IMG/VR virus record: IMGVR_UViG_3300031257_000001 | Span: 1 to 64,000 of that record | Strand: one strand, 5' to 3' | Origin: a virus | DNA length: 64,000 nucleotides | Part shown: positions 1 to 64,000 of the stretch, piece after piece | Position numbering within the stretch: position 1 is the first letter of the stretch | Layout of the letters: each line of letters opens with the position of its first letter | Notes under the pieces: generated by a model | Told to the model about the DNA's origin: nothing | Databases searched by the model: none | What the model saw: the letters and a program-made list of their open reading frames with translations, nothing else | Position numbers and translations under genes: made by a program

Positions 1-5
1 TCGCG

Positions 6-37
6 GGAGGGCGCCTCACAAGGGCGCCCTTCTTTTT
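6..37 (+). terminator. Intrinsic terminator of an upstream gene
   Basis: 11-bp GC stem GGAGGGCGCCT/GGGCGCCCTTC, loop CACAA, followed by TTTTT. Confidence 0.75.
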
Positions 38-72
38 GGCCCATCCAATTCAGCGTTAATCTCCACCAACTT

Positions 73-132
73 AAAAAAAGTCCAACAGTGTCCAAAAAAG
101 TTCTTGCCTTGGAAGCCAAGACGGACTATGTT
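73..132 (+). promoter_or_regulatory. Sigma70-type early promoter P1
   Basis: TTGCCT (104-109), 17-nt spacer, TATGTT (127-132); two upstream A-tracts (73-79, 94-99); the same architecture recurs at 2120-2178. Confidence 0.75.
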
Positions 133-177
133 ACCTTTAGGCGCGGGACACAACACCCCGAAACCGGAGATCAGCAC

Positions 178-1236
178 ATGACCAAGAATACCGAGATCAT
201 CACCAGCAAGACCGAAAGTGCACGGCCAGAGTCGGCTCGCAAGGCAGACGAAATGGCGCTGACCGCACACAAAGCCACAATCGGCGGCAAGGTTTCCAAG
301 ACCACCGTGGACGCAGCAGCGGCCACTCGGAAGGGCGCCCTCAAGCTCACCCCGGCGCGGCTCGCCATGCTGGGGATGGTCCGTGACGCTTCCACGCCAC
401 CCATCGTGAGCATGCGTACCAGCATCGAGGCGAACACCCTCCACGCTCCCACCGCGGAGCGCCTGGCGTTGCTCGGCCTCCTGGCGATTGCAGCGCTGGG
501 AAGCGACCGCGTTGCCAGCCTCACCAAAGACGGTGCAGGCGCGCTCAACGGGGCCCCCGTAGCAGCGCCAGCCACCCCCAAGAAGGTGGCTGCCAAGAAG
601 CCCGAGACCAAGGACGCTTCCGCCGTGCCAGTGCCAGAAGGCAGGTATGTGGAGATTGTCTCCATCTCTGACATGAAGGTGGTGAAGCGCATGGGCCCCC
701 ATAGCGAGCGGAAAGCCAACAAGGTCGCCTCTGGGGTCGAGATCAACTTGAATCACGATGAGTTTTGCGTGCGCGTCGTGGGCGCCGATGAGATCACGGG
801 CGATCCGGAGCCAGCACCCAAGGCCGAGACGGTGACGGCCGTGAAGGACGAACCCAAGAAGGAAGTTGCCAAGAGGCAGCCGGACGCAGGTCCCAAGACG
901 CCGGGTGAGATTGCTGAAGAGCACGATGTCATCGCGCGGCGGCATCCGCCGCTCGCGCCGCTCCCGGAAGCCATCGACCTCCGCGGCAAGGACAGGCGGA
1001 TCAACCCGAACCATCTCATTGTCTTCTTGGCGGCCCGAGGCGTTACCCCTACATTCAAAGAGGCTGTTGGTGCCAAGAAACTCATCGCACAATTTGCGCT
1101 TCCGCCTGGACGAATGGGGCCAAGATTGACAATGGATTTCATTGTCAATCTTCAAGCGGCCGGCTGTTCTGTGAATGTGCTTTTGGATACCATTGAGATC
1201 ACCAACATCAGATACAACAAGACGCTGTCCGGGTGA
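178..1236 (+). CDS. Hypothetical early protein, Ala/Lys/Pro-rich
   Basis: ATG at 178 preceded by GGAGATCAGCAC and located just downstream of P1. Confidence 0.7.
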   Translation: MTKNTEIITSKTESARPESARKADEMALTAHKATIGGKVSKTTVDAAAATRKGALKLTPARLAMLGMVRDASTPPIVSMRTSIEANTLHAPTAERLALLGLLAIAALGSDRVASLTKDGAGALNGAPVAAPATPKKVAAKKPETKDASAVPVPEGRYVEIVSISDMKVVKRMGPHSERKANKVASGVEINLNHDEFCVRVVGADEITGDPEPAPKAETVTAVKDEPKKEVAKRQPDAGPKTPGEIAEEHDVIARRHPPLAPLPEAIDLRGKDRRINPNHLIVFLAARGVTPTFKEAVGAKKLIAQFALPPGRMGPRLTMDFIVNLQAAGCSVNVLLDTIEITNIRYNKTLSG

Positions 1237-1556
1237 ACACCTCCGGTCCGTCAGCGCCACATGGCCCGGGCTCTGTATGGGGCCGGGTCGTTGCGCTTCT
1301 AAGGTGGCACCTCATGGCAAGGAAGATTGAGAGCAAGCTCCGCCCTGTCTCTGATCATCTGGAGTATGGCGCATATCGTGGGTGCCTGGACGTGGATTGG
1401 ACGCTCGTTGTCGGCCCGAGGGGCCATCACGTGGAGATGTTTGGAACTTGGTGCGTCCGATGTATGCAAAGTTATGGATGGCATCATGACTTGACCTATG
1501 TGAGGAAGATGCACCGTGCCTTCAAAAAACTTGGTTGCCCCAAGTGTCGCAAGTAG
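1233..1556 (+). CDS. Hypothetical protein with CxxC pairs
   Basis: GTGA overlap with the previous stop; CVRC and CPKC. Confidence 0.45.
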   Translation: MNTSGPSAPHGPGSVWGRVVALLRWHLMARKIESKLRPVSDHLEYGAYRGCLDVDWTLVVGPRGHHVEMFGTWCVRCMQSYGWHHDLTYVRKMHRAFKKLGCPKCRK

Positions 1557-1569
1557 AATCTGGAGAATT

Positions 1570-2175
1570 ATGGTACTAGAGCAGAAGATCCTGTACGTTC
1601 TGATGGGTCTCACACCTTGGAATGGAGATGTCAACGACACCGAGGCGGAGCGCCGGGCGCTTCTCCAGCCGATTGCTGCTGACATAGCTTTCGCCGCCAC
1701 AGAGAAGTCAGACGGATTGGGAGCGGTTCTCAAGGCTTCAGCAGTGTTGGCAGTGGGCGACCACGAGAGTCACTGGGCACGCTACGTCATCGAGGGAAGG
1801 TGCGATGAAGGGCCTGTGGGCGCTCGGTGCGATGAGGGCCTGGCTCGCGGACCGTTCCAGCAGCACGCATCGGCGTGTCCTCGTGCCTACAGGCATCCGG
1901 AGGCCAGTCGTGAGTCGCTCCGTGAGGAAGCGCGATGTGCCGTCCGTCTGTTGACAGGGGCCCTCCGGCGTTGTCGCGGTCGGCACCCCGCCGGGAATTG
2001 GGCCGGGGCGTTCAGCGGATACCGCAGCGCGTCATGTGCGTGGAAGCCGGCGGCCCGTCGCCAAAAGACTCTGTGGGCGATGCACCGGAAGCTCCTGTCT
2101 GTTCCGCTTCCACCATCTGAAAAAAACGATGGTGAGGACAAAAAAGTTCTTGCCTGGTGGATGGCTCCGAGCTAA
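1570..2175 (+). CDS. Putative lysozyme-fold/SLT lytic transglycosylase-like protein
   Basis: GGAGA RBS; helix ending in HES (catalytic Glu-Ser), ARGPFQ (GLxQ-like), AFSGY (AYN-like). Confidence 0.5.
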   Translation: MVLEQKILYVLMGLTPWNGDVNDTEAERRALLQPIAADIAFAATEKSDGLGAVLKASAVLAVGDHESHWARYVIEGRCDEGPVGARCDEGLARGPFQQHASACPRAYRHPEASRESLREEARCAVRLLTGALRRCRGRHPAGNWAGAFSGYRSASCAWKPAARRQKTLWAMHRKLLSVPLPPSEKNDGEDKKVLAWWMAPS

Positions 2176-2178
2176 GGT
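2120..2178 (+). promoter_or_regulatory. Sigma70-type early promoter P2
   Basis: AAAAAAGTTCTTGCCT identical to P1; TTGCCT (2150-2155), 17 nt, TAAGGT (2173-2178); followed by AGGCGCGG as in P1. Confidence 0.75.
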
Positions 2179-2220
2179 TACTTATCAGGCGCGGCGAGCG
2201 CCTTAACCTGGAGATCAGCC

Positions 2221-2574
2221 ATGACGACAACCGAGATCACCCGCGAAGAACGAGACATCATCCGCAACGAGGAAAAGGCGCTGCGCAAGCTCAACAGCTG
2301 CCAACTTCGGATGTCGGCCAAACAGTCCGTCAGCTTGCAAGATAGCAGCAGGATGACTCGCCCCAGCCTCATCCTACACATCCTCCGCAACAAGTTCGGC
2401 GCCGGCGCTGTCGAGGCTGCCTACAGGAAGTTCACCCCGCAAGAGATGGCTTTCCGCGCCGACAATGGCGACTGGAAGCGCCGGATCGTCAAGACTGAGA
2501 GCGCTTTCGACCGACTGGCCGACAAGCTCAATGACGACGTTCGTGAGTGGCACGCCCGCGACGCAGAGTGGTGA
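2221..2574 (+). CDS. Hypothetical early protein
   Basis: GGAGATCAGCC-ATG downstream of P2. Confidence 0.75.
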   Translation: MTTTEITREERDIIRNEEKALRKLNSCQLRMSAKQSVSLQDSSRMTRPSLILHILRNKFGAGAVEAAYRKFTPQEMAFRADNGDWKRRIVKTESAFDRLADKLNDDVREWHARDAEW

Positions 2575-2667
2575 GAACATCGGTTCCAGCCTCGCCCGGA
2601 CCTCGCAGGAGGCCGGGAACGAGGCATTAGAAGGGCCCGGCGAGGGGCCACAACCTGGAGATCGGCC

Positions 2668-3270
2668 ATGCCAATTGAACGACACCAGATCGCCACGACC
2701 GACCCGCAGACCATCGAACGATTCGCCAAGGGCGGGAACGCCATCATCACCGTCGTGTCCATGCGCTCCGGGAGCCGGATGACCTACCGCGTGGCCAAGC
2801 TGGATCGAATCTTCGCCATCAAGGTGCTCAGCGGCCCTGACAACAGCGACCCGAAGCTGTACCAGTACATCGGCAAGGCGTACCTGGACAGACAGGATCG
2901 TTTCGTCCACGGAGGTCCCAAGGCGAGGGCCGGCGTTGACGCACCGAGCGTTCAACTGTTCACGTGGTTCTGGCGGAATCTTCATGCGGCGCTCCGCGGG
3001 ACCTCCAACACGCTCGACCAGTGCGAGGTTTGGCACGAGGGGCGTTGTGGCAAGTGCGGGCACCGCCTCACGGTCCCTGAGAGCCTTGCCACAGGACTGG
3101 GGCCAGAGTGTTCCAAGGTGCTTGGCGTGGTCCGTCCCAGGGTAGCGTCCAGGCGGAACGCCAAGCGTGGCAAGGTCGCACAGCCTCGTGTCACGACGGC
3201 CGACGATCGGCACCTTGGTCTTGACGACTCAGAGCATGAGATGCAACGGATTGAAGCGGAGGGCGACTGA
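2668..3270 (+). CDS. DUF6011-like zinc-finger protein
   Basis: CGKCGHRLTVPESLATGLGPEC; RBS GGAGATCGGCC-ATG. Confidence 0.75.
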   Translation: MPIERHQIATTDPQTIERFAKGGNAIITVVSMRSGSRMTYRVAKLDRIFAIKVLSGPDNSDPKLYQYIGKAYLDRQDRFVHGGPKARAGVDAPSVQLFTWFWRNLHAALRGTSNTLDQCEVWHEGRCGKCGHRLTVPESLATGLGPECSKVLGVVRPRVASRRNAKRGKVAQPRVTTADDRHLGLDDSEHEMQRIEAEGD

Positions 3271-3466
3271 GCCCAGACCATCCGCGACGAAACCAACAAG
3301 ATGGCAGCACAAGCGGCCATGGAGGACGGCCCCGGCTTGCTCGTGGCGTTGCGTCAGCGGTTCGGCACCTGATTCATTAAGGGGTGGGGAGGATCGGTAG
3401 AGTGACGCCGGACACCACCGCAATGATGAAGGCGACCAACCAGACTAGCGAATCCTGTGTGGCGAC

Positions 3467-4570
3467 GTGAAGTTGGATGAGCTCAGAGCGCGGTTTCAGG
3501 GGCTGCCAAAGGAGCCCGCCCGACCTCCGGCGGTGACTGGGTCAGAATCTGTTGGTTTGGAGGCGTTCATGTTTCCGGATCCGGTTGACAGTGGGTTGAT
3601 TCGGGTCACAACATCACTTGAATCCCTCCGGAGGGCGACTGAAACGGGCGTCACACCTATCGAATGGTGCCGTGCCTTCGAGATGGCAGGATGGTCGGCT
3701 GATTCCACGATCCGTGATGTGAAGCAAGATTGGGACATGTTCACAGATGAGACCCACATCGGGGTCACGGTCGGCGCTCCCGGGGTGGATTCATACACAT
3801 GTCGAGTCTCCATCTCGGGGCACGGATTGGTTGACGCATCTGGCGTGATCGTGTTCGGTCTCCCGCCGATCTCAGCGATTGGCATGGAATTGGGGAAAGA
3901 TGTGACGGGACGATCCACGTTCCGTCCGGCGGCGGCACGGCCCCGGGCGAGGATTGAGGCGGAGGCAGAACCAGCGGTGGTGGCCTTGGGTGAAGAGCCA
4001 CCGAGGGGGAAGCTGCTAGCAGGGCGACACTTCATTATCACCGGCGTGCTGTCTCGCAAGCATGACGAGGTGTCCGCGGATCTCGTGTCCATGGGAGCCG
4101 GCGTGCACCAGAGCGTGCCAGCGGCTGTCAGGGCGGCAGTTTCCAAGTTGTGGGTCAATGTGGTCGCTGGCGACAGGCCAGGTTCCAAGCTCAAGGAAGC
4201 ACGGACGGCCGGGTTGAAGATCATCACAGAGGATGGGCTTCAGGCTGAGATCGACAAGGCCATGGCGGGGCGAGGATTGAGGACACTGGAAGGGCTCGCG
4301 CTTCACGAGAGGGTCGGATTGAAGGAGCACGCCGAAGCCATCTGCCGTGCCATCGTCCAAGAAGCTGTTGCCACCCGTGGCTGGACGGAGGGCCACGTTG
4401 AAGGGCGTATCGTGGACTCCACAGCATCGCTTGTCAGGATCATGATTGAGGAGCGAAGCGTCCAAGCGTATTGCATCGCGCAAATTCCACCTGGCGTTGT
4501 CGCCTCCAGCGCCACGATCCACGTGGAGATCCCACGTTTCCCTGACAAGGTTGAAAGTTGTGAAGCTTGA
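3467..4570 (+). CDS. Protein containing a LigA-type BRCT domain
   Basis: LAGRHFIITGVLSR...VVAGDRPGSKLKEARTAGLKIITEDGL matches the BRCT of NAD-dependent ligases; no ligase core. Confidence 0.7.
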   Translation: MKLDELRARFQGLPKEPARPPAVTGSESVGLEAFMFPDPVDSGLIRVTTSLESLRRATETGVTPIEWCRAFEMAGWSADSTIRDVKQDWDMFTDETHIGVTVGAPGVDSYTCRVSISGHGLVDASGVIVFGLPPISAIGMELGKDVTGRSTFRPAAARPRARIEAEAEPAVVALGEEPPRGKLLAGRHFIITGVLSRKHDEVSADLVSMGAGVHQSVPAAVRAAVSKLWVNVVAGDRPGSKLKEARTAGLKIITEDGLQAEIDKAMAGRGLRTLEGLALHERVGLKEHAEAICRAIVQEAVATRGWTEGHVEGRIVDSTASLVRIMIEERSVQAYCIAQIPPGVVASSATIHVEIPRFPDKVESCEA

Positions 4571-4892
4571 TGAGATCAGAGCGAGACTTCGGGCTGGCGG
4601 CGACATCCGCACCAACACATCAGTTTGCCACGAGGTGCGCGTGATTGACCTGTCCATACCCGACTCCAGGCTTGCTATCAAGAACATGCTAGAGCAGAGT
4701 CTTGACATGCTAGGATGGGAGGATCCAGATGTGGTGGAGATGCCAGAACCTTGGCAAAGCGGGAAGCTCAGTTGGTGTGTGGAATATGGTGATGCGCAAA
4801 AGGGGCCTCGGGAACGCACACAGTTGAAAGCGGTTCGCATCCCCGGCGATGACATGATGGAGTTCCACATCACGAGAGGTGAAGGACTGTGA
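4560..4892 (+). CDS. Hypothetical protein
   Basis: Overlaps the previous stop; N-terminus KLDEIRARL resembles KLDELRARF of the upstream gene. Confidence 0.55.
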   Translation: MKLDEIRARLRAGGDIRTNTSVCHEVRVIDLSIPDSRLAIKNMLEQSLDMLGWEDPDVVEMPEPWQSGKLSWCVEYGDAQKGPRERTQLKAVRIPGDDMMEFHITRGEGL

Positions 4893-5434
4893 CGAAGCGA
4901 AAGCAAGAAGAATGGGAACGGCTTGGGATGAAGCAGGAGGATCTGGCTCTGTGCCTTTCTCATGGAATCGAACCCACTGACTTGCTGGACTTCTGTCGGA
5001 TTCGCAACATCAGCCACCATCAGGCGATACTCGATGGCAAATATTGGAAGATCTGGAAGCGTGGCAACCAGGAGGGGACTGTGCGAGTATGGGCCCAAAC
5101 TGCCTACGAGGCGTGGAGTGTGGCGGCCGGCCGCCTTGGTCCGGAGGTCGGATTTGCTTCATGTGCTTTCGAGACAGATGGGAAGGTGACGGGGAACGAG
5201 CCGTTGTCAGGACCAGACCCGAAGCCAACAGACGGGCAACGCCTGTTCATCTACCATGCTACGAAAGGCCCGGTGGAGGCCAAACGACAACCAGACCGCA
5301 CCAAGCTACGACAACTTGGTCCAATTAACACATCAGGCGTTGGGCGTTTCATGCTTTATGGGGAAAAGCTGGACAGCGGCAAGCAGATAACGTGGGCCGT
5401 CAAGATCAAGGACAAGGACGATGAAAAGCATTGA
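4889..5434 (+). CDS. Hypothetical protein
   Basis: GTGA coupling, RBS GAAGGA. Confidence 0.6.
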   Translation: MTKRKQEEWERLGMKQEDLALCLSHGIEPTDLLDFCRIRNISHHQAILDGKYWKIWKRGNQEGTVRVWAQTAYEAWSVAAGRLGPEVGFASCAFETDGKVTGNEPLSGPDPKPTDGQRLFIYHATKGPVEAKRQPDRTKLRQLGPINTSGVGRFMLYGEKLDSGKQITWAVKIKDKDDEKH

Positions 5435-5960
5435 GAAGCTGGTCATTGAAGCAGCAATCGCGTGGTGGGAAGGGAAGCGCCCTTGTTCATTCACGTTGGA
5501 AGAACACCTGGAAAACCCGACGATCAACGTCGGCAAGAGCACACTCGCCCGGGAGCTGGCGGCGGCAGTCGGGGCTCTCCTTCATAAGCGCGCCAAGCGA
5601 CCTCCGCAGTACGACAGCGACGGCATGCACCTGGCAGTCCAGCACGACGGCCTTGAATCCTACATCGCTTGGTGGGCTGATGACACTGGCGAGGGGATGC
5701 AAGTCGGGCAAGAGGGCGACCTGGTAAAACGGGATAGGGAATTGGCGATCGTTCATGACGTGATGGAGTCGTTTGCAAAGGCGAACGACATGGAGCGCGA
5801 CTCGCGTGCAAGCACATGGAAGTTCAGCTCCGAGGCCAAGGCCCGGGCGGCCATGCGACAGCTGAACACAGCGCTGTCGCTAGCTTCCAACCCTCTGCCA
5901 CGCTGGGCATCAGTCGCGCTGAAGGAGGGTTGGGTGCCTCCGGAAGGATGGGAGCCGTGA
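5421..5960 (+). CDS. Hypothetical protein
   Basis: Coupled ORF, RBS AAGGA. Confidence 0.6.
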   Translation: MKSIEKLVIEAAIAWWEGKRPCSFTLEEHLENPTINVGKSTLARELAAAVGALLHKRAKRPPQYDSDGMHLAVQHDGLESYIAWWADDTGEGMQVGQEGDLVKRDRELAIVHDVMESFAKANDMERDSRASTWKFSSEAKARAAMRQLNTALSLASNPLPRWASVALKEGWVPPEGWEP

Positions 5961-6241
5961 GCAAGGTGGAGCTACACTCAGCAATAACGGGTCCGGTCAC
6001 CGAGATAGGCCGGATGGAGATCAGCAACGACGGCACGAGCCGCCACCCTGCTTGTCAAACGTTAAGAACGCGTAGGTTGGGCCATCGACGCAAGAGCCAG
6101 ACCATTTGGCAGCTGCTGCAAAAGGCGATAGCCTCGGTGACGTGGGATTCATCGACTGGATTTGCCTCGGCATCTACATTTGTTTTGTCATTGTGGAGAT
6201 AGCAATGAGGAACAGGGAAAGCCGAAAGGGCGAGACGGGCC

Positions 6242-6625
6242 ATGAGGCACACGTACACATTGGCGACGCTTGAAGTCAGCAACGTAGTATACCAAGAGGT
6301 CAAGTGTCTGGTTGAAGAGGCAGGCCAGGGTCCGGACCGCTTCATGGATGGCGCCCTTATCGACATGAGCGGAATCGCTCTGTCCGACCGAGGCAAAGCA
6401 GCGTACAGGGTCGTCTGGAAGCCGGACGGAGACTTCAGTGAGATGGCTGTCAACGAGGACGGCGCCATGCTAGGTCGGGTGAACTGGGGAGCGGACGGCC
6501 GCGCCACACCGTTGCTCGTGGATGGGGACCTCAACTGGTGGACAGCCCCGGAGCGTGGGACGCCGGCCGAGGCAAAGCAGGTCGTGGAGCGAGCGATCTT
6601 GCTGTTTGGAATTCGACATGCCTGA
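6242..6625 (+). CDS. Hypothetical protein
   Basis: ORF with phage-like codon usage. Confidence 0.55.
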   Translation: MRHTYTLATLEVSNVVYQEVKCLVEEAGQGPDRFMDGALIDMSGIALSDRGKAAYRVVWKPDGDFSEMAVNEDGAMLGRVNWGADGRATPLLVDGDLNWWTAPERGTPAEAKQVVERAILLFGIRHA

Positions 6626-6718
6626 CGTTGTGAAGGACGACCAAACCCCGAAAGGGCAAACAGCCACCATCCACATCGAGGCAACCGACCTGTCCTGATT
6701 GCCTCGTTCCAAAGCCTA

Positions 6719-6973
6719 ATGGATGAGCAGGCCTCGGTCGTGCGCTGTTGCAGTTGCGGCAAGACGGGCTGGGCGCCTCATACCTGCGAGGGGTGCGGGA
6801 CGGCAGCCTGCTCGGCCTGTGCGGGCTACTCTTGCGACCTGTGCGGTGTAGAGGTTTGTGACGGCTGTAGCACGGCAAGACCGGACGGCAAGTGGGGGAG
6901 CCTATGCCCTACCTGCTACAGGGGCCTGCTCCGCCAACAGCTCTTCATTCCAGAGCCTAATGGTAAGCGGTAA
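6719..6973 (+). CDS. Small Cys-rich multi-zinc-finger protein
   Basis: Six CxxC pairs in 84 aa. Confidence 0.55.
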   Translation: MDEQASVVRCCSCGKTGWAPHTCEGCGTAACSACAGYSCDLCGVEVCDGCSTARPDGKWGSLCPTCYRGLLRQQLFIPEPNGKR

Positions 6974-7483
6974 ACGTCCTGGAAGAGCCCCAGACAGCAA
7001 ACAAGCCAAGCCCAGCAGCCTTTGGCAGTTGGCATCGGCGCGGCCCCAGTAGGGCTTTGCAGCCTATATGACAAAGATTGTTAGACAAAAGCGGGATGTT
7101 TGTTGATTCGGCTTTGGTGCGATAGGCAACCAACCTGCCTTTGCAGCCTGCCCCATGGCTGTGAACAACATCACCAACCCCGAATCGGTAGGAATAGGAG
7201 CCGGGAGGTAGGGAGAGACGGCGCGTGGGAGCGCCTGTTGTGTTGTCCGTGTCGTTCCCCTTTAGTTCTACAGGGAGCGGTAGGGCGCCGTGCGCTTGTC
7301 TAGCAAGAAGGTGCTGCAAGGATAACCCTTTGTGGAGTCAGAGCGACTCGGCCCGGATTTGTTTTGTGTTGATCCTTTGCAGAGTGTGGCGTGGGCGTGT
7401 GACCCCCGCACACGTGTGCTCACAACACCAACAACAAGCTGCAATGCTGAGCAAGCTTGCGCCTACACCTCACAAGACCTCCG

Positions 7484-7567
7484 GCCTGCAGGGACCGTGG
7501 CGGAGCGCGGCGTGTGGCGTGGATGTTCCGAACTTTCGGCGGAGCAAGGAGCCTGCAGGGACCGTGG
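7484..7567. repeat. 17-bp direct repeat GCCTGCAGGGACCGTGG (7484-7500, 7551-7567)
   Basis: Two exact copies in a poorly coding region. Confidence 0.8.
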
Positions 7568-7931
7568 GTCAAAACCGGGGTGGCCCTCCACCTCTCAAAA
7601 CAACCCTCCCCCCCACTGCATGAATTTGCGCGGCCTGTGGGTCGGTTGTGGCAATGTGTGACTGCCTGCGGGTGCGCAAATCCTCGAAACCCCCAAATGC
7701 AAACTGCAAGAACAACCTGGTCAGGGGAACACCCACGCCACACGGCAAAACACAAGAACCAAGGCCACAAGGTCACAAGGATGGGAAGGTCCCATCCCAC
7801 AACTGTCCAACCGGCAAGAGGGACCCACACCCACGCCGTTTCATTTGCACCCCGGAGCCCGAGCTGTACCACCTCCCGATTCGCCAAGTTCGGATTCAGC
7901 CACGGAACACCAGACGCTGTACTAGTCGGGG

Positions 7932-8633
7932 ATGGCACGCAAGACGATGCCCCAGCACAGAGCGGACTGCCGTCTGCTAGGCAACGAGCCGTGGCCCGGG
8001 TATGAGGACTCTGTTGAGGTGAAGGCCGGTCGGGCCCATCGGGCGCTTGAGGAGCTGGGTGGCGCTTTTGCTGGGTGCACAACGGAGATGTTCGGTGGGC
8101 CAGACCGGAAGGTGTCGTTGGAGTATGTGGGGCGCACCGGTGAACGAAACGACACCACCCAAGAACACGATGGACCTTCCACCTGCGGGCCATCGCGTGC
8201 AAAGACATTCAAAGAGATTGGTGATGCCCTCGGGGTGACGGGCTCCCGAGCAGAGGAGATTTGCTCATCAGCGTTGCGGAAGCTGAGGCACAGGCTATCC
8301 CATCTTCAAGTTTGGGAGTGTGCGAAGTGCGGAGACTGTAGCGAGCTTCCCGGCTCGCTTCCCTACTGCAAGCGTTGCCGAGCGACGTTTGTCGACAGGC
8401 TGACGAAGGCTGTTGATCGCGTTGCGACTCGGGCCCACTTCAATCGGACGCGCTACACCGATGAGGAACAGGCTGTGTTCTGGGATGGCAGGAGGGCCGT
8501 TTGGAAAGCACTGGAAAATGGTCGCACGAGGGAAGCGTTGGAGATGGCGCGTGGAATGTTGAATGCTTCGAGAGCGGTGGAGTTGGCAGCCAGGAAGCGC
8601 CCGCCACTTTCATCTCCGCCGCAACTATGGTGA
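7932..8633 (+). CDS. Sigma70 region-4-like HTH protein with a C4 zinc ribbon
   Basis: TFKEIGDALGVTGSRAEEICSSALRKLR; CAKC...CKRC; start uncertain. Confidence 0.65.
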   Translation: MARKTMPQHRADCRLLGNEPWPGYEDSVEVKAGRAHRALEELGGAFAGCTTEMFGGPDRKVSLEYVGRTGERNDTTQEHDGPSTCGPSRAKTFKEIGDALGVTGSRAEEICSSALRKLRHRLSHLQVWECAKCGDCSELPGSLPYCKRCRATFVDRLTKAVDRVATRAHFNRTRYTDEEQAVFWDGRRAVWKALENGRTREALEMARGMLNASRAVELAARKRPPLSSPPQLW

Positions 8634-8639
8634 CAGGAG

Positions 8640-8894
8640 ATGGTGATGGCAAAAAGAAGAACACCCAGCCCACAGCATGGCATCCTGACGGCCGATGCCA
8701 TGTTCACCCCCTTGAGGGAACATGGCCTCAAGGTTATCATGCTCACTTACATCAAATACTTTGAGAATGTGCCTGTGGCGATTGCGGACTTGCTGGATGC
8801 GACCATGGGCGGGTCGTTGTCGCCGCCTGCGCAGAACGCATTCGTGCGCGTGCTGTCCGAAGCTACTTCGGGAACTGTGTCGGGAGCCATGTGA
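8640..8894 (+). CDS. Hypothetical protein
   Basis: RBS AGGAG; coupled to the next gene. Confidence 0.5.
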   Translation: MVMAKRRTPSPQHGILTADAMFTPLREHGLKVIMLTYIKYFENVPVAIADLLDATMGGSLSPPAQNAFVRVLSEATSGTVSGAM

Positions 8895-9937
8895 TGAAGA
8901 CGATTGATGTGATCAACGCAAGCGTGACGGTCTGTTGGTGCGTGGCGGACGCTTTGAGCCCGAACGATGTGCGACATGCAGGATCCGTCCTGTACGGGTT
9001 GACCAAGGCCGGCGCGGAGGACATGTCAGAGCGGTTGGGTGTGGTTTCGGTCGAAGCATCAAAAAAGCTGATGCAGCTGAAACCCAAGCTCAGCGCTGAC
9101 CAAGCGATCCAGCTGGTGTATGAGATCGTGAAAGGGGCGTTGACCAGCACGCACTCCACACTGAAGGTGTTGAGCGGGGCGGCTTGGTACGATGAAGCGA
9201 TGCCGACGATTGAGGTTGGGCACCGCCTAGCAGCCTCCATGCTGTCAACGCGACTTGTTGAGGATGTGGTCTCCGAGATTCGCTTCCCATTCCACTCGTT
9301 CATGGTCGATGTACCGTCCGGTCTGATCCACATGTCGGCGCGAGATGGGCAGGGCTCCGTCCCTGTTCGGAATGCGATGTTCACGCATTCGTTTGGCACG
9401 AATGGCAACGACTTGTTCATCTTCCACGCCTATTCTGAAGGTGGATTGATGTCAGCTGTCATGGATGGAATCTATCCGACAATTATGGAATTTGCCAATC
9501 ACAGTGGTGGCGACGATGATCCGCACGGTTTGCGTGATCAGACAGACCCGTATTCCATGCCCGTTGGAAGAATCGACGACAGGAACGGGTTGATGGCGAG
9601 GCGCCTGCTGCTGAATGCCGCGCTGATGATGTCCGAGAAGCGGAATTACAGCGCGGTCGGGAAGGGGCACGGGAAGTCCACTCGCAGGGGCCCTCCTGTG
9701 TGTAGGCGGTTCCGGTTTGTCAAGCCTGTTTCTCACGACTTCCGCAAGGTTGTCCGCGCATACTCGTTGGGCGAAGGCAAGAAGCTAGATGTCCAGAGTT
9801 TCGTGCGTGGCCACTGGAAGAGCCAGCCACACGGCCCCGGCTCGTCGCTGCGCAAGGCCATCTTCGTTGAGCCCTATTGGCGCGGCCCGGAGGATGCTCC
9901 GATTGCGTTGCGGAAACACAAGCTGAACAAGAGGTAG
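8894..9937 (+). CDS. Phage protein with C-terminal VRGHW motif
   Basis: FVRGHWKSQPHGPGSSLRKAIFVEPYWRGP, a motif recurrent in uncharacterised phage proteins. Confidence 0.65.
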   Translation: MKTIDVINASVTVCWCVADALSPNDVRHAGSVLYGLTKAGAEDMSERLGVVSVEASKKLMQLKPKLSADQAIQLVYEIVKGALTSTHSTLKVLSGAAWYDEAMPTIEVGHRLAASMLSTRLVEDVVSEIRFPFHSFMVDVPSGLIHMSARDGQGSVPVRNAMFTHSFGTNGNDLFIFHAYSEGGLMSAVMDGIYPTIMEFANHSGGDDDPHGLRDQTDPYSMPVGRIDDRNGLMARRLLLNAALMMSEKRNYSAVGKGHGKSTRRGPPVCRRFRFVKPVSHDFRKVVRAYSLGEGKKLDVQSFVRGHWKSQPHGPGSSLRKAIFVEPYWRGPEDAPIALRKHKLNKR

Positions 9938-9939
9938 CG

Positions 9940-10152
9940 ATGTCGAGGCAAGTCCACATTCCGGGCGTTGGGCGCGTCGTGATGGCCGACGAGCAGCAGG
10001 CTGGCGCCACACAACGTCTCGTTGACGGGAGACGTCGGTTCATCTTGGACTACATGGAGCAGAAGGGGTGGAAGGGCCCGCCCGAGGAGCTGTCCATGGA
10101 ACAGATCATGGAGATCAGGGTGCAAGACGGCTGGAAGCGACCAACAAATTGA
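9940..10152 (+). CDS. Hypothetical protein
   Basis: RBS GAGGT. Confidence 0.6.
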   Translation: MSRQVHIPGVGRVVMADEQQAGATQRLVDGRRRFILDYMEQKGWKGPPEELSMEQIMEIRVQDGWKRPTN

Positions 10153-10402
10153 CAGGAGGTGAACAGTGGAAAAGGAACGAGCTGGTGGATATGGAGGTGC
10201 CTAGTGGAGATTGGGACCAGGTTGGAAATTGTTTCACACGCGGTCCGTTGGGCGTCCAACATGTTGGCAGAAGTCATGAGTAACCATGGAAAGGTGCTGA
10301 ACGATGCGGATTATGAGTCTGTTCGTCTGGCATTGTTGAACTTGGGCGACTACAGAGGGCTTTTGAAGAGCGATCCAAACAACCAATTGTAGGGGATGTG
10401 GT

Positions 10403-10657
10403 GTGTTGATGGAACCGAAAAAAACGAAGATTACAACAAGATTGGAATTGGCAGCGATGTTTCATGATCGCATCATGGCCAAAGTCAGAGTCATTGTCCC
10501 GATTAGCCTTGAGGAAACGCACAAAGCAGAGGATCAAGCCCAAGTGTTTGCAACACTCGCGGTTGTCCACGCGGATGCGTTGTTATCTAGGCTGAAGGCG
10601 ACGAAGCCTGCAAGACTAGAACTGGGTGGCAGCAGCAAGACCGGCGCCAAAGGCTGA
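10403..10657 (+). CDS. Hypothetical protein
   Basis: Short ORF, weak support. Confidence 0.4.
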   Translation: MLMEPKKTKITTRLELAAMFHDRIMAKVRVIVPISLEETHKAEDQAQVFATLAVVHADALLSRLKATKPARLELGGSSKTGAKG

Positions 10658-10987
10658 AATCAATCCAGTCACAATGGCCAACGCTGATTTCCAAGTTGCG
10701 ATCTTCCTATTGTCTGATTTGGGCGCTGGCTTTAACGATCCGTGATATGCACGGTCTTTCAGTTCCAACTCGTCTAGTCTGGATGCGAATGAGCGTCTGC
10801 CATCGCCGCCACTCACCACCACTTGGTGCAATTCGAGTACACGCGAATCTATGGTCTTTAGTGATTCGCTCAATCTAACGATTCCATTTCCGTGTTCTGT
10901 GATTGCCCTCCCCTGATCAGCCTGTGTTTCAAGCATTCTGGTTTGCGTGCTTTGAATGCTCATGACCAGATCATCGCTTAGCGCCAT
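10616..10987 (-). CDS. Coiled-coil protein with C-terminal TM helix (XhlA/holin-like architecture)
   Basis: Heptad-rich N-terminal part, then WKSALAIVTGLISAFGAGLAAA. Confidence 0.55.
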   Translation of the reverse strand: MALSDDLVMSIQSTQTRMLETQADQGRAITEHGNGIVRLSESLKTIDSRVLELHQVVVSGGDGRRSFASRLDELELKDRAYHGSLKPAPKSDNRKIATWKSALAIVTGLISAFGAGLAAATQF

Positions 10988-11077
10988 GGGGTGTGCTCCA
11001 ATCACAGAAGTTTCAGACTTTGCGTTGGGTTGTGATTATACTTGAACAGGCTCGGAATCCCAGGCTGGAGGTATCCC

Positions 11078-11464
11078 ATGTTGCACGGACACAGACACGA
11101 TCCGAAGGACCGTCTGGATGAGGTGATCCAGGAGATGCGCGCCCGGGCGACGGCCCGCAACAGGCACTTGTGGGGAACGCCTGGTGGGCACGGAACGTTG
11201 GACGCTGAGGCTGCCCACGAGGTGGGTGAGTTCTTGTTGGAGCTCAAGGTGATGCGCAATGAGATGGCGCGCAGCACTGCGATGATCCGCGCCATCATCG
11301 GCGTGCGGTTCACTCGGGGCGAGTGCGCGGATGCCCTCTGTGAGGCGCTCCGCAGGGAGGGGTTCAAGGTCGAGCGCAAGCAGGAATTGGCCAAGGGCGG
11401 CCCGCTGAAAGATGGCGCCCATGCTGAGTTCTGGGTCGAAATTGTAGCGTTCAGCGCGACCTAA
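11078..11464 (+). CDS. Hypothetical protein
   Basis: RBS GGAGGT. Confidence 0.65.
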   Translation: MLHGHRHDPKDRLDEVIQEMRARATARNRHLWGTPGGHGTLDAEAAHEVGEFLLELKVMRNEMARSTAMIRAIIGVRFTRGECADALCEALRREGFKVERKQELAKGGPLKDGAHAEFWVEIVAFSAT

Positions 11465-11485
11465 TGAAATTCAGTATGGGTAGGG

Positions 11486-11737
11486 ATGGACACATTCCTA
11501 CTTGTTGTGGCGATCACCCTGGCAACCATGCTTCTGGGCTCGTGGGCCCGCCGGAGACACGCTGAAGATGAGTGGGCCAAGAGCAGGGAGCTGAACAAGG
11601 CCCTCGCTGAGATGGTGCTGCTGGAGCGCACCGACGGGAGCGAGCGTGCGGTCAAGGCCACGCGCGAGTTCTGCCGCTACCATCCGCCGGACGTGGTGAT
11701 CCACGCCGCGCTTCACACCAAGGTTGAGGTGGTGTGA
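11486..11737 (+). CDS. Small membrane-anchored protein
   Basis: N-terminal hydrophobic helix FLLVVAITLATMLLGSW. Confidence 0.6.
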   Translation: MDTFLLVVAITLATMLLGSWARRRHAEDEWAKSRELNKALAEMVLLERTDGSERAVKATREFCRYHPPDVVIHAALHTKVEVV

Positions 11738-12189
11738 TGGGGTTGCTAGATGAATTGGGCAAGGATGCCGTCATCATCGGGTTCACCGCGTCTCGGGAGC
11801 CGAAGAACAAAGGGGGCGTGAGCTATCTCAGAAGCGTCCACAGGGTGGTCCGCGACTTGGAGGCCGACTGCTTCGTGACGGGCGTCTGCTGGGGTGGCGA
11901 CGAGTACATCACCAGGGCGGTGCACAAGTACCATCCCAAGGTTCCACTCATCGGCGTGGTTCCCGGGCTCCTACGGCAGGTGTCCGGCGAGGCCATGGAG
12001 CGCTCCATGGAACTCATCCACATGCCCCGGCGGTCATCCTACCGTCAGCGCAACACCAGGATCGTTGAGGTGTCCACCCGCATGATTGCGTTCTGGACCG
12101 GCGAGCGGAAGCACTCCGGGACCTTCATGACGATCAACATCGCCCGACGCGCGGGCAAGATCGTCGATGACGACATCCATCTGGTGTAA
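11737..12189 (+). CDS. SLOG-superfamily (YspA/DprA-like) protein
   Basis: IIGFTASR, FVTGVCWGGD, RNTRIV...MIAFW...SGTFMTINIARRAGK. Confidence 0.75.
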   Translation: MGLLDELGKDAVIIGFTASREPKNKGGVSYLRSVHRVVRDLEADCFVTGVCWGGDEYITRAVHKYHPKVPLIGVVPGLLRQVSGEAMERSMELIHMPRRSSYRQRNTRIVEVSTRMIAFWTGERKHSGTFMTINIARRAGKIVDDDIHLV

Positions 12190-12255
12190 GAATTCAGCGC
12201 GGGGTTGGCCGATTCAGTAAGGGGAATCAAGAAACAACAACCAGGAGATCAGCAA

Positions 12256-12984
12256 ATGGCTGCAAGAAAAGTGGAGAGTAAAAAGCAGAGAAGCGTGGAT
12301 GTGGTGATCACCCCAGTGATCACGCATGAGTTCGACTTGACGTTGGTCGGCACCAGCATCCTCGTGGTCAATTCGATGGTCGGAAAGCTTGCTGAGGAGC
12401 TGCGCCGGTCGCGATTCGGGACTGCCAAACCCAAGAAGCACGCTGACGAGGCTTCGTACAATCGTGAGTGCCGTGAGCGCTTCATGGCAGCGCGGTATCG
12501 TCTCCAGAGCGGTCAGGACGGGTTCCCGGCGGTCACCATCAAATACGCACTCGTGGATGAGTGTACGTTCCTGGATGGTGTGGAGAAAACCAAGGTGCGG
12601 GCCGGCCTCACCGTCAACGGAGGTGAGTTCTTGTGCCCCATCTTCCACGACGCAGAAGAGCCCACGATGCGTGAGGATGTCGTCCGTGTGGGTGGTCGAG
12701 CGGGCCGTGGCTCCGGGACTGCTTCGCTGGCCTATCGGCCCGAGTATCGCAACTGGCGCATCCCGGTCCGTGTCACCTACGATCCGACCCTCGTGACGCC
12801 ACAACAGATCGTTGCGTTGGCCAGCCGCGCCGGCTTCCACCAGGGCATCGGCGAATGGCGCAAGCCCAAGGGCGGCGAGTGGGGCCGCTTCAGGGTTGAA
12901 GAGGGCGTGTCCATCCCTGCCAACCTGTTTCCCAAGACCAAGGGTTCCAAGCCTAGCAAGGCTCGGCGCGGGAAGGCAGCGTGA
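12256..12984 (+). CDS. Solitary Cas7/Csm3-like RAMP protein (candidate RNA-guided effector)
   Basis: RAMP motifs in order: beta1 FDLTLVGTSILVVN; GFPAVTIKYAL (cf. IPGSSxKGxL); thumb REDVVRVG...SLAYRPEY; G-rich loop GIGEWRKPKGGEWGRF; RBS GGAGATCAGCAA-ATG. Confidence 0.75.
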   Translation: MAARKVESKKQRSVDVVITPVITHEFDLTLVGTSILVVNSMVGKLAEELRRSRFGTAKPKKHADEASYNRECRERFMAARYRLQSGQDGFPAVTIKYALVDECTFLDGVEKTKVRAGLTVNGGEFLCPIFHDAEEPTMREDVVRVGGRAGRGSGTASLAYRPEYRNWRIPVRVTYDPTLVTPQQIVALASRAGFHQGIGEWRKPKGGEWGRFRVEEGVSIPANLFPKTKGSKPSKARRGKAA

Positions 12985-13478
12985 GTCGCTTCAGGTGGAT
13001 AACGGCGCGCTTCAAGGGCCGAGCCGATGCGCAGAAGGTCGGTGAGGCCCTGGAGGCCATCGAGCGCCGTGACGGCGACCTGTCCCCGGCCGCCATCGTT
13101 GAAGCGGCGAGGGATCCGAGGTCACCACTCCACCCGTGCTTCACTTGGGCAGACGATGCAGCAGCAGAGAAGCACAGGGAGACCGAGGCCCGTGCCGTCG
13201 TTCGTTCTTGCCGCATCGTGGTCAGAATCAAAGGAGGTGGAAAGAAGACACGCCGCAAGTGGATCAGCGTCAGAATTGACACAGGCGAGGAGCGCCCACG
13301 TCGTGGGTACGTTTCCATCACCAAAGTCCGCAGCGGTGAATTGGCAGACGAGATCATGGCCGAAGCAGCGCAAGGACTTCGCCAATGGGCTGGGCGCTAC
13401 AGCGAGCTGCGAGGGCGGCTCCCCGGGTTGTTCCAGGCCATTGACGAGGTGCTGGCCGAGTACACGAAGGCCGCATGA
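12981..13478 (+). CDS. Phage accessory protein coupled to the RAMP gene
   Basis: GTGA overlap; LSPAAIVEAARDPRSPLHPCFTWADDAAAEKHR...AR motif; its stop lies directly before the array. Confidence 0.75.
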   Translation: MSRFRWITARFKGRADAQKVGEALEAIERRDGDLSPAAIVEAARDPRSPLHPCFTWADDAAAEKHRETEARAVVRSCRIVVRIKGGGKKTRRKWISVRIDTGEERPRRGYVSITKVRSGELADEIMAEAAQGLRQWAGRYSELRGRLPGLFQAIDEVLAEYTKAA

Positions 13479-13505
13479 GGGCACGAGTTGCCCACGGAAC
13501 GGATC

Positions 13506-13935
13506 GGCTGCTACGGACAAGGATGGTACGCAGTTGAGGAGGCTGGTCGCGATTTGATCTGAGAGGGCTGGTCGTGTGTGGCTTGGCTGCTACGGACAAG
13601 GCTGGTCTTCTACTGAGGAGAATAGCCGTGATTGGAGGTCAGAGGACTGGTCGTGGGCTGTTTGGCTGCTCTGGAATTGTCTGGTGGTGTTGTGTCCAGA
13701 ATGGCATCGTTGTCGTGTGAACTGTGTAGTTTGGAATTGATCGGAGCGCGCCGGTGAGGCTGCTTCGGAGTGGATCAGCGCGGCAAGCGTTAGCAGGGAA
13801 CAGGATAGGCTGGAAGGGAATGGTGAGGCTGCTTCGGGTTGGAACGTAGCGCCAATGGCATGGTTGGTTCCGACGTGAGATGCTTGGTTCCGACGTGACG
13901 CGAGCGGCAAGGTTGCATCTGTTCAGAGAGGCTGC
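13506..13935 (+). ncRNA. Pentamer-periodic guide-like array: (NN + nGn) units delimited by GGCTGC
   Basis: GG(C/T)TGC at 13506, 13585, 13664, 13758, 13827, 13911, 13930; spacings 79, 79, 94, 69, 84, 19 are all 5n+4; G at one phase in 72 of 80 pentamers and never A; RNA status is inferred. Confidence 0.85.
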
Positions 13936-13956
13936 AGCTCATCTGTTTCTACAAAA

Positions 13957-14000
13957 GCGGGTGATGGTCGCACGGTGGGTTCGACTCCCGCCGGCCCGCC
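13957..14000 (+). ncRNA. tRNA-like mini-domain (acceptor-like stem plus T-arm, no anticodon arm)
   Basis: GCGGGT(13957-62)/GCCCGC(13994-99); CGGTGGG-TTCGACT-CCCGCCG; bulge GATGGTCGCA with a D-loop-like GG. Confidence 0.6.
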
Positions 14001-14001
14001 T

Positions 14002-14274
14002 ATGGCACGTAGCCTCAAGCCGGGAACCCGCAACTACAACTTCATGGACATGGCGGGCGTCCGCATCGGGCGCGTGGTGGTCACGTCCGAGGCATCCAGC
14101 GCTTGCGGGAATGCCCGGTGGCACTGCCAGTGTGACTGCGGCGGGACCTTCATCGACCAGGGCATCCACCTCCGCTCCGTCATGAAGTCGGAGCGCCTGG
14201 GCAAGCGCAAGTATCCTTTCAGCTGTCCCGAGTGCCGTCCCAAACGGAAGGGCACCTATCAGAGGCGCACATGA
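14002..14274 (+). CDS. Small Zn-binding protein resembling the WxCxCDCG module of HNH/AP2 endonucleases
   Basis: IGRVVV...RWHCQCDCG...SCPEC; no nuclease domain. Confidence 0.6.
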   Translation: MARSLKPGTRNYNFMDMAGVRIGRVVVTSEASSACGNARWHCQCDCGGTFIDQGIHLRSVMKSERLGKRKYPFSCPECRPKRKGTYQRRT

Positions 14275-14558
14275 TCAGACAGGCTATCAGGAACTTGGCG
14301 TCACGCGCCATCGTGGGTTGGGTGAAGTGGCAGCATCCGGAGATGTACCAGCGCGTTGCCGAAGGGCGCCGGCGCGGCCCGGTGATTCACTCGTGTGACG
14401 AGATGTCCACGAAGTATGAGCTGCCGCGCGGATGGCACATGCGTCACCGTCGGAGCGGTCCCGGCTATGAGGTCCAAGTCAATTCAGCGAGTGGCGGACT
14501 GGTGTACAGCGGGTGCGGATGTCCGTGTTGTTTCGACCTGTGGTTGGAGGCGCTGTGA
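14271..14558 (+). CDS. Hypothetical protein
   Basis: ATGA coupling. Confidence 0.55.
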   Translation: MIRQAIRNLASRAIVGWVKWQHPEMYQRVAEGRRRGPVIHSCDEMSTKYELPRGWHMRHRRSGPGYEVQVNSASGGLVYSGCGCPCCFDLWLEAL

Positions 14559-14974
14559 GCGAGCACATCTGCTCATTCTGTGGCAAGGATAGCACCCAGG
14601 CTGGTCGCATGGTCCGAGGCATGGGCAACGTCTGCATCTGTGACGGGTGTGTCAGCGAGGCCAGGGAGATCACCGAGCCCGAGCCCGAGGGCGGAGCCAT
14701 CCTTCAGCGGACCCTCATCAACACCCTCACCAAGGGAATCGGACTGGCGACGTCACAGGCCGCGGAGGATGCGCGCGCGTGGGCAGAGATCACGGCCAAG
14801 TTGGGCGCCGTCCTGGTGATGGCACACCAAGGCGTTGACCACACGCGAATCCGGGCGATGGTCAAGGAGATCAGTGATCTGGAGTACAACTTGACTTTGG
14901 ATTGCAAGGCAACCGGGGACACACTGGAGTTGTGGCCACATGAAGATGAGGACAGCGATGATTCAGAAGGCTGA
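14555..14974 (+). CDS. Protein with ClpX-type C4 zinc-binding domain
   Basis: CSFCGKDSTQAGRMVRGMGNVCICDGCV; RBS GGAGG; no AAA+ domain. Confidence 0.75.
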   Translation: MSEHICSFCGKDSTQAGRMVRGMGNVCICDGCVSEAREITEPEPEGGAILQRTLINTLTKGIGLATSQAAEDARAWAEITAKLGAVLVMAHQGVDHTRIRAMVKEISDLEYNLTLDCKATGDTLELWPHEDEDSDDSEG

Positions 14975-15308
14975 TGAAGTGACGGTTGAACGGTTCCGCA
15001 ATGCGCTGGCAACGGAAGGTCACGAGTGGCCCAAGCCCGTTCCGGGCATCGAGCCATTGGACCCGGCCATTTGGGCCGCTCGTGAGATCCAGGCGTTCTG
15101 CCGCTTGGCGGTCAACTTGATCAGCCAAGACACCGGGCCGACCGGGAGCTTGTACTGTATGTACAAGTTGTTCCTCAACCGCTCCATCGGGTGGGGCTCG
15201 CCTTTCTCCAGCAGTGCCATGTACGAGCTGGCGTTGGGCTATTGGACCATGAACGTCGTTCCAGCCTATGCCGACACCGTGCCACCGGAGGATGCTGCGG
15301 ATGGGTGA
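14958..15308 (+). CDS. Hypothetical protein
   Basis: Overlapping ORF, RBS GAGGA. Confidence 0.55.
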   Translation: MIQKADEVTVERFRNALATEGHEWPKPVPGIEPLDPAIWAAREIQAFCRLAVNLISQDTGPTGSLYCMYKLFLNRSIGWGSPFSSSAMYELALGYWTMNVVPAYADTVPPEDAADG

Positions 15309-15480
15309 GATTGCGGACATGATCTTGGAAGGGATGCTCTGCGAGGAGTGTGGCACGTTCATCGACGATGAGTGCCCCGACCATCCGCGGAAGTGCGCCG
15401 AGTGCGCACAGAAAGGCCCTTCCAGTAGCCCGAAGCGCCGGTGGAGGCGCCGGCGACGGAAGGTGAGCGCCAATGGCTGA
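15301..15480 (+). CDS. Small zinc-finger protein with basic tail
   Basis: MGEIADMILEGMLCEECG...CAEC. Confidence 0.6.
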   Translation: MGEIADMILEGMLCEECGTFIDDECPDHPRKCAECAQKGPSSSPKRRWRRRRRKVSANG

Positions 15481-15619
15481 CAAGAAGCCGTTGGACGTTC
15501 ACGGACAGGGGTTGGACACCGCCAAGGACAAACTCGTCCACGCCACAGCGAAACGCTTGCCCAGGCGGGTTCAATACTGGGCCGCCATTGCCGACCTCAT
15601 GGCGTTTGAGGAGCGATAG

Positions 15620-15808
15620 ATGCACACAAAAGATGCCCTGGCGCCCGTTGTGACAGACGATGAGAAGGCCAGGTTGGCAAAACAAGAACAGGCCGCAACC
15701 GATGCCCAGCTGGCAGTGAGGAATCGGAAGATCCGCCGAACCCAAGCGGCAAAAGACAAGCGCGCCATGCGCCAGCGGGTGCGCAAAGCACGAAAGGCAA
15801 ACCGATGA
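15620..15808 (+). CDS. Small basic protein
   Basis: RBS GAGGAG; Arg/Lys-rich. Confidence 0.55.
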   Translation: MHTKDALAPVVTDDEKARLAKQEQAATDAQLAVRNRKIRRTQAAKDKRAMRQRVRKARKANR

Positions 15809-16611
15809 GCAAGCACTCTGTGTTCGATGACCCCGTGGAGATGGTTCGGCAAGGGCTGGGCGTCTGGAATTGGGTCCGGATCACCCTCCACCACCCGGAA
15901 CATGCCGACCAGCTGCTGATCATGCTCATGGCAGACGCCATGAAGCTTCCCGGGCCCGACGGGCAGCTGATCCGCTTCTGCGTCACCGCGAAGCAGCAGC
16001 AGCAGATCGCGGACCTCGTGGGCGGCGTGTTCCACACCACGCGGACTGCCGATGAGCGTCACCGCTGCGCCGACACCAAGCTCAAACCTATCACTCGGAT
16101 TGACGGCAAGATCTGCGCGTTGTCCACCGACCAGCGCCATTCGGAGTTGATGGACAACGCCATTGTTCACGCCGTGGCTCCGGGCCAGAAGGTCGGTCTG
16201 GTCTCCACGGTAGGGAAGCCGTGGACGTTGACGCAGCAGATGGCGACGGATCCACGACGGTACGGCGACGCCACTGCCTTCAACTATGGGTGGCACGATC
16301 CGAGCGCCCCGTCGCACTCCCCGGGGCTGATGAAGCTCTGGCAGGACATCATCCACGCCAACTCCAAGCACGTTCACAACGATGAACATCACGACCCGTC
16401 GCAGACATGTGAGTTCCCTTCCAACGAGGCCATCTTGGTTCACGAGGACGGAAGCAACGACGTGGTCAAGTTGGCCGACATGTACCAGCATCCTGAGCTG
16501 TGGAAGCTGGTGAGCTACGAGGGGCCCCTGAAGCACGTCCGGCAACCATCCGTGCCAAAAACCGAGGGCGACTTGTTCGTGCTGCCCCCGGAGACCATCA
16601 CGCCGGAATAG
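15805..16611 (+). CDS. Hypothetical protein
   Basis: ATGA coupling; 268 aa. Confidence 0.7.
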   Translation: MSKHSVFDDPVEMVRQGLGVWNWVRITLHHPEHADQLLIMLMADAMKLPGPDGQLIRFCVTAKQQQQIADLVGGVFHTTRTADERHRCADTKLKPITRIDGKICALSTDQRHSELMDNAIVHAVAPGQKVGLVSTVGKPWTLTQQMATDPRRYGDATAFNYGWHDPSAPSHSPGLMKLWQDIIHANSKHVHNDEHHDPSQTCEFPSNEAILVHEDGSNDVVKLADMYQHPELWKLVSYEGPLKHVRQPSVPKTEGDLFVLPPETITPE

Positions 16612-16615
16612 CGTG

Positions 16616-16900
16616 ATGGCTGACAAGGAAGGACTGGCTCGCCGCAAGGGCCACCCTACCTATCGTTGCACGCGCTGCGGCGATATGTTCGTCAGTCTGG
16701 ACTTCGAGGCGGAGGCGAGCAGCTTGTTGCCACTGATGTCGGGATCTGGTGTGATGGAAGCGAATGGGGTTTCGCGAGTCACACTCCACACCTGCGGGGA
16801 TGGTGGGATCGGCATTGGAAGCATCACCGGGTTGACACCCACTGAGAAGATCCAGAAGGCCATCGCCAAACAACAGACACGGAGCCGGAGCGTGAATTGA
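16616..16900 (+). CDS. Small zinc-ribbon protein
   Basis: YRCTRCG...LHTC. Confidence 0.55.
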   Translation: MADKEGLARRKGHPTYRCTRCGDMFVSLDFEAEASSLLPLMSGSGVMEANGVSRVTLHTCGDGGIGIGSITGLTPTEKIQKAIAKQQTRSRSVN

Positions 16901-16912
16901 TCTGACTGGGTC

Positions 16913-17425
16913 ATGGGGAATCACAACGGGAATCGACGACATGCACCGAACACCAAGCTCACAGCGCAATCAGTAGCGGCAATCAAGGCTCGCATCGTGA
17001 AGGGGGAGTCCTTCACAACGCTGGCCCGTGAGCTTGGTGTGTCATACCAAGCGGTGTACAACCTGGCCATAGGGAAGGCGTGGGGCGACATCCCCCCGTT
17101 CGGGAACTTGGTTTCCCGTGAGAAGCCGGGGCGGGCCCTGTCGCCGGAGCGGCGTGACAAGTTGTATGGGTTGAAGCGCAAGCGCGGCATGAGCAACGCG
17201 AAGCTCGCCCGGCGAGCTGGTGTGTCTGAATCAGTCGTCGCACGAGCGATGCGAGACGCAATGATTGTGTTGGCGTTCCGCGTCCAGAGGCTTCTGCTCA
17301 CATCCGGCAACCACAGTTTGTCGATGAAACGCTTTGGGCTGTCCCGCAATGATGCGGAACGCTTGACTGGGGTAGCGGCATCCAGCCGCATTCCGAAGCA
17401 TCTTGCTAAGGAGCTAGAGACATGA
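16913..17425 (+). CDS. Double-HTH DNA-binding protein
   Basis: KLTAQSVAAIK...LARELGVSYQAV and LARRAGVSESVV. Confidence 0.65.
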   Translation: MGNHNGNRRHAPNTKLTAQSVAAIKARIVKGESFTTLARELGVSYQAVYNLAIGKAWGDIPPFGNLVSREKPGRALSPERRDKLYGLKRKRGMSNAKLARRAGVSESVVARAMRDAMIVLAFRVQRLLLTSGNHSLSMKRFGLSRNDAERLTGVAASSRIPKHLAKELET

Positions 17426-17865
17426 ACAACCACAAGGTGCTAGTGTTCAAAACAGATGACGGGGAATGGCAGGGCGAGGTGAACGGGGACGGGAACCCGA
17501 GGCGTACCGATGAGTACGGCTACTCACTGGATCCGGACGGGTGCTTGTCGAGGGCTGCCGTGCTCCGCGAGGCCAACGCCATCATGGCTGCAAAAATCAG
17601 GTTCGCACATCTGGAGACCTGGTCAGTGGCCCGTGATGACCTGGCAACGTTCATCCACTCATATCAAGAGGCGCCCGGGCGCAGCACGCCGCTCACGTCG
17701 TATCTGTTCGGCGAGCAGCAATTGGATGACGCTTCCATCCGCGAGGGGATCTATGGCGCTGTGCTCGGATCCGATTCGCTCGGGGCCACCATAGGCCACG
17801 CGCTTCTCACGCTCCCGGCGAGCGAACGCACCGCGGTAGTCGCCTCTGCCATGTGCAAGGGATAG
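17422..17865 (+). CDS. Hypothetical protein
   Basis: RBS AAGGAG; ATGA coupling. Confidence 0.6.
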   Translation: MNNHKVLVFKTDDGEWQGEVNGDGNPRRTDEYGYSLDPDGCLSRAAVLREANAIMAAKIRFAHLETWSVARDDLATFIHSYQEAPGRSTPLTSYLFGEQQLDDASIREGIYGAVLGSDSLGATIGHALLTLPASERTAVVASAMCKG

Positions 17866-17875
17866 AATCCCTTCG

Positions 17876-18529
17876 ATGGCAAAGGGCCTGACCAAGACCG
17901 AGCTGCTGGAACTGGCCGTCACCATCTACGACAGGATGGTGGCCGGCGACTCCGAAGCGGACATCATGTCCACCTACAGCTGTGATGAGGAGACATTCCG
18001 CAAGGCTCGCAAGATCATGCTGGACTCCCGGGCGCAGGAGTCCCGCGACAAGCCGCGCGAGCACGTGTATGTGGAGTACTGTATCGCCCAGCAACAGAAC
18101 ATCCTGGATCTGGACAGGTTCATCCGGGAGCTGGACTCAGCGCGACAGTACAATGCGGTGGTCGGGGCCATCCGGCTCCGCTCGGACATCGTGGACAAGA
18201 TGGTGCAGCGCGGGATGGAGTTTGGCGTCATCCGCAAAGAGCCGGAGCGCAAGGAGATTGTCGCCGGCGTGGTCATCGCCGACATGACGTCCGGCGACTT
18301 GAAGAAAGCCATCTTGGGGCAGATCAGAACCATGAACGAGATGATCGCCCGGTTTGGCGACGGCGACATCATGTCACTGGAGCCCGGGACGCTCCACTAT
18401 GGTGATCCAATCACCATTCCAACAGTCCCGCCGCCCCACGAGCTTCCACCCAGGGCCGAAGGGAAGGCCAAGGCCAAGTCATCCAAACGTTCCGCCGGCC
18501 GCCGGCGGGTAAGAGAGGCTACAACGTGA
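17876..18529 (+). CDS. Probable terminase small subunit
   Basis: N-terminal HTH-like region, helical core and basic tail; located at the start of the late module. Confidence 0.45.
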   Translation: MAKGLTKTELLELAVTIYDRMVAGDSEADIMSTYSCDEETFRKARKIMLDSRAQESRDKPREHVYVEYCIAQQQNILDLDRFIRELDSARQYNAVVGAIRLRSDIVDKMVQRGMEFGVIRKEPERKEIVAGVVIADMTSGDLKKAILGQIRTMNEMIARFGDGDIMSLEPGTLHYGDPITIPTVPPPHELPPRAEGKAKAKSSKRSAGRRRVREATT

Positions 18530-19581
18530 AATACGAATTGGGCTCAAAGGGCAAGGAAGTCAAGCATCTCCAGCAGGTCCTGATGATCCTGGGGTATCCA
18601 CTTCCCAAGTTCGGGCCAGACGGCGAACTGGGCAACGAGACGATGCGGGTGCTGGAAGCTGCAGCGCTCGACCTCGGGACGGACGTTGACGAGGAAGGGC
18701 TTCACACCCAGGCAGAGATCACGGCCACGGTGGAGTCCGTCCTGGGCAAGTTCAAGGAGATCAACGACCAGTCCGGCACCGTCCACATGAGGTGTCTGTA
18801 CGAGCAGACGATGCGCCACCGCCGGGGGCCCCGGAGCTGGAGCGACATCGACGCCATCGTGCTCCACCAGACGGCTTGCCAGATGAAGCCCCTGGCGCGC
18901 TACTGGGCTGGCGTCCCGGCACACGTGGGGATCCCGCACGGGATGTTGGTGCCCACCGTGTACCTGCTGTCGCCGCTGAACCAGCTGCTGTGGCACGCCA
19001 ACAGCTTCAACCGGCGCTCTGTCGGAATCGAGGTCAGCGGGAACCATGCTGGCGTCATCAGCCCGAGCGGGGTGCGCTTCGGGAACGACGCTGACGAGCT
19101 GAAGACGGACAGCCCAAATTCAGTCCACTCCGGTCTGTTGAAGGTTGAGAAGTGGTATTCTGAGCGTACGTGCTGGAAGCCAGGACGTGGGCCAGACCGG
19201 CTGGACAAGAACATGATCGAGGGCGGCCGCGCCGCCATCGCCCACATCATCGAGACGGTGGAGGCGAACGGTGGCCACATCAAGTACGTGTTTGCGCACC
19301 GTCAATCGAGCAAGAATCGCGTTGCCGATCCAGGGCAGGAGATCTGGACCGAACTGGGACGATGGGCGATGGAGGAGCACGGCCTCAGTGACGGCGGCGA
19401 CAAGTTCGTGTCCGGGAAGGGGTATCCATTGCCGGATGTCTGGACCGGCGAGAAGCGCGGCGTCACCTACTTCCCGTGGGGCGACAGGAAGCTGCAGAAG
19501 CCCACGGATAAACACACGCTCAGAGACTTGGGCAGGGAGTCCGAGTACGCAGAAGCCGATTGGAAACGCAAACAGCTGTGA
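18526..19581 (+). CDS. Endolysin: PG-binding domain plus N-acetylmuramoyl-L-alanine amidase
   Basis: LGSKGKEVKHLQ...GPDGELG; AIVLHQTA, LWHAN...SVGIEV, AHRQ...DPG. Confidence 0.85.
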   Translation: MKYELGSKGKEVKHLQQVLMILGYPLPKFGPDGELGNETMRVLEAAALDLGTDVDEEGLHTQAEITATVESVLGKFKEINDQSGTVHMRCLYEQTMRHRRGPRSWSDIDAIVLHQTACQMKPLARYWAGVPAHVGIPHGMLVPTVYLLSPLNQLLWHANSFNRRSVGIEVSGNHAGVISPSGVRFGNDADELKTDSPNSVHSGLLKVEKWYSERTCWKPGRGPDRLDKNMIEGGRAAIAHIIETVEANGGHIKYVFAHRQSSKNRVADPGQEIWTELGRWAMEEHGLSDGGDKFVSGKGYPLPDVWTGEKRGVTYFPWGDRKLQKPTDKHTLRDLGRESEYAEADWKRKQL

Positions 19582-19722
19582 AACACGTCAAGATTGCCTT
19601 GGATGCGCGCATCGAGATGGGAGCCAAAAGCGCAAACGCTTCGCGGAAGTAATGGGATGCGAGTAACCTACAGCCACTAGACCGGGGCCACCGCGGCCCA
19701 CACAGACAAGGAGCATGGTCGC

Positions 19723-20025
19723 ATGTCTTCAGGCGTATCAAGAATGGCCGTGGGCTCGTTCACCGGGACCGGCGCAATCCTCAATATCCGGACGATCGAC
19801 TTTCGCCCACGGCGTGTGGTCTTGACCAATGTCTCTGCCGACAATGCCAAGGGCGAATGGTTGGAAGGCATGGCGGCCGATTCTGCCATCAAGACGATCA
19901 CCGATGGGACCATCAGCATCATTACTTCGGGTGGCATCACGATCCTGTCCAACGGGTTCACGCTGGGTGCCGACACGGACCTTAACGTGTCCGGTGAATT
20001 GGTTCGTTTCGTCGCTTGGGAATAA
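19723..20025 (+). CDS. Small beta-rich putative virion protein
   Basis: RBS AAGGAG; Gly/Thr-rich. Confidence 0.6.
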   Translation: MSSGVSRMAVGSFTGTGAILNIRTIDFRPRRVVLTNVSADNAKGEWLEGMAADSAIKTITDGTISIITSGGITILSNGFTLGADTDLNVSGELVRFVAWE

Positions 20026-20101
20026 ACAGACCGGCGCTACCATCTGCAGAGTCAAGGGCGCCGATTAGGCGGATGCCCGTTTGCTCTGAGGAGAGTGAAC
20101 A

Positions 20102-20563
20102 ATGTCATTTTACGACCAGCCTGGACGTGATGGTCGACGTAAGAGCGATCCGTTGAAGACCATTGTCACCAATCCGGCGCTTGCTCCGGATCTGCAGTTG
20201 GTACGTTTGGTGGCGTCGGATGACGATTTCATGAGCCAAGCCGTCAAATCTAATGGTGTCAATTTTGGACGATTCAGGACTGGGTGTTTCCAAATTGTGC
20301 CGTTGGCGGATGACGACTTGGATAGTCCATCGTTGGGTACTGCCAATGTGTCTGTAGAGATGATGGCATGGTGTCCGTTGCTAGGCAGGTTCATCCATGC
20401 TAATCCGGTTGCTACATACACAGGTCTGGGTGCTGGAATTCCATATGAATTGGAATTTGCCAGCGATGGTCTGATCATCATGCCGTCAGTCACAGGCACT
20501 GCAGGTGGAACAGAGGTGGTTGCTGTTTACGCAGCAGGATACGTACCATACTACATGCCATAG
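20102..20563 (+). CDS. Hypothetical, putative structural protein
   Basis: RBS GAGGAG. Confidence 0.6.
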   Translation: MSFYDQPGRDGRRKSDPLKTIVTNPALAPDLQLVRLVASDDDFMSQAVKSNGVNFGRFRTGCFQIVPLADDDLDSPSLGTANVSVEMMAWCPLLGRFIHANPVATYTGLGAGIPYELEFASDGLIIMPSVTGTAGGTEVVAVYAAGYVPYYMP

Positions 20564-20570
20564 GAGCGCC

Positions 20571-20837
20571 GTGCCATTCCCCAATGAGCACGCCGCTCGC
20601 CAGAAGCCACCTGGCGGCTACAAGCGCTTCAGACGCGGCAAGCTCCCCGGAGCCCCCAAAGGGGTCTCAGCCATCTGGGGCATCACGACCGCCGGGAAGG
20701 CTGAGATCCAATCGCTCCGTTTCGACGTGTCGTTGTGGACCGCGGACCGGGCGAAGCGTTGGTTGAAGTTACACGGGTTCAAGTCGGCCGGGTTCGAGCG
20801 TGCAGCGACCAAAGTGGAGTGGAAGGGCTTGGTGTGA
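20571..20837 (+). CDS. Small head-associated protein with C-terminal KVEWKGLV
   Basis: RBS AGGAG; PFPNEHAAR...EIQSLRF...W; C-terminal motif shared with the scaffold. Confidence 0.6.
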   Translation: MPFPNEHAARQKPPGGYKRFRRGKLPGAPKGVSAIWGITTAGKAEIQSLRFDVSLWTADRAKRWLKLHGFKSAGFERAATKVEWKGLV

Positions 20838-22324
20838 AGCCCGCTGTCGCGACAGTCTTGCCAATCAAGAAGCTGGACGCAGCCGATCGCAGCCAGCTGG
20901 TAGAGTACTGGCGGCACTGTCGCCAGATGGGGAACGAGTGGATCCGGCGACAGGTGCTGGATCTGAATCGCATCGACATCCTCGCCGGGGCGGTGATGGG
21001 TCTCGATGTCATGCCGTTCCACCTGGCGATGATGAGGTGGCAGTTCCTTCACACTGAAAGCCTACAGCTGGTTTTCCGTGGAGCGGGCAAGAGCACGTGC
21101 TGCACCATCGCCAAGGCCATCCACCTTCTACTCAAGAATCCCAACCTCCGCATTCTGATCGCCTCCAAGACGGCACAGAATGCGGAGGGCTTCCTGCGTG
21201 AGATCAAGAACCACTTTGAATCCAACGAGTTGTTGGCCGAAGTGTTCGGCGCCTACTATGACCCGCGCAAGGTTGCTAAGTGGGACAACAAAGAGATTGA
21301 GGTGCTGCCACGGACCATCCCGAACAAGGAGGCGTCCATCACGTGCGTCGGTGCCGATGGCACCATCGTGTCCAAGCACTATGACGTCATCTTGTCTGAT
21401 GACCTCGTGGATGAAGAGAACAGCCGAACGAAGCATCAGCGTGACAAGCTCCGCACATGGTACTACCAGACCTTGGACCCGACTCTGGAGCCGCCCGATC
21501 CAGCAGTACCGCACCGAGGAGAACACCACAGGCAGGGGACCCGTTATCACTTCGCGGACCTGTGGGGACACTTGGAGGCGAACGAGCTGAAGGAGCACAC
21601 GCAGGTCATCCCGGCGTTGGATGCATCCGGGTGCTCGCCATGGCCCGAGCGGTTCCCGCCGGCGTGGTTCGCACAGAAGCTCCGCAAGTCCGGGCTCATC
21701 ATCTTCAACGCTCAATATCAATGCGACACTGAAGCAATGAAGGGTGAGATATTTCAGTATGACGACTGTCAGCAATTGTGCGAGGACGATTGGCCGCGCA
21801 AGGATGCGTTGCGCATCTTCATGGGCGTTGACCTTGCCATCTCGCAGGATGAAAAGGCTGACAAGTTTGCCATCGTGGTGATCGGCATCACCGTGGACCG
21901 CTCCGGCTACTATGTGTTGGACTACTATGAGGAGCAACTGCGGTTCAAGGCCCAGACGGCAAAGATCATCGAGTACATCCGGAGATGGGACCCAATCAGG
22001 GTGGGGATTGAGACCAACCAGTACCAAGAGGCCCAATATCAGAATCTGAAGGATGAGGAGCGCGAAGATGAGGATGTGCCCATTCTTCCGCTGCGGGCCA
22101 TCAAGACCATCAAGGACAAGATCACACGCGCCTGGAAGCTGTCTGCGTTGTTCGAGGACAAGCGGGTGTACTTCCGCAAGAGCCAGAGCCAATTGGTCGA
22201 GCACATGGTGCTATTCCCCAATCACCGATACAAGGACTTGTTCGACGCTTTTGACCTGGCGGTGGCAGCGAGTAAGATGAGGCGACGGCGACGGAAGCGC
22301 GAGACGGAGCCCGGAGTGATATGA
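20834..22324 (+). CDS. terL: Terminase large subunit
   Basis: Walker A-like FRGAGKS, Walker B ILSDDLVD, GTRYH, nuclease MGVDLA, IETN, KDLFDA. Confidence 0.92.
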   Translation: MKPAVATVLPIKKLDAADRSQLVEYWRHCRQMGNEWIRRQVLDLNRIDILAGAVMGLDVMPFHLAMMRWQFLHTESLQLVFRGAGKSTCCTIAKAIHLLLKNPNLRILIASKTAQNAEGFLREIKNHFESNELLAEVFGAYYDPRKVAKWDNKEIEVLPRTIPNKEASITCVGADGTIVSKHYDVILSDDLVDEENSRTKHQRDKLRTWYYQTLDPTLEPPDPAVPHRGEHHRQGTRYHFADLWGHLEANELKEHTQVIPALDASGCSPWPERFPPAWFAQKLRKSGLIIFNAQYQCDTEAMKGEIFQYDDCQQLCEDDWPRKDALRIFMGVDLAISQDEKADKFAIVVIGITVDRSGYYVLDYYEEQLRFKAQTAKIIEYIRRWDPIRVGIETNQYQEAQYQNLKDEEREDEDVPILPLRAIKTIKDKITRAWKLSALFEDKRVYFRKSQSQLVEHMVLFPNHRYKDLFDAFDLAVAASKMRRRRRKRETEPGVI

Positions 22325-24186
22325 GCGACGGCAATGCAGAAGTGGTCAACTTTGAGAGCGCCAGCCGGAGCGCAGACGGGGCCAATCGGAAAGCTCTGCG
22401 CAAGATCCGGGCGCGTGTCATCGAGGTCAACACAGAGAAGGCGGGAACCTCCCCAAGCGGATTGACAGGTGCCACCGCGAAGCCTGGCAAGAGCGAGGCG
22501 CCTCCCGAGGAGCCATTCCACACGCTGGCCCGGAAGGGTCTGGTCATCGAGCCCCCATTTGATATGCTCACGCTCGCGATGCTCGTGGAGCACAACAGCG
22601 AGCTGGGACAGTGCGTGGAGGCGATGGAGACCAACATCGACGGGACCGGGTTCAGGTTCATCTCCCGTTTGAAGTTGGACGACATCCCGCGTGACAAGCT
22701 GCCGTCGGAGGGCGGTGACGCCCCACCTGACGCTCCGAACCCAGAGATGACGCGCGCCTTGCGCGAAAAGACCAGGCTGACCAACTTCTTCACCTATTCC
22801 ACAGAGGAAAGCTTCACCAAGTTCAGGCGCAAGCTACGGCGCGACCTGGAGACCACTGGCAACGGCTACTTCGAGGTGTTGCGCAACGAGAAGGGCGACG
22901 TTCAGGGCTTCACCCACATCCCGTCCTACCAGATGCGGCTCGGGAAGTTGGAAGATGAGCAGCGACTTGTGGAGCGCAAGATTCTGGAATTGCAGGTTGA
23001 TGGCAGCGTCCAGATCAAGACACAGAAGGTGTGGCGTCGCTTCCGGCGCTACGTCCAGAGCCGGGCCATCCACCGTCGCAGCCTGTCCACAATCGAGGGG
23101 CACAAGGTCAGATGGTACAAGAGCTTTGGCGATGAGCGGGACGTTGACAAGCGTGACGGCCGCTATGCGTCGGAGGGCAAGCCTGTCGATGGCGACCAGA
23201 GAGCCACGGAGATCATCCACCTGAGCTTGTACAGCCCGCGCACGCCATATGGGCTGCCCAGGTTCATCGGGAACCTTTTGGCCATCTTTGGTGATCGGGC
23301 CGCTGAGGAGATCAACTACATCACATTCAGAAACAACAACATCCCGTCCATGGTCGTGTTGGCCTCCAACGGGCAGCTCACCGAGGGGACGATCAAGCGC
23401 ATTGAGAGCTTCGTGGAGAGCCAGATCCAGGGCTCCGACAATTACAGCAAGTTCCTGATCATCGAGGCGGAGCCGTTCGGTGAAGAGGGTGAGGACGGAG
23501 GGCAAGTCAAGGTTGACATCCAGCCGCTCACCAAGGACCAGCACCGGGACGCGCTGTTCCAGAACTACAGCCAAAACAACCAGGACAAGATCAGGCGTTG
23601 CTTCCGTTTGCCACCCATCTTCGTGGGGCGTTCCGATGACTACACGCGCGCGACTGCGGAAGCGAGCCGCCGTCTGGCCGACGAGCAGATCTTCAGTCCC
23701 GAGCGGGATGAATTCGACACTGTGGTGAACCGCGTCTTGTTCCCAGAGATGGGGATCCGCTTCCACCGCTTCAAGAGCAACAGCCCGAATACGACGGACA
23801 ACCAGCAGCTGGTCCGAATCCTCGCCGGCGCTGAGAAGACAGGCGGTATGACTCCACGCATCGCCCGGGCCATGCTGGAGGACATCCTGGGCATCGACCT
23901 CCCCGGCTTTCCGGAGGGCTTCCCTGCGGATTCGCCGTTCAGTTTGACAATGGCTGAAGCCGTCAAGAACAAGGGTGATGCGTCGGAGCCCGGGCAGCAG
24001 GTGACGGCGTTGAAGGCCATCGAGCAACTCACCGGCGGCGACCTCCTGGACTTCGATGACGACGATGAGAGCCTGCTGTCGGTGGCCAAGAAGCTGATGG
24101 CTCTCCAGAAGGCGGCAGAGGTGGCATGGCGCGCCAAGCTCGCCCGGGATGGTGAGCTTGATGAACCTGGCGCCGGCGCCGACTGA
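22321..24186 (+). CDS. Portal protein (PBSX-like)
   Basis: Follows TerL; DLETTGNGYFEV, YGLP, FRNNNIP, FRLPPIFVG...RATA. Confidence 0.9.
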   Translation: MSDGNAEVVNFESASRSADGANRKALRKIRARVIEVNTEKAGTSPSGLTGATAKPGKSEAPPEEPFHTLARKGLVIEPPFDMLTLAMLVEHNSELGQCVEAMETNIDGTGFRFISRLKLDDIPRDKLPSEGGDAPPDAPNPEMTRALREKTRLTNFFTYSTEESFTKFRRKLRRDLETTGNGYFEVLRNEKGDVQGFTHIPSYQMRLGKLEDEQRLVERKILELQVDGSVQIKTQKVWRRFRRYVQSRAIHRRSLSTIEGHKVRWYKSFGDERDVDKRDGRYASEGKPVDGDQRATEIIHLSLYSPRTPYGLPRFIGNLLAIFGDRAAEEINYITFRNNNIPSMVVLASNGQLTEGTIKRIESFVESQIQGSDNYSKFLIIEAEPFGEEGEDGGQVKVDIQPLTKDQHRDALFQNYSQNNQDKIRRCFRLPPIFVGRSDDYTRATAEASRRLADEQIFSPERDEFDTVVNRVLFPEMGIRFHRFKSNSPNTTDNQQLVRILAGAEKTGGMTPRIARAMLEDILGIDLPGFPEGFPADSPFSLTMAEAVKNKGDASEPGQQVTALKAIEQLTGGDLLDFDDDDESLLSVAKKLMALQKAAEVAWRAKLARDGELDEPGAGAD

Positions 24187-27127
24187 TCAGCTAGCCGACG
24201 CTGGTTGGTGGATTGGGTGCGAGATCTGCGCCCAATCATCGCTGGCCCTGTATGACATCCTAGTCATCTCTGACGAGCTGGTGGTCAAAGGGTTGCTCGT
24301 TCCGGAGATGGCACAGATTGCGCGCAACGAGGACCGCCTGCGCCAGCTCCTGCTCGCACAGTGGCGCGTGAGGTCAAAGCAGGCGGTCGAACGCTCGCAC
24401 GCGGTCTGGATGTCCAGCGGGGACCTCGCTGCCTCGATGGCGGCCGTGGACGTCGTGATGTCCAAGTGGGCAGATGACGTCAAGGGCCGATTCACACAGG
24501 GGCTGATCGACATCTACACGTTGGGTCGTGAGGCGGGAACGAAACGGGCCGCCGGCATCATCACGCGGCCGCTGGACTACACTGTCGGCAACTTCACCGA
24601 GCAGCTGGGCGACCAGGCGCGCATCGCCAAGGCGACTCCGCGAGTGGCCACGGCGTTCGATGTGTACGATGCTTCCGCCGTCACCGCGTTGATGGATGAG
24701 CAGATGTTGTGGATCGGCCGTCACTACGGTGCGAACGTCAGCGAGACCATCCGCCGTTCGGCGCGTGAGCAGATCGTCGGGCGCGGCCTGGGCCGGCGCG
24801 AGGCCGGGAAACTGCTGCGTGATGACGTGGCACGCAACCTGGATAAAGTGACCGTGCCCAAAGGCTTCAACGGGAGCCAAGCCAAATATTTTGAGGGGCT
24901 GGCTGCCAACGCCGCAACCATCGGGAGGGTCCGGGGTCAGATTCGTTCGTTCCAGGACTTGGGTGTCACACGCTACGTCTTGTCCAACCCGATGGACCGC
25001 AGGACCACGCGCCAGTGCATCCACATGAACGGGAAGGTGTTCACGGTCCAGAACGCTGTCAATCAAATTGAGCGGACCGCCGGGGCGACTTCCCCGGACG
25101 ACATCAAGCGTGACCATCCGTGGCTCTCCATGTCACAGATCCTGGCCGTCTCGCCTGTCGCTGGCCGATCCACGGCCGCCGATTCGGGGAAGCTTGCAGC
25201 GGCCGGCTTCTCGCTTCCACCTTTCCACTTCCGTTGCATGCCAGGATCCACCACAGTCCAAGGCCAAGTAGAGATGGTCTCAAAGAGGCTCTACTCTGGT
25301 GAAATCGTGGAAATACTTACGGAAAGCGGCAGACGAATTGCCTTGACGCCCAATCACCCCGTACTTGCCGTACAAGGATTTGTCTCTGCTGAGTCTGTTC
25401 ACAATGGCATGGATCTTGTCTGCTACAAGATCAGGACGGAACGGCTTGCGGTCGGGACCGGCATTAGCCTCAACGTACAGAACAAACCAGCCGCTGTCCA
25501 GCATGTATTTGAGTCGTTGTTTGTAGCGTTCGACAGACTTGTGATTCGGCGGTGCCCCGGAGACTTCTATGGCGAATCGGATGTTATGGATGGCAAAATC
25601 CACGTTGTATCTGTGGATAGCAAATTGTCTGGTGAATTGAAGACCAGATTTCAAGAACGCATCATTGAATGCCGCCTCAATTTTGGAGAATCTGCCGCGC
25701 GTCCAACATCTGCTTTGGGCCGTGTTGGCTCTGGCGATCATCTCTCTGTCTCCAATTGTTCGAGTGCGGGCAGCACGCCAGGCTGCACCGCATTGTCTTG
25801 TGATCAATTCAACTCTATTCGGAGCAGATTTCACCCTGAACCACTTGATAGCGTTTGCTTCGGACCTGCCTCTGATCTTGGCGCCTTGTCTCCTGAGGAA
25901 GGACACGACAGCGTTCTCAGAGACTCCGTGCAGCTGGCCAATCGACTTAGGGGACTTTCCGGCCTTGTAGAGTTGGATCGTGTCGTTTCCGTCAGGAGGT
26001 TCCCATTTCGCGGCCATGTGTATGATCTCCAAACCAGAACTGGTTGGATCATAGCCGAAGGAGCATTCATAAGCAACTGCCGTACCACCGTGGACATAGC
26101 TCCGGGGCAGACGGCATTCAAGCCTCTCACTGCGCAAGAACAGCGGCTGACCATTCCTGCCAAGCCACGGCCGACTCCCAAGCCACGGCCGGCCGTTGCC
26201 AAACCGCTCGCCAAGCCGAAGCCGACCAAGAAGCCCACGACGACACCGAGGTCAATGCCTGCCGCCAGGAGACCGGCGACGATGCCGCCGGTGGATCCAC
26301 TGGCTGTGTTGCAAGCTCCCGTCAACAGCTTCAAGCCACTGGGTGGTGGTGCGAATTCATCCGAGCTGCTGGAGCTTGAAAACGGCATCAGCGTCGTGTG
26401 GAAGCCGGCCGCTGGCGAGAGTGCCACTCTGACCGAACATGTTGGCGGTGCGCTTCACAAGCGCGAGGCTGCTGCGTACCAGATTGACCAGATAGTCGGG
26501 ACCAATGTTGTACCGAGGACGGCGCTTCGCAAGTACGGCGGCGAAGTCGGGAGTGTCCAAGAGTTCATCGGTAGCGCCGTTGAGTTGGACATGGCATCTC
26601 CGGCAGCAATTGCTTCTGCTTCAGCCAACTCTGCACAGAGGATGTCGCTTCTTGATGTGATCATCGGGAACACCGATCGTCACTCGGGCAACGTCATGGT
26701 GGCAAAGATCGGAGGGAAGCAGCAATTTGTGGCGATAGACAACGGGTTCTCCATGCAGCAGTCAGCTCAGCTTGTTCGTCGCTGGTACTATAACGGTGAA
26801 GCCTCATACGAGGTGTCAAAGAGCAAGGCGTTGGCGATGTTCGATTTCAGACCGTTGGCGGCTAATCTGGAGGCTGCATCGCTGGCTGATACGGCGGCCG
26901 CCCTCGCGGCGAGTGGCGTTGAAAGAGACGCAGCCACGCAGGTTGTCGGGAGGCTGGCCGCATTGAAGCGCCACCCCATGGCGTTGCACAGGACGGTAGC
27001 CGGCGCCGAAGGTGAGTCCCCTGCGTTGTACAAGACGAAGGATTGGGTGGGTGGTGAATGGAAGGCTGGGCTGTCTGCTGCTGACACAAAGGCCATCCAA
27101 ACTGCCATAAGTGGTGCGTACAAATGA
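24161..27127 (+). CDS. MuF/gp7-type minor head protein with intein and C-terminal PI3/4K/HipA-like kinase domain
   Basis: D.RTT..C..MNG and PPFHFR|intein|CRTTV; Pro/Lys linker; GGGANSS, VWKP, REAAAY, DVIIGNTDRHSGN, IDNG. Confidence 0.85.
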   Translation: MNLAPAPTDQLADAGWWIGCEICAQSSLALYDILVISDELVVKGLLVPEMAQIARNEDRLRQLLLAQWRVRSKQAVERSHAVWMSSGDLAASMAAVDVVMSKWADDVKGRFTQGLIDIYTLGREAGTKRAAGIITRPLDYTVGNFTEQLGDQARIAKATPRVATAFDVYDASAVTALMDEQMLWIGRHYGANVSETIRRSAREQIVGRGLGRREAGKLLRDDVARNLDKVTVPKGFNGSQAKYFEGLAANAATIGRVRGQIRSFQDLGVTRYVLSNPMDRRTTRQCIHMNGKVFTVQNAVNQIERTAGATSPDDIKRDHPWLSMSQILAVSPVAGRSTAADSGKLAAAGFSLPPFHFRCMPGSTTVQGQVEMVSKRLYSGEIVEILTESGRRIALTPNHPVLAVQGFVSAESVHNGMDLVCYKIRTERLAVGTGISLNVQNKPAAVQHVFESLFVAFDRLVIRRCPGDFYGESDVMDGKIHVVSVDSKLSGELKTRFQERIIECRLNFGESAARPTSALGRVGSGDHLSVSNCSSAGSTPGCTALSCDQFNSIRSRFHPEPLDSVCFGPASDLGALSPEEGHDSVLRDSVQLANRLRGLSGLVELDRVVSVRRFPFRGHVYDLQTRTGWIIAEGAFISNCRTTVDIAPGQTAFKPLTAQEQRLTIPAKPRPTPKPRPAVAKPLAKPKPTKKPTTTPRSMPAARRPATMPPVDPLAVLQAPVNSFKPLGGGANSSELLELENGISVVWKPAAGESATLTEHVGGALHKREAAAYQIDQIVGTNVVPRTALRKYGGEVGSVQEFIGSAVELDMASPAAIASASANSAQRMSLLDVIIGNTDRHSGNVMVAKIGGKQQFVAIDNGFSMQQSAQLVRRWYYNGEASYEVSKSKALAMFDFRPLAANLEAASLADTAAALAASGVERDAATQVVGRLAALKRHPMALHRTVAGAEGESPALYKTKDWVGGEWKAGLSAADTKAIQTAISGAYK
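25235..26077 (+). mobile_element. Intein (281 aa) in the MuF HxxCR motif
   Basis: N-terminal Cys (CMPGST), block B LTPNHPV, block F VYDLQT, ends ISN followed by Cys+1. Confidence 0.88.
25280..26017 (-). CDS. HTH plus DUF559/Vsr-like PD-(D/E)XK endonuclease encoded antisense inside the intein
   Basis: LYKAGKSPKSIGQLHGVSENAV; SKIE...FTRQFAIHRYNVDF...AIEVSG...LDSGWFVLYV; RBS GGAGATCATACAC-ATG on the minus strand. Confidence 0.8.
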   Translation of the reverse strand: MAAKWEPPDGNDTIQLYKAGKSPKSIGQLHGVSENAVVSFLRRQGAKIRGRSEANAIKWFRVKSAPNRVELITRQCGAAWRAARTRTIGDREMIARANTAQSRCWTRGRFSKIEAAFNDAFLKSGLQFTRQFAIHRYNVDFAIHNIRFAIEVSGAPPNHKSVERYKQRLKYMLDSGWFVLYVEANAGPDRKPFRPDLVADKIHAIVNRLSRDKSLYGKYGVIGRQGNSSAAFRKYFHDFTRVEPL

Positions 27128-27354
27128 GAGTTGAGCTCAGATCAAATTCAGATGGCAGAGTCCTTGCCAAGGGAAAGTCCGACTCAAATGGCGCTGTCAA
27201 ATGGGAATCCGCAGACAAGCGCACAGAATATCTGCTGAATGACATCCCTGGGGCTGGGAAGCCTGGGGATCCTGGATACCTGCAGGGCGCAGAAGCATAC
27301 TTCAACAGGTCAACATCACTCACGCTACATCGTGTGGCACCGAAGCCCGCCTGA
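27124..27354 (+). CDS. Small protein, candidate immunity partner of the MuF kinase domain
   Basis: ATGA overlap with the MuF stop; role inferred from position only. Confidence 0.5.
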   Translation: MRVELRSNSDGRVLAKGKSDSNGAVKWESADKRTEYLLNDIPGAGKPGDPGYLQGAEAYFNRSTSLTLHRVAPKPA

Positions 27355-27412
27355 GAGACGCTCTGCGCTGTAGGCTTCCCAACGACGCATCCACAGGGCT
27401 AGACTCGGTCTT

Positions 27413-27985
27413 GTGAACGATGCGCAGACACGCGCCCGCGAAGCCTTGAAGGCACTCATCGAGCTGTTCGGAGGCAAGGCGATTGGAGTTGGAGCGCTCG
27501 CAGGCGGCGGCAAGCTCGCCCCGGCGCGAGGGCTCCCAGGCGGATCCGGCATTCGTCCTGACAAAGCCAAGGTGCCGTGCCGAAAAGACCAAGTTGAGAA
27601 GCGTCTGTATGTCCCCATCCTGAAGGCGGATGCCGAGGAACAGACGCTGACGGGCGTGGTTCTCCAGCCCGAGGTGACGGATGCGCAGGGCGACATCATG
27701 GACGCCCAAGTCATCCGTCAAGCTGCCCACAAGTTCTTGGCACTGTTCAACAGCAAGACCAAGCTGGGGCTGCAGCACAAAGTCTTCAAGTCGGGCCAGT
27801 TCGCTCTGTCGGAGTCCTACCTGGCGCCAGCGAACATGACGATTGGTTCGCAGGTGATCAAGGAGGGCTCCTGGATCATGGTGGTGAAGGTCCTGGACTC
27901 CAAGCTCTGGAAGCTGGCCAAGGACGGCAAGCTCACAGGTTTCTCTATTGGTGGCCGTGCCAAGGTCAAGCAGCTGGCCGCGTAA
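27413..27985 (+). CDS. XkdF-like prohead serine protease
   Basis: GVVLQP...DAQGD...AAHKF...QH...ESYLAP...GSW...GKLTGFSIGG. Confidence 0.85.
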   Translation: MNDAQTRAREALKALIELFGGKAIGVGALAGGGKLAPARGLPGGSGIRPDKAKVPCRKDQVEKRLYVPILKADAEEQTLTGVVLQPEVTDAQGDIMDAQVIRQAAHKFLALFNSKTKLGLQHKVFKSGQFALSESYLAPANMTIGSQVIKEGSWIMVVKVLDSKLWKLAKDGKLTGFSIGGRAKVKQLAA

Positions 27986-28003
27986 CAAGACTGGAGCGAA
28001 ACT

Positions 28004-29011
28004 TTGCCCCGAACCCCAAAGCGAAGATTCTTAGGGCTGGACGTGGACGAGGTGTCCACCGTGGACAGCCCGGCAAATGAACGAGAGTTTCTGGTTCTCA
28101 AGAACATGGAGGATAGCAACATGGGCGACAGCGCAACCGAGACGCAGGGGACTCCTGCCGAGGCTGGCAGCGAAGCGCAGCGTGTGACCTTGGACGTGCC
28201 CGCAGCCGATGGTGAAGCTGTCGCCAAGGCGATGGAGCACGTCAGCAGCATCGTCGATTCCATCGCGGATCTGGCCAAGAGCGCAGCGATTGCTCCGGCG
28301 GCCGATGACGAGGACGACAGCGATGATGATGACGCTGATGAGACCACCGACGCAGAAAAGGCCAAGGCGATGAAGCCGGCCGCCGGAGCCGGTGGAGGCC
28401 CTGGCAAGTTTCCTCGCAATCTCTTCAAGCAGATGCTTCTGAAGGCAGGCATCACCGACAGCGAGACTCTCAAGCTCTTGCTGGGTGGCCTTCAGAAGCA
28501 ATTCGAGTCCCGTCCACCCGCCGGCGGGCAGCCGCCGATGAAGAGCGGGATGAAGCCGGGCATGAAGACTTCGAAGGCATCCGGCGGCGAGCCCGAGGCC
28601 CCGGCGGACACCCCCGTCACCCTGGAGATGCTCCAGAAGGCAGCCGTGTTCACGCCCGAGCGCGTGGCAGCACTCCAGAGCGCATTCGAGACACTGAAGA
28701 TGGTCATCGAGGCCATCCAACCCGGCCAGGTCCCGGCAACCCGCACCCCGAGCACCACGCAGTTCGGAGCGTCGGGCGTCCGTGAGCTCGCCAATCCTAT
28801 CATGACGCCCACCGTCAAGAGCGAGGGCGAGGGCGAGCCAGCCACCCAGCTGGCCGTAACGCTCAAGTCCATTGGGGAAACCCTCAAAACTCTTGATGGC
28901 CGGGTCCAGGCCATCGAAAAGGCACGACCTGCCTCCAACTCCGTGGAGGGGGATGGCGGGACCGACAACAACCACAAGACTGAGAAGAGCCTTTGGGCCG
29001 GAGTGCTCTGA
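28004..29011 (+). CDS. Scaffold protein with N-terminal EVSxVDxPAN segment
   Basis: Lies between protease and capsid; acidic/low complexity; RBS GGAG plus TTG start. Confidence 0.75.
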   Translation: MPRTPKRRFLGLDVDEVSTVDSPANEREFLVLKNMEDSNMGDSATETQGTPAEAGSEAQRVTLDVPAADGEAVAKAMEHVSSIVDSIADLAKSAAIAPAADDEDDSDDDDADETTDAEKAKAMKPAAGAGGGPGKFPRNLFKQMLLKAGITDSETLKLLLGGLQKQFESRPPAGGQPPMKSGMKPGMKTSKASGGEPEAPADTPVTLEMLQKAAVFTPERVAALQSAFETLKMVIEAIQPGQVPATRTPSTTQFGASGVRELANPIMTPTVKSEGEGEPATQLAVTLKSIGETLKTLDGRVQAIEKARPASNSVEGDGGTDNNHKTEKSLWAGVL

Positions 29012-29063
29012 GGGCCAAGCAACAGGCCAGTCGCCACACACCGAGAAACAGGAGAATTCCAAG

Positions 29064-30260
29064 ATGGGACTCAGCAACGAGGAACTGGTCAGGAAGGCAA
29101 CGATTGTCGCCGATGACTTGGCCACGGGCGGGAAGCTCAACCCGGCCCAGAGCGACCGCTTTATCGACTTCGTCATTGATGAGACGGTCCTGAAGGACAA
29201 CGCTCGCATCGTCCGCTTCAGGAACGAAACCCTGGAGATCGACAAGATAGGTGTCGGACGGCGTGTCACCGTGCCCAAGCGCGAAGCGGCAGACCCGAAC
29301 GTGCGCAAGGGCATCTCCACTGGAAAGGTGACCCTCACACCCAAGGAGATCATGACGCCGTTCGAGGTCGGTGACAACTTCCGCGAGCTCAACATCGAAG
29401 GCGACAACGTGGAGGAAACTGTCGTGCGTCTCATGGCCACCCAGATGGCCAACGATGTGGAGGACCTGTACATCAACGGCAACAAGCTGGCGCCGGCGGT
29501 GATCGAGGGCGACATCAAGAACGGCGGCTCCACCTCGTTGTACATTGCCGACAGCTTCTTGGCGCTGGAGGATGGTTGGGGCTTGCTTGCGGATGGCGCG
29601 AACGTACTGGACGCGGCCGGCCAGAACATCGGCCTGAGCATCTTCAGCAAGGCCATCCGGGCGATGCCCACCAAGTTCCGGCGGAACAAGAGCGCTTTGC
29701 GCTGGTTCCTCAGCCCGGACCTCTGGCAGCTGTACCAGGAGAAGCTCTCCACACGCGCGACCGCCCTGGGCGACTCTGCGGCAGCTGGAGGACAAGAAGG
29801 GAATGGGCCATTCGGCATCAAGGCCGTCCCCGTTCCGCTGTGGGAGTTCGAGCCGCTCACCGTCGAGCACATTGTTCTGCCCGCCAGCGGGACCGTGGCG
29901 CTCAAGAACGGTCCTGTGACTGATGTGGTCGTTCACGTGTCTACGTTGGATCAGACTCCTGCTGCTGGATTCACCGAAGACACCGACTACAGCGTGGACT
30001 ATTCCGCTGGAACCATCACCAATTTGGACGTTGGGATTGGTGATGGTGATACCGTCAAGGTTACCTATCGTTCCAGCCCGCAGATCCTGCTCACCCACCA
30101 GAACAACATGGTGGTCGGCATCGGTCGCGACGTCCGCATCGAAAGGGATCGCGATATCTTCAAGGGTGTCAACCAGTACGCCATCACCGCCAAGGTTTCG
30201 GTTGAGTATGAGGAGTTGACGGCCATCGTCAAGGTCCGCAACGTCGGTCTGGGCGTCTGA
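29064..30260 (+). CDS. Major capsid protein (HK97 fold, XkdG-like) with inserted beta domain
   Basis: GGKLNPAQSDRFIDFV...NIEG...DVEDLYING; strong RBS AGGAGA. Confidence 0.9.
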   Translation: MGLSNEELVRKATIVADDLATGGKLNPAQSDRFIDFVIDETVLKDNARIVRFRNETLEIDKIGVGRRVTVPKREAADPNVRKGISTGKVTLTPKEIMTPFEVGDNFRELNIEGDNVEETVVRLMATQMANDVEDLYINGNKLAPAVIEGDIKNGGSTSLYIADSFLALEDGWGLLADGANVLDAAGQNIGLSIFSKAIRAMPTKFRRNKSALRWFLSPDLWQLYQEKLSTRATALGDSAAAGGQEGNGPFGIKAVPVPLWEFEPLTVEHIVLPASGTVALKNGPVTDVVVHVSTLDQTPAAGFTEDTDYSVDYSAGTITNLDVGIGDGDTVKVTYRSSPQILLTHQNNMVVGIGRDVRIERDRDIFKGVNQYAITAKVSVEYEELTAIVKVRNVGLGV

Positions 30261-30277
30261 CGGGAAGCGAGGGCATA

Positions 30278-30320
30278 GGGCGCCCTCCGGCGCCCCGCCC
30301 TAGTCACAAGCTAGGGCTTT
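30278..30320 (+). terminator. Tandem hairpins after the capsid gene (weak terminator or stabiliser)
   Basis: GGGCGCC-CTCC-GGCGCCC and GCCCTAG-TCACAAG-CTAGGGC-TTT. Confidence 0.55.
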
Positions 30321-30356
30321 GAAGCCATTCAGATTGGCCAAAAGGAGACCCAAGGA

Positions 30357-30764
30357 ATGGTACGAGCAAGAGTGAAGTTGGATTCACGTGGCCCGGTCAC
30401 ATTCCATGGCCGTGGGCGCAGACTCACCCGAGGCGAGTCCATCATCGTCACCAACGCGGCCGACATCCGCTACTTCCAGGTGCAGGGTGGTTTCTCGGTG
30501 GCCATCCTGGAAGGTGCGATGCCCAAGGCTCCTCCTGTGGAGCCGCCGAATGAAGATGACGAGGGCGACGATGACGATGGTCTGGAGCTGGATGAAGATC
30601 TGGATGCCGACGGCCCTGCTGATCCCACCTACAACCGCGGTGATCTCAACAAGCAGACCAAGAGCCAGTTGGTCGGGCTCGGCGCTGAACTGAGCGTTGA
30701 GCTGACCATGGACATGTCCAAGTCAGCGATGGTGAACGCCATCGTGGAGGCGCAGGGCAGCTAG
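30357..30764 (+). CDS. Protein with C-terminal Rho-N/HeH-like domain
   Basis: DLNKQTKSQLVGLGAELSV...MSKSAMVNAI after an acidic linker. Confidence 0.6.
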   Translation: MVRARVKLDSRGPVTFHGRGRRLTRGESIIVTNAADIRYFQVQGGFSVAILEGAMPKAPPVEPPNEDDEGDDDDGLELDEDLDADGPADPTYNRGDLNKQTKSQLVGLGAELSVELTMDMSKSAMVNAIVEAQGS

Positions 30765-30785
30765 CCCGGCGAGGAGTGAGAACCC

Positions 30786-31220
30786 ATGGTGGTCGTACAC
30801 GTTCCTAACGGGGTGCCTCTCCAGCAGGTGGAAGGCTTCCCCCTGCTGGTGGATCTCAAGGAAACTGAGACTGTCGTCGTCAGAGGCCGCAAGGTCGAGC
30901 AGCCCAAAACGCGCGAGTTCAAGCGCTCGCAGAAGGGTGCCCTGCACGTGCGACCGCGCTCCACGATGACGCTCACCGAGGATGAGCTGGCGTGGCTGAA
31001 GCAGCACCGCAAGCCTCTGTTCACAAAGCTCCGAGTCACCGCCGACAAGGACCTGACACGAGCGAGCGCTGCAAGGGCTGCCAAGAAGGCGCCCGAGGAG
31101 CCCAAGCCCGTGCCGGCGCCTCCCGGCGACCCTCCGCCTGATCCGCCCGCCACGGGCCCGTCCGGCAGCGGCTCGTCCAAAGGCAGCGGCAAGGGAAGCA
31201 AGGGATCCAGCAGCAAGTAG
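30786..31220 (+). CDS. Hypothetical protein with Pro/Gly/Ser tail
   Basis: RBS GAGGAG. Confidence 0.6.
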   Translation: MVVVHVPNGVPLQQVEGFPLLVDLKETETVVVRGRKVEQPKTREFKRSQKGALHVRPRSTMTLTEDELAWLKQHRKPLFTKLRVTADKDLTRASAARAAKKAPEEPKPVPAPPGDPPPDPPATGPSGSGSSKGSGKGSKGSSSK

Positions 31221-31256
31221 ACTGGGTGCCAGCTTCGTCAGCTCGAAGCTGGCGAC

Positions 31257-31691
31257 ATGATCCGCGTACACACCAGCGACGGGCGAACTGTGACCGTGGA
31301 CTTGCGTGACGAAACGCAGGCTCGCGAGTTGTTCAGGTCACTCGCCAACGAAGGCTTCCAGCGCACCATCACTGCGGTGACCGTGGCTGGCTCGCACCAC
31401 CTCGTCACAAGGTGCTCCGAGTGTGGTGCCAAAGTGTCGGCCAAGATGGCCAACCAATTCAGTGTGACGGCTCCCAAGGGTGAGGACCGCATGCATCACT
31501 TCCACGTGGAAGGTGTGGAGCCGAACGGCAAGGTCAAGGGGGGCGAGCGCCTGGTGCTATTTGCAGGCGATGTTCGCCTCACGGCAATGTCGCACGTTAC
31601 ACAACCCTCGGTCCGCGTATCACTGACAAGATTGGGCAGACGAGTAGCAGATCCGATGGCACGGCGGGCCGAACGTGGACAGCAGCGGTAG
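31257..31691 (+). CDS. Hypothetical protein
   Basis: ORF in the operon; CSEC. Confidence 0.6.
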   Translation: MIRVHTSDGRTVTVDLRDETQARELFRSLANEGFQRTITAVTVAGSHHLVTRCSECGAKVSAKMANQFSVTAPKGEDRMHHFHVEGVEPNGKVKGGERLVLFAGDVRLTAMSHVTQPSVRVSLTRLGRRVADPMARRAERGQQR

Positions 31692-31700
31692 GATAGGCAC

Positions 31701-32324
31701 GTGGCCGATCCCGCACTCAAAAGACTCCGTCAGATTGCCAAGCCGTCCAACCCAGACGACACCCTGTCTGGTCCGGCCATCGCGGGCATCGAATCGAGCG
31801 CGACCGACCTTGCTGACTTTTTTGATGGCATCCTGTCGCAGCTCAAGCGAGTCATACACGGCCCGGACGTTGGAAACTGGCACGATAACTTGGAGACGGT
31901 GTTCGGAACGACAGCGAGCCTCAAGGCAATCCTGTCGGGGCTCGGCGCCATCACCCCAGACCAGATTCGCAGCGACCCCGGACGCTATGCTGTGGCCTCC
32001 GGGGTGGGATTGTGTGAGCTTGTGTACTCATCAGGCGACGGGCAAGCAGCCCGAGCCGACAACAGTAACATCACCACCGCAAATGTCCTCGGGATGGTGG
32101 TGGAAAAGCCATCAACAGTCACGGCCACGGTGGCGTATGTAGGCAAGGTTGACGGGTTCGTTGGGTTGACACCGGGCATTGTGATGTTCCTGGGGACCAA
32201 CGGCGCCATCATCCCTGCCTCCGCCGGACTCCCGACGGCGCCCGATTCGGTGATTCATCGGGTTGGAATCTGCGTCTCGCCCACAGAATTCATCTTGGCT
32301 CCTGGACTTGCAGTGAGGATGTGA
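31701..32324 (+). CDS. Putative capsid decoration/head-fibre base protein
   Basis: C-terminal domain resembles the C-terminus of 32667-34139. Confidence 0.55.
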   Translation: MADPALKRLRQIAKPSNPDDTLSGPAIAGIESSATDLADFFDGILSQLKRVIHGPDVGNWHDNLETVFGTTASLKAILSGLGAITPDQIRSDPGRYAVASGVGLCELVYSSGDGQAARADNSNITTANVLGMVVEKPSTVTATVAYVGKVDGFVGLTPGIVMFLGTNGAIIPASAGLPTAPDSVIHRVGICVSPTEFILAPGLAVRM

Positions 32325-32650
32325 TGGAGAAACACTACCAACTCACCAAGTACGCGCTGCCATTCGAGCGTGATGGCAAGTTCCAGTTCCGCGTGCGCTT
32401 CCATCAAGAGACCGAGGGTGGCGGGCTGCGTGTCAGAGCGCTCAAAGCCTGCCCACTCATCACTGCGCCCTCCGGCGGCGTGGTGTCCACTACAAATCTG
32501 ACCGCTCAGCGAATGATCGAGGCGTTCCACGCGCCCAACAACACTCACCGTAACGGCGAGCGCCGGGTGCGCAAGCCGCTGTTCAAGGACGTGACAGCCG
32601 CCAACGCCACCGTGGATGTGGACCTGGATGAGGTGTTCGGCACAGCCTAG
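32324..32650 (+). CDS. Hypothetical protein
   Basis: TGATG coupling. Confidence 0.6.
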   Translation: MEKHYQLTKYALPFERDGKFQFRVRFHQETEGGGLRVRALKACPLITAPSGGVVSTTNLTAQRMIEAFHAPNNTHRNGERRVRKPLFKDVTAANATVDVDLDEVFGTA

Positions 32651-32666
32651 CCTCTGGAGATGCCAA

Positions 32667-34139
32667 ATGACAGTCGCTCTGAAGATTGACACCACTACTG
32701 GTCAGCTGCGCCAGTTTGCCGAGGCAGATGTCTTGGGGATTGATGCCATTGAGCGTCGCTCTGGAAGCGGCAACTTGCTCGTTGGCGGAAACCTTGGTGT
32801 CGGTGAGGAATTGGTTCTGGGTTCCACCACAGCCCTAACCCGTATCCTGGGTGACCTGGAAGTGGACGGCTCCGAGACGGTCTCCACCTCTGAAACGGTG
32901 GTCGGCCAGTTCACAGCACAGGGCAACGTCCAGTTGGGTGTTGGGGATGATGGCGATCAGATCAACCTCGGATCTGGCACCAATGATGTCGTGACGTTGA
33001 ATGCCGACCTGCGTTTAGGATCGCCTGCAGGTGCGTTGCAAATTGGCACCGGCGTCGGTGAATATCTGGGCAAGTTGTGGTTGGAGAAGATTGGCGACCT
33101 CGGTCCGAATAATGACGCATACAATCTGAATACCAGCGGCGTGGATGCTGGTTCCTATGCCATCGGCGTGGATCCTGCACGTGTGACCAACTCAACAGCG
33201 GCAAATCTGATGGATATGCTTGCTGATCTCGATGGCGCTATCGCCGCTGGGAGTCCGAACCTTCAATCAGCATACACCGCAGGCAACACCATCAATGCGA
33301 CGGCCGCTGATGGCGAGATCCAGTTTGTCAATAGTGCCGATGCGACTGATACGTTGCAAATTCTGCGTGCACCTGTATCGGGGACTGGTGGACGTGGCTT
33401 GTACATTTCGATGGGATCAAGTTGCACCGGTCGCGGACTACAAGTGACCAATGAAGGTTCCGGCGATGCCTTTGCGGTGTTTGATGGTGCTGTTCAAGTA
33501 TTCACAATTGGTGGGAACGGATCCCTGACAGCCAACATGGCGGCGGCAAGCCAGTTGAAAACAACTGTTGGGAATCTGCTGCTTAGTTCAGACGCGGCCG
33601 AACTGCAGCTCAATGACGTGGGCGGTTCGAACATCGAGCTCAGCCAATCTGCCGACAGGACGCTGGATGAGACGGGCGTGGGCGAGGTGTTGGAAGGCGC
33701 CACATCTCTCATCGGCGCAATCAACCGTCTGGCACGGTCAAGCACCGCCGGCGCGGGCAGCATCGATGAAGCCCCGATTCAGGACGGAGTTACCATTGCT
33801 GCCGGAGATGTGGTTTCCCAGTCCACTGTCAGCGGCCGGGTTACCTCAACCACGATGAACAACAACACCAACTCGCGGGTGGTTGGCATCGCGTTGACCG
33901 GCGGGACCGGTGACGCAGGCGGGACCGTGACTAGTCGGTTCGCCCTCCCCGGGACCAAGGTCACCATCTCCGGAGCGGCCTACACGGCCGGTGCGGCGTT
34001 GTTCGCGCCCGAGACTCCCGGCGTACCTGTGGGATCCGGTGCTGCTCCGAGTGATCCTGGCGATGTGCTACAGCGTATCGGATGGGCGCGAAGCCCCACC
34101 GATTTCATCATTGATCTGGGTCTACAAGTCATCCTCTGA
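32667..34139 (+). CDS. Putative head-fibre protein
   Basis: Gly/Thr/Ser-rich beta protein; RBS GGAGA. Confidence 0.65.
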   Translation: MTVALKIDTTTGQLRQFAEADVLGIDAIERRSGSGNLLVGGNLGVGEELVLGSTTALTRILGDLEVDGSETVSTSETVVGQFTAQGNVQLGVGDDGDQINLGSGTNDVVTLNADLRLGSPAGALQIGTGVGEYLGKLWLEKIGDLGPNNDAYNLNTSGVDAGSYAIGVDPARVTNSTAANLMDMLADLDGAIAAGSPNLQSAYTAGNTINATAADGEIQFVNSADATDTLQILRAPVSGTGGRGLYISMGSSCTGRGLQVTNEGSGDAFAVFDGAVQVFTIGGNGSLTANMAAASQLKTTVGNLLLSSDAAELQLNDVGGSNIELSQSADRTLDETGVGEVLEGATSLIGAINRLARSSTAGAGSIDEAPIQDGVTIAAGDVVSQSTVSGRVTSTTMNNNTNSRVVGIALTGGTGDAGGTVTSRFALPGTKVTISGAAYTAGAALFAPETPGVPVGSGAAPSDPGDVLQRIGWARSPTDFIIDLGLQVIL

Positions 34140-34144
34140 GGAAC

Positions 34145-34861
34145 ATGGCAACCAAGAAGCGAACCAAGCGGGCTATCCGCCCGTCCAAGAAGGACGCACC
34201 CGTTGGCGAGGATCATCAGCCTGGTGGGGACGCATCCGCTGCCAACCCTACTTCCAAACAGCCGCAAGCTGTGGCATCGCCAGCAAGGAAGCCAGACCCT
34301 CACGCATCCGAGCGTGAGGCGGCTCGCAAGGCTCGCAAGGAAGCCAAGGAGAATCCCCTGCCAACCAAACCCGAGACTCCGAAGTCAAAGGTGACTGGAA
34401 GGCCGGTGACTCCCAAGGCGGTGTCCGTGGTGACGGACGATCTTCCACCACCGCCGGCGGACCTCGATGCGGCACGCCGGCGCAAATCCGTGGCGGCTGC
34501 GGTGGCCAACCAGGATCCCATAGTATTGGTTCTGGACGAGCGTCTGCGCTACAAGATGGAGGCTATGGATCGGCGTCACAACGAGGCCGTAGACCGCGTC
34601 AAGCAACCCATCCTCCAACTGTTCGCAGATAGGATCAAGACGACAATCCAGAAGGCTGTTGATTCTGACCAGGCGTGCCGTGAATCGCGCCGGGCGCAAA
34701 TCGAATGTGTCAATGAGATCATCGACGCACTGGCCGGTGAGCTCCCCAAGGGGTACGCCATCACTCTCATCGAGGGTGAGAATGGGCAAGCTCGTGCTGA
34801 GTTTGCGCCCGACCAAGTGGGCAAGAAACTGCCGGTGCCCGAGCCACTGGCCAAGGAGTAA
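34145..34861 (+). CDS. Hypothetical protein
   Basis: RBS GAGGA; basic disordered N-terminus, helical C-terminus. Confidence 0.65.
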   Translation: MATKKRTKRAIRPSKKDAPVGEDHQPGGDASAANPTSKQPQAVASPARKPDPHASEREAARKARKEAKENPLPTKPETPKSKVTGRPVTPKAVSVVTDDLPPPPADLDAARRRKSVAAAVANQDPIVLVLDERLRYKMEAMDRRHNEAVDRVKQPILQLFADRIKTTIQKAVDSDQACRESRRAQIECVNEIIDALAGELPKGYAITLIEGENGQARAEFAPDQVGKKLPVPEPLAKE

Positions 34862-34864
34862 GGC

Positions 34865-35899
34865 ATGGCAGTCGCGCTGAGGAATGGCGCGAGCGGCGCA
34901 CTGGAGCAGTTCAAGTCTGGTGAATCATTACAGATTGACCAACTTGAACGGCTAGCTGGTTCCGGACATCTGGTCATTGGTTCCGCACTTGGTGCAACCG
35001 ATGAACTACAGTTGGGGTCGGTCGCTTCGGTGGTGCGTATCCTTGGCGACTTTGATGTTGACGGCGCTATGGCTGGCGACCTCGACATGAACGGGAACGA
35101 CATCCTGAACGCGGGAAATTTGGTGACCATGGTGTTCGGCCGGGTCGGGAGCGTTTCTGCTGCCGCCAGCGACTATGATGCCAGCCAAGTTGACAACGAT
35201 TCCAGCGTGCCCGGGACATACGTGGACAATGCGTTGGATACTCTTTTGTCTGCAGTTAGCGCATGCGCCCCGGAATCTAGGAGCCTGACAGCCGGAGCAG
35301 GCCTAACGGGTGGTGGCAATCTCAGTGCTGATCGGACGTTCGATGTGGTCGCCAACGCGGATGGATCTGTGGTCGTCAACGCGGATGACATCCAGGTTGG
35401 TGTGTTGGCTTCGGACGTTCAACACGGGGCTAGGGGCGGAGGCATCCAACATGCGGTGGTAAGTGGTTCTGCTGCTGGATTTGCACCCACCGTGAGTTCC
35501 ATTGCCGGTGCTTTGGCGTATTCCACTAGCAGCGCCCAGGCATATGCAGCAGTGTTGAGGGCCATATTGTCGCCCGCAGCGTTGGAGATTGGTGCTTCAG
35601 GAGCTGTGGCGACCAGCGGAGCTTTGCGCTTTGCCAAAGACAATTCGCTATTAGCAGCACTCAATGAAGCTGAAGATGGTATCGTCAAGATGATCGAAAA
35701 GGATCCATCAAGCGATGCCGTCAACATTGGGCCTGGCGCATCTGATATCGTCCGGATAGGCGACGTGTACATTGAAGTGCTGGAAGCGTCGGGCCATCCA
35801 GCAGCACCAACAGACGATGCCATCAGGTTGTACACACTGTCATCTGGAACAGAGTTTTGGGCTGTGAAAAAAGGCGGGGATAGAGTTCAATTGGTTTGA
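34865..35899 (+). CDS. Putative fibre protein; N-terminal domain paralogous to 32667-34139
   Basis: GDLDMNGNDILN, VFGRVGSV, LTAGAGLTGGGNLSADRT fibre motifs. Confidence 0.65.
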   Translation: MAVALRNGASGALEQFKSGESLQIDQLERLAGSGHLVIGSALGATDELQLGSVASVVRILGDFDVDGAMAGDLDMNGNDILNAGNLVTMVFGRVGSVSAAASDYDASQVDNDSSVPGTYVDNALDTLLSAVSACAPESRSLTAGAGLTGGGNLSADRTFDVVANADGSVVVNADDIQVGVLASDVQHGARGGGIQHAVVSGSAAGFAPTVSSIAGALAYSTSSAQAYAAVLRAILSPAALEIGASGAVATSGALRFAKDNSLLAALNEAEDGIVKMIEKDPSSDAVNIGPGASDIVRIGDVYIEVLEASGHPAAPTDDAIRLYTLSSGTEFWAVKKGGDRVQLV

Positions 35900-35902
35900 A
35901 TC

Positions 35903-36292
35903 ATGTCTGCACACAAGATACTTGACGGACCATTTTCACTGGTCACAGAAAGCACGGCCTTGGTGACCATAGCAACACTGGACGAGGACAGCTTGGGGCA
36001 TGGTTTGCTCACCGATAACTATGTGGTCGGAATTGATGTTTGGTTGGTGTCAAGGGCGACAAGTGGAGACTATGGTGGGTATGTCAAAGGTGCAATTGAG
36101 ATAGTCCGAAACGGTGGAAACATTGAGGAACTTGGGTACAGCCTTGAGAAAGCCATGGGTGGCGTCCACCCAGTAATCACAGTGGCTGATGGTGACCCCG
36201 ATGTTTTGGTGCAAATCACTCCAGATTCTGCAATAGAAACTACGCATCGGGTGTGGCTGGAACTGCGAGGGCAGGATGATGTGCCGCCGTAG
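35903..36292 (+). CDS. Hypothetical beta-rich protein
   Basis: ORF in the operon. Confidence 0.55.
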   Translation: MSAHKILDGPFSLVTESTALVTIATLDEDSLGHGLLTDNYVVGIDVWLVSRATSGDYGGYVKGAIEIVRNGGNIEELGYSLEKAMGGVHPVITVADGDPDVLVQITPDSAIETTHRVWLELRGQDDVPP

Positions 36293-37049
36293 CAATCCGA
36301 CAATCTGGGCATTGTGTGCTCTCTCGCGACCACACGAACTGCCTCGTGTGATGCACGAGTTTGAGCAGCAGACGTACCCGAACAAGATGATCGCGATCAT
36401 CGAGAACAAAGATGGTATCGGTGCGTGTGAGAGGTTTGGGATTGTTCCAGACCTGCTGCTTCATTCCGAGCCACACCAAGCAATCGCAAAAAATGCTGGG
36501 CTGAACGCGATTCGTGATCTTGCTGATTCGGGTGATTGGTGGGCAACATGGGATGACGATGATTGCAACGGCCCCGGTCGACTTGCTGAGTTGGCGGAGT
36601 CTATTGGCCACACAGATGTGCTTGGCAAATCAAGCTTCTTTATGCGAATGCGGGACGGTCGTTTGCTGAAATTCACACGTCCATACAGGCGATTGTGGGG
36701 CAGCACCTTGTCTGCTAAATTGGGCATTGAAGTGGAATTCAGAAACACAGGAAGGTGGGGAGAGGATGAGGATTGGCTCTGTAGGGTGGAAAGGCTTGGA
36801 TTCAAGATTGGCACGTTATCACCTTGGCACTTCATAGTCAATCGTAGCATGCGAAACCATGCATGGTGTGTCAGCGATGACAATGCCATCAATTGTATCG
36901 CTGGCGGTAGGCCTGACGTTGTTGTCCAAGATTATGGCAATGTGAGTGCAGATTTTGCGCTTTTTGGTTGTGATGAGCCGCCTAGCAAGCCACTGGCTGT
37001 GGCTGAATATGATTGGGAATTGTCACTTGCTGAGGCCAGATCTGCATGA
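36276..37049 (+). CDS. GT-A fold (family 2-like) glycosyltransferase
   Basis: QQTYPNK.IAII, AKNAGL, WATWDDDD, GEDEDW. Confidence 0.7.
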   Translation: MMCRRSNPTIWALCALSRPHELPRVMHEFEQQTYPNKMIAIIENKDGIGACERFGIVPDLLLHSEPHQAIAKNAGLNAIRDLADSGDWWATWDDDDCNGPGRLAELAESIGHTDVLGKSSFFMRMRDGRLLKFTRPYRRLWGSTLSAKLGIEVEFRNTGRWGEDEDWLCRVERLGFKIGTLSPWHFIVNRSMRNHAWCVSDDNAINCIAGGRPDVVVQDYGNVSADFALFGCDEPPSKPLAVAEYDWELSLAEARSA

Positions 37050-38224
37050 TCAAGCTGAAATCTTTGACGGGGTTGAGGAGCGGTACGCACTTTAAGAGTA
37101 CCACATTCTCTTCCTTCGGCACCGTCGCCGCCCACTGGAACCTGGGCGACCCGGACGACGTTGACTATCAGGGGCCGACCGGGGAACTACTGACTAACGG
37201 AGACGTTGAAACTGGCGACACCACAGGGTGGTTGCCCAGCCCTAACGCTACGCTGAGCGTGGAAAACAGCGATCCGTATGAAGGTAACTGGAACCTAAAG
37301 ATTTTGAATGACGGCGGCACGGATCAGTATGCCCGCCAAGCGTGCAACTGTGTGACTGGGGCTACGTACTATCACTCCGGGGTGATGCGCTCGGACGGTA
37401 CTGGGGATCCACGAGTAGTGAATGGCGGCATAACTAGGTTCGACGGCGAGCCGATCGCGTCATGGCAAGACTCTGCGTGTATTTTTAAGGCAGCGGCTGC
37501 TCCAATAATCTATCAATGTCATTGGCAAGACGGAACGTATGTAGAGTGCGACGCAAATTCGTTGAACGAATGCCCGGGCATCGCCAAGTGCAACAACCTC
37601 GTGAATCCCGGCACCTATGACCTGGTGCAAGCGACGGTCGCAAATCAGGGTACGCTGCAGCCGAACTGGGGCGGGGCCGGCGGGCTTGACTGTGGTGGCA
37701 CGGACGGGACAGATGACTACTGGACGGCTGACGCATTGGCGGCCGCGGTGTTCAGCGGCGATGATCGGGCGTGGACAATAGCTATTGCTTTTGAGCACAC
37801 AACTAGCGGCGCAGTCCAAGCTCTCTGGTCGACTGGCAATTCTGGAGATGCAGCGAACAACCTAATGTGGTTGAGCGTTTCCGCTGCCAACGTGCTGGAG
37901 GTGTCGAAAAAAGACAATGTCGGCACGCTCAAAACCGTTACGATTAAAACCGGCTTGTCTGTTGGTAGGCACGTTCTCGTACTGCGTTGCACTGGCACAC
38001 AGATATACGGCGTTTTGGACGGCGTCGTGGAAGTTGCGGCAGGTGATTTTGACGTTGGGACGATATCGCTCGATCGCATGACCCTGAATGCGCGGCGGTG
38101 GACAACGGTTGGCTACCAAGGGGCCCTGTCTTATCGAGATTGTGTGATCTATTCGGAAGACATCGGGGCGGGGCCGGCATTGAGTTGCACGGCGCTTCTC
38201 GAGTCAAGGAGTCCCATCGCATGA
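37046..38224 (+). CDS. Carbohydrate-binding module plus LamG/ConA-like virion protein
   Basis: LLTNGDVETGDTTGW (CBM4/9-like); WTIAIAF...HVLVL...LDGV...IYS. Confidence 0.6.
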   Translation: MIKLKSLTGLRSGTHFKSTTFSSFGTVAAHWNLGDPDDVDYQGPTGELLTNGDVETGDTTGWLPSPNATLSVENSDPYEGNWNLKILNDGGTDQYARQACNCVTGATYYHSGVMRSDGTGDPRVVNGGITRFDGEPIASWQDSACIFKAAAAPIIYQCHWQDGTYVECDANSLNECPGIAKCNNLVNPGTYDLVQATVANQGTLQPNWGGAGGLDCGGTDGTDDYWTADALAAAVFSGDDRAWTIAIAFEHTTSGAVQALWSTGNSGDAANNLMWLSVSAANVLEVSKKDNVGTLKTVTIKTGLSVGRHVLVLRCTGTQIYGVLDGVVEVAAGDFDVGTISLDRMTLNARRWTTVGYQGALSYRDCVIYSEDIGAGPALSCTALLESRSPIA

Positions 38225-38601
38225 GGAAGCTAATTGCTCTCACTCGCAAGGCGCTTGAGCCAGCGCAGGCCGCGCAGGACAAGGCACATGGGCTGCCGCG
38301 GTCCGCGGTGCATCCGCGCACGTTGCTGCCCACCGGATTCTTGGTCGAGCACCAGGAAGCGATCGAGTCGAACGCCGACGGCAAGGTGTTCGGGCTCCGA
38401 ATTTGGGAAGCACAAGACGGCGAGGGCGCTGGCACCGGCCAGCCGCGCATCATGCCGAAGTGTGCGATCGATGCTGCCGAGTGCAGCGAGCTCGCGGCTG
38501 GAATCGTGAAACAGAAGGCCGCGCCGGACTGGAATCCAGAGACGATCAAGCCGGAGGATGTGGCCGCGGTCGAGGCTGTGGAACTGGAGACTGAACGATG
38601 A
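38221..38601 (+). CDS. Hypothetical protein
   Basis: RBS AAGGAG; ATGA coupling. Confidence 0.55.
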   Translation: MRKLIALTRKALEPAQAAQDKAHGLPRSAVHPRTLLPTGFLVEHQEAIESNADGKVFGLRIWEAQDGEGAGTGQPRIMPKCAIDAAECSELAAGIVKQKAAPDWNPETIKPEDVAAVEAVELETER

Positions 38602-38688
38602 CCGCAATCAAACTCCACGCCACCGCCGCATGGCCCTACCTTGCCTGAGAACCTTTGCTTCCAGCCAGGTTGCAGCGAGGATTAGGGT

Positions 38689-38961
38689 GTGTCCGCCGAA
38701 GTCATCAGACGCTTAGTGGAGACCCCGAATGGGGTCAGGACCACGTTCACAACGCAGGATCCGTTCGCAGCCGGAAGTTTCCGGTTGGTCAGGAACGGGG
38801 ACACATACGAGCCAGACGATGACCGTTTTGGCTGGAGCGAGACGGACCAACAGACGGTGGAGCTCATCGAGGCGCCCGAGACGGGTGAAGTGCTCCAAGG
38901 CTTCTACACATTGCTGACGTCGTGCGGCACGCCGTTCGACCCCGGAGGTACAATCCCGTGA
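38689..38961 (+). CDS. Small beta-sandwich virion protein
   Basis: PNGVRTTF...LVRNG...AP.TG..L...Y. Confidence 0.55.
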   Translation: MSAEVIRRLVETPNGVRTTFTTQDPFAAGSFRLVRNGDTYEPDDDRFGWSETDQQTVELIEAPETGEVLQGFYTLLTSCGTPFDPGGTIP

Positions 38962-39359
38962 CCGACACCGTGAAGATGGATGTGATTGTGCGCAAGGACT
39001 TCCCGCTGTTCACCGGCGAGTCCGTGCGCGACGCCAGCAAGAAGCTGGTGGCAGCCGGCCGCGACTTCCTGCTCAAAAAGCTCAACCTCACCGAGAAGTC
39101 TGCTGGGGTGTACATGGTGGAGGCATTCTCCACGGCCGGCGTGTTCGAGGTGTACCGCAGGGACACCGACGCTCCCTGTCAATTCTTCGCGGCCACGTTC
39201 AAGCGCGACGATGACGGCAACTTTGAGTTCGGCACGGCCCAAGAAGTGGAGCGCGTGACCAGCTTCCAGCCCAAGCAGGGAGCCGCCACACCCACGCTGA
39301 AGTCGGGGCTCCCCGGCTGGCCCGAAGTCACAAAGAGCATGTGGTCAGGAGTGATCTGA
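38958..39359 (+). CDS. Head-associated protein with C-terminal KSMWSGVI
   Basis: RBS GGAGG; C-terminal motif shared with the scaffold. Confidence 0.65.
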   Translation: MTDTVKMDVIVRKDFPLFTGESVRDASKKLVAAGRDFLLKKLNLTEKSAGVYMVEAFSTAGVFEVYRRDTDAPCQFFAATFKRDDDGNFEFGTAQEVERVTSFQPKQGAATPTLKSGLPGWPEVTKSMWSGVI

Positions 39360-39360
39360 A

Positions 39361-40467
39361 TTGCCGACCATTGCGAGAGGCGACCGGAACACAACCAGCG
39401 TCATCAACTGGTTTGTGCTGCTTGAGGGGGCCCCCTATGACCCCTTTGAGGTCGGCTTTCGCATCATCGACATCACGGCCGGCCTCCCCGGCACCCAGAT
39501 CTTCCCGGCAACTTCGGGTGACTATGAGATCATCACCATTGCCGGCCAATTCCAGGTCGGCGCGTGGTACGCATTCAGCATCGCGGACGGGGCCGGTTGG
39601 GAATGCCCGCTGGCGGCCAACCTTGGGACGCACCGCACCATCTGGCGGTGGCGAGACTACGCCGGCGGGCCGTACCTGTATGGACGTGAGGACTTCACGG
39701 TGGTGTCCTCCGGGGCGACCGGCGGTGACCCGCTGTACTGCTCGGTGGATGACATCCGATCCTACGGTCTGACCGACCCGCCCTACACGGACGACATGAT
39801 TGAGGTGGCCATCCGCCTGTGGCAGGCGTTCATCGAGCGGGTCTGCCGCCAATGGTTCTATCCCAAGGATCTTGAGTTCTGGGTGGACGGGACCGACTCC
39901 GATGCGCTCCACTTTGGGGTCCCCATCATCTCCATCGATGAGCTGCGCCTCAACGACTGCCCGGCTCCGTTGGAGACCACCGCGTACAAGGTGTACAGCT
40001 CCAGGGATTATCCAGTTGATCGCCAGAATCCTCGCATCAAGCTCGTGGACTCGTGGGCGGAGCAACGCGACATCTACACCGCGCCCGACCGCCTAGGCCG
40101 GCGCTTGTTTCGGAAGGGCCGCCAAAACCAGTACATCAGTGGGACGTTCGGCTACACAGAGGAAGATGGATCTGTCCCGCTGCTGATCAAGCGAGCACTC
40201 TGCAAACTTGTGGTGGAGAAACTCACCCACCCCATCTACCAGGACCCGGCCGCTCCGGGAATCACGCCTCCAGCCCTAGTGAGCGGCATCGTCACCGAGG
40301 AATGGACAGACGGACACAAGTTGAAGTACGCACAGAGCGGAGGCCAGCTCAATCCGCGGGCCCCGGGCCTTGCCGGAATCACAGATGACCAGGAGATTCT
40401 CGGAATCCTTCGGTTGTTCCGTGCTCCCATTGGCATTGCCACCCCTGCTCATCCGTCGTTCCGCTGA
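39361..40467 (+). CDS. Head-tail adaptor/connector with N-terminal Ig-like domain
   Basis: YCSVDDIR...FIERVCRQWF...GTFGY...VPLLIKRA. Confidence 0.7.
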   Translation: MPTIARGDRNTTSVINWFVLLEGAPYDPFEVGFRIIDITAGLPGTQIFPATSGDYEIITIAGQFQVGAWYAFSIADGAGWECPLAANLGTHRTIWRWRDYAGGPYLYGREDFTVVSSGATGGDPLYCSVDDIRSYGLTDPPYTDDMIEVAIRLWQAFIERVCRQWFYPKDLEFWVDGTDSDALHFGVPIISIDELRLNDCPAPLETTAYKVYSSRDYPVDRQNPRIKLVDSWAEQRDIYTAPDRLGRRLFRKGRQNQYISGTFGYTEEDGSVPLLIKRALCKLVVEKLTHPIYQDPAAPGITPPALVSGIVTEEWTDGHKLKYAQSGGQLNPRAPGLAGITDDQEILGILRLFRAPIGIATPAHPSFR

Positions 40468-40471
40468 TGCC

Positions 40472-40807
40472 ATGACGTACATCTATGCGTTGCTTGATCC
40501 CAATACGGACGCAATACGTTATGTGGGCAAAACTTCAAGGGAAGTTGAAAAGCGTTTTGCTGAACACATTTCCGAAGCGCGTGCTGGATTGGAACATTCC
40601 CCAAAATCTAAGCACAAAATGTCCATTGCTGCAAAGGCTAGGTTGGCGCGAGGAGATTCACCGCTATGCAGTAGAAAACACCAACAGATGGCTAGTGCCA
40701 AAAGCACCAAAGGCAAGGGCAGGAAGATAGGGCCGACAGAATTGTTGGCAATGTCAGAACGTGCAAAGCTACAATGGGCAGAAAGGGAACGTATTGCCCG
40801 CGCCTAA
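40472..40807 (+). pseudogene. Truncated GIY-YIG homing endonuclease with NUMOD3-like piece
   Basis: YIYALLDP...RYVGKT...RFAEH, then directly HSPKSKHKMSIAAK; the second half of the catalytic domain is missing. Confidence 0.65.
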
Positions 40808-41222
40808 CCTCATCCATCCCATCCCAGTTCAGATTGAGCCGCTTCAGCGGGCCCAGTCGCTGGTGGATGATGACTTCAGGGAACCGATTCAGCAAGCCGT
40901 CCGCTCACCGAGGGCCACTGTTCCAGGGCAGATCAAGTGGACCAGCGACGAGCAGTTGCGTGTGACGGATGCGGGCACGCAGAAAGGCGCCGATGGCTAT
41001 GTGTTGTTCAGACGCTGCGACCTCCGAGCCGCCGGGCTGAATGAGATTCACCAGTCCGACCGCTTTGTGGCCATCGGCGCCGGAGCGAACACCACCGAGG
41101 TGGATCTGTACGTGGTGCGTGTTCAACAGATGGGCCACTATCCGGACCAGGGCGGAGGCAGCCTGGTGCGCGCCTGGTTCAAGGATCGCCAGCCATCCAA
41201 GCAGACCCGCGGAGGGAAGTGA
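40794..41222 (+). CDS. Putative head-closure protein
   Basis: Position after the adaptor; TTG start approximate. Confidence 0.55.
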   Translation: MPAPNLIHPIPVQIEPLQRAQSLVDDDFREPIQQAVRSPRATVPGQIKWTSDEQLRVTDAGTQKGADGYVLFRRCDLRAAGLNEIHQSDRFVAIGAGANTTEVDLYVVRVQQMGHYPDQGGGSLVRAWFKDRQPSKQTRGGK

Positions 41223-41866
41223 TGGCAACCGAAGGCATCCAGATCAAGTTCCGTGGCATCAAGAAGTGGCGTGGCGCTCTCAAGGCGCCTGCGTTCAGAT
41301 CTGCGCTGACTCAGAATCTCAAGAAGGCGACCATGATCAACGCCAAGCGGGCGAGCGCCAAGCAGCGCTCACTCATCCAGGGCTCGACCGGGCTTCAGCG
41401 GAGCGCGGCCCTGACCGTCGCCCTCAAGGGCGAAGACAAGCCGCTTGTGGGCGACGGATCGCTGTTCCAGGCCATCACCGAGCGCGATGTGTCCAAGGGC
41501 CAAAGCATCGAGGTGTTCTCGGGCGTGCTCAGGACCAGCGATGACTACAACATCGGCAAGGCGGTCCACGACGGGATCACCCTCCGAGTCACGGAGGCGA
41601 TGCGCGGCCTGTTCTTCATGCTGTGGGTGGCCTCGGAACGCGCCCGCGAGGGGAAGCCACTGCCCAAGCTTCACGGCCGTGCCGAGGAGCTGTTTGGCAT
41701 GTACCAACACTGGCTTCCGTTGTCGCCCGGCACCAAGGCCATCAACATCCCGCCCCGGAGGTGGATTGACATGGCGTTCAAGGATCCCGGACTCAAGCGC
41801 GAGTGCGAGCGCAATTGGCAGCAGGCCATCCAGCAGACGATGCGTGAAAGGGTGCGTCGCTCATGA
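41222..41866 (+). CDS. Putative neck/tail-completion protein
   Basis: KPLVGDGSLFQAI...VHDG...IPPRRW. Confidence 0.6.
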   Translation: MATEGIQIKFRGIKKWRGALKAPAFRSALTQNLKKATMINAKRASAKQRSLIQGSTGLQRSAALTVALKGEDKPLVGDGSLFQAITERDVSKGQSIEVFSGVLRTSDDYNIGKAVHDGITLRVTEAMRGLFFMLWVASERAREGKPLPKLHGRAEELFGMYQHWLPLSPGTKAINIPPRRWIDMAFKDPGLKRECERNWQQAIQQTMRERVRRS

Positions 41867-43095
41867 TCCGCGTCTTGAAGGTGTTCCGCTTCACGAACAA
41901 CGAGCGGAGCCGTGTGATCATCGGGACCGGCGCCCGGCTCCACCCTAAACTGAACAAGCTGATGCTCAAGCTGTCCGGCGGAGGCTACCCCACAGGACCG
42001 GACATCCAGGTTGCAACGTGGCTCTCTGTGCCAAGGAGTGTCAAGAAGTGGCTGGTGTTCTTCGCTGACTCCGTGACGCCAAAGGATGGCTCGAATATCC
42101 AAGTGACGCACTTGGGCTACCGGCTTTCTGACGACGGTGTCACCCCCCTGTATTGGGACGGAGCGACGTGGCGAGCGCCGGTTGGATCAGAGTGGAACAC
42201 CGATGCCGAAGTCAACGTTGGCATCGAGTCATTCCCGGTGTCGAACACAGCCATCCAAGTCATCATCAACCTCCGGACCGATGACCCGGCCTTCACGCCC
42301 GAGGTCACCGAGGTGCGCCTGGCATACGAGTCAGACGTCCACTACCAGGAGGACTACATCAGGAGCCTCCTGCGTCTGATCCGTGAGCAGGTGAGGCCGA
42401 TCTCAGAGTACCAGCTGGAGGCCGATGGCCCGACTGACACAGTGGATCTGAACGCCATCGAGACGCCGTACAACATCGTTGGCGCTGATTCGGCCTTTGA
42501 CGCCACCGCCGATCCCAACCTTCAGACCGATTTGTTGGCTGGGTTCGACCCTGTCACCAAGGAAGTCACGCTGTCCACGCCGGTGCCAGATGGCAACACC
42601 ATACAGGTGCGCTTCTTGTACGAACCGGAAGTGGCGCTGACGACCAGCCAAGACTACACAGAGTTGGACAAGGTTCCTGCCATCGTCATCGATGACGTCA
42701 CGACCGGGCAGAGCCACGAGGTAAGCATGCAGCACGTCATCAACAAGGCCACGGGCGGTGGGCTAGCTTGGGACTCCCTGTTCCAGGTTGACATCGAAGT
42801 CCCGATGAGGATGGTCACAGACAAGGCAGTGGATCAACAGCGTCTCGCAGATGCGATGAAGACGCTTTTTGCCAGCAATCCGTTTCTGGTGTCGCTTGCA
42901 AGGGATGAGCGCTACCGGCTGTGGATGACCGATGAATATGACCAGCTAACCTTTCCAGCGCAATCGGAGCTTCACTCTGGAAGGCTTCGTGCCCGGATTG
43001 CCAAAGCGCTATTCTCCCCGACGGACGCCCGAACGATCACCGGTGTCAAGCGGGTCATAGTAACCGGCGGCAATCTTGAGCTGGAAGCACCATAG
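41863..43095 (+). CDS. Putative tail terminator/collar protein
   Basis: Directly upstream of the sheath gene. Confidence 0.5.
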   Translation: MIRVLKVFRFTNNERSRVIIGTGARLHPKLNKLMLKLSGGGYPTGPDIQVATWLSVPRSVKKWLVFFADSVTPKDGSNIQVTHLGYRLSDDGVTPLYWDGATWRAPVGSEWNTDAEVNVGIESFPVSNTAIQVIINLRTDDPAFTPEVTEVRLAYESDVHYQEDYIRSLLRLIREQVRPISEYQLEADGPTDTVDLNAIETPYNIVGADSAFDATADPNLQTDLLAGFDPVTKEVTLSTPVPDGNTIQVRFLYEPEVALTTSQDYTELDKVPAIVIDDVTTGQSHEVSMQHVINKATGGGLAWDSLFQVDIEVPMRMVTDKAVDQQRLADAMKTLFASNPFLVSLARDERYRLWMTDEYDQLTFPAQSELHSGRLRARIAKALFSPTDARTITGVKRVIVTGGNLELEAP

Positions 43096-43108
43096 GAGAT
43101 GATGAGAC

Positions 43109-45424
43109 ATGGCAGTTCGTAGGTTCGGCCCGACTCGCGGCGCAGGTACACGGATTGAAGAGCAAGAGGGCGACAAGACCATCACCCCCGGCGCTCTTGG
43201 TTTTACTGGCTATGCCGGCATGTTCGAGAAGGGGCCTGTTGGGGCGATGAAGATTTGCACCACCAAGGCTGAATTCCTCAAGTGGTACGGCGGTGTCATC
43301 GACGAAAGCCTGGCGCCCGATTCGGCGCTGGACTTCTATGACTTGGCCAACGGCGCTGGTGGGATTGTTCTCATCAGGGTGACGGATGGCAACGAAGTGG
43401 AGTCAGAGCTGACTCTGTACGCTCGGGACGCTGATGACAACATTCCCATGGGCAAGGTGACCGCCAAGAACGGCGGCCGTTGGGGTGGCCGCGCCAAGGT
43501 GCTGGTGGGCGACCTCGACAGTTCTGGCGACCTGACGAATACGACGCTACAGCTGGGCGCCGCCATCGCCGCCAACTTCACCACCGATGAATGGAAGGAC
43601 GCATACATTGGGTTGGACGCGGTGGCCAACGAGCGTTACCCGGTGATTGGTAGCACCAACACGGGGCTCCTCACCGTTGCCGCAGACCAGAAGATGCTGG
43701 ACGATTGGAATGACGCGGCCGTCCCGACCAACCTGCGTTTCTACGCGATGTTGGAGGACAACGGGCGCAACATTGCCGTCAGGATCGATGACGGTGAAGA
43801 GGACAGCTCCGGCCAGTTCAGCTTGGAGATATTCCTGGACGGAGTGCCTGTCAAGAAGTACGGCAATCTCCATACGGACCCGACCCATGCGCGCTACTGG
43901 GTTGAGGTCATCAACAGCGACCTCGGGAACGCATGGATTGACGTGGAGGACCTGTTCACGGGCGCACACACAGCCAGCACGCGCGCGGCCAACTTCTATG
44001 GCGCTTCGGTTTCCGTCACCGCAACCAAGCTGGACATCGATCTGCGCAAGCTGCAGCTCAACTGCCCTTCGGGAGCCGTCCCGACGTTGGTCATGGGGAC
44101 CACCATCGCTGAGCACATGGCGCAGGTGTTGACGCTGACCATGACCAGTGCCTCTGACTTCACAGTTGTGTCCGATAAATTCGGTGCAATTGGATCTGGA
44201 ACGTTGGGGGTGGAATTCTTGACGGCAGTTCCAACCTTCAACAAGTTCGTTCCGCCATTCACGATGGACAACGGTACTGGCTCACTGGCCTCCGGCGACA
44301 TCATCGCCGTTCACTACGTCCCCTTGCCTGCCAACGACCTCGTGGGTGGCAGACTGTGGCCTGACAAGCCGAACTTCTCGCTGGATGAGTTCAGAATCGT
44401 CGCCAACGATCATGAGAGCGTCACGGTCGCCCCGGGCGCAGACCTCACCGCTCTCGCGACTCCGGGCGATGAGTACATGATTGCAGCTCCCATCCCGCTG
44501 GTGAGCGGTCGCGATGGGAACGCGGATGTGTTGGACACTGACTACGAGGACCAGGCGTGGGACACCTCGGACAGTCCGTTCAACGACATCGACGGCAAGA
44601 ACTTGGGCTTGGTTAAGTTCGGCACCCCCGGCGTCACCTCCACTTCCGTCCAGAAGGCCGGTGTGGCCTACGCAGAGGCCAAGAATCACCAGTACAGGGT
44701 GGAGGTGCCAGCAAACGTCACGACCGACAACGGCGCGTTGTCGTACATCAACGACACCATCGGGCGCTCCGACCACAGCGTGGTCAGCTTCCCGTCCTAT
44801 GGCAACGTGCCCGACCCGAACCCTGAAGCACAGCGCGAGGGCAGAACCAAGCTCACCACTGCCACTGGGATGATCCACGGCCGCGAAGCCTCCATGGTGC
44901 GTGACTACGAGGGTTATCACAAGGCGGCAGCCGGCGTGGATGCCACGTTGCCCAAGCTCTTGGCCATCCCGACCGGCGACCGCAAGTTGGATGAGGAGCG
45001 CCTGAACCCGGCAGGGATCAGCATCATCAGGAAGGTGCGCGGTGGCTTTGTCATCTGGGGCGACCGGACCCTGAACCGCGACCCCAATTGGAAGTGGAAG
45101 CACCAGCGCGAGCAGATGTCGTACTACGAGCATGTGCTCCAGGAAAACTTTGATTTCATCATCTTTGCCATCAACGATCCTGACACTGATCGCTTGGCAG
45201 AGACCACGCTGGTTGCATTCTTCCTTCCCGAGTTCGTGAAGCGAGCGTTGCGCGGCGACACGTTCCAGGCAGCAGCCATCATCAAGGTGGATGAAGAGCT
45301 CAATATGAACGCCACACGGGACGCCGGCGACCTCTATGCTGAGGTGTCGCTCCGACTCGCGGACACGGTGGAGCGGTTCATCATCCGCATCGGCAAGCAG
45401 GGCATTTTCGAGCAGGTGGCATAA
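43109..45424 (+). CDS. Contractile tail sheath
   Basis: FEKGPVG, KNGGRWG, GYHKAAAG, LNPAGI...IWGDRTL, VERFII. Confidence 0.92.
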   Translation: MAVRRFGPTRGAGTRIEEQEGDKTITPGALGFTGYAGMFEKGPVGAMKICTTKAEFLKWYGGVIDESLAPDSALDFYDLANGAGGIVLIRVTDGNEVESELTLYARDADDNIPMGKVTAKNGGRWGGRAKVLVGDLDSSGDLTNTTLQLGAAIAANFTTDEWKDAYIGLDAVANERYPVIGSTNTGLLTVAADQKMLDDWNDAAVPTNLRFYAMLEDNGRNIAVRIDDGEEDSSGQFSLEIFLDGVPVKKYGNLHTDPTHARYWVEVINSDLGNAWIDVEDLFTGAHTASTRAANFYGASVSVTATKLDIDLRKLQLNCPSGAVPTLVMGTTIAEHMAQVLTLTMTSASDFTVVSDKFGAIGSGTLGVEFLTAVPTFNKFVPPFTMDNGTGSLASGDIIAVHYVPLPANDLVGGRLWPDKPNFSLDEFRIVANDHESVTVAPGADLTALATPGDEYMIAAPIPLVSGRDGNADVLDTDYEDQAWDTSDSPFNDIDGKNLGLVKFGTPGVTSTSVQKAGVAYAEAKNHQYRVEVPANVTTDNGALSYINDTIGRSDHSVVSFPSYGNVPDPNPEAQREGRTKLTTATGMIHGREASMVRDYEGYHKAAAGVDATLPKLLAIPTGDRKLDEERLNPAGISIIRKVRGGFVIWGDRTLNRDPNWKWKHQREQMSYYEHVLQENFDFIIFAINDPDTDRLAETTLVAFFLPEFVKRALRGDTFQAAAIIKVDEELNMNATRDAGDLYAEVSLRLADTVERFIIRIGKQGIFEQVA

Positions 45425-45451
45425 TCAGAGCCGCCAGGGAGTGACACGACC

Positions 45452-45916
45452 ATGAGAGCAATTCTGAAGCGCAGCCTGGGAGAGGGCGGTTCATTCATCG
45501 GCGACTCGCACGGTGATGACAACCTGTACGATGTGCTCAAGGCACTCGCCTTGGCAGCGTGCGAATCGGTGGACGTCCTGCAAGCGACACCCTCGGCCGC
45601 GGTGATTGCCAGCAAGCTGATCAAGGAGCCCACGAGGCTGTCCGGGTTCGGCATCAGCCTCGGCACCACAGGGACCGTGTCGGGGACCACGACCGTCATC
45701 GTCAACAAGAATGGCACGCCATTGGTGGGCGTCACGCTGTCCATCGCCTACACCGAGGACGATGGCACGTCAAAGTTCCTGTCGGCTGACGACTTCGGTG
45801 ACATCGACTTCGATCAGGGGGACATCCTCACGATCGAGACCACAGTGGCGACATCCACTGGCCCGGCAAACCTGTTGGCCACTGCCGAACTCAACCCCAT
45901 CAAGGTGGAGGCGTAA
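45452..45916 (+). CDS. Hypothetical virion protein between sheath and tube
   Basis: Beta-rich ORF. Confidence 0.55.
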   Translation: MRAILKRSLGEGGSFIGDSHGDDNLYDVLKALALAACESVDVLQATPSAAVIASKLIKEPTRLSGFGISLGTTGTVSGTTTVIVNKNGTPLVGVTLSIAYTEDDGTSKFLSADDFGDIDFDQGDILTIETTVATSTGPANLLATAELNPIKVEA

Positions 45917-45974
45917 GCCGAAATCCACCCTGCCGGAGGCTTCCCAAGGCTGACCTGCCGATTGGAGACACGAG

Positions 45975-46412
45975 ATGAAGGGCGAGATCCAACCAGACCA
46001 CATCCCGCTGAACAAGTATGAGTTCCTGGTCATAGGACTCATTCCACTGACGGCCGTGGAGGTCAGCGGCATCGAGGATGAGCTGGAGACCACCCAGCTG
46101 CCCGATCGCACCGTCGCCTCCGGCGGGAACCGCGGACCCACCGAGTTCGAGCTTACCATCCCGATGCACCACCAGACGGAGCGCGCCGCCATGGAGGTGT
46201 GGTTCAGGGAAAGCCAGGACCCGGTGCTGCCGACATACAAAAAACCCTGCACGCTTCTCCACAAGAGCATCAGCGGCGCCACCACGTGTTCATACACGCT
46301 CGTGGGGGTGTTCCCCAAGAAGCGGGCGCTGCCTGATTTGGATAAGGCGAACGAGGGCGAGCTGGCGAACGTGGTATGGACCATGTCAGCTGACGACGTG
46401 TTCCCGCTGTAG
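45975..46412 (+). CDS. Tail tube protein (gp19-like)
   Basis: EVSG.E.E...W...K.CTL...Y.L.GVFP.K...PDLD. Confidence 0.8.
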   Translation: MKGEIQPDHIPLNKYEFLVIGLIPLTAVEVSGIEDELETTQLPDRTVASGGNRGPTEFELTIPMHHQTERAAMEVWFRESQDPVLPTYKKPCTLLHKSISGATTCSYTLVGVFPKKRALPDLDKANEGELANVVWTMSADDVFPL

Positions 46413-46488
46413 CGCGTACCGCAACAACAGAACCACCGTTCGGTGGACCTATCAAGGCGGGCCATGACTCGCCGATTGGAGGTGGCCG

Positions 46489-47367
46489 ATGACAGAACAG
46501 AAAGCAGTCTTTGAGGCTCCGACCGAGGCGCCGGCGGAGTCTGGTGAGGCGTCAAAGCGCCGAATCGTTACGATGGAGGCATGGGGCAAGAAGCTCCCCA
46601 TCGGCATCCCGACCGCGGAAGGACTGCTGAACAAGAGCTTCAGCACCCGGCCTTGGAAAACCAAGGACGAACGCAAGTTGGGGAAGCTCAAGAAGCCCGA
46701 CATGAGCTTGGGTAGCTACGTGGGGGCCATCGTGGCCACCATGTGCGACTCCATCGGCGACACGAACCTATCCGCCATCGAAAAGCAGGAGGAACGACAA
46801 GTCCACATACAGCGCATGTACATGGGCGACGTGTTCTACATCTACTGCTGGCTGCGTCACGAGGCGATGGGCGACCAACTCAAAGTGAGCTTCACCTGCC
46901 CAACTTGTCAAAAGAAGCTGCCATATGTGGGCAACCTACTGACGTCCGAGGTGGCCGTGGTGGACAGCATCGAGGCGCTGCGCTGGGCGCATGAACTACA
47001 TGATCCAATCCGGCTCCGTGGCAAGGATGTGACCAAGTTCCAGATGTCCACATCACGGTGGTCAACGATCGATGGCCACCGTGGCTCACGTGACGACGCA
47101 AACGCCAAGGTCACCGCGGTCCGCGGCTCCATCGTCGCCCTCAATGACGATAATGACGCGGTCGCCCTCGGGGAAGCGGAGCTTGATGATCTCACCAAGC
47201 GCGACCTGGAGGCGTTGGCAGAGCAAATTGACGAGCGCTTCATGGGGCCGAACATGGCTCTGGAAGGGAAGTGCACCCCGGAGATGTGCCCCATGGGTGG
47301 GGGCTACGATTTCAGGGTGCCCATTGACTGGAGTTACAACAGTTTTTTCAGTGGTTCCTCCAAGTAA
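46489..47367 (+). CDS. Tail/baseplate assembly chaperone (pre-frameshift product)
   Basis: Between tube and tape measure; CPTC; ends at a slippery FF. Confidence 0.75.
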   Translation: MTEQKAVFEAPTEAPAESGEASKRRIVTMEAWGKKLPIGIPTAEGLLNKSFSTRPWKTKDERKLGKLKKPDMSLGSYVGAIVATMCDSIGDTNLSAIEKQEERQVHIQRMYMGDVFYIYCWLRHEAMGDQLKVSFTCPTCQKKLPYVGNLLTSEVAVVDSIEALRWAHELHDPIRLRGKDVTKFQMSTSRWSTIDGHRGSRDDANAKVTAVRGSIVALNDDNDAVALGEAELDDLTKRDLEALAEQIDERFMGPNMALEGKCTPEMCPMGGGYDFRVPIDWSYNSFFSGSSK

Positions 47368-47573
47368 AAAATCCCGCCCTAATCCGCAAGGAGGTGTTCC
47401 TGCTTTCCTATGGTACCAAGGGCGGGTTCACCTATGGCGACATCATGGAGATGGAGCCATCGGAGCGGGAGGCGTACTTGGAGGTGCTGAACGAGCAACT
47501 GGAGCGCGAGAACCGGGAGATCAAGCGCGCCCAAGGTAAAACTAAGGGCGGTAGGAGCAAGCCCCGCAAATAG
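47343..47573 (+). CDS. -1 frameshift extension of the tail chaperone
   Basis: T TTT TTC at 47343-47349; -1 frame ...KEVFLLSYGTKGGFTYGDIMEMEPSEREAYLEVLNEQLEREN... stops at 47573, just before the TMP. Confidence 0.8.
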   Translation, partial: FFQWFLQVKNPALIRKEVFLLSYGTKGGFTYGDIMEMEPSEREAYLEVLNEQLERENREIKRAQGKTKGGRSKPRK

Positions 47574-47585
47574 AGGCAAATCAAG

Positions 47586-50237
47586 ATGGCACTGGAGCGA
47601 GTTGGACTAGGCGGCATGATGACGTTCAACGCCGCGCGGGCCGTTCGCGGAATGAACCAGGCCTCGACTGCCGCCGGCCGACTCCAAGCATCCACAACCC
47701 GACTGAGCGCCGCTACGGCCCGGAGTGGCGGCGTGTATCGGGACGCCAGCGGGAAGTTCCGCGACGCATCTGGCCGCTTTGCCAAGATGCCGCAGACGAT
47801 GAACCGGGCGTCGATGAGCTTCCAGAAGTTCGGATCGACCGCCGGCGGCGTTGTCAGCAGCGTGGGAAGGGGCGTCCAGCGGCTTGGAGGTGCCATCACC
47901 AAGTTGGGGATGGCTGCCACCGCCCTCGGTGTGGTGTTCGGGCTCGGGGTCAAGAAGGCAGCCGACTTCGAGCAACAGATGTCGGCGGTGAAAGCCATCA
48001 CCGGAGCCACGGGTGCGGACTTCGCGCGGCTGGAGGACAAAGCCAAGCAGATGGGCGCGACCACTGTGTTCAGCGCAACACAGTCGGGTGAGGCCATGGA
48101 AGCTCTTGCCCGGGCCGGCTTCAGCACCTCCGAGACGATTGATGCCCTCGGGGGTGTCATGGCGGCCGCTGCCGCAGACTCCATGCCGTTGGCAACGGCT
48201 GCCCAGATCACATCCCAGGTGATCAGAGCCATGGGGTTGGAGGCAGGGGAGGCAAACCGTGTGGCAGACGTGCTCGCGTTGACCAGCGCGCGCACGAACA
48301 CCGATATCATCGGCCTCGGGGAGGCGTTCAAGTTCGCCGCTGCCCAGTCCAAGATCATGGGAATCGATCTGGAGACCACCGCGTCTGCCATCGGTGTGAT
48401 CTCAGACGCCGGCATCCGTGGAACCCTCGCTGGCACATCCTTCACGAACATGTTGGTCAAGCTGTCTCGGCCGAGTAGCAAAGCCACCAAGCTCATGAAG
48501 AAGTATGGCATGGCAGTCTTTGAAACTGCCGAGGGGAATCTGGACTTGCGCAAGACGCTCGCCAGCGTGGGCGCCGGTCTGAAGGATGTCACCTCAAAGA
48601 CCAAGCGCGCGGCCGCGATCACCGAGATATTCGGGATCAGGGGCCAGAAGGCCGTCAGCGCTATCGACCAGGCCATCACCTCCGGGAAGTTTGCCACCCT
48701 GTCCGCGGAGCTGGACAAGGCAAATGGCAAGGCCAAGGAGATGGCCGAAGTCAGACTGGCCAATCTGCATGGTGCCATCACCCTCGCCAAGTCTGCCATG
48801 GAGGGATTCTGGATTGAGACGGCCGGGCTGTTCCTGGGGCCGATTCAGGGGAAGATCAAGGGATTCACCAAATTGCTAGGTGGTGTTGTCACCGCATTGC
48901 AGCTCATTAGCACAGGGGTGGATGAAAATGACGAAAGGTGGCGAAAGCTTTCCCCAACCGTGAGGTCTGTTGCCAAAGGGATTCGCCAAGGAATCGACGA
49001 CATCAAAGCTGGCGTGAAATGGTTAGGTTCACAGTGGGATGCGCTGATGACGCAATTCGGTGTGACCTCGCCTGAGACGATACAGTGGATTTCACGCATA
49101 GCTACTGTCCTCGCCATTGCTGCCGCAGTGTTGGGCCCTGTTATTCTTGTTGCAGGAATGGCACTAACGGCGATTGGGGGTGTGATTGCTGCTATCGGCG
49201 CCGGGATTGCTGCCATCGCAGCAGCTGGGTGGCCACTCATCCTCGCTGCAATTGGCGCAGCGGTCAGTGCCATAGCCATGGTGGCTACGGCAATTGGAGT
49301 GGTTCTGGGCGTTTTGGCCGTGTTGAAAGCTGATGGGATCAAAGTCTCAGAAGCATTGCGTTTGGGGATACAGCTAGTTTCAGCAGCATGGAATTGGCTA
49401 GTTCAAAACGCCATCAAGCCATTCACCGACGCCATCAAGAAGGAAGTCCTTCCAGTATTTGTCAAATTCAAAGCATCCGCACAGACCACACTGATGTACA
49501 TCTCCATGAAGTGGAGTGAGGTATTCAGTGGTGCCATTCAGATTGTGCGAAGGCTGACACCAGTTTTCAGGCTGGTATTCCGCACGCTGGGCAAAATCGT
49601 TGGAGCATTTGCCGCTGTTACCGGAATTGCGATGCGTGCAATCGTCCAATTCACCCGTCCTGTGATCGGTGCATTTGTGGCCATTGGAAAGGTGATAGTG
49701 GAATCCGTCATCAGCGTTTTGATCAAGATGGTGGCCATATTGGTAAAGGCCGGGGATGCTATCAAGGCTGTGACTGGAAAGGATCTGATTCCAAAGGAAC
49801 TACGTGAAATTGGCACCACCAATTTTGAATTCTTGCCAACAGGCGCGCCAGACACCTCTGTGGCCGGTTTGATAGGGAAGGGGACCGGAACCAGAGATGT
49901 GGCGGGGATGATCGACTGGACACTGGAGGACATGGCCAACACCATTGGTGAGGGCGTCGCGCAAGGAGCAACAGAAGGTGTGTCTGATGGGTTGGCAAAA
50001 CAGAAAGGGGCTGCATCAGCGCCCGGAAGCACCAAAGTGGATCTCAGCGTTGGTGGTGGAGCGCCAATCAAGGTTGACACAAAGGTTGACATCGATGGAC
50101 ATGAAGTTGCAAGGGCAACAGGCCACGCAAGGCTGGAAATATCTGAACGGGCTGGATTCCAAGCAACTCCATGGCAACGTCGACTGATCATTGAACAAGG
50201 ATTCGCACCATCAGGCGGAATGACGGGAGGGTTTTAG
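47586..50237 (+). CDS. Tape measure protein (TP901-like core)
   Basis: AADFEQQMSAVKAITGAT...TVFSATQ...GIRGTLAGT; hydrophobic segments. Confidence 0.92.
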   Translation: MALERVGLGGMMTFNAARAVRGMNQASTAAGRLQASTTRLSAATARSGGVYRDASGKFRDASGRFAKMPQTMNRASMSFQKFGSTAGGVVSSVGRGVQRLGGAITKLGMAATALGVVFGLGVKKAADFEQQMSAVKAITGATGADFARLEDKAKQMGATTVFSATQSGEAMEALARAGFSTSETIDALGGVMAAAAADSMPLATAAQITSQVIRAMGLEAGEANRVADVLALTSARTNTDIIGLGEAFKFAAAQSKIMGIDLETTASAIGVISDAGIRGTLAGTSFTNMLVKLSRPSSKATKLMKKYGMAVFETAEGNLDLRKTLASVGAGLKDVTSKTKRAAAITEIFGIRGQKAVSAIDQAITSGKFATLSAELDKANGKAKEMAEVRLANLHGAITLAKSAMEGFWIETAGLFLGPIQGKIKGFTKLLGGVVTALQLISTGVDENDERWRKLSPTVRSVAKGIRQGIDDIKAGVKWLGSQWDALMTQFGVTSPETIQWISRIATVLAIAAAVLGPVILVAGMALTAIGGVIAAIGAGIAAIAAAGWPLILAAIGAAVSAIAMVATAIGVVLGVLAVLKADGIKVSEALRLGIQLVSAAWNWLVQNAIKPFTDAIKKEVLPVFVKFKASAQTTLMYISMKWSEVFSGAIQIVRRLTPVFRLVFRTLGKIVGAFAAVTGIAMRAIVQFTRPVIGAFVAIGKVIVESVISVLIKMVAILVKAGDAIKAVTGKDLIPKELREIGTTNFEFLPTGAPDTSVAGLIGKGTGTRDVAGMIDWTLEDMANTIGEGVAQGATEGVSDGLAKQKGAASAPGSTKVDLSVGGGAPIKVDTKVDIDGHEVARATGHARLEISERAGFQATPWQRRLIIEQGFAPSGGMTGGF

Positions 50238-51056
50238 ATGGGACTTGGACACGCTGCCATAGGCATCGGTGCGACACTCTTAAGCAAATTCCTGTCGCTC
50301 AAGACGTGGACGCTCACAAACAACGACAGCCGTGAGGTACTCAAAGGTCAGTTCCCGGCTGAAAATGTTACCCGAGGTGCTGGGAGCAATTACCAAGTCA
50401 CAACCGCACTGAATCGCCAGAATCCCATTATCCAGTTTATCAATGGCGAGTTGGACACATTGAGCGTCCAGTCGCGCTTCTGGCGCAAAGATCTGTTCGA
50501 TGAGGCTCCCACCGACCGCATCGACAAGCTTCTGGAATGGACTCGTGTTGACAAAAAGCTCAGACGGCCGCCGATATTGACTTTTGCTCTGGGCGATGGC
50601 TTGGGACTTACGATGCAAGTTGTCCTGGAAAAGGTGGACAGCATCGTGTATGGGAACCCGAACGCGCTAGGTGGCATCCGCGAGGTTTCGTTCAGTCTGT
50701 CGATGCGTTCGCAGGTTCCGTTCGACATCAACGAGACCGAGGTTACCGACACACGTTATCACCGCGTCAAAGAAGGTGAATTCTATGAGTTGATTGCACA
50801 ACGTGAGTATGGCAATCCCATGCTAGGGATCTTCATCCGGCGTTTACATCCGACCAAGCCGATCGCAAACCCTGGTGATGTGGTGAAACTCCCGGCAGTT
50901 GAGACTGCCAGAATTGCCGATTTACAACCTGACAGTACCCCTCTCAAAACAGCATTTGGCAACAAGGACACAGAACAGCGACGGAACCGCATTCGGCATT
51001 TTGAATTACGTTCTGAATCCAGCGTGTCGTTTCTGTTCCAGTCGGCAAGGAAGTGA
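50238..51056 (+). CDS. Tail tube initiator with LysM-like domain
   Basis: Follows the TMP; YHRVKEGE...IAQREYGNP. Confidence 0.7.
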   Translation: MGLGHAAIGIGATLLSKFLSLKTWTLTNNDSREVLKGQFPAENVTRGAGSNYQVTTALNRQNPIIQFINGELDTLSVQSRFWRKDLFDEAPTDRIDKLLEWTRVDKKLRRPPILTFALGDGLGLTMQVVLEKVDSIVYGNPNALGGIREVSFSLSMRSQVPFDINETEVTDTRYHRVKEGEFYELIAQREYGNPMLGIFIRRLHPTKPIANPGDVVKLPAVETARIADLQPDSTPLKTAFGNKDTEQRRNRIRHFELRSESSVSFLFQSARK

Positions 51057-51061
51057 TGTAG

Positions 51062-52465
51062 ATGGTTGATGGTTCGGCCGGAGCAGCATCGGGAGCTTCT
51101 GCATATGGTGAATCCAAATCAGTCTCACCATATGCTCCTGGTGACATCTCATCAAATGCTATTGGTTACACATTGAGCGTCAACAACAAGGCGATCAATG
51201 CAGGGATCCGACGGCTCGTCCAGCGCGTGGAATTCGAGTCCAGCGACGGCATGGCGGACCTTGCCCGGCTCAATATCATCGACCCCATTGACGACCAAGG
51301 GAACCTCCCCATCCGCGATTCCCAGACGTTCGCAGTCGGCAACACGCTCGGAATCTTTGGCGGATATGGCGGAAACATCAAGCACATCGGCCATGCTGTT
51401 ATTCGCAGAGTCCGCACGGTGTACCCGCAGGAGGGACAACCCACAATGCAGATTGTGGGTTACAGTCGTGACTCCGAAATGGCAGATAACAGTCCACCAC
51501 CTCTGACTGATGTGGAACAGGCGGAGCAGGAGGCAATCCAGGAGGCGCAAGGCGGAGGGCGGAAGCGCCGGGGGAAGGGCCCGAAGCCGGGCCGGCGCTT
51601 CGCTGACGCCAAGTTCAGCGAAGCTGTGCGGTTACGGGCTGAACAGTATGGGTTCGATATTGATGTGGATGACACTCCGGATCCGCCCCACGACTTCATC
51701 CAGAAGGTCGGCCTGTCGGACTATGACTTTGTACAGGGGCTGTCGAACATCACGGGCTTCATGTTCTGGGTAGATTCCAACAAGGATGGCAAGTGGATGC
51801 TCCACTTCAAGGATCCCGACAAGATCAAGCCTGGAGACCTCGGGCAAGACAAGGAGCACAACTTCAAGTGGAATGAGGGTGACTTCTCCACGCTGCTGAC
51901 TTTCGAGCCCGAGATTGCCATTCAGGGCTCGGTCACACAATTCAAGGCGGTGGCCAAGGACGCCATCACCGGGCAAACAGTGGAAGTGGATCTCAAGGAG
52001 GATGCGGACACGCCCGACCCGGTGAGCCCTCCCGGCGGCTCAACGTTCGACCTGGACAACCCGCCTCAGCTGCGAGAGGTCGGGCAGAACGTCGTGACTG
52101 GCGAGCTGGTCTCTGGTTCGTCCATCAAGCTGTACGTGGGCGACTTCAGCTTTGGGATCAAGGCGAACCGGCGCTTCAAGGATGCTGACGAGCTGTCCCG
52201 ATGGGCTCGCCAGTGGTGGCGACGGAACCGCGACAACTTCATCCAGGCACGCTGCCGCCTCATCGGCGTGGAGACGCTCCGCGCCCGCCAGACGCACGTC
52301 CTCAGCGGGGTGGGCGTGGCCCTCACAGGTCAGTACTACTTTACGCGGGTGAGACACACATTCGATGGGAACGGCTACAGTCTCGACTGCAATGTGCGGA
52401 AGATCATCGTGGCACCACCCCCGGCGGCGTCTGTGGCGTTTCTGAGTCCACCGGGAGCCTTTTGA
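51062..52465 (+). CDS. Baseplate hub (P2 gpD-like)
   Basis: Q..LSDYDF..LS...GF.FWV; G.YY..RVRH.FD..GY. Confidence 0.8.
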   Translation: MVDGSAGAASGASAYGESKSVSPYAPGDISSNAIGYTLSVNNKAINAGIRRLVQRVEFESSDGMADLARLNIIDPIDDQGNLPIRDSQTFAVGNTLGIFGGYGGNIKHIGHAVIRRVRTVYPQEGQPTMQIVGYSRDSEMADNSPPPLTDVEQAEQEAIQEAQGGGRKRRGKGPKPGRRFADAKFSEAVRLRAEQYGFDIDVDDTPDPPHDFIQKVGLSDYDFVQGLSNITGFMFWVDSNKDGKWMLHFKDPDKIKPGDLGQDKEHNFKWNEGDFSTLLTFEPEIAIQGSVTQFKAVAKDAITGQTVEVDLKEDADTPDPVSPPGGSTFDLDNPPQLREVGQNVVTGELVSGSSIKLYVGDFSFGIKANRRFKDADELSRWARQWWRRNRDNFIQARCRLIGVETLRARQTHVLSGVGVALTGQYYFTRVRHTFDGNGYSLDCNVRKIIVAPPPAASVAFLSPPGAF

Positions 52466-53454
52466 TGGGCGTCATCCGCGAAACATACCTGGCCACTGTC
52501 TCGACCAACGATGACCCCGAGAAGCGCGGACGCATCAAGGTGCTGTGCACGCAACTGATGGGAAGTGAGGATGAGGAATGCCCTGTTTGGGTGGATCCCA
52601 TCTTCGATTGGGGCTGGTTCGTCATCCCGGACCCGGGAGAGATTGTCGAAGTGGAGGTGTCCACTGGCTCGACCGAGGACGAGCAACTGGGCCAATTCTC
52701 CATCGACAATCTCGACATCCGGTGGCGTCAAACTCGTGAGTATGGCAACGAGGAAGCTGAAGAGGACAGCTTGAAGCGCCCCATTCCGGAGGACTTCACA
52801 TCCACCAACTATGGCAAGCGTCGTGGCTTCGCCACGCCGTTGGGCCATCTCATCATGTTCGATGACACACCCGATGATCCCAAGCTGTCGATCTCGTGGA
52901 TCGATGGCGACAGCGATGACCCAACCTACGCGTTCTTAACGTTTGACAAGCAGGGCGTGAAGCTCGCTTCCAAGCCGCATGGCGACGATAAGGTTCAGCA
53001 CTGCCTGTTCTTCAACCACGAAACTGGTGAGATTTCAATCATCGATTCGACCGGCAACTCTATCAGCACGATGCCGAACGGGATCAAGATTGTAGCTGCC
53101 AAGGATGGCGCGAGCGACGCCAACATCGAAGTCAAGAATGACGGCGTGATCCAGATCCTGGGCGGGAAGCAGGTGACGGTGTCGTCTGGATCCATTCAAT
53201 TGGACGCCGGGCTTCCAGGAGCTGTGCTGCTTGGATCTGGTCCTGCTACTGCTATCGTTGATCAAGCTATCAAAGGGACTTCGTTCCATGCACTGCTGAC
53301 TCCGTTGTGGACTGCTATGGCAGCAGGCGCAGCAGGCGGTGGTTTGATTACGCCTGCACAGGTAATGGCATGGTGCAACGCAGTGGCAGTAGCCGCTGTC
53401 ACCGCAGTGGCAGGGTTGGCTACCACCCTAAGCACTGATGTGAAGTTGAAATGA
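52465..53454 (+). CDS. Baseplate spike (gpV/gp5 OB-fold)
   Basis: ATVSTNDDPEKRGRIKV...P..GE.VEV; TPLGHLIMFDD. Confidence 0.8.
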   Translation: MGVIRETYLATVSTNDDPEKRGRIKVLCTQLMGSEDEECPVWVDPIFDWGWFVIPDPGEIVEVEVSTGSTEDEQLGQFSIDNLDIRWRQTREYGNEEAEEDSLKRPIPEDFTSTNYGKRRGFATPLGHLIMFDDTPDDPKLSISWIDGDSDDPTYAFLTFDKQGVKLASKPHGDDKVQHCLFFNHETGEISIIDSTGNSISTMPNGIKIVAAKDGASDANIEVKNDGVIQILGGKQVTVSSGSIQLDAGLPGAVLLGSGPATAIVDQAIKGTSFHALLTPLWTAMAAGAAGGGLITPAQVMAWCNAVAVAAVTAVAGLATTLSTDVKLK

Positions 53455-53780
53455 GATCACGTTGTGCATTCCCACCATTCCCACCAACCATCAGCCTCCC
53501 CATCCCCATCCCAGGACTCCCGCAGATCCCTGCGATCCCTACGCTACCCATCCCGCCATTCGGTGTGGCAGTCAAGTTCCCACCAACCATCAGCCTCCCC
53601 ATCCCCATCCCAGGACTCCCGCAGATCCCTGCGATCCCTACGCTACCCATCCCGCCATTCGGTGTGGCAGTCAAGTTCCCACCAACCATCAGCCTCCCCA
53701 TCCCCATCCCAGGACTCCCGCAGATCCCTGCGATCCCTACGCTACCATTCTTCCCCCCATTGTGCCCCATCGATCCTTGA
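53451..53780 (+). CDS. Pro/Ile-rich repeat protein flanked by Cys (spike-associated)
   Basis: ATGA coupling; 33-aa unit x ~2.7. Confidence 0.6.
   Translation: MRSRCAFPPFPPTISLPIPIPGLPQIPAIPTLPIPPFGVAVKFPPTISLPIPIPGLPQIPAIPTLPIPPFGVAVKFPPTISLPIPIPGLPQIPAIPTLPFFPPLCPIDP
53478..53747 (+). repeat. Perfect 99-bp tandem repeat, ~2.7 copies
   Basis: Copies start at 53478, 53577 and 53676. Confidence 0.9.
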
Positions 53781-53789
53781 GGTTGTGCC

Positions 53790-54191
53790 ATGCCGACAGG
53801 ACTAGCTGTACCAGGACGAACCAACACCGGCGGCGGAATGCTCGTGAGCCGGACGGAAGACCAGGATCAGAGCATCATCAAGCTCGCCCTCGGTGATGAC
53901 TTCAGCGACAACCCATTCCAGGTGGGAATCGGCCTTGGGATTGGGCATGTCTTTGGTGTGAACGATCCAGCGTTACGTGCATTGATCATGTCCAGGCTCA
54001 TCCCCATGTTCAAGCGATTTGAAGCATTGAAGCGTTTCAAGCTCCGGACGGAAACGCTTCAATGGGAGGAAGGTGAGGAAGGTGGGCCCGTCCTCAGCTT
54101 CAAGTACGTCAACTTGGAGACGGATGAAGAGCGCGACTTCAGGCGTAGCCTCCGCCAGGCGAGCGGAGCCATTAACCCAGGGACGGTGTAG
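53790..54191 (+). CDS. Putative gp25-like sheath initiator
   Basis: Size and position between spike and baseplate J. Confidence 0.6.
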   Translation: MPTGLAVPGRTNTGGGMLVSRTEDQDQSIIKLALGDDFSDNPFQVGIGLGIGHVFGVNDPALRALIMSRLIPMFKRFEALKRFKLRTETLQWEEGEEGGPVLSFKYVNLETDEERDFRRSLRQASGAINPGTV

Positions 54192-54193
54192 AC

Positions 54194-56371
54194 ATGGCCG
54201 GGACCCAGATTGAGATTCCCAGTTTCAACTTTGCGGCATTCTTCTATCCGCAAATCTTGGAGTCATTGCTAGTCTTCAAGCGGCAGAACGTCCCTGAGCT
54301 CACCGACGAAAGTGAGTTTGAGCCGTCCATCCAGCTGCTCCGTGCGTTCGCGCTGGTCGGGCACTTGAACAACGTGTTGGCGGACATGATCGCCAACGAG
54401 AGCACCTTGCCCACGGCGAAGCTCCCTGAGACCGTGCGCAACATGCTCCGCCTCATCGACTTCGAGTTGCGCCCGGCGACTCCGGCCGCGGTGGAAGTGA
54501 TCTTGGATCTCTCACGGGTGTTCACCGTGTCTCGGCAGGTGGTCCCGGAGCGAGCCCAGTATGCCACGCGCCGGACCGAAGGCGACAACGTCATCATCTA
54601 CTTCGAGTCGCTGTCATCGCTGACCATCGATCGCACAGATGAGTTCACGGCCGTTCTGGCCACCCCGGACGGAACCACCTTCACAGACTACACGACCCAG
54701 GCGAATACCGGGACCACGTTCACTCCGTGGACCGCGCCGGCGCCCGGCGGTGCCATCTACTTTGGACACGCACAAGTCCAGCACAACCGGCTCGACCTGG
54801 ACGTGATCACTGCCCCTGGCGAGATCACGAATGCGGTGTGGGAGTTCTTTGACGGCGACTACCGCGATGTGGCACCCGATACCATGATCAACGTCGGTGG
54901 GGGCGTGCTTCGCTTCAACATCAACGACCTCCTGGGCGATCAGAACCGGGCCGGCGCGGAAGTGCGTGTCCAACTCAACGAAACCACGACAAGCGAGACG
55001 GCCACGAGCCAGTGGGACGGATCCAACAACTATGTGGAGACCAACCTTCTGGGGCAGGCGTCGCCCTCCACCGATGCGGTCGACTACACGGTGGGCGTCC
55101 AGTGGCAAGAGTTGGACAACGTCAATGACGAGACGCAACTGCTGGGCCAGACCGGCACGAATCTTGTGGAATTCGATCTGCCGCAGAACGAGCTGCGCGC
55201 ATGGCGCGCGACCGAGGTGGACGGCGTGGAGTCATTCTGGCTCCGCCTGCGGATCGTGGAAACGTCCGGAGCAGCACAGGTCCAACTGGGTCGAATCCGC
55301 ATGGATGAGGGCGACCAGTACGTGATGACGGAGGCGATCCAGGGACGTTCCATCATCGCTGAAACATTGGGGTCGAGCAACGGCGACGCCAACCAGCGCT
55401 TCCCGACCACGTCCAACGCCTTCATCCTGAACTCGCAGACGCTTCGCGTGGATTCCGAGGTTTGGGTGCAGGTGGAGAACTTCCTGTCATCGAGGCCACA
55501 AGACAAGCACTATGTGGTGGAGCTTGGCCAACGGGACCGAGCCACCATCGTGTTTGGCGACGGCGTGAACGGACGCATCCCAGACGTTGGCCAGGGCAAC
55601 ATCGAGATGGACTACAGGTTCGGCGCTGCCGATGACGGCAACGTGGGCGCCCGGACTGTAACCGTGGACAAGACAGGCCTGACCTTCATCAACGGATTGT
55701 TCAATCCACGCCCCGGCGCCGGCTGGGCAGAGGCGCAGTCTGATTCACCGGCGAGCCTGGAAAAGGCAAAGGTGGAGGGGCCGGCGAGTTTGCGCGCCAG
55801 AGAGGTGGCGATCAGCCCGACCGACATGGAACAGATGGTCACAAGATTCGTCCAGGAGGATGGATCTAGCCCGTTCAGCCGGGCCGTTGCAATTGAAGAG
55901 GGTTTCGGCCCCAAGACCGTGGAGTTGGTTGTGGTGGCCCGAGGCGGAGGACAGGCGACCGGGGGGCAGCTGGAAGCGCTCGACACATTCTTCAACGGCG
56001 ACCCGACCGCCGTGCCGCCGCTTCCCAAGCGCATGGTCGCCAACCAAGAAGTCACCAGCGTCAACTTTGATCCGGAACCCATCAACGTTGAAGCAATCGT
56101 GACGGCCCCGGCCAACATCACGGCAGCGCAAGTTCGCAACCAGCTTGCCGCCATCCTTCAGCCGGAAGCGATCAAGGAAGATGGCGTGACTTTTGTGTGG
56201 GTGTTCGGCGCTGAGATCCCGCGGAGCCGCATCATCCACGAGATATTCGAGACTGACCCGACCATCGGGAAGGTGGTCCTCAACGTGCCAGCGACTGACA
56301 CACAGCTCCAAAGGCGGCAACTTCCCGCCAACGGGACGTTCACAATCACGATGGTGGAGGCAACAAGCTAA
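54194..56371 (+). CDS. Baseplate wedge protein (gpJ/gp6-like)
   Basis: NESTLPTA...LID...PATPA; GSSNGDANQRF; FGDGVNGRIP; AIS..D. Confidence 0.85.
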   Translation: MAGTQIEIPSFNFAAFFYPQILESLLVFKRQNVPELTDESEFEPSIQLLRAFALVGHLNNVLADMIANESTLPTAKLPETVRNMLRLIDFELRPATPAAVEVILDLSRVFTVSRQVVPERAQYATRRTEGDNVIIYFESLSSLTIDRTDEFTAVLATPDGTTFTDYTTQANTGTTFTPWTAPAPGGAIYFGHAQVQHNRLDLDVITAPGEITNAVWEFFDGDYRDVAPDTMINVGGGVLRFNINDLLGDQNRAGAEVRVQLNETTTSETATSQWDGSNNYVETNLLGQASPSTDAVDYTVGVQWQELDNVNDETQLLGQTGTNLVEFDLPQNELRAWRATEVDGVESFWLRLRIVETSGAAQVQLGRIRMDEGDQYVMTEAIQGRSIIAETLGSSNGDANQRFPTTSNAFILNSQTLRVDSEVWVQVENFLSSRPQDKHYVVELGQRDRATIVFGDGVNGRIPDVGQGNIEMDYRFGAADDGNVGARTVTVDKTGLTFINGLFNPRPGAGWAEAQSDSPASLEKAKVEGPASLRAREVAISPTDMEQMVTRFVQEDGSSPFSRAVAIEEGFGPKTVELVVVARGGGQATGGQLEALDTFFNGDPTAVPPLPKRMVANQEVTSVNFDPEPINVEAIVTAPANITAAQVRNQLAAILQPEAIKEDGVTFVWVFGAEIPRSRIIHEIFETDPTIGKVVLNVPATDTQLQRRQLPANGTFTITMVEATS

Positions 56372-56799
56372 TGTCCATTACCAATGCAACCGCGAATGCC
56401 GCGCTGGACAAGTTCCTGGGCCAACCCATCTCGGGCGGAGGGCTTTGGCCGTCAACTGTGTACATCGGTTTGCTCCTCGCAGAGCCCAATCCAGACGGCA
56501 GCGGGGTGGTCGAGCCCTCCGGCGGTCTTGCGTACTCACGCCCGGGCGTCACCAACTCAATAGCCGAGTGGCCTGGCGCCACATCGCGCCAGAAGACACA
56601 CGCCAGCGACATCGTGTTTCCGCAGGCCATCGGCGGCAACTGGGGAACCATCACCCACGTGGGGATCTTTGACGCCGCTTCCGGAGGTAGCCTCTTGGCC
56701 TACGGGCCGCTTCAGACTGCTCGCCCTGTCAACGAAACTGACATCTTCAGGTTCATGGCAGGATTCGCTCCGCTGACACTCACATTCCCGGCTAGCTGA
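56371..56799 (+). CDS. Small baseplate/tail fibre attachment protein
   Basis: VYIGL...E.SG..Y.R...FP.A...WGTITHVGIFDAASGGSLL. Confidence 0.7.
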   Translation: MSITNATANAALDKFLGQPISGGGLWPSTVYIGLLLAEPNPDGSGVVEPSGGLAYSRPGVTNSIAEWPGATSRQKTHASDIVFPQAIGGNWGTITHVGIFDAASGGSLLAYGPLQTARPVNETDIFRFMAGFAPLTLTFPAS

Positions 56800-59357
56800 T
56801 GGCATTCATCGACGAACCAGCAACGATCACCATCCAGCTGATCAGCAACGCGAAGGGCTCGCTGATCTTCGCGCCTGTTGGCGGCGTCGCGATGGAGATC
56901 CCGGCGACCCTGCTGACTGGCAATCTCGTTCAGCCGGTGGTGGTGGTTCGTGCCCGCGCTCTGTCTCCCAACCGTGTCCGCATCGACTTCGATGGGCCGT
57001 TGGACACCAACAGCCAATTGCTGGATCGTGAGAACTACAAGATCACGCCCACCGCCGGCGGAGCCATCGTCACCATCTTGAGCGTCCACGAGCCTTCCAG
57101 CGCATCACCTCTGTTCATCGAGTTGGAAGTCACCGAGATGACGGACGGCTCGGCATACGAGGCCATTGTCAACGACGGCTCCACAGACCCGGTGACCTCG
57201 GATAGCGTCCCAGTCACCTCCACGCCCGAAGCGTTCACAGGGCTCGGTGAAATCCCATTTGTGCTGTTGGTCATCGCGGCTTCCGAGACCACAGCAGAGG
57301 TGCGCTTCAGCGAGACCATGCGAGCGTTCGGTGACATCACGGACCCGAGCAGCTACAGCTTTGACTTGGGTCTAATCGTGGAGGAAGTGCTACTGGTGTC
57401 CGGAAGCACGGTGACGCTTCAGACTTCAGCACAGAACCCGGGAACGCTGTACACGGCAACCATCACCGGGTCATTCGAGGATGGCTCAAAGAACCCACTG
57501 GTGGTACCGGCCACCAGCCCGATGCTAGGGTTTGTCGAGGGGTTGCCCGATCCGGAGGCGTTGAACCTCCGCATGTACAACTTCCTGATCCAGGGGATGC
57601 GCAACGAGGACCAGCGCGTGGGCGAGCAGTTCTGGGAGCGCTACCTGGAGGGTCCGCAAGTCAGCTGGAAGGTCACCACGGGCGTCATCCTGGCCATCCC
57701 GCTTCTGTGGAGTGTGACCGAGATTCCAGATGAGTTCTTGCGCTACCTCAAGAACATCGTGGGGTGGACGGACGATCTGAACGCCATCACAGACGCGCTG
57801 GATTCGGCCACGCTTAGAAGGCTGATCGCCAACTCAGTGGCGTTCTGGAAAACCCGTGGAAACGAGACCAGCACAGGGGACCTCCTGCGATTGATCACCG
57901 CGGAGCGTGTGCGCATTGTCAATTGGTTCCAGCTTCGGTTTATCGTGGGCGAGACGGAGCTCAGCCAGGAGTTTGAGGGGCACGATTATTGGATTACAAG
58001 ATTCCGTGATCTGGCCCGAGCGCCTGTACAGCTGTTGAACAGCATCGCGATTGTGCCGAGCGGCAGTCCTTATGTTGGAACAGTGGTGTCCAATGCGGAC
58101 GGGTTGCTATTGTTTGTGTCATCAACAGGGGCGATAGGCGACGTGCTAGTCGGTGGCAATCAAGCGTTGTTGTTGTCCAAACAGACCGCATCCGATGGAT
58201 ATGGTGAAGCTGCTGTATACTGGTATGGATCCGTAGCTGCCGGGACGCAATACACCATATTCAGCACAGATGACTTTTTTGTTGGCCAATATGAACTTGG
58301 CGGCGTTAGATCGTCGCACAGCACCATCGTCGATCTGACATCGTTCCCGGAAGGTGGTGACGAATTCACATCCACCATCCACAGTACGCAGGATGGAGAG
58401 ACTGTAGTTGTTGGATTCATTGCAAGGCGCGCTGGGGCATATGGTATCTATGTTGAAGAATCCAGCAATGTGGATGTTTTGAGCAGATCTAGCAATTCCA
58501 GCACCATAGGTGATGTTGGGGTGTTGTTGCCGCACGGCTTGGTTGGTGGCGTAACGTATGGATACACAGCTCCAAATGAATCGCTTAGGCCAAGCTATTC
58601 CACTGTTCTTATGGCAATGAGTATCCCTGGTGTTGATGCCGTCCCTAGGGAATACACATCCGGTGACGAATGTGTGTACAATGTGAGGATCGTGGATAGT
58701 GGCGATCTGAATCGTCAATTGGTCATCGACTTGCTCAAGCTGACGCGGCCGATTGGCGAGCGAATCGAGGTGGACTTTATCGCGTTCTTGGATGAGTTCA
58801 CGACGCCCGACGACAACAGCCAGTGGACGGGCAACACGACGATACAAGACGGGCATCTCACGGTGCTGACCGCGGACCCCGAGACATATGTGTCGCTGGA
58901 CCGCGCTTTCGATTGGACCAACTACGTGTTCACAGTTCGGATGCGGTGGCAAGGCGACTCGGCCGCCGTGCGGTTCTATCGCTCCGGTCCGGATGACTAT
59001 TATGAAGCGCAGCTGGACGTGGTTGCGAACACGCTCACCCTTGTCACGGTGCTCGCCGGGACCCCCACAACGCTCGCGACCGTGAATCTGGTGGACTTCG
59101 ATCTGGCGTTGCTCAATGATGTCTGGTACAGCCTCCGTGTGGAGGCATCGCCCGAAGGCACCAACGCCGTCATCAAAGTCGCCATTGATAACAATCAAAT
59201 CCTCGTGGAAGCCAACCCGGACCATGCCAACGGCTCGTTTGGGATAGTGGCCACCGGAACGCTCGCTGAATTGGACATCGCTGAGTTGTTCCTTAACCCG
59301 TTGGAATCATCTCGGATTGGACTCGGCAACGTCGTTGAGTCCAACTTTGACCTGTAA
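56799..59357 (+). CDS. Baseplate wedge gpI-like protein with Ig-like and lectin-like domains
   Basis: N-terminal Ig-like repeats; FLRYL...VGW...LRRLI...WKTRG; RP. Confidence 0.65.
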   Translation: MAFIDEPATITIQLISNAKGSLIFAPVGGVAMEIPATLLTGNLVQPVVVVRARALSPNRVRIDFDGPLDTNSQLLDRENYKITPTAGGAIVTILSVHEPSSASPLFIELEVTEMTDGSAYEAIVNDGSTDPVTSDSVPVTSTPEAFTGLGEIPFVLLVIAASETTAEVRFSETMRAFGDITDPSSYSFDLGLIVEEVLLVSGSTVTLQTSAQNPGTLYTATITGSFEDGSKNPLVVPATSPMLGFVEGLPDPEALNLRMYNFLIQGMRNEDQRVGEQFWERYLEGPQVSWKVTTGVILAIPLLWSVTEIPDEFLRYLKNIVGWTDDLNAITDALDSATLRRLIANSVAFWKTRGNETSTGDLLRLITAERVRIVNWFQLRFIVGETELSQEFEGHDYWITRFRDLARAPVQLLNSIAIVPSGSPYVGTVVSNADGLLLFVSSTGAIGDVLVGGNQALLLSKQTASDGYGEAAVYWYGSVAAGTQYTIFSTDDFFVGQYELGGVRSSHSTIVDLTSFPEGGDEFTSTIHSTQDGETVVVGFIARRAGAYGIYVEESSNVDVLSRSSNSSTIGDVGVLLPHGLVGGVTYGYTAPNESLRPSYSTVLMAMSIPGVDAVPREYTSGDECVYNVRIVDSGDLNRQLVIDLLKLTRPIGERIEVDFIAFLDEFTTPDDNSQWTGNTTIQDGHLTVLTADPETYVSLDRAFDWTNYVFTVRMRWQGDSAAVRFYRSGPDDYYEAQLDVVANTLTLVTVLAGTPTTLATVNLVDFDLALLNDVWYSLRVEASPEGTNAVIKVAIDNNQILVEANPDHANGSFGIVATGTLAELDIAELFLNPLESSRIGLGNVVESNFDL

Positions 59358-59368
59358 GGGCCCTCCCC

Positions 59369-62300
59369 ATGACCACCGGTTCTGAATTCGTCAACATCAC
59401 TGACAAAGCAATTCTCGGTCACCTCGACATGAAGGATCGGTTTCTGGAATACCTTAAGACTGCATCCGAACTGTCGGTGAAGAGTCTGTGGAATGTGGAC
59501 GGTGTTTTCGACATCAAATTGACGTTGTCTTCGCCCGGCGCAAACCAGATTCAAGTTGACGGAGCATCGTTGATCGTGGATGGCATTGGGCATCTGTTGG
59601 ATGTGAATTCCATTTATCCAAGCAGAATTGCCAGCTTTGAAAATGCGAATGGCATCGATTACGATGTGGGATTTCACTATGCAGAGCGCCCCGTAGGGAT
59701 CCGCATCAACCCCAGGACGGGCCAACCTGAGTACGTGAAATGGCGAGAAGTCATCGGCGAACCAGCAGCGCCAAGTTCTGTAGTCGACCACGGGAACGGC
59801 ACCATCACATTCAACGTGAACAGCGTCACCGAATCTGGTGTGGACAACGCTGGACGTTTGGTGTTGGTCTACAAGAATGAGCCTGCTGAAGGTGCAACGT
59901 CTGAATCTTTGGCAATGGAAGAGCTGTTGGTTGCATATTCCGGCGGCAACAACTTGGTCACGACAAGCGGTGCTCTTGGGCAATCGTCGCCTTCCACAAC
60001 AGCATCAGACTACACAGTGATTCTGCTTGGCGTCAGCGTCAAACGGAATATCAGCTTGGAGGGGGCATCTGGTTTCATGTTCGTTGGCGTGGTGACGGGG
60101 AATGGTGGGACGCCCACTGCATTCGACAACACCAATCAACGTCTACTCAAGACGTTCCAAGACAGCACACAAGTCACCTTCACACCATACGGTTGGTTGA
60201 CGGCTGGGACTGTGCAAGGAGCATTTGAGCAGGTGGTTAGTTTGCTAGGGGCCGAGGGGACCGGCGTGGATGATGGCTCCAACAAGATTGGTTGTGATGA
60301 CGACAATTGGCACATGTACTATTCCGCTGATGGATTGGATGAAGACGGTTGGGGTGGGATAGGTGCATTGGGCGACTCTGGGCAGCCAGACGGTTGGGTC
60401 TCCGGACTATCCAACATAGACTTGGAATCTGTGATGGATCGCATTGATGCGGTCCTCCGTCAGCGTCGTCAATTCACAGGAACATTGGGTGATGACACGG
60501 TCAATTCCAGAGGGGATGTCCAACGCGATCAACCCGAAACATCAGTCGCATCCAATGGTGGATTGTGGATACTACAGAAGCTACACACGGCATCGCCAAG
60601 TCCCAAATCGTCATACCGGCTAGCAGATGGAAGTTCTGGACGGAACCCGTGGCTGATTGCTGAAACCAGTTCGGATCACCATGCAGGACACCAACGTGTC
60701 TTCCGCGCTGTGACAGACAGCGATTTGATGTTGCAGGGACGTTTTGATCGCGTCAAGATTTGCAATGAATCAACAACCATGACCCATCTGCTTCACGCAG
60801 TGGGTGGTTTGCACTTGAATGATTGTGGCATTGATTGTGGGGCCATTGATATTAACGGTTACAGAGCGGCAACTGGCAATTCCGTGACGATGCCAACTTT
60901 CAAAAGGTGCTTTTGCGGATCAGTCAATGATGCTGGAATCGGAGTTGGATACACAGCGGCTGATGCCACATTGCGTTTTTGCAACGATTACAGCAACCCA
61001 AATATGCCTCCGGGGGCCGTATTTGAGGACTGTTTGATTGAATCGCCAAACCAAGTCACGTATGATCACGCCGCCGTGGAATTCGACCAATTGACCGCGG
61101 ATTGGACGACGCTGTGGGGCGCGGACGATGATGTGTACAACGGATCAATCACGTTTCGCAGTTGTGTTTTCGTACAAAAACATCCAAATCACACACTAGT
61201 AAAGGGGCACTCATCTTGGGGTGGTTGTCAGATCGTTTTTGAGAATTGTGTGTTCATCGGTCGAAGTGATCAAGAAGCCACGTTAATTGACATCAGCGGC
61301 ATGGAGGATGTACATTTCAGGAATTGCTCCGTATTTGCTCCCAATGGCAACGTCTTGTTGGCCAGTGCAGTGAAACGTTGTTCAATCGATGGCATGTTCA
61401 TCTATTGCGACGACGGTGATGGCAGCGGCACGTCGCACCAACTGTTCACATTCCAAGGAACTGGCACTGGGTATTCCAACGATTGTCGTGTATCAAATGT
61501 GGTGTGCCAAATTGAGGGCTCCGGCGTGTTTGATGGAACCGTGAGTGTTGAATCTGCAATCACACTGACATCGTGTTACGTTGACGGTTTCAACGTTCAG
61601 GTAAATGCAGGTGAACTACCCCGTGGCAATTGGTTGAATCTTGGATACATCTCAGGTTGCAACATCAGGTGGTCCGCAGGCCCATCATGTACTGGGAGGC
61701 AAGCCGATGATTATGACGACATCTCACTCATCGGTGCCAAGGTTTCCAACCTGCAATACAAGGTTGATTGCGCCACAGAAGATGCTGGATATGCTTCATT
61801 CGTTTGCAAGATGGGTGACAACTCGACACTGCTGGATCCACAGTTCACACTGACAACGCAAGATTCCGTTGGTGACGGGTACAAAGCTACGTTTGGATTC
61901 GTGTCATCTGAATTTGCCACAATCAATGGCGGGTTCATGCATGATGCCTCAACGTATGGTAAGAAGAATTTCAGCTCTGATGGACGGTACTACTTTGAAG
62001 GGAGCGAATGGTGCGCCATCCGGAACCACTCCATCTACTCGGAGCCATCATATTTGCATGGTGCGCTAGGTTGCATCATCTCATTCAAGAGCTCATTCAG
62101 CTCACGTTGCGTTATTGATGGGAACAACATCAGATTCCCTGGGACCAGGATGGCCAATTCCAAGCATGTGCTGTATGCTGAGGCTGCTAGCTTCTGCAGC
62201 TTCTCAAACAACATGATGGAGTCCTACACCACAGGTGCCACTTCGTTTGGATCTGGCATTCTCAAATTTGACAATGCCATCAGCACAAATGGGTTGTGCC

Positions 62301-62470
62301 AAGTCATCGCCAATAACGTGAAAATGGCGGGGGCTGATGGGTACTTCATTGACATCGACTCCGGTGCGTTTTCCAACGGCATCATCAAAAACAATGTGCT
62401 GAATCATGGCGGCACAACCGTCAACGGGACACCAACGAGTAGCTACGTTTCAGATAACATCAACGTGTGA
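59369..62470 (+). CDS. Tail fibre/tailspike with probable beta-helix
   Basis: 1033 aa; repeated FENC/FRNC/IDGN strands; AT-richer C-terminal part. Confidence 0.75.
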   Translation: MTTGSEFVNITDKAILGHLDMKDRFLEYLKTASELSVKSLWNVDGVFDIKLTLSSPGANQIQVDGASLIVDGIGHLLDVNSIYPSRIASFENANGIDYDVGFHYAERPVGIRINPRTGQPEYVKWREVIGEPAAPSSVVDHGNGTITFNVNSVTESGVDNAGRLVLVYKNEPAEGATSESLAMEELLVAYSGGNNLVTTSGALGQSSPSTTASDYTVILLGVSVKRNISLEGASGFMFVGVVTGNGGTPTAFDNTNQRLLKTFQDSTQVTFTPYGWLTAGTVQGAFEQVVSLLGAEGTGVDDGSNKIGCDDDNWHMYYSADGLDEDGWGGIGALGDSGQPDGWVSGLSNIDLESVMDRIDAVLRQRRQFTGTLGDDTVNSRGDVQRDQPETSVASNGGLWILQKLHTASPSPKSSYRLADGSSGRNPWLIAETSSDHHAGHQRVFRAVTDSDLMLQGRFDRVKICNESTTMTHLLHAVGGLHLNDCGIDCGAIDINGYRAATGNSVTMPTFKRCFCGSVNDAGIGVGYTAADATLRFCNDYSNPNMPPGAVFEDCLIESPNQVTYDHAAVEFDQLTADWTTLWGADDDVYNGSITFRSCVFVQKHPNHTLVKGHSSWGGCQIVFENCVFIGRSDQEATLIDISGMEDVHFRNCSVFAPNGNVLLASAVKRCSIDGMFIYCDDGDGSGTSHQLFTFQGTGTGYSNDCRVSNVVCQIEGSGVFDGTVSVESAITLTSCYVDGFNVQVNAGELPRGNWLNLGYISGCNIRWSAGPSCTGRQADDYDDISLIGAKVSNLQYKVDCATEDAGYASFVCKMGDNSTLLDPQFTLTTQDSVGDGYKATFGFVSSEFATINGGFMHDASTYGKKNFSSDGRYYFEGSEWCAIRNHSIYSEPSYLHGALGCIISFKSSFSSRCVIDGNNIRFPGTRMANSKHVLYAEAASFCSFSNNMMESYTTGATSFGSGILKFDNAISTNGLCQVIANNVKMAGADGYFIDIDSGAFSNGIIKNNVLNHGGTTVNGTPTSSYVSDNINV

Positions 62471-62501
62471 TGCAACTCGACGCTGGTGACAAGTACAGGA
62501 T

Positions 62502-63158
62502 ATGATTCCCAACACTATGACTGACTATCTCAACTCCACCGAGTTTCGAGCCGCCCTGCTCGTGGCGGTGCCTACACTGTTGGTCCTCTTGCGCAGGGTG
62601 ACGCCACTGCTGGACCTCACCACGTGGCCAAAGTGGTTGCAACCGGTGCCACCGTTGCTGCTCGCTGGGCTACCTGTGCTCGTGGGTGAACTTGAATCCT
62701 GCGCAAGTACCGGGGCTGCGTTTCTCGCTGCGCTGTTCGAAGGGCTCGCCGCGATCGGCGCGTGGCATGGGTTGAAGCGACTGAAACCCGGTGGCGTGGC
62801 GAAGGCATCTGCGGTGTCGTTGATTCTTCTGCTCACTGGGTGTGCTGGATCTCTTGAGACATCTCGCAGCCGGGGCCAGCTGGTGCCGCGCACGGCAAGC
62901 GAACCGCGCGACGAGGCACGGTGCAGACAACTGGATGATCGCAGGACGCTCTGGGGTGGACTCGGGAAGGGTGCGTTGGGACTAGTCACAGCGGAGGCCG
63001 CGGTCACGACCCAGATCGATCAGCTGGACCGGCGCTATCGGCCCGGAGCGAAGATTGCCGTGATCAGCTCAGCTGCCGCGGTGGCTGCGTTCGGAGTGGC
63101 CGTGATTTACGTGTCCGAGGAATCCGGCAACCGATGGGCTGAGGAGTGCAGCCAGTAA
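62502..63158 (+). CDS. Multi-TM protein with internal lipobox (holin/spanin-like)
   Basis: Three hydrophobic segments, then LLLTGC, then further hydrophobic helices. Confidence 0.55.
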   Translation: MIPNTMTDYLNSTEFRAALLVAVPTLLVLLRRVTPLLDLTTWPKWLQPVPPLLLAGLPVLVGELESCASTGAAFLAALFEGLAAIGAWHGLKRLKPGGVAKASAVSLILLLTGCAGSLETSRSRGQLVPRTASEPRDEARCRQLDDRRTLWGGLGKGALGLVTAEAAVTTQIDQLDRRYRPGAKIAVISSAAAVAAFGVAVIYVSEESGNRWAEECSQ

Positions 63159-63172
63159 GGCGCGAGGCCCGC

Positions 63173-63319
63173 ATGTGGCCCGATCGCCGCCCAGTCTACC
63201 TCGAATGCCAACCACCATTGTGGGACCGCGTTGCGGTGCGTGCCGGGTGCTGGGTTTGGGCAGGAATGTTAGCGTTGGCTGCAGCTGTGGTGCTGATGAG
63301 TGTCGCGTTTCTGCGGTAA
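63173..63319 (+). CDS. Small single-TM protein
   Basis: MWPDRRP...WVWAGMLALAAAVVLMSVAFLR; below the ORF-track cutoff. Confidence 0.45.
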   Translation: MWPDRRPVYLECQPPLWDRVAVRAGCWVWAGMLALAAAVVLMSVAFLR

Positions 63320-63329
63320 GGAGTGGCGT

Positions 63330-64000
63330 GTGACAGAAATCAAATGTTGTGGGTGTCTGCCTGATCCAATCGACCACAGACACCACGCTGATTTTGAGAG
63401 ACTTGGGCTTACGGCGGGCACAGAGCAGTGGCCGTCGCTTCGTGCATTTTGCGGCGAGGTACTCAACCAGCAGAGCACCAGCTCGTGCGTGCCGCATGCG
63501 ATTCTGGACGCCGAGCGGACCACGCTCCGTGCGCGCCACCTGATTGATGCGCCGCTCGGGTCGATTCTGCAGCTGTACTACGGTGCGCGCTTTCGAAGCG
63601 GCCTGCATGGCAGCGATGACGGTTGCTACCCGAGCGTGGCCATTTTTGAGCTGGAAGCCAACGGGATTGCGCCGGCATTCCAATGGCCATTCGCACCAAT
63701 GCATGTGCAGAAGCGCCCGCCAATTGCCGCGACTCGTGATGCCTATGAACGTCGGGGCATGCGCGACACCTATGCAATACACGAATCGACGGTGGATGGT
63801 CGAATCGCCGCAATGCGTGCGGCACTCAACGCTAAGCGCGCCGGCACAATGCAGATACCGGTTGACCGCGCGATGATGTTCTCCAACGGTGTCACGTTGA
63901 TAGAGTATGCCAAGCTTGGAGCAATAGAAGGCTATCACCTTGTCGAATTCGTTGCGCTTGCCGATGACGGTGGGCCATGTGTCGAAATCAAAAACAGCTG
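63330..64000 (+). CDS. Papain-family (C1) cysteine peptidase, truncated at the window edge
   Basis: Hand translation from GTG 63330 (RBS AAGGAG): GCLPDPIDHR, VLNQQSTSSC, LYYGAR, DDG, QWPF, GYH, IKNS(W). Confidence 0.85.
   Translation, partial: MTEIKCCGCLPDPIDHRHHADFERLGLTAGTEQWPSLRAFCGEVLNQQSTSSCVPHAILDAERTTLRARHLIDAPLGSILQLYYGARFRSGLHGSDDGCYPSVAIFELEANGIAPAFQWPFAPMHVQKRPPIAATRDAYERRGMRDTYAIHESTVDGRIAAMRAALNAKRAGTMQIPVDRAMMFSNGVTLIEYAKLGAIEGYHLVEFVALADDGGPCVEIKNS

Follow-up and report, generated by a model that had tools for sequence, protein, structure and literature searches.

We conclude that positions 13664-13757 of the + strand very probably represent a single guide of a VIPR system, which reads box II of a tyrosine integrase gene and so probably serves to silence the integrase of a rival element. 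The integrase observation itself is confirmed and statistically solid. The window analysed here, a stretch of 64,000 nucleotides, belongs to the 104-kb genome of a phage from salt-marsh metagenomes, whose portal protein is closest to those of ~100-kb Rhizobium/Rhodobacter phages (32-33% identity).

VIPR, a DNA silencer that resembles CRISPR, was first reported in 2026 (10.64898/2026.04.26.720920, 10.64898/2026.04.26.720927, 10.64898/2026.10.15.759431). It comprises a minimal Cas7-like protein, Vipr, an accessory vap gene and vrRNAs in which GGY and NN alternate (10.64898/2026.04.26.720920). Each vrRNA consists of 9-16 tandem pentamers that combine a conserved GGY (or related consensus) with a hypervariable NN (VIPR preprints), and natural variants including NNNGG, YNNNG and NNNNG are named in the accessible part of the preprint text. 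Vipr protomers sequester the triplet and present the NN, every third base of the dsDNA target being flipped out (10.64898/2026.04.26.720927). Experiments have established NN specificity, the one-base skip at the wobble position, and dsDNA targeting on both strands (10.64898/2026.04.26.720920; structure in 10.64898/2026.04.26.720927), and the outcome is transcriptional silencing that involves no PAM (VIPR preprints). Tails and array layouts vary between the seven types (VIPR preprints), and natural targets were counted at an NN match of at least 80% (VIPR preprint). The VIPR of Escherichia phage SUSP1 immobilises a satellite by silencing its excision recombinase, with a guide that reads the codons beside the catalytic serine (10.64898/2026.10.15.759431).

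The vipr gene of the phage under study (12256-12984, + strand, within an ORF that opens at 12205) encodes a minimal Cas7-like RAMP of 242 aa from its ATG. The AF2 model (pLDDT 79, pTM 0.73), together with structural matches and profile comparison, agrees with what is published for Vipr, a small Cas7-related RAMP that has a single RRM, a G-loop and a thumb. Its top 24 structural matches are all Csm3, Cmr4, type VII Cas7 or gRAMP proteins (Z 8.1-10.8; Foldseek probability 1.00), and its C-terminus carries the glycine-rich motif G-x-G-E-W-R...G-x-W-G-x-F. The family profile (A1) matches the Vipr gene of SUSP1, agp039, with an E value of 3.5e-14 across 183 of 217 positions, and agp039 is accompanied by a small downstream gene and by GGY-NN runs on both sides, as published. 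Since the profile matches agp039, the surroundings of which agree with the published description, the locus is, as judged from sequence, a VIPR system. Homologues of Vipr are also present in 25 mycobacteriophage and five Gordonia phage records at 26-28% identity (E 1e-8 to 1e-11), where they are annotated as hypothetical proteins, examples being gene 51 of Mycobacterium phage Saal and proteins of the Gordonia phages Ecliptus, Pipp and UmaThurman.

The adjacent vap (Vipr-accessory) gene (12981-13478, + strand) overlaps the vipr stop and encodes 165 aa that match phrog_15946; among the related loci, 88 ORFs lying directly 3' of vipr are homologues. Its AF2 model is of high quality (pLDDT 95) and contains an N-terminal domain that weakly resembles a winged helix (Z 5.8-6.5), with no match to a Pfam family or in Foldseek. 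The vap profile (A3) found no match in the SUSP1 genome, vap1 included. Both vipr and vap are intact and conserved, and the pair constitutes a minimal VIPR locus, as none of ten neighbouring ORFs scanned against Pfam and PHROGs matched a Cas family. Downstream of the array, positions 14002-14274 encode a small Cys-rich protein with a weak match to an HNH-endonuclease PHROG, and the product of positions 14513-14974 contains a C4 zinc finger of the ClpX type (PF06689, E 5e-12).

The array was found in the ~520 nt that separate the vap stop (13478) from the following start (14002) and contain no credible ORF. Its lag-5 same-base autocorrelation is 0.36, compared to ~0.25 at other lags, and it is the sole period-5 tract in the 104-kb genome. 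Following a leader (13480-13505, + strand), which sequence comparison showed to be common to the closest relative, L004, five units begin at a GGCTGCT delimiter at 13506, 13585, 13664, 13758 and 13827, the array ending with GGCTGCAGC at 13931. Each unit is composed of 14-17 pentamers of the form xGx-NN. The central G occurs in 67 of the 77 pentamers (87%) and the NN composition is near uniform; the triplet flanks are weakly biased, with 49% G at position 1 and 44% pyrimidines at position 3. This five-unit layout corresponds to the degenerate 'NNNNG' form that the preprint names, as far as its accessible text goes. The 7-nt delimiter, accompanied by a one-base phase shift, is the only element that recurs between units, and there is no ~40-nt tail per unit. 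Repeat finders applied to the array returned a 79-nt tandem pair and the short delimiter, with no CRISPR-type repeats. The text of the VIPR preprints makes no mention of a GGCTGCT delimiter or of a tRNA-like end; a promoter and terminator scan of the region yielded nothing useful, and blastn of the array against isolated phages gave no match. Two other identities for the tract were considered and rejected. A CRISPR-Cas array would present direct repeats with contiguous spacers, whereas here the variable bases are interspersed with the repeat every 5 nt, and a TRAP-like ring protein or CsrA/Hfq-type sponge acting on GG every 5 nt was dropped because the neighbouring gene folds as Cas7 and the VIPR papers fit.

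The array is closed by a tRNA-like minihelix of acceptor/T-arm type (13957-14000, + strand). As read from the sequence and its fold, a GCGGG/CCCGC stem stacks with a 7-bp stem that is capped by the loop TTCGACT. The energy of the fold does not stand out (z -1.4), ARAGORN and Rfam (E<=10) identified no known tRNA or RNA over the array region, and the element is absent from L004. The minihelix lies just ahead of the ATG at 14002 and may act as an RNase P/Z processing signal.

The region 13670-13763, when read in fives, resolves into pentamers of the form x-NN-xG, and the eighteen dinucleotides of unit 3 (13664-13757, + strand) are CT AT CT GG TG CC AT AT TG TG AC GT TT AT TC GC CC GA, running from 13671/72 to 13756/57. 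Their reverse complement, with one base skipped per codon, reads S-G-A-[DE]-[IM]-[KN]-T-V-[QH]-[QH]-[IM]-[IM]-G-[HQ]-P-[SR]-[IM], so that both the dinucleotides (at 13671-13757) and the decode given in the initial annotation proved correct as listed. The GA that encodes the first serine lies within GGTGAGGCTGCT, which also closes unit 4, and the CT that encodes the last codon is directly 3' of the GGCTGCT delimiter. Since the recurring delimiter is in contact with the dinucleotide at either end, 16 NN (13677-13752) can safely be assigned to the guide core. The antisense reading corresponds to box II in the form G-A-D-I-K-T-V-Q-Q-[IM]-[IM]-G-H-P-S-I, that is, to the motif G-x-[DS]-x-x-x-[VI]-Q-x-x-[LM]-G-H-x-[SD]-x located between H-x-x-R and the catalytic Tyr. 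The possibility that the third pentamer base carries the wobble was tried and rejected: it fits the sense units (GAG for E, TTG for L), but in unit 3 it yields Q where His is expected, and in the published structure the NN alone pair.

An HMM of tyrosine integrases was constructed as an independent yardstick. Unrelated integrases were selected solely by an HDLRHTF codon pattern, independently of the array, which retrieved 118 IMG/VR loci, of which 102 ORFs of 250-520 aa were kept and aligned. The resulting consensus contains the expected boxes, '..llTGlRrgEllgLrw..' and '..HDLRHTFA...agvdlktvqelLGHssiatTlrYahl'. Decoded units were scored without gaps, taking the best residue permitted by the two bases at each step, and controls were scored identically. 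All 17 positions of antisense unit 3 align without gaps to 'agvdlktvqelLGHssi' (profile positions 331-347) with a score of 29.7 bits (z 9.6). Shuffles of dinucleotide order gave a mean of 12.1 bits (sd 1.8), and not one of 3000 shuffles or 3000 uniform random strings reached 29.7 bits, the control maximum being 24.2. The assignment of unit 3 to tyrosine-integrase box II in the initial annotation is thus upheld against an independent profile. Two outcomes had been named there in advance as counting against this assignment: random strings scoring equally well, which did not occur, and the lack of a near-perfect natural match, where the best found stands at 81% NN.

The remaining units were subjected to the same scoring. 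Unit 2 (13585-13663, + strand) reads in the sense direction as L-L-T-G-[IM]-R-[FL]-G-[DE]-L-R-A-[FL], which is box I with its catalytic Arg, and scores 27.2 bits (z 7.8), a value reached by none of 6000 controls. Unit 1 (13506-13584, + strand) is a tandem paralogue of unit 2, 79 nt long and 73% identical to it; its sense reading, ..G-L-R-[FL]-S-[DE]-L.., falls on box I at the same place as that of unit 2 (HMM 228-237) and scores 16.2 bits (z 2.2). The differences between the two units behave like protein variation, TC becoming GG where integrases have S or G, and CT becoming AT where they have L, M or I. Unit 3 differs in sequence from units 1 and 2 yet indicates the same gene family, and for this reason it had rightly been regarded as independent support. 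Unit 4 (13758-13826, + strand), read antisense, is similar to a helix in the core-binding domain of integrases, 'vL..L..aLn.A' (17.9 bits, z 3.6), and it matches 18/22 NN in frame in one integrase, L174, a finding that is weaker and post hoc; unit 4 therefore probably reads that helix. Unit 5 (13827-13930, + strand) gave no signal against the integrase HMM. It contains a 20-nt tandem duplication at 13860-13898 (ATGGTTGGTTCCGACGTGA / ATGCTTGGTTCCGACGTGA) in which the pentamer phase is kept and four NN are repeated.

Several comparisons place these scores in context. The four remaining phases and the opposite orientations of the window gave nothing comparable with the same HMM. Among 466 unit-orientations of related arrays the mean was 10.4 bits and the maximum 22.0, making units 2 and 3 far outliers, and a Gumbel tail extrapolated from the shuffles (our own calculation) puts unit 3 at ~2e-6 and unit 2 at ~3e-5. 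In the DNA of the 102 integrase genes, NN matches of at least 70% arose solely with a one-base skip and all in frame 0, the skip falling on the wobble base and the matches occurring on either strand. Unit 3 matched seven of the 102 genes at this level with skip 1 and none with skips 0, 2 or 3. Units 1 and 2 are read in sense and units 3 and 4 in antisense. The initial annotation had taken the presence of both guide orientations as an argument for dsDNA rather than mRNA as the target, and this is in accord with the activity on both strands of dsDNA demonstrated in 10.64898/2026.04.26.720920 and 10.64898/2026.04.26.720927.

A search of the complete 104-kb genome with PF00589 identified no integrase, extending to the whole phage what had been stated for the window. 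As the phage lacks an integrase, an external target is a fair inference, and the satellite, prophage or integrative element initially proposed as the probable bearer of the target is likewise a fair one, which parallels the SUSP1 VIPR. The guides did not match their own genome better than shuffles did at skips 0, 1 or 3, resembling the absence of self-targeting reported in the VIPR preprint.

Searches for the target itself were performed at several levels of stringency. The exact gapped pattern over 14 codons of unit 2 or unit 3 had no match in IMG/VR, and the exact pattern over 10 codons of unit 3 had none in 596 Gb of genomes. When up to three mismatches were allowed, there was no match in 401 Alphaproteobacteria or in five Rhizobiales genomes. 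The central eight codons of unit 3, searched exactly in IMG/VR, yielded 14 loci of which none was an integrase, approximately what 16 specified bases would retrieve at random. The 5' half of unit 3, G-A-D-I-K-T-V-Q, searched exactly in the same collection, yielded 33 loci, and 19 of these are tyrosine integrases matched at box II and in frame, each with LRH upstream and a Tyr downstream. Comparable results were obtained for the 8-codon core of unit 2, T-G-[IM]-R-[FL]-G-[DE]-L, for which ~22 of 30 exactly matching IMG/VR loci lie at integrase box I.

The best whole-guide match of unit 3 is 26/32 NN (81%), a value conditional on the exact half, and was obtained in L255, L269 and L270; it lies just at the published threshold for natural targets of at least 80% NN. 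In the L255 integrase, unit 2 additionally matches 22/28 (79%) at box I, LLQTGLRSGELRGL, which answers the question, raised at the outset, of whether unit 3 hits the same gene as unit 1 or unit 2: the L255 gene is matched by units 3 and 2. None of 80 relatives of the L255 integrase matched better than L255 itself, and an NN match of at least 90% was not found in any collection searched (IMG/VR, genomes, Alphaproteobacteria and L255 relatives). Probably neither the host nor its mobile elements are represented in these collections.

The guide could also be a genuine VIPR guide whose targets are tyrosine recombinases other than those of a rival element, namely housekeeping or other enzymes of the host (XerC/XerD, integron or ICE integrases), a reading to which we assign a small likelihood. 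Boxes I and II are common to the whole tyrosine-recombinase superfamily, the decode matched a family profile rather than a single gene, and the searches of 596 Gb of genomes and 401 Alphaproteobacteria did not disclose a specific target, all of which speak for this reading. The exact G-A-D-I-K-T-V-Q, however, occurs in integrases on phage contigs, the integrase with the best double match, L255, comes from a phage, and every natural VIPR target published is a mobile element. At the box II site, Xer proteins usually have G-A-D-L-R-V-V-Q, which would cost several NN mismatches. We accordingly retain the integrase of a rival element as the likely target of unit 3.

Related loci were examined for the conservation of this arrangement, 80 metagenome loci being taken from 294 relatives found. 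A vipr-vap pair with a same-strand period-5 array is present in three IMG/VR loci and in most of the 80 metagenome loci. Most of the latter have clean GGY-NN pentamers, with a 4-nt GGC-A-GGC step that shifts the phase by one every 10-12 repeats; this punctuation is seen in L002, L024, L029 and most of L004-L083, and it fits the 'staggered arrays with 1-nt overlap' named in the accessible part of the preprint. By far the longest VIPR array of the 80 loci is that of L011 (contig Ga0335085_10000239, 171 kb), where ~1.4 kb of pentamers flanks vipr on both sides (2538-3279 and 4111-4871). In L004 the Vipr is 86% identical and the array NN are entirely different, and so guide content must turn over much faster than the protein. 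The L004 array gave no integrase signal with the HMM, from which it follows that integrase targeting is a property of the present array and not of the clade. The phage recurs in other salt-marsh runs, where three array polymorphisms (13626, 13634 and 13913) all fall in triplet positions and none in NN, although these are too few for statistics. A strain from another salt-marsh sample (run X5) carries one extra 79-nt unit at 13583-13674 followed by a different next unit, its contig returning from 13661 to 13583 with 7 differences; the array thus gains and loses units within the population.

These observations bear on the idea that the array is decaying or inactive, the repeat having drifted to xGx from GGY and the integrase-like strings being relics, which we consider highly improbable. 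It would account for the weak triplet consensus (G in 49% and a pyrimidine in 44% at the flanks) and for the failure to find a target of at least 90%. Nevertheless, the central G is retained in 67 of 77 pentamers, vipr and vap are intact and conserved, NNNNG vrRNAs are natural variants according to the accessible preprint text, and both the confinement of polymorphisms to triplet positions and the extra unit in one strain suggest a living array. A drifting relic, moreover, would not retain two strings at 27-30 bits. That the integrase resemblance arose by chance, from a reader who tried many decodings with freedom of strand, phase and protein family and with up to three residues per two-base step, we consider extremely improbable, since the scores of units 3 and 2 were attained by none of 6000 controls (Gumbel ~2e-6 and ~3e-5, respectively), these two independent units match both signature boxes of one family while other phases and orientations gave nothing comparable, and the decoding rule was established independently by experiment (10.64898/2026.04.26.720920).

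Our interpretation of unit 3 as a VIPR guide against the integrase of a rival element is supported, as was the earlier one, because it coincides with the experimentally established VIPR mechanism. By analogy with that mechanism, the + strand array would be transcribed and copies of Vipr would line up along it, one per pentamer, each hiding the semi-constant xGx triplet and presenting the two variable bases. On dsDNA the resulting filament would pair each NN with two target bases and flip out every third, generating a gapped R-loop that would block transcription, probably with the assistance of the vap product. The binding of Vipr to the present array is an assumption on our part, as the triplet is far more degenerate than the tested GGY and the ~40-nt tails are missing. 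The 16-17 NN of unit 3 are predicted to pair with the coding strand of a tyrosine recombinase over box II, just before the catalytic Tyr, with the skips placed on the wobble positions. In the salt-marsh host, the likely purpose would be to shut off the integrase carried by a prophage, satellite or other integrative element residing there. A guide that reads nothing but the amino-acid-determining bases of catalytic motifs would leave its target little escape through synonymous mutation.

As a tentative extension, which we regard as possible without considering it likely, the guides may be consensus-like and copied from no single gene, the array acting as a pan-family silencer of tyrosine integrases and its tRNA-like end recruiting RNase P/Z. 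If so, three or four mismatch-tolerant guides would block the excision of any resident prophage or satellite, and the recruitment of RNase P/Z would represent a host-dependent processing of a VIPR array, so far undescribed.

VIPR is a months-old class of RNA-guided DNA binders, and the sole natural recombinase target studied to date is the serine recombinase of E. coli satellites. The present locus suggests that the strategy of guiding against catalytic codons extends to tyrosine integrases, and to an unrelated, uncultured salt-marsh phage. A natural array with a very degenerate repeat, in which one G per pentamer is conserved, may also help to define the minimal sequence requirement of Vipr and to design compact programmable silencers. 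The 'code' is not new with this window, because the one-base skip rule was published in 2026. The pairing rule and the silencing of recombinases are already known; what is special here are the xGx triplet, the GGCTGCT delimiters, the tRNA-like end and the tyrosine-recombinase guides, of which there are three or four.

The closest characterised system is the VIPR of SUSP1, a member of type II, the SUSP1 / P. fulva clade (Vipr agp039, vap1 agp038 and four vrRNAs), with which the present locus shares a phage-borne Cas7-like protein, a downstream accessory gene and a same-strand array of NN pentamers, as well as the one-base skip on the wobble, guides on both strands and a guide directed against catalytic-core codons of the recombinase of another mobile element. 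The two differ in that only the central G of the triplet is kept here (xGx) as opposed to GGY in SUSP1, and in that units of 14-17 NN abut at a GGCTGCT delimiter, whereas each SUSP1 vrRNA carries a ~40-nt pseudoknot tail. The present array is closed by a single tRNA-like hairpin, unlike that of SUSP1, and its vap has no sequence match to SUSP1 vap1. Several converging guides appear to address a tyrosine recombinase in place of the serine recombinase targeted in SUSP1. With the 'staggered' arrays and NNNNG vrRNAs of VIPR, as given in the methods and the legends of figs S17-S18, the array has in common its abutting units, one-base shift and degenerate repeat. Beyond VIPR, the best structural match to Vipr is Csm3/Cmr4 (Cas7) of type III CRISPR-Cas (9g9a_D; Z 10.8, rmsd 4.7 over 163 residues), which likewise assembles into a polymer on its guide RNA and interrupts the duplex of guide and target at regular intervals. 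VIPR has a period of 5 with two paired bases as against 6 with five in type III systems, and the published target of VIPR is dsDNA whereas that of type III is RNA.

Follow-up and report, generated by a model that had tools for sequence, protein, structure and literature searches.

The last two units of a staggered pentamer array in a salt-marsh phage: probable VIPR guides and an in-register duplication

Introduction

VIPR was described in 2026 as a CRISPR-related gene silencer. Its RAMP protein, Vipr, polymerises along a vrRNA that is composed of GGY/NN pentamers (10.64898/2026.04.26.720920). A guide comprises 9-16 or more such units. The NN dinucleotides pair with double-stranded DNA such that every third target base is skipped, usually the wobble position of a codon, and rival phages and satellites are thereby silenced at the level of transcription (10.64898/2026.04.26.720920; 10.64898/2026.04.26.720927). 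Seven types of VIPR systems have been published. In the first preprint (10.64898/2026.04.26.720920) the guides have no self-targets above the null, and the legend of fig. S18 describes staggered vrRNA arrays, in which neighbouring units share one base. Silencing of the excision recombinase of a satellite by VIPR has been demonstrated experimentally (10.64898/2026.10.15.759431), and non-canonical scaffold triplets related to xGx have been reported (10.64898/2026.10.21.760802). The system, its code, the staggered arrays and the targeting of recombinases are already published. What is not in print is an in-register duplication as a trace of guide evolution. Two VIPR preprints, searched by term, contained neither the word 'slippage' nor a duplication linked to guides, and the origin and turnover of guides are not treated in them.

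Here we examine the last two of five units in a pentamer array of an uncultivated phage. In a preliminary description of the locus it was proposed that units 4 and 5 target less conserved parts of an integrase gene and that guides evolve by slippage in phase rather than by Cas1-Cas2 acquisition. We conclude, with a probability of roughly 0.75, that units 4 and 5 are guides, the last in a staggered VIPR array located 3' of vipr and a putative partner gene on the same strand. Targets were found for neither unit.

The phage genome and the vipr locus

The array is contained in the IMG/VR record IMGVR_UViG_3300031257_000001, a phage genome of 104,326 bp that is rated complete, has a GC content of 59% and originates from salt marsh. 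The window, by which we mean the whole stretch of DNA analysed, comprises its first 64 kb. The relatives of its terminase share only ~25% identity. No tRNA or tmRNA gene and no Rfam family was recognised. Genes for tyrosine and serine recombinases are absent from the genome, and the phage is integrase-free. The array region (13479-14001, 523 nt) is non-coding and is located 3' of two overlapping genes on the + strand:

12256-12984, + strand: vipr gene, 242 aa, encoding a RAMP/Cas7-like putative guide-binding protein (profile, tblastn, AF2 model)
12981-13478, + strand: putative vap-like partner gene of 165 aa that overlaps the end of vipr; phrog_15946, a PHROG annotated as 'unknown function'

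No Pfam family was matched by the vipr protein. A profile constructed from the 242-aa protein and nine homologues yielded a single match among the PDB sequences, 36pp_D, designated 'SUSP1 Vipr protein' (E=9e-10), with the match spanning the C-terminal 59 residues. In tblastn searches the protein matched phiSUSP1 (NC_028808.2) and 151 other phage records. The AlphaFold (AF2) model (pLDDT 72.6) was most similar in Foldseek to Cas7/Csm3 chains (E about 6e-6), which have the RAMP fold. The vipr product is a minimal RAMP protein homologous to a characterised Vipr.

The partner gene matched no named family, Pfam included. It is kept at the same place in L027, a relative with an 86%-identical Vipr, and occurs in three distant loci as well. 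No terminator-like site separates it from the array. Period-5 arrays adjoining vipr on the same (+) strand and consisting of 5n-1 units were present in all of the Vipr loci compared, 16 distant ones from IMG/VR and the close one. Directly 3' of the array, a 90-aa ORF (14002-14274), the start codon of which overlaps the end of the tRNA-like element described below, encodes a small zinc-finger/HNH-like protein with a four-cysteine spacing and a weak match to an HNH-endonuclease PHROG (phrog_374, E=5e-8).

Architecture of the array

The elements of the array, all on the + strand, are as follows:

13479-13493, + strand: leader hairpin GGGCA-CGAGT-TGCCC, start of the array
13513-13760, + strand: units 1-3, with 15, 15 and 18 pentamers, used as positive controls
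13753-13764, + strand: junction GGTGAGGCTGCT preceding unit 4; four extra bases shift the pentamer phase by -1
13765-13829, + strand: unit 4, guide tract of 13 pentamers (NN + xGx), central G in 12/13
13834-13913, + strand: unit 5, guide tract of 16 pentamers, central G in 14/16
13859-13898, + strand: in-register tandem duplication of four pentamers within unit 5, 18/20 bases identical
13911-13916, + strand: degenerate junction GGTTGC 3' of unit 5
13914-14001, + strand: closing part of the array, containing two hairpins and a mini-helix that resembles the T-arm/acceptor of a tRNA (13957-14000), although no tRNA gene was called; folding energy -33.8 kcal/mol (z=-1.2)

The array contains 77 pentamers in five units of 15, 15, 18, 13 and 16. 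Each pentamer is formed by two free bases (NN), which are compositionally flat, and a triplet with a G at its centre in 69 of the 77 cases. The scaffold triplet can be written as [G/T]-G-N; only the central G is conserved (90%), with pentamer positions 3 and 5 being variable. Since the GGCTGCT-like junctions each add four bases, every unit has a length of 5n-1 (79, 79, 94, 69 and 84), and from one unit to the next the register falls by one. The one-base overlap and the phase shift of -1 at every junction are those of a staggered vrRNA array, and the relatives are alike in this respect. Across the 104-kb genome, the period-5 G signal of the array is the strongest on the + strand.

Direct repeats of 79 and 69 nt together with a tRNA-like 3' end could also belong to protein-binding repeats that act at the DNA level, such as replication iterons, a pac site or an attP containing the 3' end of a tRNA. 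However, the period is precisely 5 nt and confined to one strand, the units measure 5n-1, the phage lacks an integrase, and units 2 and 3 decode in codon phase to integrase motifs (see below). Every Vipr homologue that was fetched carries a similar array, by which the DNA-repeat reading is effectively refuted. Its attP/tRNA-fragment version is ruled out by a genome that contains neither a tyrosine nor a serine recombinase.

The degenerate [G/T]-G-N scaffold was seen in the window (13513-13913) and in L027 (2826-3075), and GGC/GGT is used by the 16 more distant Vipr loci. The degenerate form may mark a Vipr subclade with relaxed triplet recognition. In L027 the array is broken by short GC-rich hairpins with GGTTCGG (2985-3005, 3062-3110) that recall the T-arm closing the array of the window.

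Re-examination of units 4 and 5 largely bore out how they had been parsed. Parsed in phase, unit 4 consists exactly of the dinucleotides TC GT TC GC AA TT AG AC AT CT AG AT GA and unit 5 of TC TT AC GC AA CA TT TC CG GA TT TC CG CG GC AA, and the peptides decoded from the reverse complement of unit 4 and from the forward strand of unit 5 were translated correctly. The start of unit 4 had been placed at 13764, which is one base early and corresponds to the last T of the GGCTGCT junction; the first NN is at 13765, and the coordinates are otherwise correct. Compared with shuffled sequences, neither the tract of unit 4 (z=-0.5) nor that of unit 5 (z=-0.3) is more structured, as would be expected of single-stranded tracts bound by protein.

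Units 2 and 3 match integrase motifs

Units 1-3 provided the standard by which units 4 and 5 could be judged. A 9-NN seed of unit 3 retrieved four true integrases, from Smithella, Aminicenantes, Planctomycetota and one other source. On these four, unit 3 matches 26-28/36 in phase at box II, with the top value of 28/36 on L048, and the best in-phase match of unit 2 is the Arg box. Integrase loci fetched from those queries (80 viral, 30 from the Desulfobacterota phylum and 30 from the Pseudomonadota phylum) were reduced to 36 and then 59 non-redundant genes, which were aligned. For each guide in each orientation, the column of the alignment that scored best in phase on average was compared with the scores of guides whose NN order had been shuffled. 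The reverse complement of unit 3 is assigned to box II with z=7.8 on 36 genes and z=5.8 on 59 genes, and unit 2, read forward, to the Arg box with z=3.4 and z=4.0, respectively. For unit 1, read forward, the Arg box is the best column, at a score that is not significant. Units 2 and 3 obey the skip-one rule on integrase motifs, with the skipped base at the codon wobble position; no such match was found for units 4 and 5.

The integrase family nearest to the unit 3 target, with the motif Q-G-V-D-L-K-T-V-Q-Q-I-M-G-H-K (L031, L033, L048, L050, L143-L171), is very common in the Smithella phylum, in which 136 of 301 sampled genomes contain a match at E<=1e-30.

The orientation in which the units are read was estimated from the composition of codon positions 1-2 relative to that of their reverse complement, trained on the long ORFs of the phage itself. 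The log-odds are +2.0 bits for unit 1 and +4.7 bits for unit 2, both correctly forward, and -3.2 bits for unit 3, correctly reverse. Unit 4, with -2.4 bits, and unit 5, with -3.4 bits, are assigned to the reverse reading, albeit at weak odds of 5-12 to 1. The junction and the first five NN are common to units 4 and 5, over 34 nt with 79% identity (13753-13786 and 13822-13855), and this common start fits with both units being read in reverse; unit 5 was therefore probably read on the wrong strand in the preliminary description.

Units 4 and 5 on the integrase family

A degenerate peptide of 13-16 codons that is read by eye nearly always resembles some helix, which calls for caution with regard to the integrase claim for units 4 and 5. 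The shuffled-guide controls separate the real motif guides, units 2 and 3, from the unproven ones, units 4 and 5.

For unit 4 it had been suggested that the reverse complement targets the L-R-x-x-L-x-x-A helix in the core-binding domain of the integrase family that is hit by units 1-3. This helix (consensus A-L-L-S-H-A-F-T-K-A-V-E-W) is indeed the best family-wide in-phase column of the unit 4 reverse complement in both alignments, it is the top or joint-top in-phase match in two of the loci (L053 and L055), and the composition of unit 4 favours the same orientation; moreover, targeting of a recombinase by VIPR has a published precedent (10.64898/2026.10.15.759431). Within the window of the core-binding helix alone, the score reaches z=2.3 (P=0.035), a value that is not independent because the window was picked from the same resemblance. 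Gene-wide, however, the score is ordinary for shuffled guides, with z=0.3 and P=0.36 on 36 genes and z=1.0 and P=0.12 on 59 genes. The best single gene gives 16/26, no integrase was found with a match of at least 80%, and integrases that match unit 3 at 72-78% give unit 4 just 13-15/26. The core-binding helix as the target of unit 4 is weakly suggested and unproven; we regard it as unlikely.

The corresponding proposal for unit 5, according to which the forward strand targets the integrase helix preceding HxLRH, fares worse. It originated from a visual resemblance, and computation lends it no support: the window before HxLRH yields z=-1.1 and P=0.89 (z=-0.8 after removal of the duplication), and gene-wide z does not exceed 0.4 in either orientation, with or without the duplication. 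The composition prefers the other strand by 3.4-3.6 bits, and the first five NN are shared with unit 4, which had been read in the opposite sense. At the level of the integrase family this reading is close to refuted. The check that had been suggested, namely whether units 4 and 5 map to the integrases found by means of units 1-3, gave a null result for unit 5 and a chance-level result gene-wide for unit 4. What persists of an integrase-directed array is the gapped code and the match of units 2 and 3 to integrase motifs; gene-wide, no integrase match above the null was obtained for units 4 and 5.

Direct searches for targets

Collections of contigs were scanned with exact gapped seeds, which targets with scattered mismatches would escape. 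Among viral contigs there were no exact gapped matches to NN1-9 and NN5-13 of unit 4, nor were there any to NN2-12 of unit 4 among metagenome contigs or to the 13-NN core of unit 3 among genome contigs. A 9-NN seed of unit 2 found five matches in viral contigs, one of which is in a true integrase (L009, 21/30), with the others attributable to chance. In a protein-level scan of 120 homologues of this integrase, units 4 and 5 remained at the null, as they did on 169 fetched loci (0.75 Mb).

Two matches to unit 5 were rejected. NN1-9 of unit 5 matched L028 with 21/32, out of frame. The de-duplicated form of unit 5 matched positions 2426-2451 of L029, a viral contig of 41.9 kb, with 21/24, the only match of at least 80% seen; it runs antisense to a 375-aa ORF that lacks an annotation, out of codon phase, with the skipped base at codon position 1. 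Both were treated as chance because approximately one random match per seed is expected from the other seeds. The preliminary description would have given up integrase targeting if the best gapped matches were located outside integrase genes or out of codon phase. Formally, the L029 match is of this kind, but it looks like chance. Among the viral, metagenome and genome collections scanned with exact seeds there is no credible in-phase target with at least 80% NN identity for unit 4 or unit 5. Self-targets were likewise sought; the best matches had 59-69% NN identity, all inside the null of shuffled guides, and none reached 80%.

The duplication in unit 5 and variation among arrays

The repeat TTGGTTCCGACGTGA in unit 5 occurs at 13864 and 13884, in register and four pentamers apart, as originally described. 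It extends to 18 of 20 identical bases between 13859-13878 and 13879-13898, which correspond to pentamers 6-9 and 10-13, and is recognised by TRF with a period of 20, 94% matches and a score of 71. In only 2 of 3000 pentamer shuffles was an in-phase duplication as similar obtained (P about 0.0007).

Duplication is also evident at a larger scale. Units 1 and 2 form a tandem pair of 79 nt, and a 16-nt stretch of the unit 4 junction recurs identically at 13822-13837. Among their first five NN, units 4 and 5 agree in three and differ by one base in two, after which they diverge completely. Since units 4 and 5 have only the junction and five NN in common, the boundaries of a duplication need not match those of the units.

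Contigs from three other salt-marsh runs (X2, X4 and X5) contain units 4 and 5 in identical form, including the duplication, except for position 13913, where a T>C exchange in X2 and X5 converts the GGTTGC after unit 5 to the canonical GGCTGC. The X5 contig, a single contig of low depth, contains the 79-nt Arg-box unit a third time, with a joint from 13661 back to 13583 and seven differences, and departs into a different guide sequence after 13674. At the level of contig evidence, X5 would represent natural variation of the array by unit duplication and guide replacement. In L027 the guides are wholly different from those in the window, and the leader hairpin with the next ~8 bases is the only part of the array that the two have in common. 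An alignment with L027, the closest relative, in search of 5n indels had none that could be assessed, the guides being unalignable. The TRF periods in related arrays belong exclusively to the 5n or 5n-1 classes, a count that carries little weight as it is biased by the periodicity of the scaffold.

The sequences support a mode of change by tandem duplication that preserves the register and by wholesale replacement of guides. No acquisition genes (cas1/cas2) are present at the locus. The earlier suggestion of slippage in phase instead of Cas1-Cas2 acquisition agrees with their absence and with a duplication that is in register; what it can draw on is a single fixed event and the duplications of units. 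Tentatively, and with somewhat less than even confidence, we suggest that vrRNA arrays may make new guides without acquisition machinery: sequence would be duplicated in tandem with the register preserved and would then diverge or be replaced in part. Duplications below the size of a unit would measure 5n and those of an entire unit 5n-1. Snapshots of the process would be the duplication in unit 5, the pair of units 1 and 2, the start that units 4 and 5 have in common and the additional 79-nt unit of X5. The array and its natural variants display in-register duplication at two scales in one locus, and guides are completely replaced between two phages that share 86% identity in Vipr. The duplication in unit 5 itself may create a new specificity, may be neutral, or may mirror a repeat in the target, for which the reverse reading would be R-R-[DE]-[KN]-S-R-[DE]-[KN].

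Proposed function of units 4 and 5

A role of the last two units as VIPR guides accords with the anatomy of the locus, the homology of Vipr, the unit lengths of 5n-1, the skip-one code of units 2 and 3, and scaffold statistics that are the same in units 4 and 5. By analogy to systems already characterised, the array RNA would serve for the polymerisation of Vipr protomers. Assuming that this Vipr binds triplets, each protomer would hold one xGx scaffold triplet by its central G and expose the NN, which would pair with double-stranded DNA, skip every third base and thereby silence a gene of a competing mobile element. Units 4 and 5 would, on the same analogy, be expressed, loaded and functional. 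Their composition and their shared first five NN suggest that they are complementary to the coding sense strand and hence are to be read as reverse complements. The duplication in unit 5 would be tolerated if an in-register match of nine units suffices, or it would mirror a repeat in the target.

Alternatively, units 4 and/or 5 might be decaying, non-functional duplicates, the 3' two-thirds of which have drifted, with the register of unit 5 towards its old target broken by the duplication and the target gone. The two units do resemble diverged duplicates, the junction after unit 5 is degenerate (GGTTGC) in this genome, and no target was found for either. However, the scaffold quality of units 4 and 5 (central G in 12/13 and 14/16) equals that of units 1-3, their sequence is identical in the three other samples apart from position 13913, close relatives swap guides wholesale instead of letting them decay, and missing targets are to be expected for an uncultivated host. 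Decay is therefore improbable, and units 4 and 5 as guide units of the VIPR array are the preferred reading.

Comparison with known systems

With the Cas7 proteins of Class 1 CRISPR systems (Csm3, type VII Cas7), the Vipr of the window has in common the RAMP fold and, by homology, a periodic protein filament in which the guide RNA has flipped bases. The period is 6 in Cas7 and 5 here, where two of five guide bases would pair and where repeats and spacers as well as Cas1-Cas2 are absent.

The Type II VIPR of the Escherichia phage SUSP1 (PDB 36pp; 10.64898/2026.04.26.720927; 10.64898/2026.10.15.759431) possesses a Vipr homologous to that of the window. Its vrRNAs are separate RNAs of ~100 nt with structured pseudoknot tails, whereas here units of 69-94 nt are linked by junctions of ~7-12 nt. 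The targets of SUSP1, F5 satellites, are known, in contrast to units 4 and 5 of the window, for which none were found. The guides of SUSP1 address codon positions 1-2 in the recombinase gene of a rival element, and units 2 and 3 here match integrase genes at the same codon positions.

Closest are the staggered VIPR arrays (10.64898/2026.04.26.720920, legend of fig. S18). They differ from the array of the window by a GGY scaffold in place of [G/T]-G-N and by the tRNA-like mini-helix with which the array ends here. Alike are the Vipr RAMP protein with a putative partner and a pentamer array, the units of 5n-1, the location on a phage, the absence of cas1/cas2 and, in units 2 and 3, the skip-one code.

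Follow-up and report, generated by a model that had tools for sequence, protein, structure and literature searches.

A tRNA-like minihelix at the end of a phage VIPR array: member of an unannotated RNA family and putative RNase P/RNase Z punctuation signal

In a phage genome from salt marsh (IMG/VR record IMGVR_UViG_3300031257_000001), the guide-RNA array of a VIPR locus is followed by a short sequence that resembles part of a tRNA and stops 2 nt before the next start codon. This raises the question of what the sequence is, and what it does at the junction between an array and a gene. The genome is a single contig of 104,326 bp with about 60% G+C, complete according to CheckV, and the window analysed here is its first 64 kb (64,000 nucleotides). 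The neighbours of the element are vipr, vap and a small HNH-like gene. The features of the locus are as follows.

12205-12984, plus strand: vipr, encoding the RAMP/Cas7-like protein of the VIPR system (homologue searches; family in bioRxiv 10.64898/2026.04.26.720920)
12981-13478, plus strand: vap-like accessory gene (phrog_15946; conserved with locus L084)
about 13506-13935, plus strand: vrRNA array with pentamer-periodic guide tracts and six GGCTGC delimiters, the last at 13930-13935 (sequence, periodicity detector)
13936-13956, plus strand: A/T-rich spacer of 21 nt from the last GGCTGC to the element; the predicted RNase P site has A13956 at -1 (sequence)
13957-13962, plus strand: 5' strand of the acceptor-like stem, GCGGGT, pairing with 13994-13999 (sequence, RNAfold, family model)
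13963-13972, plus strand: conserved linker GATGGTCGCA, 10 nt, containing TGG (family consensus G-AYGGTC-GYA)
13973-13979, plus strand: 5' strand of the T-stem, CGGTGGG, pairing with 13987-13993 (RNAfold)
13980-13986, plus strand: T-loop TTCGACT (sequence)
13987-13993, plus strand: 3' strand of the T-stem, CCCGCCG (RNAfold)
13994-13999, plus strand: 3' strand of the acceptor-like stem, GCCCGC (RNAfold)
14000-14001, plus strand: discriminator-like C14000 and T14001; if RNase Z cuts after 14000, as predicted, the AUG would be preceded by a leader of 1 nt
14002-14274, plus strand: 90-aa zinc-ribbon protein, kin to the N-terminal part of phage HNH endonucleases (phrog_374, E 5e-8; relative in L141)

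The initial annotation had placed a T-arm with a TTCGACT loop on a 6-bp acceptor-like stem, 21 nt past the last GGCTGC, and the sequence agrees with this to the base. Its other structural details were also borne out: a 10-nt linker containing TGG, no anticodon arm, no encoded CCA and the next ATG at 14002. A D arm is absent from 13957-13999 as well, and the GG of the linker is a candidate analogue of G18/G19, as in the D-loop. RNAfold gives exactly the stacked fold of 6 bp and 7 bp as both the minimum free energy and the centroid structure (-22.3 kcal/mol). The folding energy is unexceptional (z -1.39 for a 54-nt segment and z -0.70 for a 108-nt segment) and, not being significant, was set aside as evidence; it is family membership, and not folding energy, that makes the element more than chance.

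Several known identities were searched for. ARAGORN found no tRNA or tmRNA gene in the window or in the entire 104-kb genome, and the Rfam tRNA model RF00005 had no match at E <= 10 in the whole genome. A canonical tRNA gene was rejected on these blank results and on the lack of the D and anticodon arms of a cloverleaf. No Rfam model matched the element at gathering level, the best weak matches being tRNA-Sec (15.2 bits) and mascRNA (RF01684, 14.5 bits against a gathering threshold of 42.5), and Rfam gave nothing at E <= 1 in four element-bearing actinophage loci. An intrinsic terminator was also rejected: the trailer is CTATGG, there is no U tract after the hairpin and none was called at the site. 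As start codons, GTG 13975 inside the T-stem and the ATG of the linker were considered and rejected.

The fold is shared with other phages. A permissive blastn search of cultured phages with the 54-nt segment returned weak matches in unannotated intergenic DNA of actinophages. Konstantine, VanLee, Endor1 and MakoManhole share the architecture of the window element but differ in the sequences of their stems. The actinophage copies run from a first stem strand (5-6 bp) through ATGGTCGYAG, a second (5-7 bp) and TTCGACT to the two complementary strands, and A-C follows. A further blastn search listed copies in cultured Gordonia, Mycobacterium and Streptomyces phages; Mycobacterium phage HINdeR is another cultured carrier. 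In the GenBank phage records, among the matches examined, none carries an RNA annotation for the element and all but two are wholly unannotated there. A search pattern consisting of the linker and T-loop only matched at least 110 IMG/VR contigs. Among the matches listed, 81 of 95 unique ones form an acceptor plus T stack of 11-13 bp, with 12 bp in 56, 13 bp in 20 and 11 bp in 5; the acceptor/T-arm stack of tRNA is 12 bp long. These structured copies, again among the matches listed, contain 59 distinct acceptor stems and 65 distinct T-stems.

Covariation was measured in an alignment (A3) of 74 distinct copies from which the window was left out. Pairing was found in 92.9% of cells, compared with 58.7% in shuffles, a percentage that is somewhat inflated by a family set seeded by a sequence pattern and then filtered by structure, a filter passed by 81/95. 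Double-sided changes occupy 267 cells, compared with 74.5 in shuffles, and none of 500 shuffles reached the observed values. When the pairing was slid by 1-3 columns the covariation score was at most 0.27, against 0.80 in register. In the family consensus the linker G-AYGGTC-GYA and the T-loop TTCGAYT are constant and both stems covary strongly.

A covariance model (R1) was built from A3, that is, from 74 other sequences. It matches the window at 13956-14001 over its full length (model positions 1-46) with 51.8 bits and E 5e-15, and this is the only copy in the 104-kb genome. In the pattern-derived loci, among the matches listed, R1 found 131 copies, with member scores of 19.5-71 bits; 27 of them depart from the seed pattern yet retain GAYGGTC and TTCGAYT. 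The window copy has a stack of 6 + 7 = 13 bp, the GATGGTCGCA linker and GG-TTCGACT-CC, and its (6,7) stem layout is common to sixteen unique family members among the matches listed. It is intergenic, on the coding strand between the array end at 13935 and the ATG at 14002, as fits the placement of the family, which spans phages of very different G+C content. The element is a member of a widespread, unannotated and conserved phage RNA family, and it is a selected RNA fold that reproduces the tRNA acceptor/T-arm stack. Already known are tRNA-like processing signals, as a kind of element, and VIPR, as a system; a description of this family was not found in Rfam 15 or in the searchable literature, by topic words or by linker sequence.

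Two further sequences were noted during these searches. The only other weak R1 match in the phage, at genome positions 71121-71149 (L262:7221-7249, 15.7 bits), has a stem and GGATGGTCGT but no T-arm; it could be the remnant of a former copy or a chance match. Between the tRNA-Gln and portal genes of Microbacterium phage Blab (L144:1400-1545) there is a tRNA-like stretch of about 140 nt that is not annotated. Its terminal stem is 10 bp long (GTAGCAGGGG / CCCCTGCTAC), and it further contains a type-II-like D region, a long internal insert and a T-arm of GCGGG TTCGAGT CCCGC; ARAGORN makes no call on it.

Family membership also bears on the alternative first offered, a tRNA-derived att remnant. 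This alternative is rejected, as the acceptor stem is complete, with its two strands covarying in the family. The proposed comparison with host tRNA 3' ends gave no support to it either: the exact 23-mer from the T-loop to the acceptor 3' end matches no tRNA. Among one genome each of 185,579 species, in which the true host may be unsampled, its single match is a site of Nonomuraea terrae whose surrounding 8-kb locus yields no tRNA call, and it is absent from IMG/VR viral contigs. That the element is an att remnant, a decayed tRNA gene or a chance hairpin is hardly tenable. The unremarkable folding energy (z -1.39), the presence of GGTTCRANTCC twice in the window and the resemblance of the linker-to-T-arm sequence to the variable loop and T-arm of ordinary tRNAs would agree with such an origin, but it is contradicted by family membership (E 5e-15 against an independent model), by the two retained and covarying acceptor strands and by a sole exact 23-mer match at a non-tRNA site. 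The element is also unchanged in contigs X2, X4 and X5 from three other salt-marsh samples, although the variants nearby are too few for this to carry weight. The element is not chance, not a tRNA gene and not an att scar.

The same covariation, which includes G-U pairs on the coding strand, indicates selection on an RNA fold and not on a DNA site. It therefore counts against a reading of the linker and T-loop as a DNA-level target or landing site of homing endonucleases, with which the HNH-like gene at 14002 would have come along. The genes downstream of the window copy and of the copy in L234 are HNH-endonuclease-like, HNH genes lie about 1.1 kb downstream in MakoManhole, and the VIPR cassette and its flanks are mosaic. 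However, most copies have no HNH neighbour, and this reading is highly improbable.

The positions of the copies were surveyed in 109 structured copies among the matches listed. Most often (61/109) they follow a long ORF on the same strand, starting mostly 6-12 nt past its stop codon, while 19/109 lie directly 3' of 5-nt-periodic (pentamer) arrays. About three quarters of family copies among the matches listed have no array or vipr nearby and follow ordinary genes, and the genes beside family copies are mostly of 'unknown function' in PHROG. A Vipr gene was detected on the same strand for 27 copies with an iterated HMM (matches listed) and lies near 19 of the 110 pattern-derived loci listed; in Gordonia phage MakoManhole it is gp78 (hhalign probability 98.4%). 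Array and minihelix alternate at a spacing of about 110-120 nt in L159, L218, L251 and MakoManhole (L147), the last with two such units, and single-guide loci with a minihelix after the guide are L196, L207 and L253. Minihelices are also found upstream of vipr (MakoManhole L147 and L199) and directly past the vipr stop codon (L159). In a low-G+C contig, L191 (IMGVR_UViG_3300032247_001328), six minihelices occur within 6 kb, at sites between 758 and 4825, several with divergent linkers.

A second regularity concerns the downstream side. In eight copies (the window and seven others) an ATG stands exactly 2 nt after the stem and starts an ORF of 60 codons or more, the ORFs belonging to four unrelated gene families, that of the window included; the next distances are 4, 8, 12 nt or more. 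No Shine-Dalgarno sequence precedes these ATGs, that of the 14002 gene among them; the acceptor strand leaves no room for one. Two of the genes with this spacing are HNH-like, that of the window (14002-14274, phrog_374) and L234:1468-1702 (phrog_59/1492/959), a possible tie of the minihelix to mobile endonuclease genes.

Is the element a part of the VIPR system? The closest VIPR relative, L084 (86% Vipr identity), has an array that ends in an unrelated GC hairpin, and the element is absent. What window 12259-13505 and L084:1596-2830 have in common is limited to vipr, vap and a leader hairpin (TGAGGGCACGAGTTGCCCrCGGAACGG); the flanking genes are unrelated on both sides, which points to transfer of the VIPR unit as a cassette from one phage backbone to another. 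R1 found no full-length copy in 146 VIPR loci (about 0.9 Mb), comprising about 140 selected by Vipr and the cultured-phage loci Saal, Pipp, Ecliptus and LESphi2. Relatives of vap, of the 14002 gene and of the 11734 gene were found at distant loci or not at all, and in none of these is the element present. In the Vipr tree the element-bearing loci form the clade farthest from the window protein (ranks 143-161 of 162 by distance). The conservation at homologous arrays that had been proposed as a check was thus not found, the element being missing from L084 and about 140 further VIPR relatives. It follows that it is not an inherited or fixed part of this VIPR type, and that vrRNA biogenesis in the clade of the window does not need it. 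Of the initial description as a tRNA-like mini-domain closing the array, the tRNA-like selected fold at a transcript-unit boundary stands, and conservation in this VIPR type does not. Judged from sequence comparison, the element would be a general phage punctuation module that stands where the array meets the next gene; 'closing the array' is probably a consequence of the position of this module, which may be of no less use to the downstream gene than to the array.

Other observations were made on VIPR arrays. A complete tRNA-Cys(GCA) lies 5-10 nt upstream of the arrays in five viral contigs (L038:3299-3372, L041:1615-1688, L043:6508-6581, L046:3092-3165 and L080:6744-6815), with two quite different tRNA sequences. 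These loci lie in another branch of the wider clade of the window, and their layout is a parallel to the placement of the element. In their close relatives L037, L042, L044 and L049 there is no tRNA and the array comes right after the preceding stop codon. Mycobacterium phage Saal (L258:2125-2380) and Gordonia phage Ecliptus (L260:3164-3400) have Vipr homologues and long continuous GGC-NN arrays with GGCAGGC delimiters and without tRNA-like tails; the Saal array runs into the annotated vipr start. At window positions 13583-13661, one salt-marsh sample (X5) carries a variant with an extra array unit of 79 nt (a contig joint that 'goes back 79') and a different guide in the loose end, so the vrRNA array gains or loses units in the natural population.

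The alternation of guides and minihelices in the distant clade suggests another function. In the VIPR preprints, vrRNAs are described with a constant 3' tail, which is a pseudoknot in the SUSP1 clade, and with arrays that are staggered or interspersed with hammerheads (bioRxiv 10.64898/2026.04.26.720920). The minihelix could be such a tail or handle of the vrRNA: it would remain on the guide, where it would nucleate the Vipr filament or cap it, and tRNA enzymes would do no more than trim its 3' end. This is attractive for the distant VIPR clade, where one minihelix follows every guide tract (L159, L218, L251 and L147, and the single-guide loci); the length of about 44 nt is close to the SUSP1 tail of about 40 nt, and there is a Vipr gene near 19 of the 110 loci. 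The window locus fits poorly: five units share one minihelix, which stands 21 nt past the terminal delimiter and does not separate the units, the Vipr of the window is the farthest from the tail-bearing clade, and its VIPR relatives lack the element. Across the family, about three quarters of the copies are without array or vipr, and some precede vipr genes, where there is no guide to cap. A constant 3' tail, the same structure after every guide and conserved in the clade, is seen only in the distant Vipr clade and not in the window, for which the tail function is quite unlikely.

Bacterial RNase P and RNase Z recognise the acceptor/T-arm stack. The best-supported mechanism is predicted cleavage by these enzymes, which would free the array RNA and a near-leaderless mRNA of the 14002 gene, and we give it a probability of about one half. 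Terminator and promoter prediction found nothing between vap and 14509, and co-transcription is therefore plausible. The element would be co-transcribed with vipr, vap, the array and the next gene and would act as a punctuation mark. Host RNase P would cut at 13956/13957, where the guide-RNA array transcript would then have its 3' end; a cut by RNase Z after C14000, or trimming from the 3' side, would produce the nearly leaderless mRNA. The folded minihelix may shield whichever RNA end it remains attached to. Placement after stop codons, between or after guide tracts and 2 nt before start codons is what is expected of an RNase P/RNase Z signal. Bacterial RNase P prefers U at -1, and the base there is A13956, which was counted against an RNase P site; A at -1 is the family majority in A3. 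In the tail-bearing clade a 5' cut by RNase P would detach the minihelix from the guide, and sits awkwardly with a handle role there.

The stack might also act uncut, as a tRNA mimic that blocks 3' exonucleases or that recruits or titrates a tRNA-binding host factor, and would then be a stabiliser or decoy. The factor could be the CCA-adding enzyme, a T-loop modification enzyme or a defence toxin directed at the tRNA acceptor end. Conservation of the linker GG and T-loop, which fits a tRNA elbow, agrees with this, as do the spread over phages of very different G+C and the copies right after stop codons. Mimicry leaves unexplained both the exact 2-nt distance to start codons without Shine-Dalgarno sequences and the alternation with guide tracts, and the acceptor stem has no conserved pair of the kind that sets aminoacylation identity (A3 pair table). 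We consider it unlikely.

Extended to the family, predicted cleavage leads to a broader and slightly more tentative proposal. Phages of many hosts may use a mobile 'top-half tRNA' module that hands polycistronic transcripts to host RNase P and RNase Z, frees VIPR guides, makes leaderless mRNAs and caps mRNA 3' ends. The window would then be an independent recruitment of this module beside a VIPR array, in a clade otherwise without it.

Similar arrangements are known elsewhere. Plant mitochondrial t-elements are non-decoding tRNA-like structures at the 5' or 3' ends of mRNAs (Forner et al. 2007, PMC1920247). They have been proposed to act in cis as signals to RNase P and RNase Z, and their excision leaves minimal mRNA leaders (PMC1920247). 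The phage element has in common with them, and with mitochondrial tRNA-punctuation, a tRNA-like fold at the ends of RNA units and a minimal leader, here predicted. T-elements, however, are organellar, whereas the element described here belongs to a bacteriophage family with a fixed minimal set of acceptor, T-arm and 10-nt linker, and in some phages its copies punctuate not only mRNAs but also guide RNAs. In engineered tRNA-gRNA arrays, guides alternate with tRNA units and endogenous RNase P and RNase Z release each guide (PMC6297969). The tandem array-minihelix-array-minihelix loci L159, L218 and L147 match this layout, although the engineered arrays are artificial and use full tRNAs, while the natural element is a top half of 44 nt with putative processing.

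The vrRNA architectures described for VIPR share with these loci a constant structured element after or between GGY/NN guide tracts, and the hammerhead-interspersed arrays are a precedent for built-in processing elements. The minihelix differs from the latter in being tRNA-shaped, and it would use host enzymes instead of self-cleavage. Compared with both SUSP1 and hammerhead arrays, the window element is single, follows the whole array and is missing from the nearest VIPR relatives. The VIPR preprints with accessible full text never use the word tRNA, and 'tRNA-like' is absent from another paper that mentions VIPR arrays.

Among RNAs that keep a tRNA-like part, mascRNA (MALAT1, MEN-beta) is a tRNA-like structure 3' of a non-coding RNA, and an RNase P cut upstream of it makes the mature 3' end. 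It matches at a low score and is not homologous; it is eukaryotic and keeps D-like and anticodon-like arms, neither of which the phage element has. The tRNA-like domain of tmRNA also combines an acceptor stem and T-arm with a D-loop analogue replacing the D arm, but the element is without the tag reading frame, pseudoknots, G3:U70 pair and CCA.

For the window, this interpretation makes two predictions: where the array RNA has its 3' end, and that the 14002 gene has a leaderless start. If tRNA enzymes cut here, this would be the first proposed route of VIPR guide-RNA processing by host tRNA enzymes, a question left open in the VIPR preprints with accessible full text. It would define an RNA family that current annotation misses, and provide a small natural building block (about 44 nt) with which several guide RNAs could be released from a single transcript. 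If true, tRNA punctuation, known from mitochondria, would also be a common strategy by which phages build their transcripts.

Follow-up and report, generated by a model that had tools for sequence, protein, structure and literature searches.

An intein in a phage MuF-like head gene with an overprinted Vsr-like nuclease gene on the opposite strand

The MuF-like head gene of an uncultured salt-marsh virus (UViG 104 kb) is interrupted by a contiguous intein, and the strand opposite this intein encodes a Vsr-like nuclease in the same codon register. We consider it probable that this is a MuF intein with a separate, antisense and overprinted homing-type nuclease gene, which is expressed from its own transcript and drives homing into intein-free alleles. 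The preliminary description of this DNA had proposed an intein with such an overprinted nuclease gene, and family assignment, fold, conservation and substitution pattern all support it. The analysed stretch of 64,000 nucleotides is referred to here as the window. Its relevant features are the following.

24149-25234, plus strand: N-extein, a MuF-like head-morphogenesis (minor capsid) protein with Phage_Mu_F and PHROG head-protein matches
25235-26077, plus strand: class-1 intein of 281 aa, with Cys1, block B T38-P-N-H41, block F H261-VYDL, Asn281 and a +1 Cys
25235-25432, plus strand: N-terminal Hint core, intein residues 1-66 (pLDDT 93-98)
25613-25957, plus strand: sense "linker", intein residues 127-241 (pLDDT <50 at residues 132-204 and 217-225)
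25955-26077, plus strand: C-terminal Hint part, intein residues 241-281, with blocks F and G (GHVYDLQ...SN↓C, the arrow marking the joint; pLDDT 86-98)
26078-27127, plus strand: C-extein, consisting of CRTT, a Pro/Lys/Thr-rich linker and a terminal domain with a PI3/PI4-kinase-like match
26017-25280, minus strand: gene for a helix-turn-helix plus Vsr/DUF559-like nuclease, 245 codons and TGA (ATG at 26017, TGA at 25282-25280), in codon register with the intein
25877-25996, minus strand: N-terminal helix-turn-helix DNA-binding domain, about residues 8-47 of the antisense protein
25289-25705, minus strand: Vsr-like nuclease domain, residues 105-243, with D140 at 25598-25600 and E151 at 25565-25567
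26024-26030, minus strand: Shine-Dalgarno-like GGAGATC, which on the plus strand reads as the Asp and Leu codons of block F plus the first base of Gln
26048-26076, minus strand: putative promoter, TTGCTT (26076-26071), a 17 nt spacer and TATGAT (26053-26048), within the last 10 intein codons

The insert lies within a 992-aa ORF (24149-27127, plus strand) and runs from the Cys at 25235 to the Asn at 26075-26077, after which the ORF continues with CRTT. The N-extein ends in ...PPFHFR; the assignment of its start codon is uncertain. The splicing blocks attributed to this insert earlier are indeed present. The window intein has the class-1 residues C1, T38/H41, N281 and the +1 Cys as well as the Hint fold, and 45 relatives show no variation at C1, H41, D264 or N281. 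The penultimate His of block G is absent. The window has Ser280 at this position and most of the family likewise ends in SN↓C; the family alignment shows GHVYDLQ...SN↓C to be conserved at the C-terminal end. Active inteins that lack the penultimate block G His exist, and this residue is not strictly defining. The window intein is predicted to self-splice out of the host protein, as a free product of 31 kDa. Pfam Intein_splicing matches the sense insert through both ends only, and the Pfam search returned no nuclease family match for the sense insert at E<=1, in agreement with the proposal that the intein centre carries no LAGLIDADG or HNH motif. Residues 80-130 of the sense product fold at moderate confidence (pLDDT 74-90). 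The sense linker is read as a precursor segment; it has no conserved fold of its own and no Pfam nuclease match.

The minus strand had been suggested to encode a helix-turn-helix domain joined to a DUF559/Vsr-like nuclease, and the HMM search of both strands agrees with this. In the Pfam search the antisense protein scores 29.7 bits (E 6e-7) for DUF559, whose gathering score is 20.6, while its HTH_23 match is weak (E 0.012). The profile of the antisense family matches the DUF559 structure 3HRL (E 1.1e-4), and the structural model of the protein (pLDDT 95) has a restriction-endonuclease-like fold of the Vsr type. The candidate catalytic residues D140 and E151 are invariant in the family and correspond in the alignment to D and E of the 3HRL motif. 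E114, Q131, Y137, N138, R168 and W177 show almost no variation, and all of these residues are kept in the window. Homologues of the antisense protein form 1357 clusters and the phage collection holds 102 records with a match to the nuclease gene, which is annotated in only one of the nine GenBank phage records inspected. The gene is present in 63 records of Salmonella phages, the majority apparently Jerseyvirus-like, and IMG/VR has at least 250 loci.

The layout is conserved together with the protein. In all 80 IMG/VR loci and all nine GenBank phages examined the head gene carries the nuclease on its other strand; the register is 0 throughout and neither frame is interrupted. The antisense start falls on the block F His codon as ATG in 45 and as GTG in 10 of 68 loci, and 49 of the 68 have the stop at intein codon 16 or 18. 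Family members occur in phages of Salmonella, Pseudomonas, Cronobacter, Pantoea, Vibrio, Aggregatibacter/Haemophilus and Idiomarinaceae. Searches with single sequences gave no close relatives: a single-protein scan of viral contigs returned none, a word-indexed protein search gave one relative only, and Megablast of the whole gene against phages gave no match. Portal relatives are scattered over phages of Rhizobium, Rhodobacter, Aeromonas, Bacillus and Streptomyces at about 32% identity.

The insertion point is the conserved ...HFR↓CR... motif of the MuF-like gene, which in the window reads PPFHFR, intein, CRTTVD. The nearest MuF relative (L091) is intein-free and reads straight through this point as PPYHFRCRSTVD (PPYHFR-CRSTVD). 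Thus, the insertion is in frame within a conserved host motif for which an intein-free homologue exists. The ...N↓CRC joint is present in 78 of 80 relatives, and the unit of intein and nuclease occupies this one site (N↓CRC) in the MuF genes of very different phages with actinobacterial and proteobacterial hosts. GC content drops inside the window intein from about 0.62 to 0.52, and the intein is lower in GC than its exteins in 54 of 60 loci. The use of one homing-type site across very different phages, the closest MuF relative without the intein and the deviating GC content fit horizontal spread. They speak against the most serious alternative, namely a genuine, expressed antisense protein that no longer takes part in homing, in an intein that is now a fixed and vertically inherited passenger. 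The nuclease might then have been kept for something else, such as attack on the genomes of competing phages, superinfection exclusion or regulation through its helix-turn-helix domain. The purifying selection described below shows that there is a function but not which one, and several VSR-like intein groups look vertically inherited (bioRxiv 10.1101/2025.01.02.630785). Furthermore, four other salt-marsh samples carry the intein, with no difference inside it, and among their contigs, which are short and shallow, there is no joint that skips the intein and hence no intein-free allele of the window's population, a result of little weight given such contigs. On balance we regard a loss of homing as unlikely.

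Because long antisense ORFs are common in a genome of about 60% GC, the ORF alone is weak evidence for a gene. Register-0 antisense runs of at least 245 codons occur six times in 16 ordinary reference genes of the window. This, together with a negative promoter scan, is what could be said for a decaying relic or a compositional shadow ORF that was never translated. Under phage codon usage, however, the probability of an open frame in the window is about 0.04 for the sense and about 0.003 for the antisense strand, and the GC content is lower here than in the rest of the genome. All 60 unique relatives are open at this locus against 4.8 expected; the joint probabilities assume independent loci, whereas the loci are in fact related. 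Over antisense residues 21-135 in 73 non-redundant loci, codon position 1 is more conserved than position 3, and amino acid identity is 0.30-0.41 in the antisense against 0.17-0.24 in the sense frame. A sense-guided alignment agrees with this. In five independent close pairs, substitutions in the nuclease-only part pile up at the antisense third position (99, 61 and 182 at positions 1, 2 and 3), and 119 codon changes are silent in the antisense frame compared with 37 in the sense frame. Purifying selection thus acts on the antisense frame. These selection tests contradict a compositional shadow ORF, which we reject. With the DUF559 match above threshold, the confident Vsr-fold model, the many homologue clusters and the retained core residues including the invariant D140 and E151, an untranslated relic or shadow is very improbable as well.

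The balance between the strands changes along the intein. In the sense linker region amino acid identity is 0.20 in sense and 0.34 in antisense, whereas in the N-terminal Hint core (25235-25432, plus strand), which overlaps the C-terminal tail of the nuclease, it is 0.43 in sense and 0.29 in antisense. The same reversal, with the sense frame the more conserved, is found over antisense residues 196-245 in the 73 non-redundant loci. Intein codons 22-66 are free of TTA, CTA and TCA in all 60 loci against 28.5 expected. In the N-terminal Hint core both frames appear to be constrained, as in true two-strand coding. The notion that the sense middle is itself functional, with an in-frame nuclease or DNA-binding domain of a new kind whose mirror image would be the antisense similarity, is the least credible of all. 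In its favour, no locus has a stop in the sense frame, motifs such as DFHGD are conserved there and residues 80-130 fold at moderate confidence. But the conserved sense motifs exactly complement the putative catalytic motifs of the antisense protein (DFHG mirrors AVEV; V-x-VV mirrors YN-x-D), the middle has no Pfam family match, residues 132-204 stay below pLDDT 50, sense identity is the lower of the two, and 210 of 247 codon changes in the nuclease-only part are non-silent in sense. An in-frame LAGLIDADG or HNH nuclease was likewise rejected, given the missing sense nuclease match and the low pLDDT of the sense middle.

The claim that both frames stay open over some 740 nt was confirmed, and the two strands are moreover in perfect codon register, with antisense residue i opposite intein residue 262-i. 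Since the frames are codon-aligned, a stop in one corresponds to TTA, CTA or TCA in the other. The antisense ORF extends over codons 16-261 of the 281-codon intein and shares sequence with blocks B and F; the tail of the antisense protein, G-x-YGVIG, mirrors block B (TPNHP). Read on the other strand, GGAGATCATACAC-ATG gives exactly the codons for HVYDL, just as the preliminary description had stated for the ribosome binding site, and GGAG sits 9 nt before the antisense ATG. GGAG, GAGG or AGGA is found at the same place in 30 of the 45 relatives with an ATG at the window's position. A match of this site to that of the early genes had also been claimed. There is some basis for this, as four ORFs within the first 13 kb (166, 2210, 2657 and 12244) have GGAGATC 6-8 nt ahead of their ATG. 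However, at the antisense gene the sequence of block F sets the motif, and relatives that belong to unrelated phages have it as well. The putative promoter is suggested by its sequence and scores 8/12, below the scan threshold; the promoter and terminator scan found no sigma-70-type promoter or terminator on either strand of 24800-26600, and a search of RNA runs for this sequence gave no match. A promoter-like score of at least 9/12 is seen in 21 of 66 family loci against 2 of 66 shuffled ones, mostly at the same position, a difference confounded by sense-strand codon conservation. That nuclease expression is uncoupled from the late head gene is predicted from the strand.

As a tentative extension, intein and nuclease gene may together form a self-contained cassette on two strands, the best conserved intein blocks supplying, as their reverse complement, all the signals for expressing the nuclease. 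Block F would then provide the Shine-Dalgarno sequence (Leu/Gln codons) and the start (His codon), block G the -10 element, and the Ser-Asn codons of the C-terminal splice junction the -35 element. If this were true, few natural examples of antisense dual coding with selection on both sides would be as extensive as this cassette. It would also be widespread, with more than 1000 protein clusters and a gene that is unannotated in eight of the nine GenBank records inspected.

Returning to the homing intein with its antisense nuclease gene, we infer a mechanism that extends from transcription, translation and splicing to cleavage specificity and homing. The class-1 intein interrupts the MuF-like gene inside the conserved ...H-x-(N/R)↓C-R... 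motif; it would be translated with the host protein and then excise itself. A gene for a site-specific nuclease, composed of an N-terminal helix-turn-helix domain and a catalytic domain of the Vsr/DUF559/EDxHD type, was probably captured in reverse between the N- and C-terminal Hint parts. Selection purging TTA, CTA and TCA would then keep the nuclease gene intact, so that its mirror image is read as a structureless intein linker. The gene exceeds this linker, its last ~50 codons crossing the N-terminal Hint core to end at intein codon 16. At its other end the gene lies against block F, where the complement of the His codon serves as its start codon and that of the Leu/Gln codons as its Shine-Dalgarno sequence. 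The overlaps at block F and the Hint core would encode folded protein on both strands. Produced from its own antisense transcript, the nuclease presumably cuts intein-free MuF alleles during co-infection, and repair would copy the unit of intein and nuclease into them.

The locus offers a clean natural case of two proteins encoded on opposite strands of the same codons, with selection that can be measured on both. Annotation pipelines miss the antisense nuclease gene. The family can be diagnosed by register-0 antisense coding, a start on the block F His codon and the G-x-YGVIG tail that mirrors TPNHP. Cultured relatives, among them Salmonella Jerseyviruses, Pseudomonas phages similar to vB_Pae_BR313c and Gordonia phages such as Malisha, make expression, splicing and homing directly accessible.

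Anti-sense VSR-like endonucleases have been described in full inteins of actinobacteriophage minor capsid genes (Gosselin, Arsenault, Gogarten, bioRxiv 10.1101/2025.01.02.630785). The window shares with these a contiguous intein, a Vsr-like nuclease ORF on the opposite strand and a minor capsid host gene. Unlike that actinobacteriophage survey, our case comes from an uncultured salt-marsh virus and its family extends to other phages. The architecture is therefore already published, and what we add is breadth and anatomical detail rather than a new principle. As cited in the 2025 preprint, anti-sense LAGLIDADG ORFs are present in the inteins of Synechocystis DnaX and a Chloroflexus SpoVR-like protein (Gorbalenya 1998; Gogarten et al. 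2002). By that citation, these likewise have a homing-endonuclease gene opposite a contiguous intein, but of the LAGLIDADG family, whereas the window's is Vsr-like.

In the "fractured genes" a free-standing Vsr-like homing-endonuclease gene lies between the halves of a split intein (Dassa et al. 2009, PMC2677866). Both systems have an intein-associated nuclease of the Vsr-like family, mainly in phage or environmental DNA, and a separate nuclease gene at the usual endonuclease insertion point. However, the fractured genes have three coding regions on one strand and a split intein, while the window has a contiguous intein with an overprinted antisense nuclease. A split-intein arrangement was rejected for the window, as its intein lies within one uninterrupted ORF and its nuclease is encoded on the other strand. 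Among the nucleases, I-Bth0305I of the EDxHD family is encoded on the sense strand in a group I intron, in contrast to the window nuclease antisense to its intein, and E. coli Vsr is a repair enzyme, whereas the window nuclease is predicted to be of the homing type. Sequence identity is only about 22%, and the N-terminal helix-turn-helix and helical region of the window's family has no counterpart in I-Bth0305I or Vsr. Canonical bifunctional inteins such as PI-SceI and PI-PfuI resemble the window in combining Hint and nuclease as a unit, in the same topological position and with the same presumed homing logic. There, the intein polypeptide itself contains the nuclease as an in-frame LAGLIDADG or HNH domain, whereas in the window the nuclease is a separate protein encoded on the opposite strand.

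The window is part of a complete 104-kb record of an uncultured virus from salt-marsh metagenomes. The region analyzed here carries four features.

24149-27127, plus strand: open reading frame of a MuF-like head gene (992 aa), after the portal gene, with a weak Phage_Mu_F match as well as several PHROG matches of the 'minor head / head morphogenesis' type
25235-26077, plus strand: intein of 281 residues, inserted between PPFHFR and CRTT
26017-25280, minus strand: nuclease open reading frame of 245 aa (ATG at 26017, TGA at 25282-25280), with a DUF559 match (29.7 bits, Pfam threshold 20.6) and a weak HTH_23 match
26076-26048, minus strand: candidate sigma-70-like promoter TTGCTT-17-TATGAT, picked by eye, within the last ten intein codons and upstream of the antisense ATG

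The insert has the normal splicing blocks that the preliminary description had reported, namely Cys1, TPNH as block B, HVYDL as block F, and Asn as the last residue with Cys next to it in the extein. It matches the Pfam Intein_splicing model via its two ends only. A Pfam search of the sense translation gave no nuclease family at E<=1, in agreement with the earlier statement that the central part lacks a LAGLIDADG or HNH motif, while the same search of the minus strand recovered the proposed DUF559/Vsr-like nuclease above threshold and its HTH weakly. The predicted fold of the antisense protein has a mean pLDDT of 95.2 and a pTM of 0.78, with no low-confidence segments. Its structural alignment to Vsr extends to residue 243, and thus the modelled nuclease fold includes the tail that overlaps the N-terminal splicing part of the intein (the Hint core). 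Among the relatives, D140 and E151 never vary and E114 hardly does; the window protein retains all three and the other core residues. The host protein has features of its own. A Pro/Lys/Thr-rich linker lies just 3' of the intein (26100-26300, plus strand), and the C-extein contains a PI3_PI4_kinase match above the Pfam threshold (26624-26765, plus strand; 35.1 vs 27.1 bits) that covers residues 826-872 only. The C-terminal region also shows a weak LepB_N match. Variable C-terminal cargo domains are a known feature of MuF proteins, and the kinase-like domain may be an ejected effector.

On both strands the triplets start at coordinates equal to 2 mod 3, and therefore the two genes are codon-for-codon antisense, with antisense residue i facing intein residue 262-i. 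GGAGATCATACAC-ATG and the HVYDL codons are exactly complementary, so that the putative nuclease ribosome binding site is indeed the reverse complement of block F. All statements that had been made directly from the sequence hold.

Could the antisense frame be open by chance? The reading frame alone is weak evidence, because in register 0 (codons of both strands aligned triplet against triplet) a stop on one strand requires only TTA, CTA or TCA on the other, and 16 ordinary genes of the window contain six open register-0 runs of at least 245 codons. Two further antisense reading frames, 22834-24027 (minus strand, 397 aa) opposite the portal gene and 24374-25117 (minus strand, 247 aa) opposite the MuF N-extein, are probably typical of a GC-rich genome; length alone is therefore no evidence. 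With the codon usage of the phage, the sense frame would be open across the antisense protein with a probability of ~0.04, and the antisense frame across the sense protein with ~0.003. The decisive evidence against chance comes from the relatives. Among them, the sense frame is open in 60/60 unique loci, compared to 4.8/60 expected from extein codon usage.

The antisense protein is widely conserved. An exhaustive phmmer search returned 1357 cluster representatives at E<=1e-3 (484 at E<=1e-10), and tblastn against GenBank phages gave 102 records with ~30% identity over ~94% of the length. In all annotated records among the matches listed, the gene annotated at the match encodes a head-morphogenesis, minor-capsid or hypothetical protein. 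We inspected nine records, from phages of Salmonella, Gordonia, Pseudomonas, Cronobacter, Mycobacterium, Aggregatibacter, Pantoea, Vibrio and Idiomarinaceae; in 9/9 the match and the head gene lie on opposite strands, and only Salmonella phage PK1 has the antisense frame annotated, the other eight listing the head gene only. The nuclease gene thus appears to have been overlooked in most of the 102 records. Scanning IMG/VR with a profile yielded 251 loci, 80 of which were retrieved for layout comparison. Both frames stay open in the window, as described before, and 80/80 of these loci likewise have an open register-0 frame opposite the nuclease match; the junction reads N|CRC in 78/80. The nuclease start codon (45 ATG and 10 GTG among 68 unique loci) lies base for base opposite the block F His codon, 20 residues before the intein end, and in 49/68 the stop is at intein codon 16 or 18. 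Mycobacterium phage Sejanus carries the same unit at a site other than the usual N|CRC, KVWV|C...HN|CTIDGKTRPSH, in a 1028-aa open frame (cut by the locus edge) annotated as capsid maturation protease, which may be an extein-site switch.

Selection on the two frames was compared by aligning 73 non-redundant loci codon by codon. Over antisense residues 21-135, conservation is 0.44-0.49 at antisense codon position 1 and 0.31-0.36 at position 3, and amino-acid identity is 0.30-0.41 in antisense versus 0.17-0.24 in sense. Both frames are about equal over residues 136-195, and the order is reversed over residues 196-245, facing Hint residues 17-66, with a sense identity of ~0.43-0.55. A sense-translation-guided alignment had the same outcome. 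In five independent close pairs (73-99% nucleotide identity), the nuclease-only part has 99/61/182 substitutions at antisense positions 1/2/3, and changed codons are silent in antisense 119 times and in sense 37 times; over residues 196-245 silent changes are even (25 vs 22). TTA, CTA and TCA are absent from sense codons 22-66 in 60/60 loci (28.5 expected) and cluster at codon 16. Together, the divergent set, the close pairs and the stop avoidance argue that the intein middle is coded by the antisense frame, that sense dominates the Hint core and that both are kept in the overlap. The conserved antisense tail G-x-YGVIG mirrors block B (TPNHP); likewise, DFHG, conserved in the sense frame, mirrors the presumed catalytic AVEV.

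A search for RNA runs containing the sequence returned none, and a promoter scan of 24800-26600 on both strands found no promoter. A sigma-70-like pair scoring at least 9/12 is present in 21/66 family loci, mostly at the same position, versus 2/66 after shuffling; the promoter stays a candidate because blocks F and G also constrain its bases. The nuclease ribosome binding site had been said to match the GGAGATC of the early genes. GGAGATC(A/G)GC followed by ATG does precede four reading frames within the first 13 kb (117-352 aa; 166, 2210, 2657 and 12244, plus strand; gap from GGAGATC to ATG 6-8 nt), and GGAGATC occurs 17 times on the plus and once on the minus strand (18 in total, 10.7 expected), making a shared early translation signal possible. 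The nuclease copy recurs in relatives from unrelated phages, and therefore derives from block F and not from the phage's own signals. We infer that the antisense nuclease is transcribed and translated.

Among MuF relatives in IMG/VR, the nearest one (48% identical in the N-extein) is without the insert and reads PPYHFR-CRSTVD. It pins down the splice junctions and shows that alleles without the intein occur. GC content is ~0.52 inside the intein and ~0.62 outside in the window, and the intein lies below its own extein in 54/60 loci. In four other salt-marsh samples, where short contigs allow only a hint, the intein is present and identical, the flanking exteins have a few differences and no joint lacking the intein turned up. 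Contigs from two salt-marsh samples other than the window's own diverge in the linker (loose ends at 26258 and 26264), and a cluster of differences lies downstream of it at 26352-26413; the intein is identical in both. Intein and nuclease would home as one unit, with predicted cleavage by the nuclease and predicted splicing of the intein.

The layout of an intein with an antisense nuclease is real, well supported and mechanistically neat, and the kind itself was recently described. The preprint of Gosselin, Arsenault and Gogarten (bioRxiv 10.1101/2025.01.02.630785, version October 2025) reports anti-sense VSR-like endonucleases in full inteins of actinobacteriophages, with host genes that include minor capsid genes and non-canonical endonucleases in all inteins of the minor capsid genes, and cites anti-sense LAGLIDADG cases of 1998-2002. 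Our example is from an uncultured salt-marsh virus. Our example also adds details for which a search of the preprint text gave nothing: the exact codon register in every locus, the nuclease start codon and Shine-Dalgarno formed from block F, the overlap of the nuclease frame with blocks B and F with its two-sided constraint, and a distribution well outside actinobacteriophages. The Vsr-like nucleases described by Dassa et al. 2009 (PMC2677866) are free-standing same-strand genes between split-intein halves, whereas here the intein is contiguous and the nuclease lies on the opposite strand.
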